64,000 nucleotides of DNA from Vicugna vicugna (Eukaryota). The DNA lies in contig MU059403.1 in assembly GCA_013265495.1 (NCBI GenBank), positions 1,502,960-1,566,959 on the forward strand, read 5' to 3'. Under the pieces are notes generated by a model. That model saw only the letters and a program-made list of their open reading frames with translations. It made no database searches and was not told the origin of the DNA. Of this stretch, positions 1-64,000 are shown piece after piece. Positions within the stretch are counted from its first letter, which is position 1; each line of letters begins with the position of its first letter. The translations under genes were made by a program, and so were the position numbers.

Positions 1-2778
1 TGTGTTTCTCTGGCAAACCTATGTTCAGTGCAATGAGAAGACGGTGAGCTGCTGCATTTCCATAAACCATCCGTTTAATACTCGGCATTACTTTAATTTG
101 ATAATGGGGTTGCTGTTTCTTTTTATTGTTTCAATAAAGTAGCCCCCAAAGTTTTAACCAGTCAGAGATGTGCGGGGCGATGTGGTCTGGAAAGCTCCAG
201 AGGTGGGGTTAAAGGTCGAAAGGGGACCTCCTCTGTGCAGTGTCGCCACGTGCCACCAGGGGGCAGACTCAGGCCACACTGGACGTGGTCCAGGGTGTGG
301 AGGACTGAGCCGCCCAGGCCAGGTCGGAAGGAGTCTGGGGTGCAGAAAGGCCCTCCCTGCCGGCTCCTTCCCCTCACCCCGGCCGGCCAAAGCCAACGCC
401 CCCTCGGACAGCAGAAGCCGGGGAGGTCCAGGTGTGAGGCCTGCAGTGGCAGGTGCGTGAGGATGGGGACAGGGGGCGGGGCTCTTCCCAGCCGCCCTGG
501 CCAGCAGTGGGGGTGGGGGCCTGGGGCCTTCTCACCCCTTCCCTGTCACAGCCTGCGGACCTGGGATGTGAGGACGTCATGCTTTAGGAAAACACCTTGC
601 AAACCAGCTGTCACTTTGCAAAGCTGGCTTGGAAAGGAGACTTTGGTCAGAAAGTACAGCTGCCCGACCCTTGCTGTCGTCTGCTGAGAGAAGAGGCAGA
701 GGCGACCCTGGGACCCGCGTGGTGCCCGTGGGGAAAACCTGAGCCACGGGACCCGGCAGGAGGCGCTGCGGCAGGTGTGAGCCTCTGCCGGGTCCAGGCG
801 GGTGGGCTGGGCCTGCGCCCCCGTCCCAGCCCCTGGTCAGCCTCCCGCATGGCTGCCACTTATTCCAAAGCCACGCCAACGACTGGGGCAGCAACATTTG
901 AAAGCTGCCCAAGGTGTGGTCCTGATTACGAAGTGCCTCCCGTCAGCCCACAGGACAGAGCTGAGGGCTGAGGGGACCCCCTGCAAAACCGATCAACCTC
1001 AGTCCCAAAAGAGCATCACACGACAGGTCTAAGGCCAACCTCGACCAGCGTTTCTGCTCTAGGAAAGCCGTGCGCCCCTCATTGCCGGGGCGGCGGGGGA
1101 CTTGTGCGTGTGGGTGTGCTCACGGTTGACGCGGCTTGGCGGGGAAGTCACAAAATGCGTGACAGTGCTCTGCGTGCAGCCCGCCCTTTCATCTTAGTTA
1201 ATCTGAAGTGGTTTGAGGGGTGCCAGGAGCAGATGCTTCCCCACTCCCCTAGGTGCTGCGTTTTCCTGGGAGAAGCTTGGAGAAAGTGCACCTGGGCACA
1301 GGCACCATCACTGGCGTCCTGAGACGGGACACGCCGTCAGCATGTCCTCGCTGGCGGCCCCTCCCCGGGGCTCAGCCTCGGCTGAGAGCCTCGCAGCAGC
1401 CCGCCAAGGAGGCCAGAACAGGCCTCGTTGCGCCCACCGTGCAGAAACGACCTGAGTACCAGGAGTCGTGGCGACGTGTGTGCCTAATCCGCGTACTGTG
1501 CAGTGGGCCTGCCGTGAGGACGTGGCTCTGAAGATGGTGGTTACACCCGGCCGGCACCTCCGAGGACTGCGGGGCGGCGGCGGGGCCAGGAAGCAGGCGA
1601 AGCACCGACCCACAAACACCAAGAAGTCGGACGTCCACGCGTCTTTAGGTTGTCATTTCTTACTGGCAGAGACAGGCAGCCTCCTTTTGTTCCTAAATTC
1701 GAGGGGCCGCGCTGGGGGGCGCACGGCAGCCTGAGATAAAAGGAAACCCAGCAGTCCTACCCCGTCCTAACTTAAACTTCGGTGTTGCGCTCTCTGTGGA
1801 GTTTTGCATTAGTTTGATTTTTTCAAATACTGGTTTTGCTGTCATTTGTCTTAGGACTGAGTTTTCAGTTGCCTCCCTCTCCTCACCTCAGTCCCAGCCC
1901 TGCATGGACCTGGTTTGGCTCCAAAAACCATTCCTTCTTCCAAAGGATGACCTTTAAGATGGTGAAACAGTCACAGAAAAATAGACCGGACACTATCGGC
2001 TTCCCTGTGACAGGACGGGACTGTCCCTTGGCTGTGACAGGGGTGGGCCCAGTCCCTTTGCAGCTCCCCTTCTGTGGGGGCTGCGATGGGCCCAGCGGCC
2101 GCTCTGCTCCTGCCAGGGCCGTGCGGGCAGCTCCAGGCCACCCCCGAGCCCTGTGTTGTCACTTGAAGGTGGAGCTACCCTCAGCGGGCCAGTCTGCGTC
2201 CCTGGCTTGGAGCCCTGGCCCCTGGTCCTCCACCTCAAGACACCTGCGTGCATCGCTCCCACCTGGCTGCACCCCTCACTCCATCGTTGCTGCCACCGTC
2301 TTGGCTGTGGATTCGTCTGTCCTCACCCCAAAGCCAAAGTCAAACTTTCTGACTATGATGCGGATTCCTGACAGAGCGTGGGTGCCTGCATTTCCTGGGG
2401 CTGCTGGAATGAAGACCCACAGCCCGGGTGCTCAGAACAGCATAACCCATCCCCCACAGCTCTGCAACTGAGGTCCCTCCAGGCGCCCCTCGCCCTGGCC
2501 TGTCCCGTGGTGCTCTGGGGGCCCTGCTCCTCCCAGAAGGACGCCGTCATGGGACGGGGCCCGCCTGGCCTCTAGGATGACCCCCATCTTACCTGATTTC
2601 TTCTGCAGGGACCCCACTTCCAAATAGCTCTGACTGTCAGATACCAGTGTCAGGCGTGGACACATCCTTCTGGGGACAAGCTCACCCCGGCACGAGAGGG
2701 CAGGTGCAGGCGTGCCTCCCACGCGGGGGCTGCGCTCTGCTCAGACGCAGTTTGGGTCCCGGGACGGGGAGGGAGGAT

Positions 2779-2797
2779 CCGCCACCAGGTGGCACTG
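2779..2797 (+). promoter_or_regulatory. Candidate CTCF site
   Basis: ccgCCACCAGGTGGCACTg matches the CTCF core CCASYAGRKGGCRSY at all 15 positions (2782-2796). Motif only; no occupancy data. Confidence 0.6.
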
Positions 2798-5700
2798 CTG
2801 CCCAGGGTTTGTCTCAGGCCCAGGCCGCGTGTTCTGCCCTGCCCTGCAGCCGGGAAACTGATCCCGGTGAAGACCCTGAAGACCGCCTGGGAGCCGCTCT
2901 CCTGCCGGCTGGAAGGTCTGCTTTCCTCCATCACGTTCGGGTCTGGGGCCTGACGCCTTGGCTGCAGCCCTGGTCCCGCAGCTGGTTTCGGTCAGTTTGG
3001 GGCTGCTGTGATGAGTGACTGCTGGTCTATGACAGGTGGGCAAGTGGGCCTGGGTGCAGGGACCACAGGAGAGCCTGGGGCCAAGCAGGGGAGGGAGCTG
3101 GTGAAGATCACAGGGCCAAGGAGCCAGCCTCGCCCGGCACCCCAAGGGCGTGTGCACACCCCACACATGTGTGCACACAGACATGTGTGCATACAGGGGC
3201 ACCACACACGTCCACACGTCTGCGTTCACTGGGAGCAGACTTCAGCCTGGGGGACACTGCAGTGCTGACCGGCCTGCGCTTTGGCACACTGCAGTGTGGA
3301 CTGTACCGCAGACGTAGCCCCCGTTGGCGATGCAGGGGAGGCAGCCTGAGCCTGGGGTCTGCCCTGGACCTGCTCTGGGTCCTGGAGCCTTGTCCATGTC
3401 GGGTGGTTTGGGGACCTCTTTCCTAGCCCAGACCCTCGTGGTCCCACGTCTCCCTCTCAGGGCGTCTGTGAAGGCCCCGCGGCCACCACAGGCCACCTGA
3501 CAAGGTAACAAAGCTCCGTTCACCCTGTGCTCACTTTTATGGCCGCTGTCTGGTTTCCGTGAGGGCCCAGCTACTTTGATGTGGCCGTGTGCTCCGGCCG
3601 AGCAGATGCGGCTGATCTGAGCGCTGGTCCATCCCGCTGCCGGCGGGGGACGGTTCCTCCTGGAACCACCCCCCACCCCCGCTGGCAGCAACACAACGTC
3701 TTTTACTGCCTTGCAGGTGCCTGCAGCCAGATAAATGGGGCCCAGAGGCCGTTACTGATAAGGAAATTTAATACCTAACAGGACTGGGAGCTTTCGCAGG
3801 GGCACGGCCGGAGGGGACCCAGGGGCATGAACGGGGTGACTGTGAGGGAGGGGCGGGCTCACCTGCTCCTCAGCGAGGGAGCGCCTGTGCTGCCCCGTTC
3901 CAGGAGAAGAACTCACTTTTCAGCCGATCGGATGCTCATCTACCTGGGAAGAGCCGTGTCGGATCTTGTCCCTTCCGTCAGAAACTGAGTGCATTTCGAG
4001 ATGGCTCTTTTTCTTCGCTTTTAATCTGGACTGTGGGTGACAGGAAGCCCCCTCAGCTGTGTGGTGCTGAGACCAAGGGGATCAGACTCGTGGGGTGGGC
4101 TCCGGGCCGAGCTCCAGCTGGGGTCCCCGGGGGAGGGCGAGGGGGCTGGCTGCTTCTGCGCAGGAGGGGACCTTCTGGACGCCGTCCTGCTCTCCTCCAG
4201 GTGGCTCTTTTTTCACTTTGAGGCTCAAAATCTGCATGGATCACACAGCCCCTGAGCTTTTTCTACCTGTGAGGACACAGCTAGTTGCCACGTCCAGCCT
4301 TTCTCCTTGTTTTTGTTGCATGCTCTCCAGGTAGCTGTGACGTGTGCAAAGGGCCGCCCAGGAGCGAGCCCCTCAAGCCCCGTGACACGGCAGTCGCAGC
4401 TGACACATCTCGTGGTGGAGATGGTCAAGCACCCCTTCTCACATGGCTGCTCAAGCTGAGGATGGGGTGTGCGCGGCCTCTCCGGGGCTGTCCAGGTGCT
4501 CGCAGTGGAGGAGACGGGGCAGGCCACCGATGCCCACGTCACGGGGCCCTGGCCACTGGCTGCAGGGGACTCCCAGGGCTGGAGCAGCCGTGGGGGACCC
4601 TGGTGTCTCCAACAGTCCTGGGGGGAGCCAGCCGTGGGGCAGGTGGGAAGGTGACCTGCATCCTCCCCAGAAGCTGCTTCCCGCACAGAACGGGAGACGG
4701 CCCAGAAGGGGTGAAGTGTCCGGCTTGAGCTCCTGCCCACGGCGGAACCTGACCCAGGCGCCCACTGCAGGAGGACCTGCCCTCCAGAGAAGTGGGGTCC
4801 GGGAGGAAGTGAACTCGGCCACCAGCCGCGTGACTCCCTTGCATCCCGTGTCCTGTGGCCGCCGGCCGGTCAGGTCCAGCGCAGCTGGGTGACCAGGTGG
4901 AGCTGGTACACAGAGCCGCCGGGGGTCCAGCCCTGACCCACCCCGTCCAGGGGCCCCCTTTCTTCCAGAGGGGAGAACATGGGGAGGACTCTGCTGGAGG
5001 GAGCCCCGACAAGCTGGCTGTTGCCCAGGCGGCTCGGAGGAGCCAGACATGTGGCTTGAGGGTCCCCTCTGTCCACCACCACTGGCTGCTTCATTCTCAC
5101 TCAAGGGCCTTGAGCATCTCTCTCTGCAGCCAGGTGTGAGAACTGAAACCCAGGCTTGTGGCTCTCAGGTCCCCGCTGGCCGTGGCTGAGATGCCAGAAG
5201 GCTGCTGTCTGGGGGTCCTGGTTGGAGGCTTCAGGGTGCCCTCTGAACCCCAGGGCCTCTCAGGCCTCGTAGTCACGTCCCTGGGAGGGGTCTGCCCACA
5301 CCTCCAGCCCCAACCAGATCGCTCTGCTCCTGGCTTTTTCAATTTGGGGTTCCCAAGAATGTTTGCACAGAGGACTCCGACACCAGGCGGCCAGGAGCCC
5401 CTGGGGGAAGGGATAGCCTTGTTCCCTCACCACGGGTCTCGGGCGTGGAGGAAGCCCACACTGACCCCCAGGCAGCCAAGCAGACTGCCCTCAGCTCCCT
5501 GGGCGAGCGGACGGGCTGAGACCCAGCTGCAGCCCACATCCCAGGTCCGAGTTCTGTCTCCACGCGGGCTGTCGGGGAGGTGGTGGCGCTGGGACGTGGG
5601 CAAGCCGGGTGGACGTGACTCTCGGGGCTGTCACGCTGTGGCTTCGGGAGCTTGGACAATCCCCTGACCGCTGGAGGGTTGTTTTCTTATCCGCAAGACG

Positions 5701-8700
5701 AACACAACTGTACCTGCTTCCCAGGGTTGTTTCCAGTAAAGAAAGAGATGTCTTTGGAAGCCCTCACAGGTGCCGAGGAGGCGAGGGGCTTACGCCTGCT
5801 GGCTGTGCGCCACCCCGAGTTGCCTGCTCAGGACGGCTTCAGCCCACCTCCTTCCTCCGTCCCCTGGAAGGATCCAGAGCCTCCAGGTCCTGGGGGGCTC
5901 CGCCGTCCTGCCCCCAGGCCACCTGCCTCTCCCTCTCAGTGACCCCGAGCCCTTTCCCCGCAGGCTGGTGTGGCGGGAAACCGGGGGACACAACCCACAG
6001 CCTCGTTCTTTCTGACAGCACAGTCAACCTCCAACCGTGTCGAAGGCAAACTCGAGACAGAAAATGTTAGAAGCAGGTTCTGGAACCGCATCTGGGTGTG
6101 AGTTCTCACTTGTGTGAGATGACGCGTGTGAGAGCTTGGATGTTGTCAGGGAAAAGCCAGGGCGAGTTCTCAGCTGCCACTTTTTGCCTCCGCGCTCAGG
6201 TGGAGACCTGGGTTTCTCGTTGGAAAATGGCCTACGAACATCCCGTGATAAGATTCAGTTGTGAGTCTGGTTTTGTATCTTAAAGGCCAGGCTAACCACC
6301 TTCACTGGGAGTTGCCTTTTAAAACTGTAAGTAAGGAGTCGTCTTGGGGTGACTCGACACAGATCGGACCCAGGTGTGGCCGCTGGTCGCCCTCCTCACC
6401 TGGCCCCGTCCCCAGCCTTGGCACGGGGCCGGGGGACCTCACTCCCAGCAAAGCGGTTCCAGTGCCGATTCCTCGCCTGCCTCTAACAGCCGCGTGGAAG
6501 GGGCGGCTGGATACGTCTTCCTCTCCACGTGTCTGCGCACAGCTTATCAAGGTAATGGTGCGCATATCTAAGCTAATACAGCTTTTTCCGGGGCCTCGTA
6601 AAGTCGGAAAGTTATCCCCTCCCCGTAGTTACGATGTGAAATGAAAGGGGTCCCGCTGAGCAGCCCTGGCACATGTGCACTTGGTTAAATGCATTTTTTA
6701 AATAAAAGCGTCTCTCAAGGTTTTTCTGCTGTTGTTGTTTTTCGTTTTGTGTTTTCATAACCACAAGATGCTAAGTAATCTGTTGACTTAGTCGAGTGCG
6801 TATTTAATCCCCAAAGAAAACTCTGAAAGGGTTGACATAAAAAGCAGGCAGGGATGGGACGCAGCTCAGAGCGAAGGCCCTCGGCCCCGTCTCCCTCAGG
6901 AGGGGCCGTGCGTGGAGAGTCCCTGGTGCCCTTTCCAGAAGACCCAGGGTCACCGCACCGCATCGACACAGGTGGCCTTCCTCCTACCATTCCCGTGAAC
7001 TGGGTGGCTGGAGCACCCCATGCTCCAGGAGGGACGGCGGTGAACAAGCCAACGTCCCTCTAAACACGTGCAGCCCCGCTGGCGTCCCCGGTGCGCACTT
7101 TCTCTTCTTTCCTCCAGCCTTCAGTTGCAAATCAAAGGGAAGGAATCAGTGAGTCCTTAAATACAACGCTGGCGCCTCCGCCTGGCGATGCCTTTGACAC
7201 GCTGGATGTTGAGGGCGAGGTGGTCCTGGAACCCCCGGTAGCCTGGTCGCCTCCGTCAGCGCTGCCCGTGGGCTACCCCCGCTTGCCTTTATTCAGCGGG
7301 ACCTCAGCATCTCCATGGTTTTCACCCCTAGAGCTTCTGATCTGTGGCCTGTGCCCCTCAGGCAGCAGCCAGCAGGTGCGACCTCGGTAGAAAAGTGTCA
7401 TGCAGCACAGCCGGCCTCCCAGGTGGCTCCGCCCAGCCAGGCCGCGGGCGTGCGTGCCGTGGGCGGGCTTGTGTGAGAACTCTCCCTCTGGCGGTGCAGC
7501 TCGGTGAACAGATCTTTCAGATTTTCTCTTCTCCTCAAATTAAACACCTACGTGTGTTTCACTGACCAGCGTTGACAAATCCTGCCAAGACGTGGTGAGC
7601 TGAGCCTCTCCTGCGAGGTGGTCCTGTCCCATCACCGACCGCCGCTGACGCATGGTCTGGGGTCCATCAGTGGTCTCGGGGTCCCCTGTTTTCTCAAGGG
7701 CCAACCAGAGAGCATCCAGTCACGAGAACTCGTCACGGGTGGCCAGTTTCAGCAAGGCTGTCTCCAGACGCCCTCCTTGGCCCCTGGACGAGTCAGCCTC
7801 AGGGACCAGAGCCACCCGAGATGAGGGGCTTCGTTCTGCAGCAGGTGCTTCGTCACCTCCTCAACGCCCCTCCTCGCCCCTGCTCCCCGCGTCTCCTGCC
7901 CCAGAGTGTGTGGTTCACTCAGACCCCCCCCGAATAAACAGTGTGTCTCTGAAGAAGCTGCTCCCGCTCCAGCCTGAGGGTCAGCAGTGTGGGCTGTGGG
8001 CAGGTGGCCCGTGAGGGGCATCCTGTGGTCTGTGATGTGCTAGCGGCATCTCCGCCCCTACCCTCGGGTGCCTGGCGCCCCCTCCCCCGTCTCCAGACAC
8101 TGCCCGTGTCCTCTGGGGACAGACGACAACCCCGGCTGAGAGCCCTGGTCCGAGCCAACCATGACCACCCGGCCTCCTCTCCCAAGACCATTTCTGAAGG
8201 TGCCTTTGACCCATATGAAGAAAGTCTGCTGGAGACTCCTGGGAAGGGTTTTGCTTTTAAAAAAGGTGTAAGAGGAAGTTTTCCCTCTTTCTATTGAACC
8301 TCGTCTGAATCGGTGTGAGGCCGTGTCCCACAGCAGCCATCCTGATGGGACGTGATAGGGGCAGAGGGCAGCGTGGGCCGTGCTCCTGGCCCCGCCTGTG
8401 GATGTCCTCTTGGGGCAGGTTGCTCGGTCACTGCCGATGCTGTCACTGGTCAGTGAGAACCTGGGGGCTAAGTCAACACCGAGTGGCTCCCTCACAGCTC
8501 TGGGGGAGCCCAAGCCCGCAGTCCGAGTCCCAGGACAGAAGTGGGCATGCGGGCGGGGCTGGCCCTTCCGGGGGGTCTGGGAAGGGTCCGCACCTTTTCT
8601 AGCTTCCGGGGGCGCCTGCGTCCCTGCACTTGTGACCTCCTCTGTCTACCGAGAGCGTCACGCCCCCTCTGCTTGTCTCTGTCATGATGCCGCCTACTCC

Positions 8701-9229
8701 GCGTCTGCGCTCACGTCTCCCTCGGCCTTGTCCTTACAAGGACCCTTGAGACAACATGTGGGGCCACCCTGGAGAGTCCAGGACAGTCTCTCCTCTCAAG
8801 ACCCTATACTCCACCACGTCTGCCAAAGCCCCTCTTGCCGTCTAAGGTGACACAGGGCCAGGGATGGGGGACCTCTGGGGTCACTCAGCCCACCACACGG
8901 GGGGAGCTATTTCTCTAGTGTCTCAGCTGAACACGGCCTGTTACAAGCCTTCCATGTGAATGTTGTCCTGGTGCCAAAGTTCCAAGGACGTCGCCCACAA
9001 CCGCTCTGCTCGAGAGCCCGGCAGGCTTGGCGAGGCCTGGCCTTCGCTGCTGCTGGAGCCTGGAGTCAAGTGAGGCTCCTTATTTAGAAGGTGAGCCACT
9101 TCCAGGGTGTGGACTGTGGACACTTGGCACCACGGTGTGCAGCAGTCACTCCGAGGACAGGCCAGTCAAGTCGAGGAGCCGTGAGTCACTGGCCGGCCCC
9201 ACCCGTGCCAGACGCCCTCGGGTAAACAG

Positions 9230-9970
9230 CAGGCGACGTGAGGTCACAAAGCACAAGCCGGTCGGCGGCCCAGGCTGTTTGCTCTGGCGTCTTCGCGGGC
9301 GAGCTGACCGCCGGGGGCGGCACGCGGTCGGCCAGGGTGTGAGGCGGTCTCACCGGCCCGGCCCGGGGGCACTCGCTCTCTGGGCTTTTCTTCTGGCTTT
9401 TAGTTTGGAGACGGATCTCAGATCACTCTGCCGCGGGGCTGGGTTGAGGCTCCACCGGGAAAGAATGAGTTAGAAATGCCAGGCTGCTCGGGGTCTGCAC
9501 GCCCGGGAGGCGCGTTCGCCCTACGATACTTGACGCTCGTAAGCCCGAAACTGACCTCGGTGACACGCCCGAGGCTGCGGCAAACTTCCAAGGGCCGCGG
9601 GGAGACCTGCGGCCGTGCGGGCCCTGGGCTCCCCGCGGGCGGTGTGCTGCGCGGCGCTGCTCCGGCCCGGCTTTCCCGTCTTCCCAGCGCTGAGTCTGTC
9701 CGTCCTCCTGGGAGCCTCTGCCCACCTCCCGAGGGGCTGAGAGGCCTCCCTCCCCACGGCTCCGGCTGTTCGCGGTCGACTTCCGCGCTGGGTCCTAGGT
9801 CGGGTCCCCGCCCAGCACCCGGACACCACGCCGGCGCCTTTGCCGGGATGCCCGACCCCACGTGCGGCCGCTGTCTCCCTCCGTAATTGGCAGTGACCTC
9901 TGTGGGCACAGAGCCCTTCACCTGCAGCCCCGGGGCCGACGCCGGCTCCCAGGAGGGGCGTAGTGACGGC
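9230..9970. promoter_or_regulatory. Orphan CpG island about 39 kb upstream of SMOC2
   Basis: Dense CpG run with no recognisable repeat or coding exon. Boundaries judged by eye. Confidence 0.55.
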
Positions 9971-12900
9971 GGGTTGGATAGGCCAGTAAGTGAGGAGACA
10001 TGAGTCACCACCATCTCCTCTGAGGTGCATTCTCTGAATGTCTCTCTCAGCAAACAGCCCCGCCCTCCATCCTCTAAGACCGCAGGCCACTTAGGACGGA
10101 CCAGGCGGGATGTTACATCACACGTACCCTTATCTCTCTGCTCCTGGAGGGGAGAGACAGCGCCGGTTGTCCCATCGGCGTCGGGTCACAGGAAACTGCC
10201 GGAGATGTTCCTCCACCAGCCAGGGGAGGAAGGAGCGTAAGGAGGAGGGGGCGTGCTCATCGGAGGTTGAGCAGGTCTATGCGAGGCTCAGCCTGCACAC
10301 TCCCTGTGCGTTTGGGCACGTCTCTGCACGTATGTCCACGGACACACATCTGCACACACACATCCACACAGCTAGCTCTCGGAGCACAATTCATGTTAAC
10401 ACACCGAATATGACAGCAGAGGGAATCTGGTGTCATGCAGATAAGACTGCCCGGCCCTGGGCTACGGGGCACCCGGGGGAAGGCTCACCCCTCCACTGCC
10501 GCCCACCCCGTTCTTGGCCGCAGAGAACAGACCTGCAAACTGACTTCAGGGTTTCTTCCTGCTGTCAAAGCTGAGTGCAAAGCCACAAGTCCGCAAAGCC
10601 TGTGGACATCCGAGGTGCGATTCTGGAATGTGGGAAGATTTTCCAGCTGGGGTGTCACCTGGAGGTGTGTGAACTCGCCACCTGGGAAGCCCAGTTTTTC
10701 TGCGACTCCCCAGGCAGCCCCGGGAACAGGCAGAGCCTGGGCCGTGGGATCCCAGCTGCAGGGCAGCAGTGGGTGGGAGGTGAGGACAAGCCTGAGCCCC
10801 TTGGATTTGGCCCGGGGAGCTCTGTGGGCTGATCATGCAGGAACAGGGCAACACAAGGGCTGGTGAGAGGAAGTTTTAGGGGAAAGGCTGGAGTCCCAAG
10901 ACAGCATGCACCCACTAGACTCTGGACTCCGCCCCACACCCTGCGCTTACCGTCCTGCTGAGTTTAATACTGAAGAGCCTGCGAGGAGGGTGCAGCCCTG
11001 ACCTCGCAGGTGGGGTGAGACCCTTTCCCAGCGCCCAAGCTGACCCCGACGTCAGCCCGTCCCGCAGTGGGTCCAGGCCAGGTGGCCTCAGCCTAGGCCT
11101 CCTGACTTTCCAGGACCCAGGCCATGGTGACTGGCTCCACAGCCCCCGCGCAGAAACCACGTCCCCTGTCCAGGGGCCTGCCCCCGTCCAGCCCTTGACT
11201 GGCACGTTTCCCAGCAACCCTGCCGCACCCCCACCACTGAGTGGGGTCACAGGCCACGGCGGGGTCGGCATTTAGAGGACGGGGGTCCTGGAGCTTGGTC
11301 CCTGGGAGAGCTCTGGGATGCCTTCTCAGTGATGGAACCAAACACGTGGCTCTGAAGACAGGAGGTGACTGGGCGGGTGGCGCTGGGGCCCAGAAGTGCT
11401 GGTGCTGATGGACATGTAAGGGCTTTTGCATGAACATGACAGCCCAGGAGGCTTCACGTCAGGCCTGTGCCCAAGCGGCAGGAAATCTGGCATCATTTTT
11501 GGCAAAACGCACAAACGCACATCAGCCAGAGACAAAGGGATGGGCGAGCCTCCCTAGGAGCCAGCGCAACGGCATGAGTGGCTCCAGTGGTGGAACAGCG
11601 AGGCCAGGGAGCGCCAGGTCACGGGAGGAGGCGCGGAGCCCGGGATCCCAGCGAGGGGCCTGGGGTCCCCGTGCACAGAGCTCCCGGGGCCCATCAGGAC
11701 CACGGGGCGCCTCAGCGGCGGGGCGGCGCATACGGCCTCTTGTGGTTTCCTTGCCCTGAACATCCCCTGGATGTGGGGCCATCCCAGAGGCCAGGCTGGG
11801 GTGAAGGCCTGGGAGGGAAATGGCAACTGAAGCGTGCCACCCCGCGTCCGCCCAGCGGGAGACCCCTGTGTGGGTCAGCAGCGACCCGCTCGGCCTGGCC
11901 CGGCCCAGAGGAGGGGGCCTCCCTCCCTCCTGGGCGACGCTGTCAGCCCCGCAGCGCAGCGCTGGCCTCGGCGGTTGGGATTTCTGCCGAGAAGCCCCGC
12001 GGTTTGGGGTGGTTGGGAGTTCTGCCAACGTGAGCACTTTCAATGCGCGTGTCTGTTTTCTTCTTCTTCATCAACAGACTTCACTGATCAGCTCGGAAAA
12101 GAGCCCGAGGAGACGCTGGGTCTGTGGGTGTGGGGCGCAGGCCTCCCTGAATGCCTGTCCAAGCCGAGCTTTCTGTCCATCCAGGGTGGAGGAGGCGAGC
12201 TCTTCCAGGTCTGGAAGCACCTCCAGGCCGTGGGTTCCGGGTTCCAGCAGGGCCGCGGTCCCGAGCTCACCGTGTGCGCATTGCCCACCGTCCCGCATGG
12301 CCAACGCGGACCCGGGAAGCACAGCCCCCGGCGGGCAAGGACGCCAGGCTTGGGGCCGGCGCCTGTGAAGGACGTGGGGCCGGCCCCGGGCACTCACAGA
12401 GACCCTCCAACCACCACCAGCCAGCGTGGATGAGGCGAAGTGACTCAGAGGTGCACGGCTTATATTTCCCTTAAAATAAATATATGCTAAAAAATTAGAG
12501 GGAGATGTGGTTGGACAAATATATTTGGGGTTTTAATCAGACCGAAGTTATGTGAGAAACAGCCTGAAATACTCTAGTAACGGAGGCCCCAGCCCCGGGC
12601 GGTCGGCATCAGCACGCCGCCGGAGGTGAGGAGGGGCCGGCTCACGGCTGAGCCCCCCCCACCCGGGGGCCCTTCCCTGGCTCCACAGCTGGGGGTTCAC
12701 GATATTCATGAGTGACAGGACGAAGGCCCATTTGAAGCAACTGAGGCAAGTTTATGAACCTCAGTCTGGAATGAGCATGCCCAGGGTAACAGCGCTCGCT
12801 CTTTTCCCCACTTTCCCTCTTCAGAGATGCCCCAGGTCACCCTTCTGTGACACTCTGGTGGCCACAGGCGTCCCTGGGGGGCGTTAAGGAGAGAGATAGG

Positions 12901-13338
12901 TGGTAGTTTTAAAGGTCGAGTCCCGCACTTCGAGCCCGGGTGTAGTCATGTGTCTAATAAGCGTAGACGGCATTGCTGTGCCAGAACCACGGAAAGGCGG
13001 CCCGCGGTGACCGCGCCCCTCGGACAGCACTGGGGACGCCTCCGATTTACCTGTGGACATGACACCACCTGTGTGGGAATGTGAGTGAGAGCAGAACGGG
13101 GGGTTGGGAGGACACCGGCCCCCGGGAGGAGCCGCCCTGCAGGGAAAGCAGGGCCCGGCTCCAGCTTCGACCTCGGAGCCGCAGAACCTTTGTGAAGGGA
13201 AATCACAAGGGCCCTCCCGGCCCGCAGGGAATGGCTCTGCCCGCTCGGGCGCAAGCCTGGGAGCAGCGAGGGCGGCCCAGCAAGCTGCCAGCCAGGCGCA
13301 CGGGGCCTTTGGCTGAGGCGGCGAGCAGGGCGTGCCCG

Positions 13339-13386
13339 GCCAGGTGTGCCCCGCCAGGTGTGCCCCGCCAGGTGTGTGTGTGTGTT
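13339..13386. repeat. 14-bp short tandem repeat (GCCAGGTGTGCCCC x2.7) running into (TG)n
   Basis: Units start at 13339, 13353 and 13367. Confidence 0.9.
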
Positions 13387-15002
13387 CTCACAGGCCTCGC
13401 GCCAGCTCTTCTGCCCGGCTGGAAACCGACAGGGGCAGAGAGCTCCAGGCCTGAGACCGGGAACTGTCACCCATTCACAGGCAGAGGAGCTGTAATCCCT
13501 GCATGCAGCTGCCAGAGAGGCCTGTGTTTGCACACGTGTGTGAGCGAGCAGGCCAGGGCACACGTCTCTGGAGGCCCCTGGGCGGTGACAGCAGCCCTCT
13601 CCGAAACCAGCAGACTTCTTGGCTTTAGGTTATGAAAGACCCCAAACATGGCTGGAGCCACGGTTTGCTTGCCAGCGTTAGGCTGGGTTTACTGGAAGAT
13701 TCCTAACCTCCATCGGAGGCTGGTCGGCTTTAGTGACCCCCGCTGGACACACACCCGGGCTCTGAGGGGAGCCCCGGCCTCCACAGCGTTCCTGTCTCTT
13801 TCAGGAGGGGTGAGGCCGGGAGAAAAGACGGGTTGAATTTAAAACCAGGTGAGCTTTCCGCGGACCTACTTTCTGCGCCTGCATTTCTATGATTCCCAGA
13901 CTCCGAGAGGAATTCTGTAGATGCAAACACAGAATTCAGGAAGACCAAGAGGAAAGGGGGCACAGAGTGGAGCCGCCTCCTCCTCCTCGCTGTGGAAAAC
14001 GGCCCTGTTTCTCTCATGCAACGGGGGCTTCTGTGCCGCCTGGCTCAGGCTTTATGGAGCAGTGAAGCCTGACGCGTCCTTCTGTCTGGTTTTAACTTGT
14101 GAAGCGTATGTTTTCACAACAGCACAAGTGCAGGCAGATTTCGGTTGGAGCCTCATGAGGCCTGGGTGCTTCTGAGTCCAGGCTCCGGTCCTCCCTGCCC
14201 CATGCGTCCTATCCCCGCGAACAGCACACTTAGGGCGAGCCCCACACCCTGCAGCTGGAATTTAAATGTAGTTTTAAAGGTTCCCAGTCTGAATTAGAAT
14301 TCAGAGCTTACGTAGCGGTGACGGGGTGGAGAGGTTAGCTGGGCTGCCCTCGGGTCCTGCTGGCATTACCGCCCCTGCGGATTCCCAGGGCCCAGGGGCT
14401 GGGCTGCCCCCGAGGGGCTCCTCTGCCTGGAGGCCCGTGGGGGAGCATGTGGGTGAGCCCCAGCCCCCAGGCCGGCCTCCAGCAGGCAGTCCTGCTTCCT
14501 GTTCATTTGTTTACGCCTCTGGACTGGATCAGTTTGAAGGATAGACTCTGACTCCAAGGCTAAGAAAAGTGCAGAAACCCCACGTCAAGTTTTAGATGAC
14601 TGCTGGGAACTCACTCTGCTCAAATCAACGCTCGTCTCTGCATTTCAACTGCATTTGCCTTGTCCTCTGACAGCTGTGGGCCTCGCAGGGGCGTCCAGTC
14701 CAGGAGCCGTGGGACCCCAGGGTGGCAGGCTGACCCCAGGCAGGGCTGTCGAAGGACTGGGTGTGGCCTCGGGGTGCTTCGCCCAGGAAGTGACTTTTGA
14801 GTTGGGAAGCGCAAAAATTAAAAGCCAATAAAAATCCTCTGCCGCCAGGCCCTGTTTTTGACCGGCCTGGTTTCTGATTACAAGCGACATGCCTGTCTGC
14901 TTATGGAGACCAGGGCGAAGGAGACAGTAGGCGGGGAGGAAGTCCTGTAATCCTGACACCTGCACGTTCTTAGGCCCCCAGCTCATTCCTACAACATGAG
15001 CC

Positions 15003-15060
15003 CGTGCACACACACACGCGCGCACACACGCGCACACACGCTCACGTAAGCACGCTCACG
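15003..15060. repeat. Compound (CA)n/(CG)n microsatellite
   Basis: cgtgcacacacacacgcgcgcacacacgcgcacacacg... Confidence 0.9.
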
Positions 15061-17163
15061 TCCTGTGATCGGAGAGGCTGAACGCAGGTCTCAGAGGACA
15101 GTGCATGTCCTGGGCACAGCCCCACACTTCGCAGATGCGCTGACCACAGGGTGGTGATGCGCGCTTTGGAGGCAAAGTCTGAAGGGAAAAGCAGCGTAGA
15201 GAAAGCTCACAGCCTCGTGTAGTCTCGTCTGCAGGACAGGCAGGCACCCCCCACCACCAAGGCCGTATGTGAACGTGGCCCGTGCATCAGCCCTGGGGTT
15301 TATTTCTGTAACCAACCTCTATGCTGGGCAGTTTCTAATTTTCTGTTGTAAGCGGAGCTTTGCGTGAGCCATCCTCATGGACCTTTTGGACGCCTCTGGC
15401 CACTCCCCAGGCCATGGCGACAGGGACCCCTGCCCATCCAGCCAGGTGACCAGCGGCCTCAGCTCAGGAAGGATTCCAGATGCAGACTGTGGGCTGGAGC
15501 TTTAGGAAGGAGTCTTGTTCCAACACCTGCACCTTCGGGTGGGGGAGATGCACACTGAGCTGTCCCTTCTCTGTCCCGGGAGGAGGGCGTGGCGCAGGAA
15601 TGGTGCAGGCCCCGTGGGTCCTCACCTGCTTTGCCCCGTCAGCCCTGCTCCCCTCGTCTCCTCACCAGAACCACAACTCCGTCCACACACCACCAACTTT
15701 TGACGCCACTCAGGCTGGCGAGGTGAAGCAGCTGGGTCAGATGTGCGAGGGTCTCCTCCAGCACCAGGGCTGCAAGGTGGGAACCCGAGGCGTCTCAGCC
15801 AGCCGTGCCGGTCCAGGCGCTCGGACGTCCCAGATGGGCCTGTCGGGTGCATGGTCTGGGCGGTGCACACTTGGACAGAGTTCTCCACATGTGACCACGT
15901 CTTGCTCAGCCAGAAGCCCAGCAAACCGTCCCTGGGAGAAGCAGAGGAGGAGTGGGGACTGGTTAACAAGTGATGAGTCACATTGGACACCTGGCCGCAG
16001 AGTGGGTCACAAGGCCCTCCCCTGCCAGCCTGCCCTGCAAATGCACCAGCCTCTGCTTTTAACTGCTCCTCCCCCAGGGACGTGATCCCACAGGAGAGGG
16101 GACCGCGGGCACGTCCCACGGAGACTTTGGGTGGAGGGCCTGGGACCCAGCCCTGTGCCCCAGGGCGGGTGCTGGAGCAGAGCAGGGAGGCACTGAGGCC
16201 GAGGCAAGCTGAGTGTGTGTCTCCCAGGGGCATCGCTGGAGCAAAGGTGATGAAGCAGCAGCTCCAGCAGGGCTGCCCTCCAACCGAAGTTCGGAGGCTC
16301 CCCTTGTGCACGGGCGAGGCTGTGCCGCGTGCGTGTGGTTTGCACGTGTGCCTGGTGTGGGTGCTCCTGCCGCTGCGTGAGCGTCCGGGTGGCTCTCAGA
16401 AAGGTGGCCCGGCTGGATCTTCTCCACCCTGCCTCCCACGGGCCCCGCTGGGAGCCCGGAGCCGGGAACACATGCGCCACGCCTGCAGTGACCCGTCACC
16501 ACAGACTTGGTTTGGGGCTAAACTTGGACTTTTTTGATGTTTTGTGTTTGTTCATTCTAAGCAAATCACAAGGTTCTGCTTTGAAGGGAAAAGGATGAAA
16601 AGGCCATTAAGAGGCTCCTTTGACATGAAATAGCTGTAGTATTTCAAGGAGGTAAATGCAAATAAATTGGAATCAGACGCGAGGCTTCCATCGGATCCAC
16701 CGCCTTAAACATGTCAGGGCTGGTCACGCGGTCAGACAGTGTGCCGAGGCTCCGAGTTCCCCGAGCAAGACCTGCGTTACGCCCTTTGTCATCGGGACGA
16801 GATGTGTGTTCTGGGGCGGGGGGTCCATGCACTGTTTTCCATGTGACTCTGGAGACAGCAAGTCGCGACCACGTGCCCCCCTGAACAGACCTTCCCACGT
16901 GGGCACCAGCAGGCGCCACGTGAAAGATGGACCCTCTCCCCACCAAAGCTCACCCCAAAGGGTCATATCATCGTCTCCCCTCTTCCTGGAGGGTGGCTTC
17001 TCAGTTTTGGCGTGGACTGAACATTTTTCCGTTGTGTGAACGTACTTTGTAGTACAACTGCTCAGGGCCTTTTTTTAACGTTAAAAATCCCAGGTGGGAA
17101 AGAGCGTCTCTGACAGTAAGGTGGCCAACATCCCATTGTACATCACATCCTCGTGGCCCTAGT

Positions 17164-17334
17164 CAGAGTTCCTCACAGTGGTCCACTCAGAACACTGGAG
17201 TCTTTGTCAAATGGTGGGATCTCAGCCGTCTGCCCGCCCCCCATCTGCTGTCAGAGTCTCCCAGGTTGGGGTCCAGAAATGACATTTTTAACAGTCTCCT
17301 AGGTGATGGGCCCAGGAACTTTTGAGAACTGCTG
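17164..17334 (+). mobile_element. MER5A-like hAT-Charlie MITE
   Basis: Termini cagagttcctca and tttgagaactgctg; internal cagaacactggagtctttgtcaaa and ggggtccagaaatgacatttttaacagtctcctaggtgatg. Confidence 0.75.
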
Positions 17335-17371
17335 CCTTAAAGGGTGCTTTTTCAGGATTAATTCTGTACCT

Positions 17372-17415
17372 GAGGAAGGAAGGGAAGGACGGAAGGAAGG
17401 GAGGGAGGGAGGAAG
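17372..17415. repeat. (GGAA/GGGA)n purine tract
   Basis: gaggaaggaagggaaggacggaaggaagggagggagggaggaag. Confidence 0.9.
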
Positions 17416-18639
17416 TTTGAGGTCCAGAATGTCTCTGAGTCTTTGAGAATGATCCCGGACTCTTTCTTTCACTCAGAAGGTATTCACTCGATCCCAGACT
17501 GGGGCGGGCGCTGAGACGGGCCTGTTGGTCTCCCTCCGGGATAAGCGCCTGCACGTAGGTGACGGGCGCCTCCCGGGGCTGGCTCTCTCCTCCTGAGACT
17601 CAGTCCAGGGGAAATGGCATGGGGGCCTGACCTGACTGGACAAGCTCTTAAGGGAGGGTCTGGAGGTCGGAGTGGGGCTGCTGAGACCTGGAAGGAGGCC
17701 GAGGTCCCCGTGTGGGCCGCCTGTGGGGCCCCGTGCCAGGGGGCCGCGGGCAGCCCCAGGAGCGGAGGGCCAGCCAGGAAAGGTCCCGGGTTCTGCCAGC
17801 ACCCGAGGGCACCAGCCTCCGTCCTCCAAGGTGACCTGAGCCCAGCAACAGCTTGGCCGCATCCTGGTGAGACCCGGAGGAAGACCCGCCCTCACCGGCC
17901 TCCTGAGCGTGGGAGCTGAGAGGTGTTGCCTGGATGCTGCTGGCACGGGTGGCTCTCTGCCCCTTGGCTGCCAGGTCACCCCTCCTTGGCCCTGGTGCAG
18001 CCCCTGGTCTGGAGCCTCTGTCCTGCCCTCTCTTACCACCTGCCCGTCACCCCCACACTTTCTGCTAGAGCCACGACCTCCACTCTTTTCCTCCTGAGCC
18101 ACGGGGTTGACCTTGCTCCCTGGACAGACTCAACCAGACAAAAGCAGGCCTTGTTGGCCACACCCAGGACACAGCATTTTAAATGGAGAATCAATAAATA
18201 GCGCCTGTTCAGACTGAACTCCGTCCCGTGGAGAGATCCAGCCTGCACTCCGTCACAGGAGAGCCAGAACACGACTCCAGGCCGGCGGCCTGTGGACCAG
18301 TGGCTAGACCGAGATCCAGGGTGGAGCAGCCAGCGGTGTCTGAGTGTCGGAGTGCCCAGCGTGGCAGTGTCCAAACTCTCCTTTGTCTCGGTCACCAGAA
18401 GCACCTGGGCGTCTGCTGCTGGACATTGTGGGCAAGCCCTCCTCACATGGCGGCCACAGTAGCAGGTTCTGGGGTCTTTTTAAACCCAAGACTCTACAGT
18501 CGTCAGAAACTAGAACCTAGAAAGGTCTGGCCACTCTGAACCGGCTGCCGGTGGCTGGTCTCCTTGGGCTCCTTTCCTTGCCTTCTGCAGGAATGAGGTT
18601 TGGGCAGCGAGTCCAGCTAAAATGCAGCCTTGCTCAGCC

Positions 18640-18870
18640 TCTCTGCAGCCAGACCAGTCATGTTACTCAGCTCCAGTGAACCAAGGGGACTTCCAGGAAG
18701 ATTTCCCGAAAGGGGGGAGCAGGGGGCTCTTGCCTTTTGCCAGTTTCCTCTCACTTCAAACTCGAAATGCAGATGTGATGGCTGGTGTTCCAGCAGCCAT
18801 CCTGGACTGTGAGGCCACTTTGAGGCTGAACACCAGACCTGAAGAGGAAGACAGCATAAAGCAGCCAGTC
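18640..18870 (+). mobile_element. Possible old MaLR/ERVL LTR fragment (MLT1J/K or LTR16/33 type)
   Basis: gcagatgtgatggctggtgttccagcagccatcctggactgtgagg is a motif shared by these families; the flanks are poorly matched. Confidence 0.35.
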
Positions 18871-18888
18871 CTGATTTTCTGCTTGCTT

Positions 18889-18960
18889 TGTGTGTGTGCG
18901 TGCGTGTGTGAGTGTGTGTGTGTGCGCGCGTGTGTGTGTGTGCGCGCGTGTGTGTGTGTG
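18889..18960. repeat. Compound (TG)n/(CG)n microsatellite
   Basis: 72 bp of TG with CG inserts and a single AG interruption at 18911. Confidence 0.95.
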
Positions 18961-18999
18961 CTGCTGGCCACGTCCCTCCAGTCTCCATGTGGCGCTCCA

Positions 19000-19154
19000 T
19001 GGGTTTGTGTAAGGGCCCCAGGCCTAATGGCCTTCTTCTGACCCCATCACCTGGGGCAGACCCACCTCCATGTAAGGTCACGTTGGGAGGAGGACGCTGG
19101 GGGGTCAGGACTCCACAGCCTCTTATTTGGGAAGACACAGTTCACCTCACAACA
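19000..19154 (+). mobile_element. MLT1(B/C/D)-like MaLR LTR, 3' part
   Basis: aagggcccca...taaggtcacgtt...ggggggtcaggactccaca...tttgggaagacacagttcacctcacaaca. Confidence 0.6.
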
Positions 19155-20774
19155 CCCACTGATCTTTAGTTTCTTCCTCTAAAAAGGTAAGTGACAAATA
19201 GTTCAAAGGCGGTTCTAAGCTTTTCTTGAGGTGCTGGATAGGGAGTTCTCAGCTCCGTCCTGAGCCCAGGAACGTTAGCGGTTCTCTCAGAGGAGCACTC
19301 GGGTCGGGGAGGTGGTCACTGGCGCAGAGCTTCTGAGGCCGCAGGGCTGGGTTTCCACCAGGATGATCCAAAGTTTTAAGCTCAGGGCCTGATGAAGCCA
19401 AGAACGAACTTGGAGGAGCCCTTTTACTCTGGGGTCCAAGAGCTGGATGCTAGTCTCCTCCTTAGGGGGTTTCTGCTTAAGAAGTTCTTGACAACGTGAT
19501 TATTCCCAGACAATACAGTCACGGAAATAAGATGTAGTCACGGGCTAGGACTCGAATATGAAGATAAACAGATCGGAGGGAACACGGGTCATTAAGCTGA
19601 GATGATTCTATTGAAATACTAGAGGCCTGCAGTGAGCCAGGAAGGAGAGACGTTCTTTTATAAACGACACAGATAAGATCCTTCCAGCGGAGGTGCAGAC
19701 CGTCCATGCAGGAAAACACCCGAGTGATTTTTCCCATCCCGTTGAGACCAGATCGTGGATATTTCCTGTTAAATCCAAACTCTGGGCTGTGCACCAGATT
19801 CAGCGGGAGCAGAGGAGATGCTGCTGAAGCTGATGGTGGATTCCTGCAGGGCTGGGTCTCTGGGTGGCTGGGGTTTTGGGTGGAGGAAGGGCAGGCCCAG
19901 CCAGGAGCTCCAGGCTCAGGGCTGCTGTCAGGGGAGCGCAGACCGCGTGGTGGCCCCCGTTCCGCTCCTTTCCACACGCACCTCCCGACAGAGCCCGGCG
20001 CCTGCGCAGCCCGGCTGAGGGCAGCGACCTGGACGACCAGCTGCGTGTGGGCGCGAACACGCCCTTCCTACGCCGGCCGGTGGACGCGGAGACCTCGCAA
20101 GTCGCAAACAGCTGTGTCCTGGTTCCGCCGACACAGTCGTCATCGAATGCGCACAAGCTCGCTGGGCTTCCTCCCAGAGCAGAAGCATACATGCTGTTCT
20201 GGCTTTGTTTCCTCCTCTCTTGTCTCTGTGGTCAGTGAAACGCGTCTTCCAGGTGACTGATTGGGGTCAGAAATGTCAGCTGGGGAACAGGGGGAGTGAA
20301 TCCTTCGTCCTTCTGCAATGCGTTCAAGATGTTCCAGGAAATGAGGAATGCTGACTTGCCGACTGCAAACAACGAGTCCTCCATGTTATCCTTTTACCCA
20401 GAAACAGACCCCAGACTTCCCGCAGGGAGCGCCAGGGTACGTACCTCCAGGGAGAAACCCCTGCCCCCGCCTTTGACTCCCTCCCTCTGTACGAAGCCTG
20501 TGCAGCCGTGCACTTCCCGTTTGCTCGTTCTGGGCCACCTTCTGGCCCACGGTTCAGTCAGAGTCCTAACTCCCTGAGCTGCAGCGTGAAGTGCAGACTC
20601 TGCTCAGTGGGCCCACATCCATGATTTTGACCCAATTCAGCTTTCTGTTCTTCCCACCACTACCCCACATGCTCCCTGGATTCTGCCTGTATAACTAGAA
20701 AAATCAAGGCGGGAGGGAGGAAAGAAAGAGGAAGAGAAAGAGCGAGAGGGCCAGTATTTGGAGACGTGGTGACC

Positions 20775-21586
20775 AGTGACACTGCAGACCACTCAGGCCA
20801 CGCTAAGGACGTGGGGCTTTATTCTAATGGCACTGGGGTCTCTGAAGTGTTTGACCAGAGGACTGATGTCACATGGCTTATGGTTTTAAGTAAGCTCACT
20901 CTGCCTGTGGTGTGGACAACATAGTTGGTGGGGGAGCCGGGGGGGGGCCTGAGTGTGGAGCGTGGGCACGGGTGGGAGCTGTATCACGGTCTCCTAGACA
21001 ATGGTGGTGGCTCAGGCCAGTATGGCAGTGAATGTGTGAGCACCGCGGGAAGCCTGGATATAGCTTGAAGGCAGAGCCGAGGGAACATCTTGACTGATGG
21101 GATGTAAGATACAAGACAAGGCAGGAAGCACAGATAACACTCAGATTCTGGACGTAAGCATCTGGAAGAATGGTACTGTCCATAGATGGTGGGCTTCCAC
21201 GGATGGCGGAGCCGTCCACGGATAGTGGGCTTCCACGGATGGCGGAGCCGTCCACGGATAGTGGGCTTCCACGGATGGTGGATCTGCCCACGGATAGTGG
21301 GCTTCCACGGATGGCGGATCTGCCCACGGATAGTGGGCTTCCGTGGATGGTGAGCTGTCCACGGTTGGTGGAGCTGCCCATGGATACGGTGAGTTAACCC
21401 AGGGGAGGAGAAGCCTGTGGGGTGAGGAAGACCATGGGCTGGAGCGGGTGGCTGATTAGACATACGGGGACACATGGTGAGGAGTCAGTTGGATACGCGA
21501 ATTTATAATTCAGAGCTGAGTGAGGCCTGTACAAGTTTAGGAGTTTAACATTTAGTCGTATGTGAGGCCATGAGGCTGGTTGAGGC
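20775..21586 (-). mobile_element. LINE-2 (L2a-like) remnant, interrupted by a minisatellite and abutted by MLT2
   Basis: Colinear L2 antisense motifs: ggggctttattctaatggcactggg; ctcactctgcctgtggtgtgga; cttgaaggcagagccgaggga; and, after the minisatellite, gattagacat...gtcagttggatacgcga...gccatgaggctggttgag. Confidence 0.75.
21180..21393. repeat. 36-bp minisatellite made of alternating 17-bp and 19-bp monomers
   Basis: Alternating CCACGGATAGTGGGCTT and CCACGGATGG[C/T]GGA(GCCGT or TCTGC); about five dimers plus degenerate ends. Confidence 0.95.
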
Positions 21587-21588
21587 TG

Positions 21589-21910
21589 CATGATGGCTAG
21601 TTTTATAAGCAGACTTGACTGGGCCATGGGGAGCCCAGGTATTTGGTCAGACTTCATTCTGGGTGTGTCTGTGAGGTGCTTTTGGACGAGAGTAACGTCA
21701 ATTGGTCGACTGAGTAGAGCAGATTGTCCTCTTCTTCCTGCCTTTGGACTTAAATGGCAACACTGGCTCTCCTGGTCTCCAGTTTTAAGACTACAGACCA
21801 CGAACTTGTTGGCCTTCGTGGCTGCGTGAGCCAGTTCCTTATACCCAGTCTCTCCTTCCCACCTTCCCTGCCCCCTTGCTGTTCTGTTGACCTGCAGGAA
21901 AGCCCCTGCC
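21589..21910 (+). mobile_element. MLT2B-like ERVL solo LTR with internal deletion
   Basis: tgatggctagttttat...cttgactgggccatggggagcccaggtatttggtcagacttcattctgggtgtgtctgtgagg...gactgagtagagcagattgtcctc matches the MLT2B 5' end. Confidence 0.85.
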
Positions 21911-22924
21911 CCCGGGCCAGGGCCCTTTTGACCCCTGATGCCCGAGGGGCTACCCTTCGCTGTGGTCCTCAGATCACTTTCAGGGAGGCCTTCTCCTCCG
22001 CCTGGTGGCCGTGCGGAGCTGTCCCCTGGCAGTGTCCCACCTCTCCTCTGCTCCCCCTCCACCCATCCCCGGCCCTTGTGTGTGATCTGAGTCTCCCACC
22101 AGCGCACGAGCTCCCGGGGCGGCCGCACATGCAGTCAGGGCTCATCATTAGGGTCAATTCGTATTTCCTGTGGGAATGAGAGACTGCACAAAGTGAAACT
22201 AAAGCTCGCTGAGATTTTGAGAGGCAGTCAGAGCGCAGGGAAGGAAAGCCACGTAAGCCTGATGGCAGAGACTTTCCCCTGGAGGCAGCCCAGTTACTCG
22301 ATTCTGCAGGGAATAACTTGTGCACAGCGATCAAACAAGAATGACATGTCTTTCAATGTTTAGATCGTTGCAGAGAAAAGCCTGTGATGGTCACGGCTGG
22401 GTCACACAGAAGGAAGGGGTGCGTGTGACAGGGCCAGAGGGTGGAAAGGAAGATGGAGGGGCAGGGATGCAGGGATCAGCTCATCCCCTTGGACTTAAAA
22501 GTGAGGACTCAACAGGCACCGTCCACCGTGAGGCATCAAAGAGAGAAAGCATCAAAAGCGGAGGCGACCACACAGGGGAAGCGGGAGCCACGCGAGGTGT
22601 CGGGCTCCTCGCTGTGCTCAGTCAGGAGACGCCTGTGCAGCGCCAGCGTTTCCCTGGGAGAAGCCCCCTTCCCATGGACGGACAGGCGCGTGCCCGCGCC
22701 CTCAGCCCCAAAACCCCGGGCTGACTTGCCGACTGCAAACAAACGCATCCCGCGTCCTGGCAAACGTGTGACCATGTGCGGACAGCGCCTGGAGCAGGTC
22801 CAACAGCTGGGGGCTGCTCGGATGAAGCGTGCGCGTCCAGGCCGCGGGCTGCTGCGTGGGGGTGGGCTTGTAAAGGTGGAGGAGGGGCATTTCTAGGTAC
22901 CGACACAGAAAGATTTTTAAGGTC

Positions 22925-23180
22925 AATTGTTAATTACAAAAGCAAGGTCCCAAAAGGTGTATACATGATGCTGTCTTTAGCATTAGAAAGGCTGAAAATA
23001 GGAATCCACTTCTGTATCTGCCTGTGTGTGCATGAGGAAAGCCTGGAAGGACTCAGGACTCCGAGCAGCGGTTGTGGGCCTGGGAGCCGGCCCTCAGGTA
23101 GGAGGAAGCTGACTACTGTGGACCCCAAATAGTCTGGTTCTCAAGCCATGTTGATGCACATTCATGAAAAAATTAGACAA
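22925..23180 (+). mobile_element. Ancient L1ME/L1MD-type 3' end remnant
   Basis: aaaagcaagg...gtatacatgatgc...tgtgtgcatgaggaaagcctggaaggac...gcagcggtt resembles the 3' end of old eutherian L1M elements; strongly diverged. Confidence 0.5.
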
Positions 23181-25983
23181 AAGTCAGTGCTGCCTCAGTG
23201 CTCTCTCCAGTTTGGATGTGGCCACAGAAGGACTGAAAGCCAGAGCAGACAGACCAGAACAGGCAACGGGCCGGGGCTCGAGGCAGGGAGGGGCTGCCTG
23301 TCCATCTGGTGCCCTGTTGCTGAAATTTTCTCCAACCATGTTCACTGGTCCTTTCATCATTTTAAAAGCTCAGAGTTGCTGGAAAACAGGGCTGTCCAAT
23401 CTGCTATTCATTTTCGGGGTCCCCTAATGGGTTCCTGAGGCCTGCAGAACTCTGCTGCGAGAACAGCCGTGTGCGGAGCCCTGCGCTGCTTGCTTCCCGA
23501 GGGACACTGAAGAGTTAAAGTAGCAGCTGCGGGGCCAGGAAGGGCCCATGAGGTCGAGTGGGGCCGGGAATCAGCTGCAGAGTCGGAGCGGCTGGAGGCC
23601 CCGGGCCCCAGGCTTTCTGCGGGGCTCGGGATGCGGGGCCCTGGGGAGATCCAGACCTCGGGGGTGGGCGGGGCTGCCCGGGATGCCGAGGGTGGGCGGC
23701 TCTCAGTGCTTCCCGGGGCCCTCGGGGGAGGAGGCGACCTCACACGGCCCTGGAGGCAATGTGCTCACAGTGAATCAGACTGGAATGAAGGGCTAGGCCC
23801 CTGGGTTTCTACAATAGAAAACTTGTTCCTTACTTCCTGCAAAGAAAACACATTTGTGGCTGACTACTTAGCTGGACCTGCTCGCATGTCTCCCCAGTGA
23901 GGTGGTGTCTACGCTGGGGCGGGAGGGAGCCTTCCTGTCCAGGCCAGACGGTCAGCCACAGGTTTCCTCAGACCCGGCGGGGCGGGGAGTATTCACGGAG
24001 CCTGACCCAAGGTCCGTCTTCTCCGGCCCCACAGCCGACTCCTGGTCGTGGCCGGGTCACCTAGAACCCTGTCCTTTCTCCTGCCCTCATGCTGCCCCCG
24101 CCCTGCTCCCCGCCCTCCACCCCCGGCGTCAGGCGGCGAGGAACCCTGTGCTCCACCCCGGGCTGGGCCTCCTTTCCATCCTCCTAAAACGGCCAGAGGC
24201 CGGCCCTCCACTTCCCAGGGAGAGGCCGGGCACCGGGGCGGTGGCCAGGCTGGACACTTGGGGCCCGAGGGCCTGGGTTTGACTCTGAGTGAACCGGGCA
24301 ATGTTTTCTCACCTGTAACAGAGTAACTCTGTCTTCCACCGCATCGTGATTCTTTGTCGAGGATGAAATAAACTTCGATGCTGATAGAATGTTCAAGACG
24401 CTGCTAGTGCCCACAGGCCATGGACGGCTGCGGCAAGTCCAGCAGTGACAGGGGGGGCATGGACGGGGTGCCCGGCGTGGGGTCAGCTGTGGGTGCATGT
24501 CCATTCTCTGTCCCCACCTCTCCATCCTCTGTAGGTCACAGACAGTCCTGCCTGCGCTCCAGGGGAGGGCGTTGCACCAGGAAACGCTGTTCGGACCAGG
24601 GAGCCTGGGGCCGAGGATGGGAGCTGGGGCTGAGGCAGGCAGAGGGCTTCCTGTTTACTCCCGTCGGGGACAGCGGCCTTCCCGGAGCTGGGAGGCTGGG
24701 TCCCCTCTCGGGTGTCCCTCCTGCCTGTGGGCTGGGCTGGGTCGGCGTGTGAGCCAGGCCTGCTCTCCCGGGGTCTCTGGGGATCAGACTCTGAAACGCG
24801 GGGAAGACACACAATCCACCTGGCTTCTCTGTTTGGCCGTCGCAGACACGTTGCTGCCTTTCCCAGTCTCTTCAGAAGCTGCCTCCCCCGTTCCCACTGA
24901 GGATCTTTGTGTGAGAAAGGAAGAGGAGACGGTGTCGCAGCGCGCGGTCACCCCGCTCGGGCCAGCGAGGGCGCCTGGCGGCCCTGCCGGGGCTGCGAGC
25001 CCGGACTTCCCGGCGCTTCTGGTCTCTCCCTTTTAGGTGCCGCTCCTGAGTCTACCTGAAAGTTCTCTTTTCCGTCCAGAAGCTATTAAACACTAAACGA
25101 TTCATGGAGAAGTGCTGAACCGTAATTATGCAATGAATCATATGCAATTTAATAAAGATTTAACTCAAATATTTATGAGAAAAGCTAAAAATAGGCTGGT
25201 AGCTGCAGTGCGGTTCTGCTACTTGGCCAGGAGGATGAGCAGAGCAACATCCCTGCTGCCTCGCTCGGCCCCGGGGCCGGGGTGGGGGCACAGGGACCCG
25301 AGGGAGCCCCGCTGGGCCCGCCGTCCAGTCAGCTCTGAAGAGCTGTTCACACAGGCCTCCAGCCCCCAGCCGCCGCCGTGCGGCCCCGGGCAGGAGGTGC
25401 CTGGCTCCCGGACGGCGCTGCCCTAGCCTGTTGCCTGGGTCTCTGCATTGAAGCAGGGAAGTTCCTCTTTATGCAAAGTCTGATTCCAACGCTTCCTTTG
25501 ACGTGTGTGGTGAGATTACATTGCACGGTCTTCCCAGGCTCCCACAGAAAGAGGCGCCTTCTAAGGCAGGGGTGCTGACAACACCCCATCTTCCTCTTTG
25601 CAGCGAAACATTTGGTGATTGTGTCAGTGACAGTTTGGAAACCCATGATGCGAAAGGCGGCTCATTTGCAAACTGAGGTGCAGCACAGACACCCCCTGGG
25701 GAAGCAGAGGCTCCCTGGCGTCTCCTGGGGGGTGGGGCTTAGTCCGGCCTACAGTCCCGCTCTGGCTTCAGCCTCCTGGGTCGTGGGCCAAGGCTTTGCT
25801 GGCAAGTTTGTGGTCAGGACACGGACGGATTCTGGAAAATGCAGAGAACCACATCAGGGGCGTCTTCAGGGCGAGGCCTGAGCCAGGCACTGGACAACTT
25901 GCCAGAAACACGGGCAGAGAGGGGAGCTCTGTGATGTCTGCGTCTCCGCTCTCGGAGGCCACCTGCCCTCTTAAAGGGGACAC

Positions 25984-26328
25984 TGCCGCCTCTGCTCGGG
26001 CAGCAAGACGGATGCCACAGACGGGCGGGTGGCTCTCACAACAGACACTGATCCTCCCCCACCCAGGACTCAGGTGTTCTCAGGGCTGGTTCTGGTGGGC
26101 CCCCCGTTCTAGCTGGCTGATGGCCACCTTCCCGTGGTGTCCTCGCATGGCCTCGCCTCCATGTGGGGGAGCCTGGGGGTGCCCAATGTCCCTCCTCTTC
26201 TTATAGGGGGACCTGGGCCCCCCCATTACCTCACTTAGCTTGGCTGCCTTCTGAAGACTCAGCTCCATGTACTGTCTTGCTGGGGGTCGGGGCTTCAATA
26301 TGTGAATTTGGGGACACAGTTCATAACA
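25984..26328 (+). mobile_element. MLT1B-like MaLR solo LTR
   Basis: ccacagacgggcgggtggctctcacaacagac...gatggccaccttccc...ctcctcttcttataggg...gggggtcggggcttcaatatgtgaatttggggacacagttcataaca. Confidence 0.8.
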
Positions 26329-26387
26329 AAGGCGTTAAGCCTGAGCTGAAGACAAGCTGTAGGGGGCAGGCAGCCCTCTCTTTGTGC

Positions 26388-26478
26388 TCCCCTCCCCTCC
26401 CCCGACCTGGTCCTCCCCTCCCGTCCCCTCCTCACCGGGTCCTCCCTTCCTGACCTCCCTGACCCCCTCCCTCCTCCC
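26388..26478. repeat. C-rich low-complexity tract
   Basis: Repeated cctcccc and tcctccc motifs. Confidence 0.8.
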
Positions 26479-29400
26479 GGTGGACACTTAGTCTCAGGAA
26501 CTTCTAGAGAAATCGAACTTGGAAAGCAACTGATCGGGACCTTGAGTGCCCTGCGGCTTGACTCTGCCTTACGGTCAGCTGACACTGTGTCCTGGGGTAG
26601 GTTTCTGGGCTGGAAATGATTTTCCGTCGGATGTTTGAAGCCACGTCTCCGTGTCCTGTCTCTCGCCCTCCAGGTGGCCATGGTCGTCTGCGTCTGGTCC
26701 TCCCTGTGTCCTCTTCCTGACTGGAGCGTTCTCCGTCTCCCAGCGGTGGGCCTGGACGGGGGCTTTGGGCGGAACTCTGGAGGGCCCTCCAGCTCGGCGG
26801 GTCCCAGTTCTGGGAAGTCCTTTGCTGAAGGTGAGCTTCTCTGTCAAATGCTTGGTCTCCTTATTTATCAGGGGACCCCAGGGCCAGGGTCTCTCCCTTG
26901 GGCTGCTCAGGGAAATAGTCACTCCTGGCCTCTGGACGCTGCGCTGGGAGAGAGGCGGGGTCTCTGTGAGTAGCTGACAGTGTCCCTCGTCCCCAGGTCT
27001 CGGCACAACCCCGTCCTTGTGGCTGGTGTCCCCCACCTAGTGATGCTGTCTTACCACCTGCGCAGAGTTCCCCTCCTGATGCCACAGAGTGAGGAGCTGC
27101 CTGGAGCCCGGGGTCTGGACACTGACAGTCCCCAGCCCCCGCCTCTGCCCCTCATTGCTCCTTGTTTCCAGAGGTGCCTGGTCCCCCCCGCACTTTTGGC
27201 GTTTCCTGAGTTCCACACTGTAAATCAGCTGAACTCAGCCTCCTCCCTTGGTTCCCTTACAACGTCCGTCTGCTTTGGGGAAATGTGTTTCTGTCCTTTC
27301 CTCTTCTTTGGATAAATCCTCATGCTGTGGACAAATACCTTTCAAAATTCCCATTGCTTTCATGGGTGTTTAGAGGGGGGGACTTTATCCTGAGGCTTAA
27401 CCTGCAGTCTCTGCCCTCCAGTTTCTTAGGAGAACTTCATGCTTACACCCAGGGTTTCAGAGTCAGTGATCCAGCGATCACCGCCTCAGGACGATGTATC
27501 GACGATCTCTTGATGAAAGATGCTGGTGCCATCAGGTGACAGCTGTGGGCTTGTGGGGAGTCCCCGACCCGCTGACGGTGGAGCCCCTGCAAAGCCGGGT
27601 TTCCCGTGTCCTCATGCCTGGGGCCCTACTGGGTACGCAGGTGAGGTAGGCACTGCAGGACACGTGGAGGCGAGTCTCTACCTGAGAGAAATCCCACGTT
27701 GTTAGGAAAAGGGACGTACTGGGGACGACAGGAGGGAAGTTACGTGACTGCGCAGAACAGTGCGGGGGGAGCATGTTCCTGAGACCCCGCCGGGCAGCGT
27801 TGGAGGGGAGTGGGCGCGGCCGGCAGGAGAACCAGGCTTGGGGCTGGCTGCTTTCCTTTTCCTTTTCATTTTTAATTGTGGCAAAAAAACCCCCAAAAAA
27901 CACATAAAACAAAATGCACTGTCTCAACCGTCTGCAAGGGCGTGCTGAGCGGCGCTGAGCGTCCACGCTGTCCGCGCCACGCTCCTCTTCCAAACACACG
28001 AGGTTTGTAGAGAAGATGCTGCGGCAGCTTTTTTTTTCAGTTCTTAATCGTGGAGACCCCAGAGCTGGGTCCTGGCCCCAGTTAGCGCGCAGGGCAACCG
28101 GCAGGACTCCTCCTGAGACTCCGAGCCTCCTCGCCCACAGCTCCCCCGACACCCAGTGCCACCTTCTTTCACAGACGCCAGGGTGCGGACCACGGGCCCT
28201 CCCTCCTCCGCGTGAGACGCCGCGTGGCTGTTCCCCGGTGCCTGGGGGGAGGGCCCGCAGGAGCGCCCCGGGGCCGGCTGTGGGGACCGGGCAGCCGGCT
28301 CCGCCTGAGGCCCTGCGCACGGCCAGCCCTGCTCGCGCTGCCGCCGCCTTCGCCTCATGAAAATTCAAGAGACTGGCGCTTGAGGAAGCGCAGGAGTACT
28401 TGGGGAGAGGAAGGACGAATCTGGAGCCCTTTGGTGGATATAGATAAAGACCGTGCCCACAAACAAACCGGGCCAGCTGCCGGGAGAGCCCAGACGTGCC
28501 CGGGAGCCAATGAAACCTGAATACTACGGCTCGACCCCTCAGAAATGAGGCCGAAGGGCAACGAGGACTATTTTTTAAAAAAATACTCTCTCTCATGAGT
28601 CAAAAATAAAACACAGTTTTGTTCCGTCTTAAACATTCACACAAAATCACCTCTTTTTTGGGGGAGGGAAAAAAAAACTAAGACTTGATGGTTTCAGCCA
28701 AAAAGTTTTCAGAAAGTTCTGAGTCACCGAGCACAGGGCTACAGTGAGCGCCTGTGAGGGCACCTGACTCAGCACAGGACCCTGCCGTGCGGCGGGGTCA
28801 CAGCCCGAGGGAGGACCCTGTGAGCCGGCCGCAGGGTGCTGGCACCTCGGCCCGCGGTGCGTGAGAGCCCGGCTTCGCCAGCTCCTGTCTGTTGCATGAA
28901 GACCCAGCTTGAAACTCAGTTCCTTCAAAAGCCTCCCCAGATACTCAGCCTCCCCCCAGAAATCCACTTGCCCCCAACACACACCTCAAGTGACAGGCTG
29001 GCTGTCTCACCGTCACTCTGCTCTGCTGAAGCCTCATCACGCCAACGCTGTCCCGTGAGCTCCGATCAGCCCCGGCCTCTCTCTGGTGCCTTTGTGTCTT
29101 TCCCACAGCGCGGTGACACCGCTCTGAACACATCGCTCCCGACGCAGGACCAGCTGACTGCTGACATGGGGACCTGGCGCCTTGGTTAGCGGTTGAGGAG
29201 CGGTCATCTCTCCCTCAGGGACCAGTGGCCTCTGCTCCCGGCCGCGCTGCCCGGCGGTGCTCCCAGGCCGGGAGTGAGGGAAAAGGTGACACCGTCTGTG
29301 GCCGAAGAGGGAAGACCGGGCTTTTGCAGGAACGCTCCCAGCCAGCCAAGGTGGCCGCGTGACCGTGCCGAGGTGGCTTCTCCAGGCGGGGCCGGGTCAG

Positions 29401-30656
29401 GTGCAGGGCTCGGGGGTGACGCTCAGCGGCCGCTCAGGAGATGGCCCTGTGGACGCTCGTCCCCACGCAAAGACCAGGAGGTCGCAGGGCTTTGAGAGGC
29501 GGGACTGTAGAAGTCCGCCTGCAAACTTTATCAGAGCCGGGCTGGGGTGCTTCTGGCCCGGCCTTGCGCCTCATCCTTTCCCTGGGGGTGGTGGTGACCC
29601 AGGGCCGGACCCGACCTCGGGACTCGGGGAAACCTGTGCTCAGTGGGGAGGGGGCCTTGAGGGGCTGCTCTGTGCTGAGACTTCGGGGATCGCATCCCAG
29701 CCACACAGGATGCTCCAGGAGGCGCAGTGCCCTTGCTTTGTATGGGGCCCGAGTCCTGGGGGCCTGTGTCACTGCGGCCTCCGACCCGGAGGGCATTTTG
29801 CTTGGCTTCAAACTGCTGCCCTAATTCCCAGTGCCCTTCCCATGGTCCCAGGACAGACTGAGGATGCATCGGCTGATGGACACCACTCCATGGTGGCCAG
29901 GTTTGGACACAGACGGTCGGCCTCCAAGTCAGATGCCTTTGCCTGCAACTCCCCAGGCCTCGTCTACCTCCCCCCACACCGCTCCCCCCTCAACACGCCC
30001 CAGAGTTGAGAGTCTGACCCAGACGCCCTTGCTCAAGCCTGGACCCGTTCCCGGCCCCCTAGCCGTTTCTGGCAGACCACCAGACAGCTAGCAACACACC
30101 TTCAGAAACCCAGGTTACACTGCCAGGCCATAGTGAAGCAGAAATACATCTTTATAATAAAAGTACAGACGGATTTTTGGCACATGAACTCCTCATTAGA
30201 TATTTATCAGGTGTTTTAAAAGTGGGCTTTAAGCAACACTTGATTTACCAGGACACTTCCTTACAGCCAGGGGACAGGCAGACCCCAGACAGCGAGTCCA
30301 AGGTGACTTCGCCCCTGGCCTGTGTGTCCCGGCCAGTGGCCGAGCTCACGCATCACACATGTCCACGCACGGTTTCCCGGCTCCGCTCCACCGACGTCCG
30401 CACAGTTTCGGACGGTGCCGGGCTGGGGCCCCGACGTCTGCCTGGAGCCCCGGGACCCCGGCCGGTCTCCCGCTTGGCCAGGGCATGGACGACAGGGCTT
30501 TTCTCCATGTGCTGGAAGCTTACCTGGCGAAGAAGGAAATCGAGTGTCATTATGTCAAATAACTCAACAAAAATAGAAATTAAATGCTGATGTGAGTCGA
30601 ATGTGTTAAAATGTTATTATAACATTTGAGTCCATTTCTCCACTTCTCCTCTTTCT

Positions 30657-30684
<28 letters not shown>
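30657..30684. repeat. (CA)14 microsatellite
   Basis: Perfect CA run. Confidence 0.97.
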
Positions 30685-30688
<4 letters not shown>

Positions 30689-31975
30689 CTATCTTTGGAG
30701 AAGAGATATTGCATCACTGCTGAGGATTAATTCAATATTTACTTGTGAAAAGTTCTAGGCAAATGGGGAGACTGGGTGTTGCCACAGGCAGTCAGCAGGT
30801 TTCCCCGGGCCCACATTAGAACTGCGGGAGGCTGGGGCTGTGGCCTGCATCTTCACCTGGTGCAGAAACAGCAGGAGCCCTGGGACCCGAGTTGAGTTCC
30901 CTGCAGCGTAGACAGCAGGACGGGCAGGTGCGCTCCCAGCCCCGAGAGCAGCTGTGTGGACACAGGGAGCCCCCGGGGCGCAACGAGTTTCCGTGAATTG
31001 AGTCTTTCTCCTCCTGAATTCCCCTCCGTTTCGCAAAGCAAACTTTCTTAAAGACGTGTCAAAAGCTGTCCACGTCCCAGGTGGGCCAAAGAAGAGGCAA
31101 AATTGGTGTAAAACGAGCCAAGAATTTTCATGTACTGATGAAAGGTGAGATTACGCACCTGGCACTCGCGCGCAGCCGAGCTGGGGGGAGCTGGCTGTCT
31201 CCGGCCTTTGCTAAACGCCTTTGCTGTGCAGGCTTAGACAGAAAGGCCATTCACATCTGGCTGAGCAGACCTCACTCCCACGTTCTCTGGGTGTGCTCCG
31301 AGCCCGGGCTGCAGGCTCTCGGAGCCCTTGCCGAGTCCAAGGAGATTGCTAATGTTTTGGGAGGCAGTAAACATCTCCTGAAGTCTTCTGCTGTCTATGG
31401 CCAAGACAGGCCCTCGAGCCTTCTGAGAGGACCAACGGAAGGGGATGCCCAGGGGAGGAAAGACCAGAGGGAGGGACGGAGCGACTGCGGGGAGCATCGG
31501 GGTCAGGCCCCAGGGAAGGTGACGCTCCGTTCCAGTGCGTTACCCAAGCACAGCCACAGCCCCAGTTAGATGGGCTCAAGGACCAGGAGAAAGCTCCCAC
31601 CCCTGCATTCAAGGACCAGCTCAGGAGAGTCCTGAAATGGAACCCCCAGCCCTGCAAGCTGGCCGGCTCCTTGGCACCCGAGCCACCCATGTGCTCCCCT
31701 TCGGAGACGCAAACACGCCGCGCGAGCTCAGCGGGACCCTGCAGGCACTGGCAGTCCGTTCAGGGCACTGTGTTCTAATCTACACACAAGATTGATGTTT
31801 TACAGAGGAAAAGTGGGAAAAACTGGTCGTTCTGATAGAAATCCTAGGGTACAGCAGAGACAAGTGAATCTTGCCTGCATTTCCTCCCCTTTACAAAAAC
31901 ATCAGGGCTGTGATGCAGACCGATGCAGGACAAAGGAGACGCCTCCTTGGGGTAGTCCGGCCAGGACTGTTACTT

Positions 31976-32339
31976 TGTAAGAAAGTCATTTTAGGCTGAT
32001 AAAACAAAGCTTACCACAGACAGGCAGCTTACACGACAGGCGTTTATTTAATCCCCACAGTTCCTGAGGCTGGACGTCTGAGATCAAGGTGCCGGCAGGC
32101 TCCTCTTCTGGTGTGGTCTCCTTCTTGGGTCCTGGGTGGCGGTCTTCTATCCGTGTTCTCGTGTGGCAGAAGGGGTGAGGAGGCTCTCTGGAGACTCACG
32201 AGGGCACTGATCTCATTCATGGGGCCCCACCCTCATGACCTCATCACCTCCCAGAGGTGCCACCTCCCAACCCCATTACATGGCGGGTTAAGGTTCAACC
32301 TGCGAATTTCAGAGGGACGCACACATTCTGTCCATAGCA
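31976..32339 (+). mobile_element. MLT1A/MLT1A0-like MaLR solo LTR
   Basis: ccacagttcctgaggctggacgtctgagatcaaggtgccggcagg...cattcatggggccccaccctcatgacctcatcacctcccagaggtgccacctccc...cattctgtccatagca. Confidence 0.9.
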
Positions 32340-34894
32340 GGGGTGGATGTGATGTTCATGGTGACACCTGATTCTCATGTGGCCTCTTGGGAAATGAATC
32401 CTTGGCAGGACTTGGTGTGCTTGATCTCATAATTTAAGATGAACAGGGACAACCTGGAGTGGAGGTTCCTCCCACCCCTGCAGCTCCCAGCCCACATCAT
32501 GGGTCAGAGTAACCCTCCTATTCCATGGCTGGAGCGACACAAAGACCCACGGAATCCCGAGGCAACAGGATTTCCAAACACAGAAAAGGACTGGGAGGCC
32601 CGGCATCTCTCAGGTCCTAAAAGTGTGGGGCTGGGGCGAGGACAAGTAGGCAAAAGAGAGGGTCCAGTGGGGGGGGGTTGAAGCCCAGACCCAGACCCCG
32701 TGTCTCCGTGTGACAGTGTGAGTTCAGTCCACCGGGCCCTGGCACCCCGTCTACCAACCCTTCCTCGCGCCACTGCCCTGCGTGACTTCACGCGGCACGT
32801 GCACACGTTAGTGAGGACGGCAGGGCCTCGAGGGGAGCAAAGAGGGTGGGCCAGGCCACGTGGCTCTCACTGCAGAGCCCTCACGGGCGTCGGCCCCCAG
32901 GAGGCAGGCTCCCCGAGCCTCCCACGCCCAGAGGGGCTGCCCGTGACTGGCCTGGAGTCGCGTCGGGTGTGTGCACCTTTATCACCAGCGTCAAGCCTGC
33001 TCACGGGCGGGCGCGCACGCGTCCTCGGCCTGGGCTGGCCTGCCCACACGCCGCCCGCGGGGGAGCCCGGCTCACCTGAGGCGTCCGCTCCGGGTCACCT
33101 CACGTCACGTTCGCGCCGACCCCCCCGGGGCTCCCGGCCTCTGTTGTCAGCACTGCCCAGGACGCGAGGGGCGTCTCCTCAGACTACGGGCTGGGAGTTT
33201 CCGTCCTCGAATCCCTAAAACGTGGACGTTTCACGTCTTCACAGGAGAGTCTCTCCTGCTTTATTCATCTGTCCTACGAACGTGCGGGCCCGGGCGCCAG
33301 GGCCCGCGGGTGACCCGCACCGGCAGACGCCCTCCCGGCCCTGAGCTGAGCTCCCTGCCGGGCGCCTGGGGGCGCATGGGGTTCTCAGGGCGGTCGCACC
33401 CCAGCCCCTCAGGCAGTGCCTGTTCTGGACAAAGCTCCCTCTCCCGGCCAGACCCACGGAGTCAGGGCCAGGGGCCAGCCGTCCGGCCGGGCTGGCACAG
33501 CCGGAGAGCTGGGAGCCGCTCGCCTCAGGGCTCTGAGGAGGGAAGGCTACGGAGTTTAAGACACAGTTTCACAGAAATAACTCCTCCCAGAGGAAGGATG
33601 GCCTCGTGAGCCGGGAAGAGGGGACCACCGCGGGTGAAGGAGGGGAGGCCCCCGCGGAAGGGAAGGGCCGGGAAGCCGCCGAGTTGAGCCCCGACCCTCC
33701 CTCCTGTGTGGAAGAGTCGCTGCCCCGTCCTCACAGTCTGATATAAAACCAGTGCCCTTTTCATTGTGAGTCGGGGGTGAGCGTGCGCGGCACAGACACT
33801 GAGGAGGCGCGGCGGAGCGAGGTCTGTTCCTCAGGGCATGATTCTGGGGTTTCTTCGTCACTGAGGAGCCTGTCTCACCCTAGCTAATACGCTTCCCTTA
33901 ACTAAAGCCTCCTTTCCTCTGAGAGTCCCCAAGAGACACTAGATGCGCCAAGCAGTTTGCGGAAGCCCGTGCCCTGCTGAGGGCCGTCGCCAGCGCGCGG
34001 GGGAGCTGGCCGACAGGGGGGCGCGGCAGAGGGAGACACCGTGCTCCCCCCACCCTGCGGAATGGCATTCGAGGAAAACATTTGGATTTTGAATCTTGTA
34101 CCATGTGACTATGCGATCTTTAAAAAATCAAACTAAAGTTAAAAAAATAACAAAACGGAGGAAAAAGGAAAGAGGTGCGGCGGCAAACAGCGGGCCTCAG
34201 GCTCTCGCCCTGACCTCACTCCCGACGGACGCGGTGGTCGTGACGCGGCCAGGCCTGTGTCCACGGTGGCGCGCCCGCCCCGGGGGCCCCTTGACCTGGG
34301 CCTCGGTGGAGGGGGGAGCCAGCCCTGCGGAGACGTGCCAGGCAGGGTGCACAGCCCGGGCGGAGGCACAGACAGCAGCCGCCGGGACGGGTGGTGCGGG
34401 GCCCAGCAAGTTCCCTGCAGCGGCTGAGCGCGGGGGGCTGCTGGGTACCAGTGGGTGACCCCAGAATGAAAAAGCCAGGGAAACCCGGGGTGGCGGATGA
34501 GGTGGACTCCGCTATGCTGACCTGCGGGCCGGAGCGCGTCCTGGGGGAGGCGTCTGCTCTGGTGCCTGGCCGACGTAGTGTCTCCAGGGTGTCAAAGATG
34601 ACGGCGGTCGAGATACGATGGGAGTTTCAGATTTGATCCCTGGGCCCTGCAGAGCAGGGAGGACCGCTGGGGGCGGGTGAGGGGGTCAAGTCTCCCCTCC
34701 CAAACAGCTCCTGGCTTCGCCAGCTCCTGTCTGTCGCGTGAAGACCCGCCGAGGGAGTGGCCGGCTCCCCGCGACGTCCTCACCGCGCCTGCCCTGGTCC
34801 CGGTCTTCATCTTTCACCCGCTTGGATGGGGCGTTGCGATCTCCTGGTGGCTCTGATCTGCGCTCCCCTGGCGGCGAATGACGCTGGACGCCTT

Positions 34895-35330
34895 GCCACT
34901 TGCCCATTTGCCCTGGCCTGTCATGTCCTCTTTGGTGAAATGTCTGCTCATGTCTTCTGCTTATTTTGTTTTAATGAAGTATTACAAGTTTACAGCGTCG
35001 TGTGAGTTTCTGGTGCACACACAGCGATTCAGTTGTGTGCATACGTGTGTTCCTCTTCATATTCTCTGTCACTGTAGGTCATCACAAGAAACTGAACACG
35101 CCTCCCTGCGCTCTGCAGTGGGACCTTGTTGTTCATCTGCTTTACAGACCCAGGCAGCGTCTGCGGACCCTGAACCCCCAGTTCACCCTCCCACCCTCTC
35201 CCCCCAAGTCTTTTGCTTATTTTTTAACTGGATGTTTTTAAGGGTTGCTGTTGATGCTTTAACTGTTAACTGTTTGACAGTTCTTTGCGTTTTCTGGTTG
35301 CGAGTCTTTTCCTTTGTGAGACTGGATTTG
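34895..35330 (-). mobile_element. Older L1M-type fragment that hosts the nested insertion
   Basis: tgtcctctttggtgaaatgtctgctcatgtcttctgc on the left and ttttaactggatgttttt...ttctttgcgttttctggttgcgagtcttt on the right join into a continuous antisense L1M ORF2 motif once 34968-35223 is removed. Confidence 0.6.
34968..35207 (-). mobile_element. 5'-truncated LINE-1 3' UTR with 16-bp target-site duplication, nested in an older L1
   Basis: Matches the antisense L1 3' UTR (gaagtat...gtttctggtg...ggaccttgttgtt...ccctccc). Flanked by gtcttctgcttatttt (34952-34967) and gtcttttgcttatttt (35208-35223), 15/16 identical. Confidence 0.85.
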
Positions 35331-36458
35331 TGACTATTTTGGGGGGTCCGATGAGCTTTATTGTGCCCCATGACGCATTGCCACTGGAGCAACATCTTAT
35401 TCACTGTACATTTCAGCAAAAATTCACAGACTAAACAAAATTTCAGTTGATAAGTGGAAATGAGTGATTGAAAGTCAGTATGAATCCCTTACATCCAATT
35501 TGGCTAGCTCAAACTGTCCCTCACGCCGTGCTTGGACGTGAAAAGCCTCACGCACGCCGTGGACTGGCTCTCAGACAAGGACTGGCTCCCATGATCTTGG
35601 AGGAAACACGGGTATTTCAGACAAGACACGGAGACTGCACTGGGGCCGGGAAGCCAAGGCCTGCAGGGACATCCGAATGGAAAGGCAGCAGCAAAGGATG
35701 GGCGTAGATGCACAGCGGGAAGGGCGGGCGGTGAGCAGGCCCAAAGCCGACGTCAGGTGAGGCCAGCCCCCAGCCCCCGGAGAGCCCCCCGCCGCCCCTC
35801 CGCTCCCCCCGGGAGAGGACAGTATCCCCGCGTCTCTGGTTGGCACTGCCTGGTGTTTCTCTAAAGTGACCTTCCGCCACGCAGCTTAGTTTTATGGCTT
35901 TCATTTTTATACACTGAGAACAATGTATGTTAGTTCTTAGAAACACTGTCCTTTGTCACTACAGCCAAAGTGACCTGTGAGCTCCAGAACAATGCAGGGG
36001 GAGGGAGGGGCAGGCGTGGCGACAAGGAATGAACGGACGGAGACGCCAGTTCTACCCCCACCTCTGGTCGAGGCTTGTGCACCTGCGAGGACCAGCAGGG
36101 GTCTTCCCTCGATGAAACCCTCTACGCCCTGTCCTCCCTCTGACCCTGTGAAGGAGCAGAAGACATCAAAAGAAGGGAAAAGCAAAGGATGCAGATAGTG
36201 CACGGAGCGAGCCCTCACTCTGACTTCCATCCACTGGCTTTTCCTGTTGTCTCTGCCTTTTCCCTGAAGGCAGGCTCTCCCGTGGGGTGCTGACCCAGTG
36301 CAGTGCCAGAAACACGCTGGTCGTCTCATCGTGCTTGTCCACGATGCTGCTGCTGCACCTCTGTGCTGCCAGACACCTCTTCCTAAGGAACCACGTGCAC
36401 TGCCCTCCAGTGAGATTTTACTGTTGATGTTGCTCCTGCCTGAAGAACATACAGGGAC

Positions 36459-36794
36459 TGGGATGGTGAACTTTATAGATGCTGCTGGGAAGCTATTTCT
36501 AGATGAGATGCTCATTTAAATCAGTCCACTTTAAATGAAGCAGATGGGTGGGTGGGCCACATCTAAGCAGTTGAAGACACTAAAAGATGAGGTTCCCCAA
36601 GGAGGACGAAATTCTCCTCCACACGGAATCTCCAGCTGTGGCATCTGCGCCTCCTAGTCTCTGCCAGCTGTTCTACCCTGCAGACGTCAGCTGTGCCACC
36701 TCCCACGATCACGTGAGCCAATCCCTACAGTCAATCAGTCTTTCCCTCTCTCTATATATGTATGTTCTGTTTCCCTAAGGAACCCTGACTGATA
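36459..36794 (+). mobile_element. MLT2D/C-like ERVL solo LTR
   Basis: gatggtgaactttat...catttaaatcagtccacttt...gcagat...gtgggtgggcc...cagttgaag...gaggttcccca...gtgagccaatcc...ttctgtttccctaaggaaccctgactgata. Confidence 0.8.
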
Positions 36795-37635
36795 GAGGCA
36801 CACTTCAGAGCTATCGCAGGTTCAGTTCCAGACCACCGCATTAGAGCGTACGTCACAGTGAGGCAGGTCACAGGAATGGTTTCGGTTTCCCAGGGCACAT
36901 AAAAGTCATGTTGTCACAATACTCCAGTCTATTAAGTGTGCAATAGCATCGTGTCTAGAACACAATGTATATCCCTTAATATGAAAGTACTTTGTTGCTA
37001 AAAGGTGCAAACCATCTTCTGAGCCTCAGCGAGTCGCAATCCTTTTGCTGGTGGAGGGTCCGGCCTTTGTGCTGACGGCCGTTGACGGGTCAGTGTAGTG
37101 GCTGCTGAAGGTTGGGTGACTGCGGCAGTTTCTTAAAATAAGACAACAGTGACGGCGGCCTCATCTCTGGACTCTTCCTTCCCCTGGGACCCTTAGAGAA
37201 TGTTGTGGGGCTGATAATGGGCCTAATTTCAATATTGTGTCTCAGGCAACAGGGAGGCTGAGGGGAGGAGAGAGATGGCGAACAGCTGGTTGGTGGAGCG
37301 GTCACAACACACACGCGTGCGCGCGCACACACACACACACACGGATGAAGTTCGACAGCTTACATGCTGCTGTTTGTGATGCCCCAAAACAATTGCAGCA
37401 GGAGCACGGAAGCCTCCGGTCACAGGTCTCCATGGCAGATGCGATGACAATGAAAGCACGCAGGGTGTTGTGAGAACGACCAAAATGTGACGCAGAGACA
37501 CAAGGTGAGCAGGTGTCGTTGGGAAAACGGCACCAACAGACTTGCTTGACGCAGTGTTGCTGCTGCAGACCTGCCGTCTGTAAAACCGCCGTGTCTGCGA
37601 GGCAGGGATGTGGGCAAATAAAACAGGTCTGCCTG
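36795..37635 (-). mobile_element. Tigger1-derived non-autonomous DNA transposon (about 840 bp, both termini present, transposase deleted)
   Basis: One end reads (ta)gaggcacacttc...gttccagaccaccgca; the other reads aataaaacaggtctgcctg. Internal Tigger1 motifs include ctattaagtgtgcaatagcat, ttcttaaaataagacaaca, gggcctaatttcaatattg and ccaaaatgtgacgcagagacac. The deletion junction is at gactcttcctt (37170-37180). Confidence 0.9.
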
Positions 37636-37852
37636 ACAGCAACCCTCTGCTGCTTGTCGTGAAAAACAGAATGTTTTTCCCCTGAAATAGAAGCCTCCCT
37701 ACGTTTAGGCCTGACTTTGCACATGGAACTTTATTAGCTGCTAGCCTTGCACACACACTTCTGTCTGGTCGTACGTGTCTTCCCCGGAACCACAGTCAAC
37801 TCGTCCCTTCATGAAACATTTTCCTGCCGATGGAACGCCTCTACTTTCTTAC

Positions 37853-38130
37853 CTAAAAGCTAAAAGTTACCATATGATCCAGCAATCCCACTCCCGGGCC
37901 CTTCATCCAGAAAAAATGAAAACTCTAATTTGAAAAGACACATGCACCCCAGTGTTCACAGCAGNNNNNNNNNNNNNNNNNNNNNNNNNNNNNNNNNNNN
38001 NNNNNNNNNNNNNNNNNNNNNNNNNNNNNNNNNNNNNNNNNNNNNNNNNNNNNNNNNNNNNNNNNNNNNNNNNNNNNNNNNNNNNNNNNNNNNNNNNAGC
38101 AACATACTTCAATTTAAAAAAAACAAAATT
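37853..38130 (+). mobile_element. LINE-1 3' fragment (end of ORF2 to poly-A), interrupted by the assembly gap
   Basis: gttaccatatgatccagcaatcccactcc...tgaaaagacacatgcaccccagtgttcacagcag before the Ns and aacatacttcaatttaaaaaaaa after them are both typical cetartiodactyl-type L1 3' motifs. Confidence 0.85.
37965..38097. other. Assembly gap (133 N)
   Basis: Run of N in the sequence. Confidence 1.
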
Positions 38131-39458
38131 AATTAACCCTACACATCTTTCAAAGTTAGTCACATTCCACGTCCTCTGTGATTGTATCTTACTTGATCCG
38201 CAACTGGATCGGCCCTCCAGTCTTCCATTTAGAATTCAACAACCACTCCCAGGGATGCTTCATGTGTTCTGGGACACGTGCCTAGTGGGGCACCGAGACA
38301 GTGTTGTCACAGGTCTCTTGGGCACGAGAAAGCTTGGGGAGCAGAGCTGTAATGAGGCATGACAGCCGGGAGCCGGAGACAGGGTGCTGCTGTGGAGGGA
38401 GGGCTGGTGCTCGGTCCCGGGGGAGCACGGGACTGCCATGGTCCCAGAGCAGCAGACACACTGGTCAGAGATATTCCGGGGAGAGCCAGCCAGATCTCAA
38501 GCTCGATGGGCGCCTAGACAGCTCAGAAACAAACAATGGAGTGGTCTTCCACCTGGTCGGCAGAAGACCCGTCCCCCAGGGACGCGGACGCCTGAGGAGC
38601 CGAGTCCAGACTGACAGTGAGCACCACGCAGACCCACAGGAACTGTCCGTCTGAGCTGGGATGCAGTTGAGAGGTCAAGGACCAGAAACCCAAACCCTGG
38701 ATTGAAGTTTAGCCGGACCGCCAGCGCGGCTTCATTCGAGACTTGCTGCTCTCTTGAGCTGAATGAACACTGTGCCTTCCAGATACCTGTGCCCTGAGCC
38801 CTGCAAGCAAGGGGTGGGGTGCAGGGTGGACAGCATGGTCCTCATCACCCCAACACCCTGCAGAGTAGTGATCGGTCCGTCACGAGATTTAAACGTCATG
38901 GGGTGCAGTCGGGCCCTGTTCCCCATCCTCGCCCTCAAGGAGTGAGGGTGTGCAGTGGCCGGATGGGAGGAGGGAGGTTCGCAAGAATGAAGTGTCCTCT
39001 AGGGACGTGGCGAGCAGCGTGGGCAGGTTGTGGGGACAGAGAACAGCTCTGAGCAGGAAGAGCTGGCTCCCGGCGCCCAGCCTTCCACGGGCAGACTTGT
39101 CGTGCGATCAGGAGCCTGGGGCCCCTAATTTCACGCCCTTTCCTCTCCCTGCAAGAGACCAGCTGTCTGGTTACTCACCCCTCGTAATGTCTCAGTCTCT
39201 GCTTCTAACCAAGGGCTTTTTCTTCTGCCCTTGATTCTGCAGAAAGGCATCAAAATCCCCTTTTCTCCCCAGAAGTTGGTGACCCCCAAGGTTGCCCTCT
39301 CCTGTCTCCTTTTCTGAATCCCGTGCAGTTTGCGTCTTTGACAGGGGAGCCTGCAGGGTGAGGGACAGCCCCTGGTCAGGGACAACGGAGCCACTGCGCT
39401 GCGACCCAGCCCAGCACGCTGAACACATGACATTCTCAGAGCAATCTGGGGGAGACGG

Positions 39459-39548
39459 GAGTGTGTGTGTGTGTGTGCACGTGTGCTTTTGTGTGTCGTG
39501 TTTGTGCATGCACACATGTGTTTGCTTGTGAATGCACGTGTGTGTGTA
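39459..39548. repeat. Degenerate (TG)n low-complexity tract
   Basis: gtgtgtgtgtgtgtgcacgtgtg...tgtgtgtaac. Confidence 0.85.
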
Positions 39549-41235
39549 ACTTGTCTCTTGTCTCTGCTGCACGGCTGGGAAGCCCGGGGCCAGCCTGCCT
39601 GGTGCTTCCACCTATAAACGTGTGATGTGCCTGGATTTCAGACTATTTTTCCTCGTTTTTTTTCTGAGCGCTTGGAGAATTGGGAGCAGCTTTTCAGCCC
39701 CTGGCTCAAGCCCCTGCCTTCCCCCAAGTCACGGGCAGAGGGAGGGTGCGGGAGGAGCCAAGAAGACCCCTTCGCAGAGGCTCAGCCCTTGAAAGCCATG
39801 GAGCCCAGCGGAACGTCCCTCCCAGGACGGCTGGGGCAGAAGGCAGGAGGTCTGAGCCCCTACCAGGCTCACGTCTTGGACCTCCGGTGCAGAGAACTCC
39901 AGTTCCTCCCGGGCTCAACTGGGCTGGACGCTGGGTCCCGCCACGGAGCTGATGAAAGTCCCAGGTGAGTTCCTCCCCTCGGTCCCCCGCTGTGGTCTCT
40001 GTGCCCACCTCCTCCTCCGCCCAGGGCAGGGGGACCCCTGCCTCCCAGGATGGGAAGGAGGCTGAGGGAGGCCAGTCTCCGCTTCGGGCTCTCAGCTGGG
40101 AGTCCACCGCAGGTACCCCTGAGGCTGCGGCCTGGGGGCACGGAGGATGGGAGGGTGCGGACGGAGACGCGTCTTCTCAGGTTAAAGGCCTTTCCTGGCC
40201 CTGGGCTCTGTCTCTCCACCTTTATCTTCCAAACTTCTAGCCGTCTTTCATTTCTGCTGGGTGGAGAGAGTACTCATTTATTTAATTTTTTCCTATTTCT
40301 CCTATCTGGAGAAACTGAAGGCGTCCAGTTCTGGTTCCTGGGGTGCATTGACCCCATAAACCTGAGGACGCCAGGCTGAGGCCTCTGCCACCTGCGCGGG
40401 TCCCCGCCCCCCATACTGGTCCTCTGGTTGGTTTGGGGTTCGTGTCTCCAGGAGAGTCTGCCCCCCTCTCCCGGGGCTCCAGGCCCCGTGGGCCGAGACT
40501 GAGGCCTGAGCAGAGGGTTCTGAGTGTGTGGGGAGGTCCGCCAGCCCTGCTGCTGACTGGACAGGGGCTGGTTGCCCGCCCCACACCTGCAGATCAGCGT
40601 CTTCACGTCTGTCACACTGGCTCTCCTGGAACAGATTCCTGCAGACCATCCTCCTGACCACACGCCATCTCCGGAGGACTGGGGTGAGCAGAGGTCTTCC
40701 CGCCCTTGCCTATGAACCTGCCCTCCACCCAGGCCGCAGGGTCTCAGTGCCCAGCGGTCCTGAGGCCTCGCTGTCGCCTGGTGGAGGGAGAGGCTCCCTG
40801 CTCTGCTCCTGGAGAGAGGACGGGCTTCTCTGGCCCAGAGCTGCCTCTGCAGGCAGACTCCCAGCCTCTTGAAGGCTCCCAGACGTACGTCAGGCTCCCC
40901 GGCCTTTCCCTCTGTCAAGTCACTTTCCACGTGTGCATGGCGTTCCCAAATTCTGCTGCTTTCTCCAGCGTCGTCTCCTCTTCTGCTCTTGCTCCTTGAA
41001 GATGCACGGCTTTAGAAACCCCGCGGCCCGCGCGTCGGAGGGCCTCCTGCAGAGCGGGGTGCCCCGGCCACAGGGGCCACAGGCGCTGAGTGAGCGCGGG
41101 CTGCTGTCTGGACTCCTCTTTTGTTTCTTTCTTTTTTTCCCTGTTTGTTCTAGTGGGCACGCATTTCTTATATTTTGATCAAAACTAAGCTAAATATGGA
41201 ACAAGCCCACCGTTGGCATTTCCATTGTCCCCACG

Positions 41236-41483
41236 GCAGAGAGCAGACATCCGATCCCCTGCACCTCGGCATCTCTGTGGGCGATGGCCCTAAACCGCAT
41301 GTAGGACCGCGCGCGGCGGCGCGGCTTCATCAGCGGTGCCTTCTCCTTCGGTGCGCTGGAAGCAGAGAGCAGACATCCGATCCCCTGCACCTCGGCATCT
41401 CTGCGGGCGATGGCCCTAAACCGCATGTAGGACCGCGCGGCGGCGCGGCTTCATCAGCGGTGCCTTCTCCTTCGGTGCGCTGG
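41236..41483. repeat. Tandem duplication, two near-identical units (124 and 122 bp, period 126)
   Basis: 41236-41359 and 41362-41483 differ only by one T/C substitution and one GC dinucleotide in a (GC)n run. Confidence 0.97.
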
Positions 41484-41671
41484 GTAGCATGACGGCAGCC
41501 TTCCGACGGGCTGCGTCCTCTATGTTCTCATGTCTTACAGAAGTAAGTTAGAAATGTGAAAAAGTACTGAAGAGTCATAAAATACCTTGGCAAATTCTTA
41601 AATGACAAAAAAATTCTCAAAATAGATCAAGGGTTAAAACCTGCCCCCGATGATCCCCAACACCAACACTA

Positions 41672-41694
41672 TAAACAAACAAACAAACAAAAAA
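41672..41694. repeat. (AAAC)n microsatellite
   Basis: aaacaaacaaacaaacaaaaaaa. Confidence 0.9.
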
Positions 41695-41982
41695 ATTCGA
41701 GACTATTCTTTTTCGGCCAAATCGTTTCAGCCACACTTTTGCGCTGACCAGCGTTCCAAATTACGGTCTTTCCGGAGCGCGAGCGCTCCCAAACGCCCCT
41801 TAGCTGAACGTTAAGCTGACAGTCAGGAAATCGCGGTACCAGTCGCACTGCCCGAGCAAAGCCGCTTCCTCTCGTTTCCTTGGGTCTCCTTGTGGATAAC
41901 AGATTCAACCCTTACGGTCAAGACTCCATTCTCTGCTAGTAAACCAAGGTGTGTTTCCAGGGAAACCGTTTTTGACGTTAAT

Positions 41983-44278
41983 CACTTGCTGTGTCTCGTC
42001 TCTTTGATAACAGCTATTCTAACAGGTGTGAGGTGATGCCTCACTGTGGTTTCAGTTTGCAATTTTTTAGCGATTAATGATGCTGAACACATTTTCATGT
42101 ATCTGTTGGCCATCTGTATGTCTTCTTTGGAAGAATGTCTATTCAGATCATCTGCCCATTTTAAAATTAGATTTTTTTTGTTGCTATTGAGTTGTATGAG
42201 TTCTTCATATATTCTGGATGTTAACCCCTTAAACAGGTACATGATTTGCAAATATTTTCTTTCATTCAGCAGGTTGCTTTGCACTTTGCTGGTGGTTTCT
42301 TTGGCTGTGTACAAGCTTTTAAGTTTAGTATTCTCAGTTGTTTATTTTTGCTTTTGGTGTCAGATTAAAAAAAAAATCACCACCAAGACCCATGTCAAGC
42401 AGCTTACCATTTATATTTTCTTCCAGGCGTTTTATGGTTTCAGGCCTTGCCTTCAAGTCTTTAGTCCATTTGAGTTAATTTTGGGTACAGTGCAAGATAG
42501 GGATCTGATGTCATTCTTTTCTGTGTGGCTGCCCAGTTTTCCCAACACCATCCATTGAAGAAACTGTCCTTCCTCGCTGTATATTCTCAGCACCTTTGTT
42601 CTAAATTAATTGACCATATATGCATAGCTTTACTTCTGGGCTGTAAATTTTATTCCATTGATCCATGTGTCTGTTTTAATGCCAATACCGTACTGTTTTA
42701 ATTACCATAGCTTTGTAACACAATTTGAAATCAAGGAGTGTGATGTCTCCAGCTTTGTTCTTCTTTCTCAATATTGCTTTTGCTATTTGGGGTCTTCTGT
42801 GGTTCCACACAAATTTTAGTATTGTTCTATTTCTGTGACAAATACAAATGGAATTTTGCATTGAATCTGTAACTTGCTTTGGATAGTATGGGCATTTTAA
42901 TAATAGTAATTTTTCCAAACTGTGAGTATGAAATATCTTTCCATTTATTTGTGCCTTCTTCAGTTTCTTTCATTAACATTTTGTTTTCAACACAGAGATC
43001 TTTCACCTCCTTGGTTAAATTTATTTCAAGGCATTTTATTCTTTTTGATGCAATTGTACAAGGGACTTTTTAAAAATTTCTCTTTCTGATAGTTTGTTAT
43101 TGGAAATGCAACAGATTTTTGTTTACTGATTTTGTATTCTGTGATTTTACTGAATTCATTTATTAGTTCTAACAAGTTTTTGATGGAGTCTTAGGGTTTT
43201 GTATATGTAATATTATGTCACCTGCAAATAGTGATAATTTTACTTCTTTTCCAATTTGGGTGACTTAACAATTCTTTTCATTACCTGATTCCTGCGGCTA
43301 CAACTTCCAGTACTGTGTTTAAAAAAAGCGGCAAGTGTGGGCATCTTGTCTCATCCCTGATCTTGGAGGAAGAGCTTTCAGCTTTTCACCACTGAGTATG
43401 ATGGCAGCTGTCGGCTTGCCATGTGTGGTCTTTTTTAATGTTGAGGTGTATTCCCTCTATACTCACTGTTTTGGGAATTTTTATCACAGATAAATGTGGA
43501 ATTTTCTCAGAGCATTTTCTGTATCTAGTGAGATGATCATATAATTTTTATCTTCCATTTTGTTACAGTGGTGACTCACATTCACTGATTCGTGGGTGTC
43601 GAACCATCCTTGCATCCCTGGGCTGAACCCACTTGATCATGACGCAGGCTCTCTGAGTGTACCGTTGAGCTAGACTTGCTGACATTTTGCTTCGGATTTT
43701 CTCATCTACGGTTCTTCAGGGATATTGGCCTGTACTTCCCTTTCCTTGTGGCGACTTCGTCTGGTTTTGGTATTAGGATGACGCTGGCCTGGTAAAACGC
43801 ATTTGGAAGTGTCCCCCCGTTCTAATTTTTGGAAGAGCTGGAGGAGGATTCTCTCTGAATGTTTGATAGAACACACCAATGAAGCCTGTGGGCCCTGTTT
43901 GCGGGGAGGTTTTTGATTACTGATGTAATCTTCTCGCTGGTAATCGGTCTGCTCGGATTTTCTATTTCTTCATGATTCAGCCTTTGTAAGTTGTTTATTT
44001 CCCGGAATTTATCCATCCTTCTAGATGATCCAATTTGGTGTATAACTGTTCATAGTAATCTCTTATGGCCCTTTGCACTTCTGTGGTGTCAGTTATAACT
44101 CCTCTTTTACTTCCAATTTTATGTATTTGAGTCCTCTCTCCTTCCTTCTCGGTGGGTCTAGCTGAAGGCTTGTCAATTTGGTTTATCAGAGAACTGGCTC
44201 TTACCTTCACTGATCTTTTCTGTTGTGTTTTTAGTCTCTATTTCGTTGACTTCTACTCCGATCTTTGTTGTTTCCTTC
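41983..44278 (-). mobile_element. LINE-1 fragment (degenerate ORF2: linker, RT and C-terminal regions), truncated at both ends
   Basis: Minus-strand ORF pieces read as L1 ORF2p, e.g. [101 protein letters not shown] and IRDYYEQLY. The block is AT-rich and carries many stops and frameshifts. Confidence 0.97.
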
Positions 44279-44815
44279 GGGCGACTGCATTGTAATATGC
44301 AGCTCAGAGCTGGGGAAAGGAGGGTTCTAATGGAATGCCGTCCTGGCGTGTGCACTGGGCCAGGGAAGGGGGAGGGGTGGCTGAAGATAATTGAAAGGTT
44401 TCTTTATTGGAGTCTCTTCTTACACTGCTTTCTGTCAGTATAACTCACATCTGTGTGGTCCACCAGTTGTGGAGTGTTCCTGGCAAGTCGTATTCTGTTT
44501 CCATTTAAAAACTTTTTCTTCCCCCTAAAGGCAGGTCTCCCATGAAGAAAGGAACAAAGGGTGCCTGACTGCAGCTAAGGAGGAGGGAGAACCCAAAGGT
44601 GGTTTGGGGCATCTGAGTCAGGAGTCGTCTGGCCCTGCGCATTTAGTTAGCCCTGCACTCTCGCCCTCTGCCATCGGCAGTCTCGGTAGTGATGAGCTTT
44701 AAGAATGATTACTATTTTTAGCTCTGTGACTGTCACATTCTGTAAGTTTCATATACTAATAAACCTGGTTTCATGAATGGAGAGGCAAAAATAGCCTCTG
44801 GGTATTCTGGATACA
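44279..44815 (+). mobile_element. Possible ancient LTR abutting the L1 5' truncation
   Basis: Abrupt change of composition at the L1 edge, an AATAAA at about 44758 and an ...ataca end; family not recognised. Confidence 0.25.
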
Positions 44816-45194
44816 AACTGATTTCAGTAAGCCTGTGCAGCCTGCGGGCAGCTGTGGTGTCTGACCTGATGGTGGCTTGGTTAGACCAGGATGTCTCTGG
44901 TCCTTTCAGAACAGTGCAGACGTCTCCTGTCAACTTTAGAGGGGCCATTCTCACCGTAAAAGTAGAAATTTTGTATTTGGCTTTGCGAAACTGAACTTTC
45001 TTTAAAAAGGTTACGCCTTACCTTGGAAAGCGCTGCGGTGGGACTGAAGCATCACCAATGAATTGGAAAGAGCTGAAAGGGCTTTTTTCACTTGTCTGGT
45101 GGTGGGTCCCAAGGAACAGACAAAGCAGCGGCCGTGGGGACGGCGTGTCCCTGTGCTGACAGGTGCTGACTCCAGCGGAGGGAGGGCCCTGGGC

Positions 45195-45355
45195 TGGGGG
45201 AAGGCCAGGTTAGGGCCCTGCCCCTACCACTTCCTACTCGTGTAAATCCAGGCGGGTCCTGCTACCTCCTCGGCCTTATTTTTATAATCTGTAAAATAGG
45301 GGCTTTGCAGAGTTTCTGCTCAAATTAATTAAATGATATGTACCAAACACCCAGA
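45195..45355 (+). mobile_element. MIR SINE remnant
   Basis: ccacttcctactcgtgt...ggccttatttttataatctgtaaaataggg...aattaaatgatatgtacc. Confidence 0.55.
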
Positions 45356-48300
45356 GCATTTCAACTGATTAAAAATTCCCATGAAGTGCCTGGAAAGTGT
45401 GGTTGTAAGACTTACCGTACGGCCTCGTGAGGAGGTGGGAGAAACTTGTCCCCATGATCTTCCTGAGAATAAAGACAAATGCCGATGACCTGTTACTTAC
45501 ATGCATTCAAACAGGGAAGAGGGGCTGAGGGTCCACCCCAGGCTCTGCTTTAACACAACGTGTCCCGCCGACCTCGTCCTGCAGCCACTGCGAGGCCAGC
45601 TTGGCTGGCGCTGTCCAAATTGGTCAGTCCAGAGTCTGCTCTGTCTGTCCAGGACCCCCTCCTTGGCTCTCGGGTTTCTGGAGTCGGGGGCCTGGGCTGA
45701 AGCCCAGGACTGATGTAAGGGTAACGGGTTGAAAGGAACAAGCTAAAGGGAAGACACAGGCCGTCCAGGTGAGCAGGCAAAGGCGAGGCCGGAAATCCCA
45801 GAGACTTCCGGAAACTGATGATTCCCTGGTCTGGAGGTTCAGTCTGGGGTGATTCTGAGAGGTGAGAGGGCACACAGGGACACAGGAGGGGACAATTATC
45901 TAGAATTTACCCAGGGGAAACTGAGTGAACCTCAAAGACCTTTCTTGCCAGAGTTAAGTAGGAGCTAGGAGGATATATTAATAAAATTAGTGTTTGGTGG
46001 TGATTGGTGAGGTGGAGGGGACGTCCACGGCACACACAGGGGTCCGTGCTCGCTCACTCCGACTCAGCTGACCCTCAGGTGACGACTCTGAGGTGAGTTT
46101 TGGAAGATGCTGAAATCAGCAGAGGCATTGGGTAACGCTCTGCATATGGAGGTGGGAAAATGGGCTGACAAAACATTCTGGCCAAACAGGAATCAGCCAG
46201 AAATCATAATGAAATTAGATCACGCCTTCAACAAGGGAAACCCTTCTGCAGTTTGAGTGAAATAAACTACAAAGAGAGCCAGTGCGTCTTGCATGGCATC
46301 CTGCTCCTGGTCTAGCAGGGGAGGCCTGTTTAGAAATGGGAGGGTGGAGAGAGTGATGGCTTATCAGCTTCTCGTCATTGTCACTTTCATCAGTGACAAA
46401 AACTTAAATTCTGGATCCGTAAGTCACAATGTGGAACGGGCCCTTTTCCACTTTTAAATTTTTTTTTAAAACCCACATTTCCAAGAGAAGAGAACTTCAA
46501 CGGGCTTGTCTGTCCCCCAGGAGCAGCTTGGAAAATACTGAGCTGATTGTTTCCTGTCTTCATTTTGAATTAAGGGAATTTATTCTTCCTAACACAGCAC
46601 TCACCCAGCACTCATGTCCAGAAGAACCTTTCTGGAGACTTCAGAATGACAGACCTCACCATTTCCCAGTGTTTTTTTTTTTTAAATGTATTGTTTTTTT
46701 CCATGAAAATGGAAACTGAGTCTGTCTCCCAACTCTACTCTTAGCATCTCTGAGAAACTAGAACGTGGCATCCAGGACCCTGTGAGGTCCTCCTGCTGTT
46801 AGAGTGTCTTCGAAGGACCCAACACTGACTCATCCCACAAGGTCTTGGACAGCACACGTCACGTGTCTTCTGGGACTCCCGGAGGGTTCCGTGGCTGAGC
46901 AGAGTGAGATGTGCGGCTTGGTTGGGAGAGATGTGTGGAGATTCTTGCATAAAAGGCTTGAGAGCCAAGGGGCTGCTTCTGCCTCTCCCCGCTTCTCCCT
47001 CTCCCATAGGAGGTGCCGCAGAAAAGCCGGGTTTGTAAATTCTGGCATCTGGGGCCTGGTCCTGACTTCGTGGCTCATGAGATCCGGCTGAGACATTCGC
47101 ACCCCTTTGTTTTAATTCCTCATCCTGAAGTTGTGAGGGTGAACGAATGAACGTGTTTCAGGCTTTTGGCTTCTCTAGAAAAGTGCCCAATAGCAAATAA
47201 ACAGCTCGGCTATCGGTTTGTCCTCTCCGGAAAGTCAAAAGTCAAGATGAAAATTTTGGTAGCAAATGCTTTGAAAGGGTTCGTGTCAGCTTTGAGTGTA
47301 AATTTTCCTCTCTGGATGGTCCTATAGTCAGCGGTATGCAGTGTTTACTTCTGCATGTTAGCCTTGATTTTTATTAACGTTGCCTAATGGCGTTCCTTAG
47401 TTACTTAACCATCTGCAGCTGTGCGGCTCACCTGTTTCTCAGACCCAAGAGCAGCCCCCAGTTTTATTATAATTTCCTCCTGAGCCCTCAAGCCAGGAGG
47501 AATGTGTTTAAGTACTTCATAGATTCTCAGGGCTCTGGAATTTGAAGGGGAACTCACAGAGCAGCCCTGTCTCAAGAGAGACCTTTCGTCCCCGTCTTCC
47601 CACGGCCTTACGTCTGTCACTTCTCTCACTCTTCTCTCCTCGTGTGGGACCCAGTGGTTGCACCAGGAGAGCCTTTGTCTCAACAACCAGTCCCAGGATT
47701 TGCTGGGACAGCTTTGCCCACCCCTCCAACTCGTCTCCAAAGCTTCGGATTAAACATGGGATTAAAAATCAGATTTGGATTTTCTATGTTTCCTTCTTTT
47801 TCTCGGTGCCCCTGATAAGTCAATTGAAGCATTGTTTTCAAAAATCTTCACTCCTTTGGTTTTCTGTGAGCTAGAATTAGGGCTTTTTCCTGTAAAGCTG
47901 TAAGCCAAGGAGAAACTATTTCAGCAATGCTGTCTGCAGTGGATCCTATCCAGAGTCTGGGCGTGCAGAATTCTCTGGGTTTCCCACCAGTCTCCAGGGG
48001 GGAGCCTACAACCCCTGGGCTCGCTTCAGAAACACCTGAAAGGCTTTGACAGAGTTGCCTAAATGCAGCCACATTCCTGCCACACTTGCCCCGGGCGCGC
48101 AAGTCAAACCCCAGATCTCTAGGTCCAAGAAAAAGCCCCTGGTGGACCCACCTACGTAAAGATGCCACAGGCACCACCCTCCAGTCAACCTTCTGGCCAG
48201 TGTTGGGTGTTGCGCTGAAGCTGCCCTTACTGGAGAGCCAGCTAATCAATCAGCACATTTGAGAGGCGACAATCTGGGCTGGACTGGGTAGCACTAGAGC

Positions 48301-48679
48301 CCAGCGTTCCAGGAGAACCAAGGATGGCTAGGGACTGACCTAGGCTTCAAGTTAACTCTGCGGGATAAACCAGGCCTCAGGGCTGGTTGTGCGGAGAGGG
48401 TCAGGCCCTGGGATGGAAGGAGGGGAGGGCGCAGCCCAACTTGTGGTTGTGCCGGGAGCTCTCCCAGGCTGCGCCCGCGTTTGGGTGTGCGTGCATCTGT
48501 GTGCCTGTGTGTGCACGCGTGGAGAAGGAGGCACGCATACGGCACCAACTGGCTACAACACAGCCCTGGTGGCCCCCTCTCCATCTCTCGCTCCCGCTGA
48601 CCTGCGCCGGGGCGGCCCCTCCGCAGAGCGGGCATCCGAGAGGAGCCTAGCGAGCCAGCGGGGCGCAGCGGCGGCGGGC

Positions 48680-48906
48680 AGTTATTTGACAGGAGCCAGG
48701 GAAGCCGCAAAGGACGCGGAGGACCGCTGGGTGTAGGGAGGGCAGCTGGTGGAGTCCGGGCCGCCTGCAGCGGTGGAGGAGAGGACCTCGAGCAGACCCT
48801 CCGCCGGGTCCCCCGCCGCCGCGCCAGCGCTCAGGGCGCGGCCGCTGCTCCGAGTGCCACCCGCGCCCCCGGGGTCCGAGATCCCCGGCGTCCCGCGCCC
48901 GTCACC
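48680..48906 (+). other. SMOC2: SMOC2 5' UTR, predicted TSS near 48680
   Basis: Initiator-like GGCAGT with the A at 48680. No upstream ATG between 48680 and 48907. The sequence agttatttgacaggagc...gcaaaggacgcggaggacc resembles the human SMOC2 leader as I recall it. The exact TSS is inferred. Confidence 0.6.
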
Positions 48907-48990
48907 ATGCTGCTCCCCCAGCTCTGCTGGCTGCCGCTGCTGGCCGGGCTGCTCCCGCCGGCGCCCGCGCAGAAGTTCTCGGCGCTCACG
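48907..48990 (+). CDS. SMOC2: SMOC2 (SPARC-related modular calcium-binding protein 2) first coding exon: signal peptide plus N-terminus of the mature protein; the rest of the gene lies beyond the window
   Basis: ATG in Kozak context (gtcaccATG). The 84 nt translate to MLLPQLCWLPLLAGLLPPAPAQKFSALT, matching the human SMOC2 N-terminus as I recall it (MLLPQLCWLPLLAGLLPPVPAQKFSALT) except V19A. A phase-0 donor ACG|GTGAGT follows at 48991. The exon lies in a CpG island. Confidence 0.97.
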
Positions 48991-51119
48991 GTGAGTCCCG
49001 GCCCACGGGGACCTGGCGGTGGCGCTGCGCCGCCCCCTGCCCGGGTCCGGCCCGGTCCCCGCGGTCCGCTCCAGCCAAAGCGCCCAGGCGCGGGGAGCAG
49101 GTGACCCTCGGGGAGGTGGCGCCGCCTTTCGCCCGCGCGGTCGGAGCAGGTGGGCCCCGGGAGGGGCCGAGGCTTGCGCGCCCGGGACTGGAGGCCACCG
49201 GCTGCGGCGGGCTGTGGGGTCCCCCTGCCCTGGGTGGGCGGGAGGGGGATGAACTCGCGGGTCCCGCGCTGCCCCGCTCACGGGTGGGCAGGGCCGTGCG
49301 CCGAAACCAGGTCTGGGGACAAGGGCGCCGCCCCGCGGACTGTCCGGAGGCGGCCCCAGCGGGGACGCGGCGCCCACTCGCTCCGTCCCACTCGTCCCGA
49401 TGTGACCACGGACTCGGCTCTCGGCGCGTGGGCGCGCCGACCCGCTGGCGCTGGCTGGGTGGAGGGGCCACGCTCACGGGTGGGTTTCGCCTGGCCCTCC
49501 CAGAGACCCTCCCTAAGGGAACTTAGAAGAAGCAGATGACATTACAAATAAAGACTGTTTTTCCGTGGTCTGAGCAGGCAGAAATTGGAGGCACCCGGCG
49601 GGCTCCGCGTCCGGCGCTCCCCCGCCCCTCGGGGCCTCGGGGCCGGGTGCGCCCGAGCGCCTGGGTCGCCGCGCTGACCGCGGCGTGTTTTTCTTTCTTA
49701 GCTGCGACTTGTCCGCGGGGCCCGGCCGCCAGGCGCGCCGTGCCAAGCGCGGAGCTCCGCGCAGGGGCCGAGCCAAGCCGCCGGCCGCCGGCCCGGGGCC
49801 GGGTGTCTCAGCCCCGGCTCGGGCAGACCTCGTGGGCTCGCGGTGTGCGCAAACCCGTAATTAATGCAATCTGCAGAAACGAAAACATTCCACTTAAATG
49901 TGTTTTTGAACAAGTGCTTGAGAAAACACGAAGGGAGCGAGAACACCTCTGGTGGGGAGATGCTTTTAAGTGGCGGGGGACCTGTCCTAAAGGCGTTTAT
50001 TGTATCGAAAACACCGACCCGACCCGGGAGCAGGGCTGAGGCCGGGTTCTGCTTTTCAGCAAATCTGAAGCAGTCCCCGGAGCCCTTTTTTTCCTTCTCC
50101 TTTTTCTTTCTGAGCAGGATGAGGGGAAGGAGTTGGAGAGTTCATTGTTCATGCCTAAAATTCTTCTGGGGCAGCCCTATCCCTGCCTTGTGTCTCACAA
50201 ATGACTTGTAGATTAGAAACTGCTAACTCGGAGCTCCAAGGGGCTTTTCACACGCCGGGCTTTCCCTGTGGAGCGCCCATCTCAGCAGAGGGGCCACGGA
50301 ACAATACTCGCTGTTTGTGTCCAAGGGTATTTTACGTAAATCCAGACAGAGACGCATGGACACATAGATACATTCAGACCTGCCCCCGCCCCAGCAAAGA
50401 AACTGAGACCCGTTCCCACAATGACCGAGCTGAAGCAGCAGGTTGCCCACGGTGGCCACAGACCTTCTGAAATTGCCAGAAGTTGGCTGTCACCTGGCCG
50501 CCCTCCTCAGGGAGCCTCTAGGCTTGCTGGTCCCCAGGGAGAGCAGCATACGGCGGTAGTCGCTGGGGCAGCGGAAATCTCTGTGTGTGTCTTCTCTTTT
50601 CTCCCCTCCACTCTTCCTATTGAAGCGTTTCCTGTGAACCCTTCCTCCTCCGCCTTCCTCAGGCTGCTTTGAGGATCTCCTGGGTGGCAGTGATGCCAGT
50701 CACAGGTGGGATTCAGGGGCCGGAGCTGATTGCACATGTGTTGCAAGTCCGGCCCCACCGTGACTGCACTTCCCCAGGGAACTTTATGCCTTAAAAGTAT
50801 ACCCGTGAATCAAATGCCGTGCGGCTTTTGCATCTTGGAGAAAAACTGAAAGCTGCAGCCCATTTTGACAGACTCCTCCCCACCCGACTCTCCAGTCTAG
50901 GACCCTAAGAAGTCGGTTGAAGGGTCACGAGGAAATGTTGGCTGTGCTGGATATTTTTCTGTGGCCCTGCTGTCTTTTCAGATCACTTTCTAGTATTGGG
51001 GTGGGGGTCCTCTTGTTTCCAGTGGAATGGCTTTGTCTCTGCAAGATGTGCTTCTGATCTTTAATAAATCAGAGAGACAGTGCCGTCCCTGGGAGGCTGG
51101 GCGTGATCACGAGGTGTCG

Positions 51120-51275
51120 TCTGGATGTGTGGCCCTGGCAAGTGACTTAACTTCTGAATCTCCAGTGTGCTTCTCTGTAAAGTCGGGTTAAAGTGATACC
51201 CTCCATTTAGCTGGCTGTGAGGGTTAAAGAGAAGGCTCTTAGTACACCTGGAACACATCAGTTCTCTCATTAACA
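51120..51275 (+). mobile_element. MIR SINE core remnant (SMOC2 intron 1)
   Basis: tgtgtggccctggcaagtgacttaacttctgaatctccagtgtgcttctctgtaaagtcggg...gctgtgagggttaaagaga follows the MIR core. Confidence 0.75.
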
Positions 51276-54200
51276 CCGTTTCTGATGGTGGCCTTGTCGT
51301 GGGTCTTGATGGCTGTGTCATCCCGGTGTGGGGTCGCTGGCCTCACAGCGGTTTTGCTGCTCACAGACGTGTAGAGCTGTGCTTGGCCCTAGGTGTGTCT
51401 GAGCTGTGTCCAAGCATGTGGGGGCGGGTAGCCCTGGGCAGACAAGTGAGAAAACTCGACTCTGCCTCCTTCTGTTCACTGTTTCTTCTCATGTAGAAAC
51501 AAGAAGACGCACCTGCCTCTTAGGGGTTAGAAGCCTGGCTTCTCGAGTGACACATCTGTCCTCCTCTCTCCCTGCACTGAATGGCCTTTGTTTGGGGGAC
51601 AGTGACGCCAGACTGCGTCGCTGGATTTGATCCCCCCTGCTACTTTGTGTCCAAGACTAAGAGAATCTGCTTTGCACCATAATTATCTTTTTTTTTCATC
51701 CCCCCGAAGTTATTCTTTAGAAATGACACCTGTGTGTTTTTCCTTTGACTTTCTGACGTTTTGCATAACCGTCTGCTCCTCCTTGAGCGCCGTGTTATCT
51801 CCAGTCAACAGGTGGTGCTGCGAAGTGTATCTAATCTACCCCAGTTTGGAGCCACATCCATTTCTTCCTTCTTTGAAGGCCAGGCCATATCCATCTTTCA
51901 TGGCAGTGGTTGACATTTTTTTCCTCATATTTGTGCTCCTGGTGGAGACTAGGGAATAACTGCCAGGGGAGGTCGTTGGCTACATAGTTCTGTTCCTCGA
52001 GGACAATCGCCGTCTGCTGTGTCCTCGGCGCAGTTCTATGGATTTTGACAGACACCAGTCAGCCCGGACCTGGTTTTCGCAGGAGCACGAGGCACAGTAT
52101 GACCTGGGACCCCTTCCGCAGAGCACCTGGGAAGAGACTGGGTTCAGGTGAGCGCCGACTAAGTGGAATTCTGCCCACGCTCAGAGGGCAGCGGGGAACG
52201 GCCTCCTCCCAGGGCTTCTCGTGGCCCTGGGAGGGTGCCCCTGGGGCTCGGGTCTGCCGCCTGCTCGAGCGCCTCCCAGGTTTCCGTGCACATCCGGGGC
52301 GCTCCGGGCGTGTTTTCTCCCTGAACCCTCAGAGCAGCTTAACCAGGAAGGCTCTGCTGTGTCCACATCCCAGAGGCCCTGTCGGAGCCCCGGCCACTAC
52401 ACTGCTGTAGGTGCTCCCACAGTCAACGCGAGGTTTTCTTCCCTGGCTCGGGGAGGGGGTCCCTGCACCGTTTTGGGGCCACCGTTAAGGATGTGCCGCT
52501 TGAGACCATCTCCTCCCAGACTGCCTGGCCTTCAGCACGAGGCCAGGGCTAGGACTAGTTCCCCACCCCTGTGTGTGTTTATTTGCTCTGAAAGAGAAGG
52601 AAGGCGATGGGGAAACAGTATTTGCTCACATGCACGTTCAACGTGAGCCTTACGGACACGAGCGGCTCTAACGCAGCCGCTGCCAGGAAACGTCCGTGTG
52701 AGCAGCGCCCCAGCTGCGGGGCAGTTGGGGGAGCAGACGTCGGCCCCCGGCGTGCCGCCGCGCTCATCACCGGCGTCTCGGGGGAGTGATGAGGTGCCTG
52801 CCTCCCCCCGCTGCAGACACTCTGAGCACAGCCGGTGCTCTGGGAAGGCTGCACTCCCCTCACCAGCAGAAGACGGGCCACAGAGATGGTTAAGGAAAGG
52901 GAAACTAAATACCGTCAGAGGTTTCCATCCAGGCAGCCCGTTTACATGGCGACCAAAACCCAGGCATCTGGGCGAGGCGCTTCAATTGTGATTTGAAATC
53001 AAGGCCACAAGTAAAAGTGCAAGCAGCTTCAGCTTCGATGAGACTGTGCCACATGTGGGTGTTGATGGGAATAACGTAAGCTGACCTGGTTCAGAGCCGC
53101 ACAGATTTCCCAGTGATTCTACGTCAAAATGAGCCTGCGTGACGGTCTGGGACTCTCCGGTGGGGCTGGCACTGAGACTGGGACACTGGGAGGCGGGGCA
53201 AGGGCAACATCTTACATTTTTGAATTAAAAGATACACTGTCCCACTCTCGTGAGTCACAGACTTTGAATGAGTGCACTTCCATGAGGATTTGGGAATTAG
53301 AGCAGGAAAATTAAGAAATAATTCTCTGAGTTCATTTACAGAGGAAACTAGAACTGTCACCCTCCTGTTTCCCCATTTGGTGGGACCGGTAATGGGACGA
53401 GAGTCCGTGATTAATATCTGCACATCTCCAGAGCTTGGATAACACTCAACACACTGAGTATTTAACTGAAGCCCAAGAGAGGAGAGGTCTCAGAGAACGA
53501 AATCCTCGTTTCATGTGGGCCGAGGAGAAATTACCCTAAAAGTGGTAACCACAGGCATCTTTGTGTGGTTTTGCAGCCCAGGCTGAAAATCAAAGAGCAG
53601 CGTTTTGTAATAAAACACAAATAAATAGAGCCGAGTGAAATGGCAGCTTACATCACGTCCACTGTCAGGACTGAAAGACAAGAAGCAATAAAGGGAAACG
53701 GGCACTCTCTGGCAGACGCACTTAGACTTTCCATCGTGGGGACCCTCCCTGGCGGACGAGCCGCACTGCGGCTGTAGTCAGATTCGTCGTGCCCGGCCTA
53801 GTGTGGGACCTTAACCGGGAAGCTGGCATTTAAGGGGAAGTGAAATGTCCCACTGGGAAGTGAACTTCTTCTTCCTTCAGTACAACCGTCCCTCCTTTTA
53901 CTTCCTTCTTTGCCCCGGTCGTCTTTTGTCCTTCTTTAGCGCTTCTGCTCAAGTCACAGCTACTCCCCTCTGCTTCTCCTGTGCCCCAGCTGCTGCCCCT
54001 AATGTCACTACTTCCTTTTTAGCTGGAATTCCGTAAGAGGTCTCCTGGTCTCTACCCCAAGCTCTTCCCCCTGAGAGCACCTGCAGGCCCGTCGGCTGCA
54101 CTCTGTCCTGGTGGCCGGTGCGCTGCTGGCCAGGCCCCTGCAGCGCCCCCGCCCCCAGCACCGTGCCGCTGACACCGCCCGTCAGCAAGCCCACGTGGTG

Positions 54201-57200
54201 ACAGGTTTTCTTTTTCTTTTTTTGGGGGGTGGTAAGCCAGCTCCTAACATTTGAGGTCACTGGCAGGGCCTTCCAATGGTAACGAAGTTCCAGAAAGCGC
54301 GCGGGGCTTGGCTGACGCCACGGTCTGCGCTGCGTTGGATCCCTGGTCCGAGCGCCCTGGGGTAGACAGTGTGGCTGTTAGGCCAACCTCGTTTTGGATG
54401 GTCTCAAATTGGTTGGATTGTAGTCTCTTCTTAAAGATCAAGTTCGTCAGTTGTTTGGTCCACCAAAAAGGCCAAAAAACCGCTCTCGTCTCGGGGTTGA
54501 CATTGCTCGAGGCAGGTTGTTTTTTTTCCTTTTACTCCGTTCGGGACAATCAAGGCCCCGGAAGCGAGCAGTCCAGGCACGAGGCGCGTGAGTCGCTGCG
54601 GGTCTCCGTCTTGGGCTTAAGGAGCTCTGTGCACCTGCCCCGGCCTTAGCTGCCCTGGTCTGTCCCGTACCAGCCCCGGTGGATGGAAAAGCCAGGCATT
54701 TCCCTCGCGGGCCCGAGGCGTCCTGCTGTGCCGGCGGGGCTGCGGCTGCCAAGGTGAACGCATCTGAGAGACAGACACTGGGCTGGACCAGGAGGACCCC
54801 CCAGGGCCCTTCCCCCTCCTCCCTCTGCGGGAAAGCCACAGAGGAGGCACTGCCAGCCCTGGGGCCTCGGGGGCCTTGGGGAAGACCTGTCCTGGCTCTT
54901 GTGTGACCCTGCTCCTGCCGGGAGCTCCCTTTCTGTGCTTCTAGGAAAAGTGCATCAGAAATGTGTCCCCAGCACCCTGAGGAAGGACGGAACAGCACCT
55001 CGCCGCGTGGGTAGACGGGTGATTTTCATTTCTCAGCTCGAGGATGGTGATATTTGGGACGACCTTGGCCACCTCTCTCTCTTTCCAGCTCTGAGCAGGT
55101 GGGTGTGGTGACTCCGACTCTGAACCCCCGTGTTCAGGGCTCTACACGGGATGACCCTTGTCCCTCTGTGCGCACGGGGACCACTTTTGCGCGCGCCTTC
55201 CGAAGACCTGAGCCTGGACTTGCATCTGGTCGCCCGTTTCTTGTGCCTGACGTGACTAGCTCAGGGCGGGCTAATCTCTCTGCACACGACCTGCAGCCCC
55301 GCGGCCTCACTTTACCCCTCTTTCCTAGCTCTTCTGATGACGTTGAGAAAATCTGCAAATCCAGAGACCCTCCTGGTGCTGCCTCACTTCCTCACTGGTG
55401 CCCTCCCTGATTAGACATCAAATTCAGACAGAGAGACGTCATCACACGCAGTCACCCCACTGATGAGAAGAACCACTTTCAAATATGGAAAAGAAATGAT
55501 AAAAAATAAATTCCACTTATGCTTATAATTCTAAAAGCAATTCCAAAGATCTGAATGAAGGTAACAGCGAACTGAGTGCCGCGTTTGTCTTCAGTCTTCT
55601 GCTGATTCATTCCATGGAGGACTTGGGTCTGTGTAATCAAGAATTTAAAAAAAAGCAAAACAAAACAGTACATTTAAAATTAATTAAAAAACTGACCTTT
55701 GACAAACAGAAGTTACCGTCCTGCCGTGGGTGGGGCTGCAGGGGTAAGATGCCGTGGGGCTGGCGACTGGTGCTTTGGAATCTCAGGGCCAGGTTTGGGG
55801 CTGGGGTCCAGGCGGTGCGCTGGGGAAAGCGCCACCGCGGCATCCTCTCTGTGAAGCGCCGTCAGCCTCACACGGCCTGTGGCGGACGGCCAGCCTTCCC
55901 TCCCACCTCCTCAGGGATCAGCCACTGACACGTCACCACGCCTGTTCTGAGGGACTGTCTCAGCCTTCACAGCGAAGCAGCTGAGTCAGGACAGACAGAC
56001 GGACGGACAGTGCCCTGCCAAGTCCCCATTGTCTCCACCACTGGTCAGGACCCCCTCTCCAGGCGGCTCCCCACTTCCCACCAGTCACATCAGACACGCG
56101 GGAGCTGCCGTCCAGGCCACCTCGCTCCTTCACTGGACGTGCTGGTGTCAGAGACGGGGGAGGAGGGTCCCCTTCTCCCGTGGGACCAAACTGATCATCA
56201 CACCAGGGCCCTCGCCACACAGAGTCTAGGCCGGGGGGTCCTTGGTCTTTGGAAAATAGATACACGTGCAGTTTTAACCAATAAAAAGAGAGAGAAAGCG
56301 AGCCTTTTGGGGCCCGGCACTAACGCTCTCGACTGCGGGACAAGACCTGCCGTCAGGAGGGCTCTTCCTGGGAGGGACGCTGTCGGCCGGAGCCCTGGGA
56401 CGACGTCGGGGCTCATGCCGGCTGAGACGCGTGCGAACTTTAACAATTCCATCCACTCATGAGTCCACAGAATTTACATCATCTGTTTTCCATGGGCCAT
56501 TTATTTAGGTTTTTCAAAATGATCACTATGTCGTGGAAGGTCAGACCCCCTTCCTGACTCTTCCTGTCCAGACCCTTTGCTCCCAGGCTCAGGTTCTGTC
56601 TCCCAGGGTCCAGAGGACTCAGAAGACGAGATGAGGTGTGGACGTCAGCGCGCCGCGCACCCACCTGTGCCTGCCCCCCCCCCCGCCCCAGTCTGAGGAG
56701 CCACCGCAGCCCACGCCTCCCCTTCCCTTTCTGCCCCAGGCTCCACCTTGAGCTCTGGGTGGTCCTCACTCTTCCACGAGCCTGGCCCAGGGACCAGACG
56801 CAGGATCTCAGAAGCAGCCGGTCACTGAACAGCAGGGTGCAACCTTGCCCGATGGCACTGGTGTGTGGTGGTCCCACTTTCCCAAGTCACTTTCTGAATC
56901 AGAGATTCTATTAAGCCTGTTTCCCCATCATTGGTTCTTGGAATTTTTGAGCCCATAAGTGGAGTTTTATATGATCGTCCTGTTAAAACCAGATTTGCAT
57001 CCTGACCCTGTTACCCAGATTGGGACTGTCCCCTCTGGCTTATGTCAGTCTCCAAGCATTCCTCCTTCTTCTTGTAAATGGCTTGGCCTCAGGTCACCTG
57101 AGGGCTGGGCTGGGACTCACTCCCAGGAGGTGAGACCCAGGGCCATTTCCATCTGCTGCGTGGATTCATTGCCCCAGGAAAAAGCCCCAGGAGATATGCG

Positions 57201-57370
57201 CCCCCGCCCTGCATGAATCAATGACTTAAAAACCATCAGACACTAACCTGGACTCCCAGGTACAGCCCACTGTGACTCTAAGCCAGTCACTGTCGCTGTG
57301 TGAGTGCTCACGACAGTCTGTTTGGCACCCGGTTCAGCGCCCTGTGCGAGCTGCCGTCTCTGGATACAGG

Positions 57371-57424
57371 GACGTGCTCACACCGCTACCTAGGTGAGCA
57401 CCTAGGTAGCGGTGTGAGCACGTC
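57371..57424. repeat. Perfect inverted repeat: 26-bp arms, 2-nt spacer
   Basis: gacgtgctcacaccgctacctaggtg (57371-57396), AG, then cacctaggtagcggtgtgagcacgtc (57399-57424), the exact reverse complement. Confidence 0.99.
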
Positions 57425-60400
57425 GGCACTGGGGTCGAGACGTCTGCGCACCCAGCAAACTCTCCTCACCCTGCCCCTTCCTCTCTGAAAGTAGGGAGTG
57501 CCAGCCTTCTGCACTGGGAGCAGCCCTGCCAGCAGCTGTGCTCATTTCGTGGGTGTATGTATTTTAGACTTTTGTCAACACCTCGGGGTAAGGAAAGTGA
57601 GTAACAGCCCTGGCCTGAACCTACATGTCTAAGCCCTGGCTTCTCCGGATCCACAGATAATGTGCTCGCGCTAATCAGTTCTTCATTCTTAAAAGATTTA
57701 TCTCTTGGAGGGAGCTGCCAAAGATAGATCCTTCCTTTCCCTCGGAGATATAATCCGGGTGGAGCCACCAACCCCTTCTCTGCACGCCTGGCGTCCGTCC
57801 CGCGTTTTTCACCCGGCTCAGAACACAGGTGCGCGCTGGCGGCGGCAGCGCCCACCCTGCGGGGAAGCGTCGGTGCGACGGTTCCCGCATCGACCACGCG
57901 GGGGGGCCCGAGAGCAGCCCGGCTCGGCGGGGCGGGGGCGGGGGCGGGGGTCCCAACGCAAAGCTCCTGCCACTGGGCCACTCCAAGACCCCACGGGGCC
58001 TGCTTAGCACGAGTTCGGGCGCCCACTCAACTCTCCAGGCTTAAGGGTTTGACTCAGGATGCAGGGACACTACGGGAGGGAGTGAACACCCAGGGACGCG
58101 TTTCTGTGACTTTCTAGCAACTTTGGAGTCTGGGATGAGCAGGTTAAGCTCAGTGCCATCACTCGCATACGGACAACAGAGCTGTGTTCCTGGAGCAGGA
58201 CTCTGGTTTCATGACCCAGGTCAGGAGGGCTGCCCAGTGGGCTGTCTGCCGCCTGCGTTCATTCCTTTCTGCTGCGAGGTCTGGTCCCTGAGTGAGTGGA
58301 TTGCATGTAAAGCAGTGGCCTCGCTTGTCTGTCGGCTAAATCGGCGTTATATTCCAGCATTGTCCTGAGACATGTCGACTTCACGATGAGGATGGCTTTA
58401 ACCTGAAAGGACTGTAACTGCGGGAAGTAAAACCGGGTGCTCAGGCTCTCCAAGCCTCTTCCAAACGAGCATTTCCTCCCGGAAAGTCTGCAAACAAGCT
58501 TTGTGGGAGGAGGACTGGGGCGGGGGAAGGGAGCCACCAGCCCCCTTAGGAGGCTCTCCCTCACCTCTGGCCAGAAATCATTTACATTTCTTTGCATCCA
58601 GAGATCTGAAGGAGGCTCTGGAAAGTCCTGACTGGCCCCATTCAAACCCACACTGCCTTTCCCTCCCCCCGCCCCGCTGCTTTCTGCCCCTGTTCTTTCT
58701 CACCTGGCAAAGGAAAAAGCTGCTGCCATGGCTGCAGGCCCGTCACCGCGCAGACTGATTTCTAAAGATGGGGCAGGGGGGCCACGCCTGCGATCTGAGG
58801 TCCAGTTAGCCAACATGGCCCCTTCAGAGCCTGGTGCTGGTGTCCTGCGTTGAAGAGGGAGACTTGAATAGCCAGCAGGTGACACTTGGTCCGAGGGGCC
58901 GCCTAGTGACCTCGGGGTGGTGGCATCGCCCCTCTGCCCCCAGAGGTCAGTGTGTTGTCAACACACCCTGAACCCTGGTACTCTGAGGTCGTGGTGGCTC
59001 AGGTCTGCATCCTTAGTAGTGGGTGCATGGGCAGTGTCCCCGTGTGTGCTGAGGTCCAGCAGGGCTCCTGGGGGGCGCCCAGAGAGCTGTGTGTGGCCTT
59101 ATGCCTGGGGTGGGGCGGCTTGCAGGCCTGTCTTCTTGGGGGGCTGGCACGTGGCCCTGGGGCTCCGGATCTCTTGCTTCCTTTCTTATCCCACCCCCTA
59201 AATTCAACACAGAAGGAGAAAAGAATTTCCCAGGGGCAGGAATAGTAGAGGTTAATCTGCCTGCCTGTCCCTTTCTCTGTGTGTCTCTCTGTCTCTTCTC
59301 TGTCTCTGTCTCTGTCTTCCTCTCGCCCTTAGGCTTCCTGCAGTCTCGCCCAGTGTGCACGTGGTCACTGCAGCCACCCTCCCGGCTGTGCCCCTGCCTG
59401 GCCACAGGCCCCCAGCCAGGCTGCCCCTCCCCACACCAGGGAGCCCAGGTCTCCAGCTCAGTGCAGGGAGGCTGGGGTGGCCCCAGGACGGGAGCTCAGT
59501 GAACCGAAACATCTGAGAAAGTACATGAACTAGCCTCGAACTTGACTCAAAGCCAAATCCTAACCAGACTTTTTTTTTTAATCACAATTTGTTTTTTCAC
59601 TTTGTCTTCTTTAGTACTTTCTGGGTTTCCCAATTCTATTGAGACTCAGAACAGCCCTCTGTAGGTAGGTAAGCAGAGAGATCCAGGCTCTGAGGACGTG
59701 GCGTCCCTTGTTGTCCTGGGACCCCAAGAGTAGCGGCGCCGGAGGAGCGGGAGGAGCAGGATTCCGGCTGAGTCCTGCAGGGGCGGGGCACCCAGCTGTG
59801 CGGGGGAGGGGCAGGCACCCGGTCCGCCCTGCAGCCCAGCGCTCTGCAGTGTGCTTCGGGGGTCCCCTTAAAACACATCTTGGGTGGCAGAGGGGCTTTG
59901 ATGGAGGAGTGGTAAACAAGGGTGCGGTGAAATGTGCAGATAAAATCATGGCGGGGCCTCACCGCTTGCCTGGACTGCTCCGGGCAGTGGCAGGGCTTCC
60001 TTGAGGGACCTGGCATCTCAGCTGGGTGCCCGTCGCTGGCTTACGGCCATGATGGCTGGTCGCTGTCCAGCCATCACGTGTCCTGTTATCCTGCACACAC
60101 AGCAGTGGACAGGGGGCTGGGGAGGGGTCTCCAGATGTTGCTGTTGGAAATGCAGCCCAGAAGGTGGCTGTCAGCTGAGCCCTGAGGGGCTGGGAGGCAG
60201 CTGGGTGGGAGGGGCTGGGAGCATCCTGGGCAGAAAGCCACTCACCAGATAGTGGGGGCCTCATTAGGGGCTCTGGAAGGATGCAGGGAGTCAGGGGAGC
60301 AGGAAGGGCCCCGAGGAGGTGGGCTGGGCAGCCGGGGGAGCCTCCCAGGGGGTCAGAGCAGAGGTGCAGGCAGACTCCTGAGGCGGTCCTGATGCTGAGG

Positions 60401-62980
60401 AGGAAGGCAGGCCAGTGGTGCGTCTGTGATCCTGAGCTGGGGGAGTGGCTGGTGTTACAGCCATGATGTTGAGGGGGAGGGGCTGGTGGTACAGCTGTGA
60501 TGCTGGCGGGACCCCTCAGCTGTTCAGCCACCTCCTCGTCATGGCAGGGCCGTGCTCTGCTCCACCCACCGCAGGTAGGGAAGGGGTAGCTGACCTGGGG
60601 CTAGCATACAGGTTTTCTTTAAAATGTGAAAGCAGTAACTGGTCACCTTCGCATCAGAGGGCGGGTCCTCCTGGGGTGGGGAGGCCGGGTCAGGGGCCAT
60701 CAGCCCCGGGAGGTCTAGTCACGTCCCACTGAGCAGGTCGACGGGGGTGGGGCGGTGGCTGTGGTCACTCCCAGGCGCTGTCCTTCCCAGAGCTGACCGC
60801 CATCGGGCGGGCTTCATGTGAATCTGCAGCCAGGCCGGGCAGCGTGGTGGCTGGTTAGGGTGCTGGGGGAGAGAGGGCTCCTCACACTGTTAGGAGGGTG
60901 CTTCCGGATCTGGGGGCAATGGGTACCGCTACTAGGAAGTGGGGGAGCCCTCCTGAGGGAAGAGCCTTCATGCGTTTTTGGCGGGGGTGGCAGTGCTGGG
61001 CCCCGCGGGGGTGGGGGGAGCTCACGCCCACTTGGTGAGGACAGCAGGGGGTTATCAAGACATCAAGGCAACGAGCATGGGCTCCTATTTCTGCCTGTGA
61101 GAGGTGGGCTCAGGGAAATAAAAGCAAAACTAAGGCACCTGGGAGTTCTGAGAGGCCCTGAGCAGCCGCAGCGGACTCACTGCGTGGGGGGTCATTCCTC
61201 TCTGTCAAGCGCACAGGTTGTCGTCTGGGCAGACAGTGCCGAACTCGGAAGTGCGGTGCCCAGCCTGGGTGACCCAGTCCTGGAGACTTTTCAGTGGCCA
61301 CTTCGCCCCCTGGAGAGCTGTCCCAACCTGGAGGTACACCTGTGCCCGGGGCTCCTCAGTGGGGGCGTCAGGTGAGGCAAACGTCTGAACACTTGTGACT
61401 TCAGGTTAACTGGACCCCACAAAATGTGGGTCAAAATAAAACCTTGAAGCGACCCCAGGTGCAGCGTGGCTGCCACCTCCCCAGCCGGCGTGTCCTGGGT
61501 GAGCCTGGAGGGGCTGGTGACTGTGACAGGCAGTGACAGCCGTGCTCCTGCAGGACTCCTGAAGCTGCAGTGACTCCCTCCCTGTGTCTGCCTCCCAGCT
61601 GCAAAGTGACCTGGGGGCGTCGTTTGTAGAGAAGCAGGATGCTGGTTGAAATAACCCTTGTATGACCTTGTGGGGTCTGAGGACACGGACACGTCTCCTG
61701 GCCCATCGGGGTCCCTGTGGGGTGGGGGTCGGATGGCGGCCTCCGGCTCCCCCTCCACGGGCTCTGGCCTCCCTTCCGAGCCTGGATCCCCTCGGAGGTC
61801 CTGCTGGGACTCTGTCTGGCCCTGCAGAGGGAAGGGCCTGGCTGTCCGGGGGCTTTGTCCCGTCTCTCCTCTCCCCGTGGTCTAGGAGGGGCCCTCCTGC
61901 TGCTCCTCTGATTCTGGCTGCGTCGTGTCTGCCCTCTCTCCCTGGCTGGACGCTGGAGGTCCTGTGGAGACGCTCTGATGTGGAATTTGGGACAACTCAA
62001 GATCTTTTCCAAAAAGACTCGAGGGACCTCGTGATGACGAACTCTGCAGGCGTGGCCAGGCCGTCGGGGGTCCCGTGCTGGAGGCCGGCTGGCTGCGGTC
62101 CCATCCCCGGGCCTCAGAGATGACTGTTGGTCAGGGTCAGGGGGATGTAGGGCTGGCGGGTTCAGGGCCCTGTTCACAGTGACTCACCCGCACTGACCCT
62201 CTGTTCCCCACCCGGTGCAGTGGGTGGGCAAGTCACCCCCATGTTGCAGAGGAGGACATCGGGGCCTATTTGATGAAGTGCCCAGGGTCACTCCACTGGC
62301 TGCCTGGCGGGTGGGCTCCTGACGTGAGGGATGGGACGGGACGGGACGATGCCGTCAGCTCGGGTTTTGTGAGTGAGACATTCAGGCCAAGGGCGTGAGC
62401 CTGGCTGACCTCACTCCAGGAGAGGCTGCAGAGTCCGCCGGGGCCTGGAACGTGGAATCTGGGTCAGAGGCAGGAAGCACAGGCCGGGACAGCCTGGCCG
62501 GGAGCCTCCTGCGGCACCTGCGGGGCGAGGTCCCCCCGCGGGTACTTAGAAGATGCGTTCCTGGAATTCGGCGTGTGTAGGCCGACCTGGTGGGGGGTGG
62601 GGGCTGGTGAGAGGCGATCTGGGCACCGCGGGGCCTGGGCCCTGGGCTGGGGGGTCTTTGCAGCTCAGGGAGAGCCCAGGGGTTGTCCCCGTGGGAACCC
62701 TGAGTCGGGGGGGTGTCACTGGGTGTTCGTCCCCGGCTTTCCTTCCCTCCTCTCTGACTCACACGCCTCTTTCGACAGCAGGTGTTTGGCTTTTATTATC
62801 TTGGTTGAGCCGTGATTCTCTCCCTGAGATTTTGAACTCTTTCTAGACCCTTTGAAGATAACTTTTAATTAATTGTAAATAAGATAAAATTGACTTTGAT
62901 TGACTGACGCCGTGGAAGATTTTCCCAGGTGCACCCCATCCGCCTCAGACGTACAGGCTACAGTCACACGGTGATTAAAC

Positions 62981-63243
62981 GGGGGGGGGGTGGAGGGAAA
63001 CGGGAGTCTGGGGTTTGCAGATGCTAACTGCTGCGCACAAAGTAAACAGCAAGGCCCTGCTGCGGAGCGCAGGGAGGCACGGCGCTATCTCGTGGTGAGG
63101 AGTAACCTGTAATGAAAGAGAGTATGAGGAGGAACACAGGTATGTGCGTGTATGGCTGGGACACCATGCTGTCCGCCAGCGAGGGCACAGCATTGCAAGT
63201 GGGCTGTACTTCAGTTAAATAAAGGAAGTATACATAAAAAAAA
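62981..63243 (+). mobile_element. LINE-1 3' UTR fragment with A-rich tail, in SMOC2 intron 1
   Basis: ggaggg...gggagtctggggtttgcagatgctaactgct...cagcaaggccctgctg...taacctgtaatgaaagagagtatga...ctgtacttcagttaaa follows the cetartiodactyl L1 3' end, heavily GC-shifted. Confidence 0.85.
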
Positions 63244-64000
63244 GTACTTGAGACCCACGCAGTTAGCAACCCAGGACTCCTTAAGTGAAATTGACCTCAA
63301 ACGCCAGCCTCCAAGCGGCTGTCTGGAAGAAATGACGGGCTATCCTTAGGGGGCCAGGGAGGTAGAGGAGCTTTTAGGGGTCAGTTCAGTCCCTTCATTT
63401 TGTAAGGAGAAAGCGGAGCCCCGGGAGCCAGGGGCAGCCAGGTGCGCAGCCCAGGTGTTGGCACTCAGCGTCACCAACCCTCCGCCTTCCTGCTTTGCTG
63501 GCTGGAGGTTGAAAGTGAAATTTAGTGCCAGGTTTTAACCAAAACCAAATATGAATTCAGCATCCAAATCGTCCTGGTATCTTCATTATTATATAAAACT
63601 GATTTTGGTGGAAACACGTTACACACACAATGAATGGCACGACTCCTTAAAATTAACGAGCGACAGTAACGTCAGTGCCACCGTGGTGTCTCTTTGGCTT
63701 CCATGTGAGTTCATGGTGAGGCAGCGGTCTGTGCACTGTGAGCGTGAGGAGGGCGACGTGTCTCCGAGGCGCCGGGCCTTGTTATGAGGGGTTTGGCTCA
63801 CAAGATAAGCAGAACTGAACCTCTTCCCCCTGCGGTACTGGGCGCGCTGTGAATTTCTGGGGAACCACTTTTGAGATCTTGGGCACTTTGTAGAGAACAC
63901 ATGAAAACGCACTATGCAGGATGCTTTTGGGCGTCTCCCTTTTGGGGCAGTTAAGGTTCAATACTGTGGCTCTTCATTTGGCTGCTGTGTTGAGTGTCGA

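What the first reader, a model, noticed from the sequence alone, without database searches (positions are those of the whole stretch)
57371..57424. Perfect 54-bp palindrome in SMOC2 intron 1, with a template-switch signature
Seen: 26-bp arms that are exact reverse complements around a 2-nt spacer, in complex unique sequence and not in any repeat I recognise; chance is negligible. GTGAGCAC occurs both at the centre (57394-57401) and in the right arm (57414-57421). Removing the 20 nt at 57402-57421 leaves an 11-bp inverted repeat (gacgtgctcac/gtgagcacgtc) around a 12-nt loop, and the removed piece is the reverse complement of that loop plus GTGAGCAC. Inference: a replication template switch built a perfect hairpin in one step, a proposed route for de novo microRNA birth. 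It would be transcribed in SMOC2 pre-mRNA as a ~26-bp dsRNA stem (candidate lineage-specific miRNA/siRNA precursor or ADAR substrate) and could extrude as a DNA cruciform. Zero mismatches imply a young or actively homogenised structure.
Basis: partly seen in the sequence, partly recalled or inferred. Interest (0 to 1): 0.75.

Follow-up and report, generated by a model that had tools for sequence, protein, structure and literature searches.

The report
Young template-switch palindrome in SMOC2 intron
A perfect 54-letter DNA palindrome in the first intron of SMOC2 is real and was most likely made in one step, when a copying enzyme briefly read the wrong strand and stretched an older 11-letter hairpin; this kind of mutation is already known, and nothing shows that the palindrome has a function.

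Summary
Positions 57371-57424 form a 26+2+26 perfect palindrome, and the next-best hairpin in the 64 kb has 11-bp arms. It is not an assembly artefact: its 31-mers occur in at least 16 DNA runs from 8 studies and three organism labels (a fourth on the wider 1-kb query), and an independent contig spans it with no differences.

A relative about 3.6% diverged lacks exactly 20 nt. It carries an 11-bp stem with a 12-nt loop. The extra piece is 57382-57401 (start ambiguous over 57379-57382), not 57402-57421. That piece is the exact reverse complement of the relative's sequence across the insertion point. In 200,000 random palindromes, the same-geometry deletion reproduced this twice, so an insertion here is favoured over a deletion in the relative.

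This is a template-switch expansion of an inverted repeat, a known class of mutation.

The functional ideas have no support. The stem is 25-26 bp with a 4-nt loop, which is not pri-miRNA geometry. Rfam gives only sub-threshold generic hairpin hits. No RNA data exist for the species that carries the palindrome.

One individual appears heterozygous for loss of exactly the 4-nt loop (57396-57399). Polarity rests on a single outgroup.

The parts
57371..57396 (.). Left arm of the palindrome (26 nt)
   Evidence: 100% complementary to 57399-57424
57397..57398 (.). Asymmetric 2-nt centre (AG). It is templated, being the complement of CT at 57377-57378.
   Evidence: The centre 8-mer at 57394-57401 is the reverse complement of 57374-57381.
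57399..57424 (.). Right arm of the palindrome (26 nt)
57382..57401 (.). The 20 nt absent from the relative, taken to be the product of the template switch. The start can be placed anywhere from 57379 to 57382 because of a CAC microhomology.
   Evidence: One search reports '20 left out at 57379' in the X17 contig. One search finds four equivalent placements, each an exact reverse complement of the short allele across the junction.
57374..57381 (.). Left half of the older stem (GTGCTCAC; with 57371-57373 it makes 11 bp). It is part of the source that was copied.
   Evidence: Present in the relative
57402..57413 (.). The older 12-nt loop, kept in place. Its inverted copy is 57382-57393.
   Evidence: The relative has this loop directly after the left stem.
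57414..57424 (.). Right half of the older 11-bp stem. It offers 11 nt of complementarity for the first jump.
   Evidence: Present in the relative
57396..57399 (.). The 4-nt hairpin loop (GAGC), apparently deleted on one allele of sample X14
   Evidence: The folds put the loop here. The pattern of contig breaks in X14 is reproduced only by a heterozygous 4-nt deletion in a k=31 graph simulation.
48907..48990 (+). SMOC2 exon 1 coding part (signal peptide), given as context for the intron assignment
   Evidence: ORF translation. The gene identity rests on my own knowledge of the human protein's N-terminus, not on a database hit.

Best explanation
This is a recent, lineage-specific, probably neutral mutation. 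It is a single template-switch event that expanded an existing short inverted repeat into a perfect palindrome.

The older allele, still seen in a related species, read: 11-nt left stem, 12-nt loop, 11-nt right stem.

Inferred steps:
1. A nascent strand that had just copied the left stem, with its 3' end at 57381, left its template.
2. It paired through up to 11 nt with the right-stem sequence on a strand of its own sense (sister or opposite parental strand).
3. It copied the loop and then 8 nt of the left stem backwards, producing 57382-57401.
4. It returned to the original template at the start of the loop, using the terminal CAC (6 of 8 nt pair).

The result is a 26+2+26 palindrome. In either replication direction, the copied source includes sequence lying ahead of the nascent end. 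The switch was therefore between strands, not a fold-back of the nascent strand on itself.

In SMOC2 pre-mRNA the site would form a 25-bp stem with a 4-nt loop. Nothing indicates that this stem is processed or used.

A second, later change, loss of exactly the 4-nt loop, seems to segregate in the species. It is inferred to reflect processing of a DNA hairpin or cruciform tip.
For: The palindrome is real and widespread. Its words are held at a share of 1.00 by at least 16 DNA runs of organisms A, B and F from 8 studies, and by organism C on the 1-kb query. A 1262-nt contig from an independent sample (X4) spans 56674-57910 with 0 differences.

The short allele exists. A 2123-nt contig in X17 is 90-95% alike, with 54 substitutions over 1489 nt. 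It shows 20 nt left out at 57379, C>T at 57373 and a C inserted after 57423. No such second copy exists in the DNA runs of organism A, so this contig comes from an orthologue in another species, not from a paralogue.

The signature is that of a template switch. The extra 20 nt are the exact reverse complement of the short allele's 20-mer spanning the junction. The inverted match extends to 32 nt at 100% identity.

Polarity favours insertion. Among 200,000 random perfect palindromes given the same deletion, the deleted piece was an inverted copy of the remainder only 2 times, or 2 of 3251 when the 3-nt microhomology was required. A slippage deletion would also be expected to use the 8-nt direct repeats and leave the opposite loop orientation, which is not what is seen.

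The event meets published criteria for template-switch mutations: inverted fragment of at least 15 nt, at least 80% identity, at least 5 differences explained (PMC10710096). It parallels yeast inverted-repeat expansions from 7 to 25 bp and 9 to 24 bp by interstrand switching (PMC13100816).
Against: Only one outgroup allele was available, so polarity rests on the signature argument and on parsimony, not on a tree. The outgroup sequence comes from assembler contigs of an RNA library, and its letters in this stretch were rebuilt from a table of differences. Replication-fork switching cannot be told apart from template switching during break repair. Absence of function is argued from geometry and from lack of evidence, because no small-RNA or RNA-seq data from the carrier species were examined.
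Confidence: 0.8

Rival explanations
1. The palindrome is older than the species split, and the relative lost 20 nt by a palindrome-stimulated deletion at the 3-nt CAC repeat.
For: Perfect palindromes are prone to deletion. The indel is flanked by a 3-nt microhomology. There is only one outgroup. With about 1.8% change per lineage, roughly a quarter to a third of 52-nt arm pairs would still be mismatch-free.
Against: The deleted piece would then be an exact inverted copy of the remaining sequence across the junction only by chance. That includes the asymmetric centre. It happened 2 times in 200,000 simulations, or 2 in 3251 given the microhomology. This rival also needs two events instead of one. 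Slippage would favour the 8-nt direct repeats 20 nt apart, which would leave the other loop orientation.
Confidence: 0.05
2. The template switch happened during double-strand-break repair, as templated insertion by an error-prone polymerase in end joining, rather than at a replication fork.
For: The same sequence signature is expected: an inverted templated insertion with short microhomologies of 11 nt and 3 nt. Nothing in the data identifies replication.
Against: No flanking deletion or untemplated letters mark the junctions. The literature on such clean inverted-repeat expansions attributes them to replication (PMC10710096, PMC13100816).
Confidence: 0.12
3. The new hairpin is a functional RNA element: a lineage-specific miRNA or siRNA precursor, or an ADAR target within SMOC2 pre-mRNA.
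For: The site is on the sense strand of an intron. The RNA hairpin is very stable, at -54 kcal/mol for 74 nt against -21.9 for the short allele. Template-switch hairpins in introns have given rise to miRNAs in primates (PMC10710096).
Against: The stem is 25-26 bp with a 4-nt loop, and the flanks branch rather than extend the stem. pri-miRNAs prefer about 35 bp and a loop of at least 10 nt (PMC10710096). The stem is below the 30-55 nt class that paper calls miRNA-like. Rfam gives no hit at threshold. The best hit reaches 31 bits against a cut-off of 69, scores about the same on both strands and belongs to a plant family, so it reflects generic hairpin shape only. No listed RNA run of the carrier species holds the site.
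Confidence: 0.05
4. It is an assembly or sequencing artefact (fold-back chimera), or a copy of a transposon with terminal inverted repeats.
For: Palindromes are classic sites of chimeric reads.
Against: The palindrome is held by many independent runs and studies. It is spanned by an independent contig with unique flanks on both sides. There is no other copy in the window. The orthologue in a relative has the same flanks and the short form.
Confidence: 0.01

Closest known systems
Template-switch mutations (four-point model of Loytynoja and Goldman, PMC5453318; hairpin-creating events in PMC8794818 and PMC10710096)
   Same: An inverted copy of adjacent sequence is inserted in one event, giving a perfectly paired stem. 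The site is intronic and lineage-specific. It meets their thresholds for fragment length, identity and differences explained.
   Different: The new stem (26 bp) is shorter than their 'miRNA-like' class (30-55 nt). The event extends an existing 11-bp stem rather than creating one from unstructured sequence. Polarity here rests on one outgroup, not on a reconstructed tree.
Inverted-repeat expansion by interstrand template switching in yeast promoters (ERT1 7 to 25 bp, GRE2 9 to 24 bp; PMC13100816); quasipalindrome correction (Ripley 1982; Lovett)
   Same: A short perfect inverted repeat serves as the pairing site, and the arms grow to about 25 bp by copying the spacer. The switch must be between strands.
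   Different: This case is in a mammalian intron, not a promoter, and no effect on expression is known. The spacer is copied in, and the original is kept rather than simply inverted.
Unstable palindromes revised at their centre (center-break mechanism, Cunningham et al. 2003, cited in PMC3300023 and PMC7680136)
   Same: The apparent second allele differs only at the axis of symmetry, where hairpin or cruciform tips are cut.
   Different: Those cases involve much longer palindromes and asymmetric, stabilising deletions. Here the loss is exactly the 4-nt loop and leaves a spacer-less 50-bp palindrome. The mechanism is inferred, not shown.
Canonical animal pri-miRNA hairpins
   Same: It is an intronic, sense-strand stem-loop.
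   Different: The stem is too short, the loop too small and there is no lower stem. It matches no known family and no small-RNA evidence exists.

Membership tests
Template-switch mutation (TSM) | Inverted fragment of at least 15 nt, at least 80% identical to a nearby source in the parent allele | tested here: met
   A 20-nt insert, extendable to 32 nt, is 100% identical to the reverse complement of the relative's allele. The thresholds are from PMC10710096.
Template-switch mutation (TSM) | Explains at least 5 differences better than a forward alignment | tested here: met
   It accounts for all 20 inserted letters, and possibly for C/T at 57373.
Template-switch mutation (TSM) | Not within a simple repeat or repeat family | tested here: met
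   There is no other copy in the window and no low-complexity sequence. No genome-wide repeat library was available.
Template-switch mutation (TSM) | Direction of change fixed by parent, sister and outgroup nodes | tested here: inconclusive
   Only one outgroup allele was found. The direction was argued from the signature simulation instead. Attempts to find more outgroups failed.
Canonical pri-miRNA | Stem of about 35 bp with a single-stranded base | tested here: not met
   The continuous stem is 25-26 bp, and the flanks form a branch rather than a lower stem.
Canonical pri-miRNA | Apical loop of 10 nt or more | tested here: not met
   The loop is 4 nt.
Canonical pri-miRNA | Match to a described miRNA family | tested here: not met
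   Rfam gave 0 hits at gathering score. The best sub-threshold hit reached 31.4 bits against a cut-off of 69 and scored about the same on both strands.
Canonical pri-miRNA | Reads of about 22 nt with fixed ends from the arms | not testable with these tools
   The run index uses 31-letter words, so small-RNA runs cannot be found with it.
Transposon with terminal inverted repeats (MITE) | Several dispersed copies with target-site duplications | tested here: not met
   There is a single copy in the 64 kb, and the short allele in the relative shows in-place growth. A genome-wide copy number was not measured.
Structure-prone unstable palindrome | Sequence changes centred on the axis of symmetry in natural populations | tested here: inconclusive
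   The X14 contig pattern fits only a heterozygous 4-nt central deletion, and the depths add up: 5.8 plus about 4.4 against 10.7 in the flank. However, 31-mers cannot link the two flanks across the variant, and no reads were seen.

The most novel reading that the evidence does not exclude
The locus may show a palindrome both being born and being revised. One interstrand template switch made it. An exact deletion of the 4-nt loop now segregates, possibly in about a fifth of sampled animals: 4 of 20 holders have a word share of 0.86. That would mean a 54-bp GC-rich palindrome folds into a hairpin or cruciform in the mammalian germline and is trimmed at its tip. The three allelic states (34, 54 and 50 nt) would form a natural series for testing whether a newborn perfect hairpin in a pre-mRNA is diced or edited.
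Probability: 0.25. Interest if true: 0.55.

Novelty: new member of a known kind. Interest (0 to 1): 0.35.

Why it matters
This is a clean natural example of a one-step template-switch expansion of an inverted repeat in a mammal. Both the 'before' allele (in a relative) and the 'after' allele (widespread in the carrier species) were observed, and both switch points sit in identifiable microhomologies. Such events are the proposed raw material for new hairpin RNAs, and they are a source of structure-prone DNA. Thousands are already catalogued in primates, so the case illustrates the model rather than changing it. The possible loop-deletion polymorphism is the only part that could add something new.

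Tried and rejected
- I tried to reach orthologous loci through spurious ORFs. A 186-aa ORF beside the palindrome found no homologues in the protein collection, so that route failed.
- Two scans of metagenome contigs for host carry-over found nothing. One used a pattern that fits both alleles and the other used a conserved left flank.
- Organism D (X33) looked like a possible outgroup because it held none of the words. It turned out to be nearly identical to the window, with low depth and a hole over 57259-57433, so it is uninformative.
- An intrastrand fold-back version of the switch was rejected by reasoning. In both replication directions the copied source includes sequence ahead of the nascent end.
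- Earlier notes of this scan held nothing on this place or on this kind of event.
- The center-break paper itself (PMC262683) is not held, so it is cited only through other papers.

Full report
**1. What is there**

Positions 57371-57396 and 57399-57424 are 26-nt arms that are exact reverse complements around the two letters AG. The arm has no other match in the window at up to three mismatches, and none appeared in 100 dinucleotide shuffles. The next-longest perfect hairpin with a spacer of 20 nt or less in the whole 64 kb has 11-bp arms. A sensitive self-comparison of 57150-57650 against the window finds no repeat family. The 8-mer GTGAGCAC stands both at the centre (57394-57401) and in the right arm (57414-57421), and its complement stands at 57374-57381.

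**2. Context**

An ORF starting at 48907 on the + strand opens with a signal peptide that I recognise from memory as the N-terminus of SMOC2. It runs into a GT donor after 28 codons. This identification is my own knowledge, not a database result. No Kazal-like coding segment lies between 49000 and 64000. The palindrome is therefore about 8.4 kb into intron 1, on the sense strand. The window is GC-rich throughout. The palindrome itself is 61% G+C, with four CpGs.

**3. Is it real?**

The 31-letter words covering 57341-57454 are held at a share of 1.00 by 16 DNA runs of organisms coded A, B and F from eight studies. The 1-kb query is fully held by a run of organism C as well. A 1262-nt contig from a sample not flagged as the assembly source (X4) spans 56674-57910 with no difference and no gap. 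An assembly or fold-back artefact is excluded.

**4. The outgroup**

One RNA library (X17) contains a 2123-nt contig that matches 56400-57888 at 90-95%, with 54 substitutions and 52 gap letters over 1489 nt.

- The DNA runs of organism A show no second copy of that kind at a likeness threshold of 80. The contig is therefore the orthologue in another, related species, not a paralogue.
- Inside the palindrome it differs in three ways: C>T at 57373, 20 letters left out at 57379, and one C inserted after 57423.
- Rebuilding the stretch from these differences gives an 11-nt left stem, the 12-nt segment that is 57402-57413 in the window, and an 11-nt right stem. This is a modest hairpin of -21.9 kcal/mol in 54 nt, against -54.0 kcal/mol in 74 nt for the window's form.

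**5. Geometry**

Exactly 20 nt are missing, but the loop kept by the relative is the right-arm version. The extra piece is therefore 57382-57401, and its start can slide to 57379 because CAC occurs on both sides. The asymmetric centre AG is what distinguishes the two mirror versions.

**6. Signature and direction**

In every equivalent placement, the extra 20 nt are the exact reverse complement of a 20-mer of the short allele that spans the insertion point: 8 nt of left stem plus the 12-nt loop. The inverted match runs on to 32 nt at 100% identity. Three arguments favour an insertion in this lineage.

- If a perfect palindrome were ancestral and the relative had deleted 20 nt, this relation would hold only by accident. 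In 200,000 random perfect palindromes given the same deletion it held twice. Among the 3251 that also had the 3-nt microhomology it held twice.
- A slippage deletion would be expected to use the 8-nt direct repeats that lie 20 nt apart. That would leave the opposite loop orientation, which is not what the relative shows.
- An insertion needs one event, whereas a deletion history needs two.

I therefore read the change as an insertion in the window's lineage. With a single outgroup this remains an argument, not a tree-based result.

**7. Mechanism (inferred)**

1. A nascent strand ending at 57381 can pair through 11 nt with the right stem (57414-57424) on a strand of its own sense.
2. Copying backwards from there yields first the inverted loop (57382-57393) and then the inverted left stem (57394-57401).
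3. The new 3' end then pairs with the original template through its terminal CAC (6 of 8 positions), and synthesis resumes at the loop (57402).

This explains the palindrome, the repeated 8-mer and the templated but asymmetric centre in one event. In either replication direction the source includes letters ahead of the nascent end, so the switch must have been between strands.

The event satisfies the criteria used for template-switch mutations in primates: at least 15 nt, at least 80% identity and at least 5 differences explained (PMC10710096). It closely resembles the inverted-repeat expansions from 7 to 25 bp and from 9 to 24 bp described in yeast (PMC13100816). Sequence alone cannot say whether the switch occurred at a fork or during break repair.

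**8. Age**

The palindrome is absent from a species about 3.6% diverged over this stretch. It is present in all close samples and labels examined. Zero mismatches between the arms fits a recent origin but is weak evidence on its own. About one substitution would be expected in 52 nt over the full branch. No homogenising process needs to be invoked.

**9. Function**

There is no evidence for any function.

- As RNA the site forms 25 pairs closed by a 4-nt loop. The flanks fold into a side branch rather than a lower stem.
- pri-miRNAs prefer a stem of about 35 bp and a loop of 10 nt or more (PMC10710096). That paper's 'miRNA-like' class requires a stem of 30-55 nt.
- Rfam gives nothing at gathering scores for the whole window. 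A permissive search returns only generic hairpin matches at less than half the cut-off, about equal on both strands and led by plant families.
- No listed RNA run of the carrier species holds the site.
- The X17 contigs show that the relative's intron 1 is present in an RNA library at even depth. This could be pre-mRNA or DNA carry-over.
- From general knowledge, a 25-26-bp duplex is at the low end for ADAR editing and below the length usually quoted for PKR activation.
- Cruciform extrusion is physically possible: -33.6 kcal/mol as single-stranded DNA, z = -10.6. It was not tested.
- Palindromes over 50 bp are not rare in mammalian genomes. A human catalogue that allows up to four mismatch pairs lists about 70,000, mostly AT-rich (PMC7680136).

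**10. A second allele**

In sample X14 (organism A) the contigs stop at 57395 and restart at 57400. The pieces laid across the gap are:

- a 64-nt piece (57366-57429, no differences, depth 5.8);
- two 35-nt pieces, each sharing 30 letters with one side plus five letters that do not fit (depths 5.0 and 3.8).

I simulated the k=31 graph for seven models. Only a heterozygous deletion of 57396-57399 reproduces these exact boundaries and lengths. The two paths add up to the flank depth of 10.7. The deleted letters are precisely the hairpin loop, and the result would be a spacer-less 50-bp palindrome.

Three other runs (X30, X32 of organism A; X31 of organism F) miss one of the seven sampled words, as X14 does. 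They may carry the same variant. I could not inspect reads, and 31-mers cannot link the two flanks across the variant, so this is a well-fitting inference only. Because the four centre letters are themselves templated by the switch, the 54-nt form is the primary product and the 50-nt form is secondary.

**11. Verdict**

The template-switch origin is supported, with corrected geometry. The functional readings are unsupported. The palindrome is a new example of a known kind of mutation, of modest interest. The possible loop-deletion polymorphism deserves a PCR check.

Noticed in passing
57396-57399: Sample X14 of the carrier species appears heterozygous for loss of exactly the four loop letters, giving a 50-bp palindrome with no spacer. 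Three more runs miss one of seven sampled words in the same way.
   Followed up: partly
57324-57334: There is a cluster of differences between the window and the relative: a GGG indel after 57326 plus four substitutions within 9 nt. The window's 57324-57331 is the reverse complement of the relative's 8-mer at the same place. This may be a second, smaller template switch about 40 nt upstream.
   Followed up: partly
57292-57314: This segment carries GTGCTCAC once more (57306-57313) and resembles the right arm (13-nt matches at 85%, families D6 and I6). It may be a trace of earlier hairpin turnover, or chance.
   Followed up: no
57874-58007: This CpG-rich stretch has runs of G separated by single C (about 57929-57951) and looks G-quadruplex-like. 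The contigs of all four runs laid break or thin out here. It lies about 450 nt downstream of the palindrome and could be a replication obstacle.
   Followed up: no
56400-58400: An RNA library labelled as a reproductive-system metagenome holds contigs of more than 2 kb of the relative's SMOC2 intron 1 at even depth (about 22-25). Intronic pre-mRNA and DNA carry-over cannot be told apart.
   Followed up: no
57257-57277 and 56675-56696: Contigs from elsewhere in the genome (in X14 and X33) share two 21-22-nt matches with these places, joined by 19 other letters. This is probably a short dispersed motif.
   Followed up: no
57265-57305: From memory only, this stretch resembles the core of a MIR-type SINE. 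No repeat library was available to test it.
   Followed up: no
   Followed up: no
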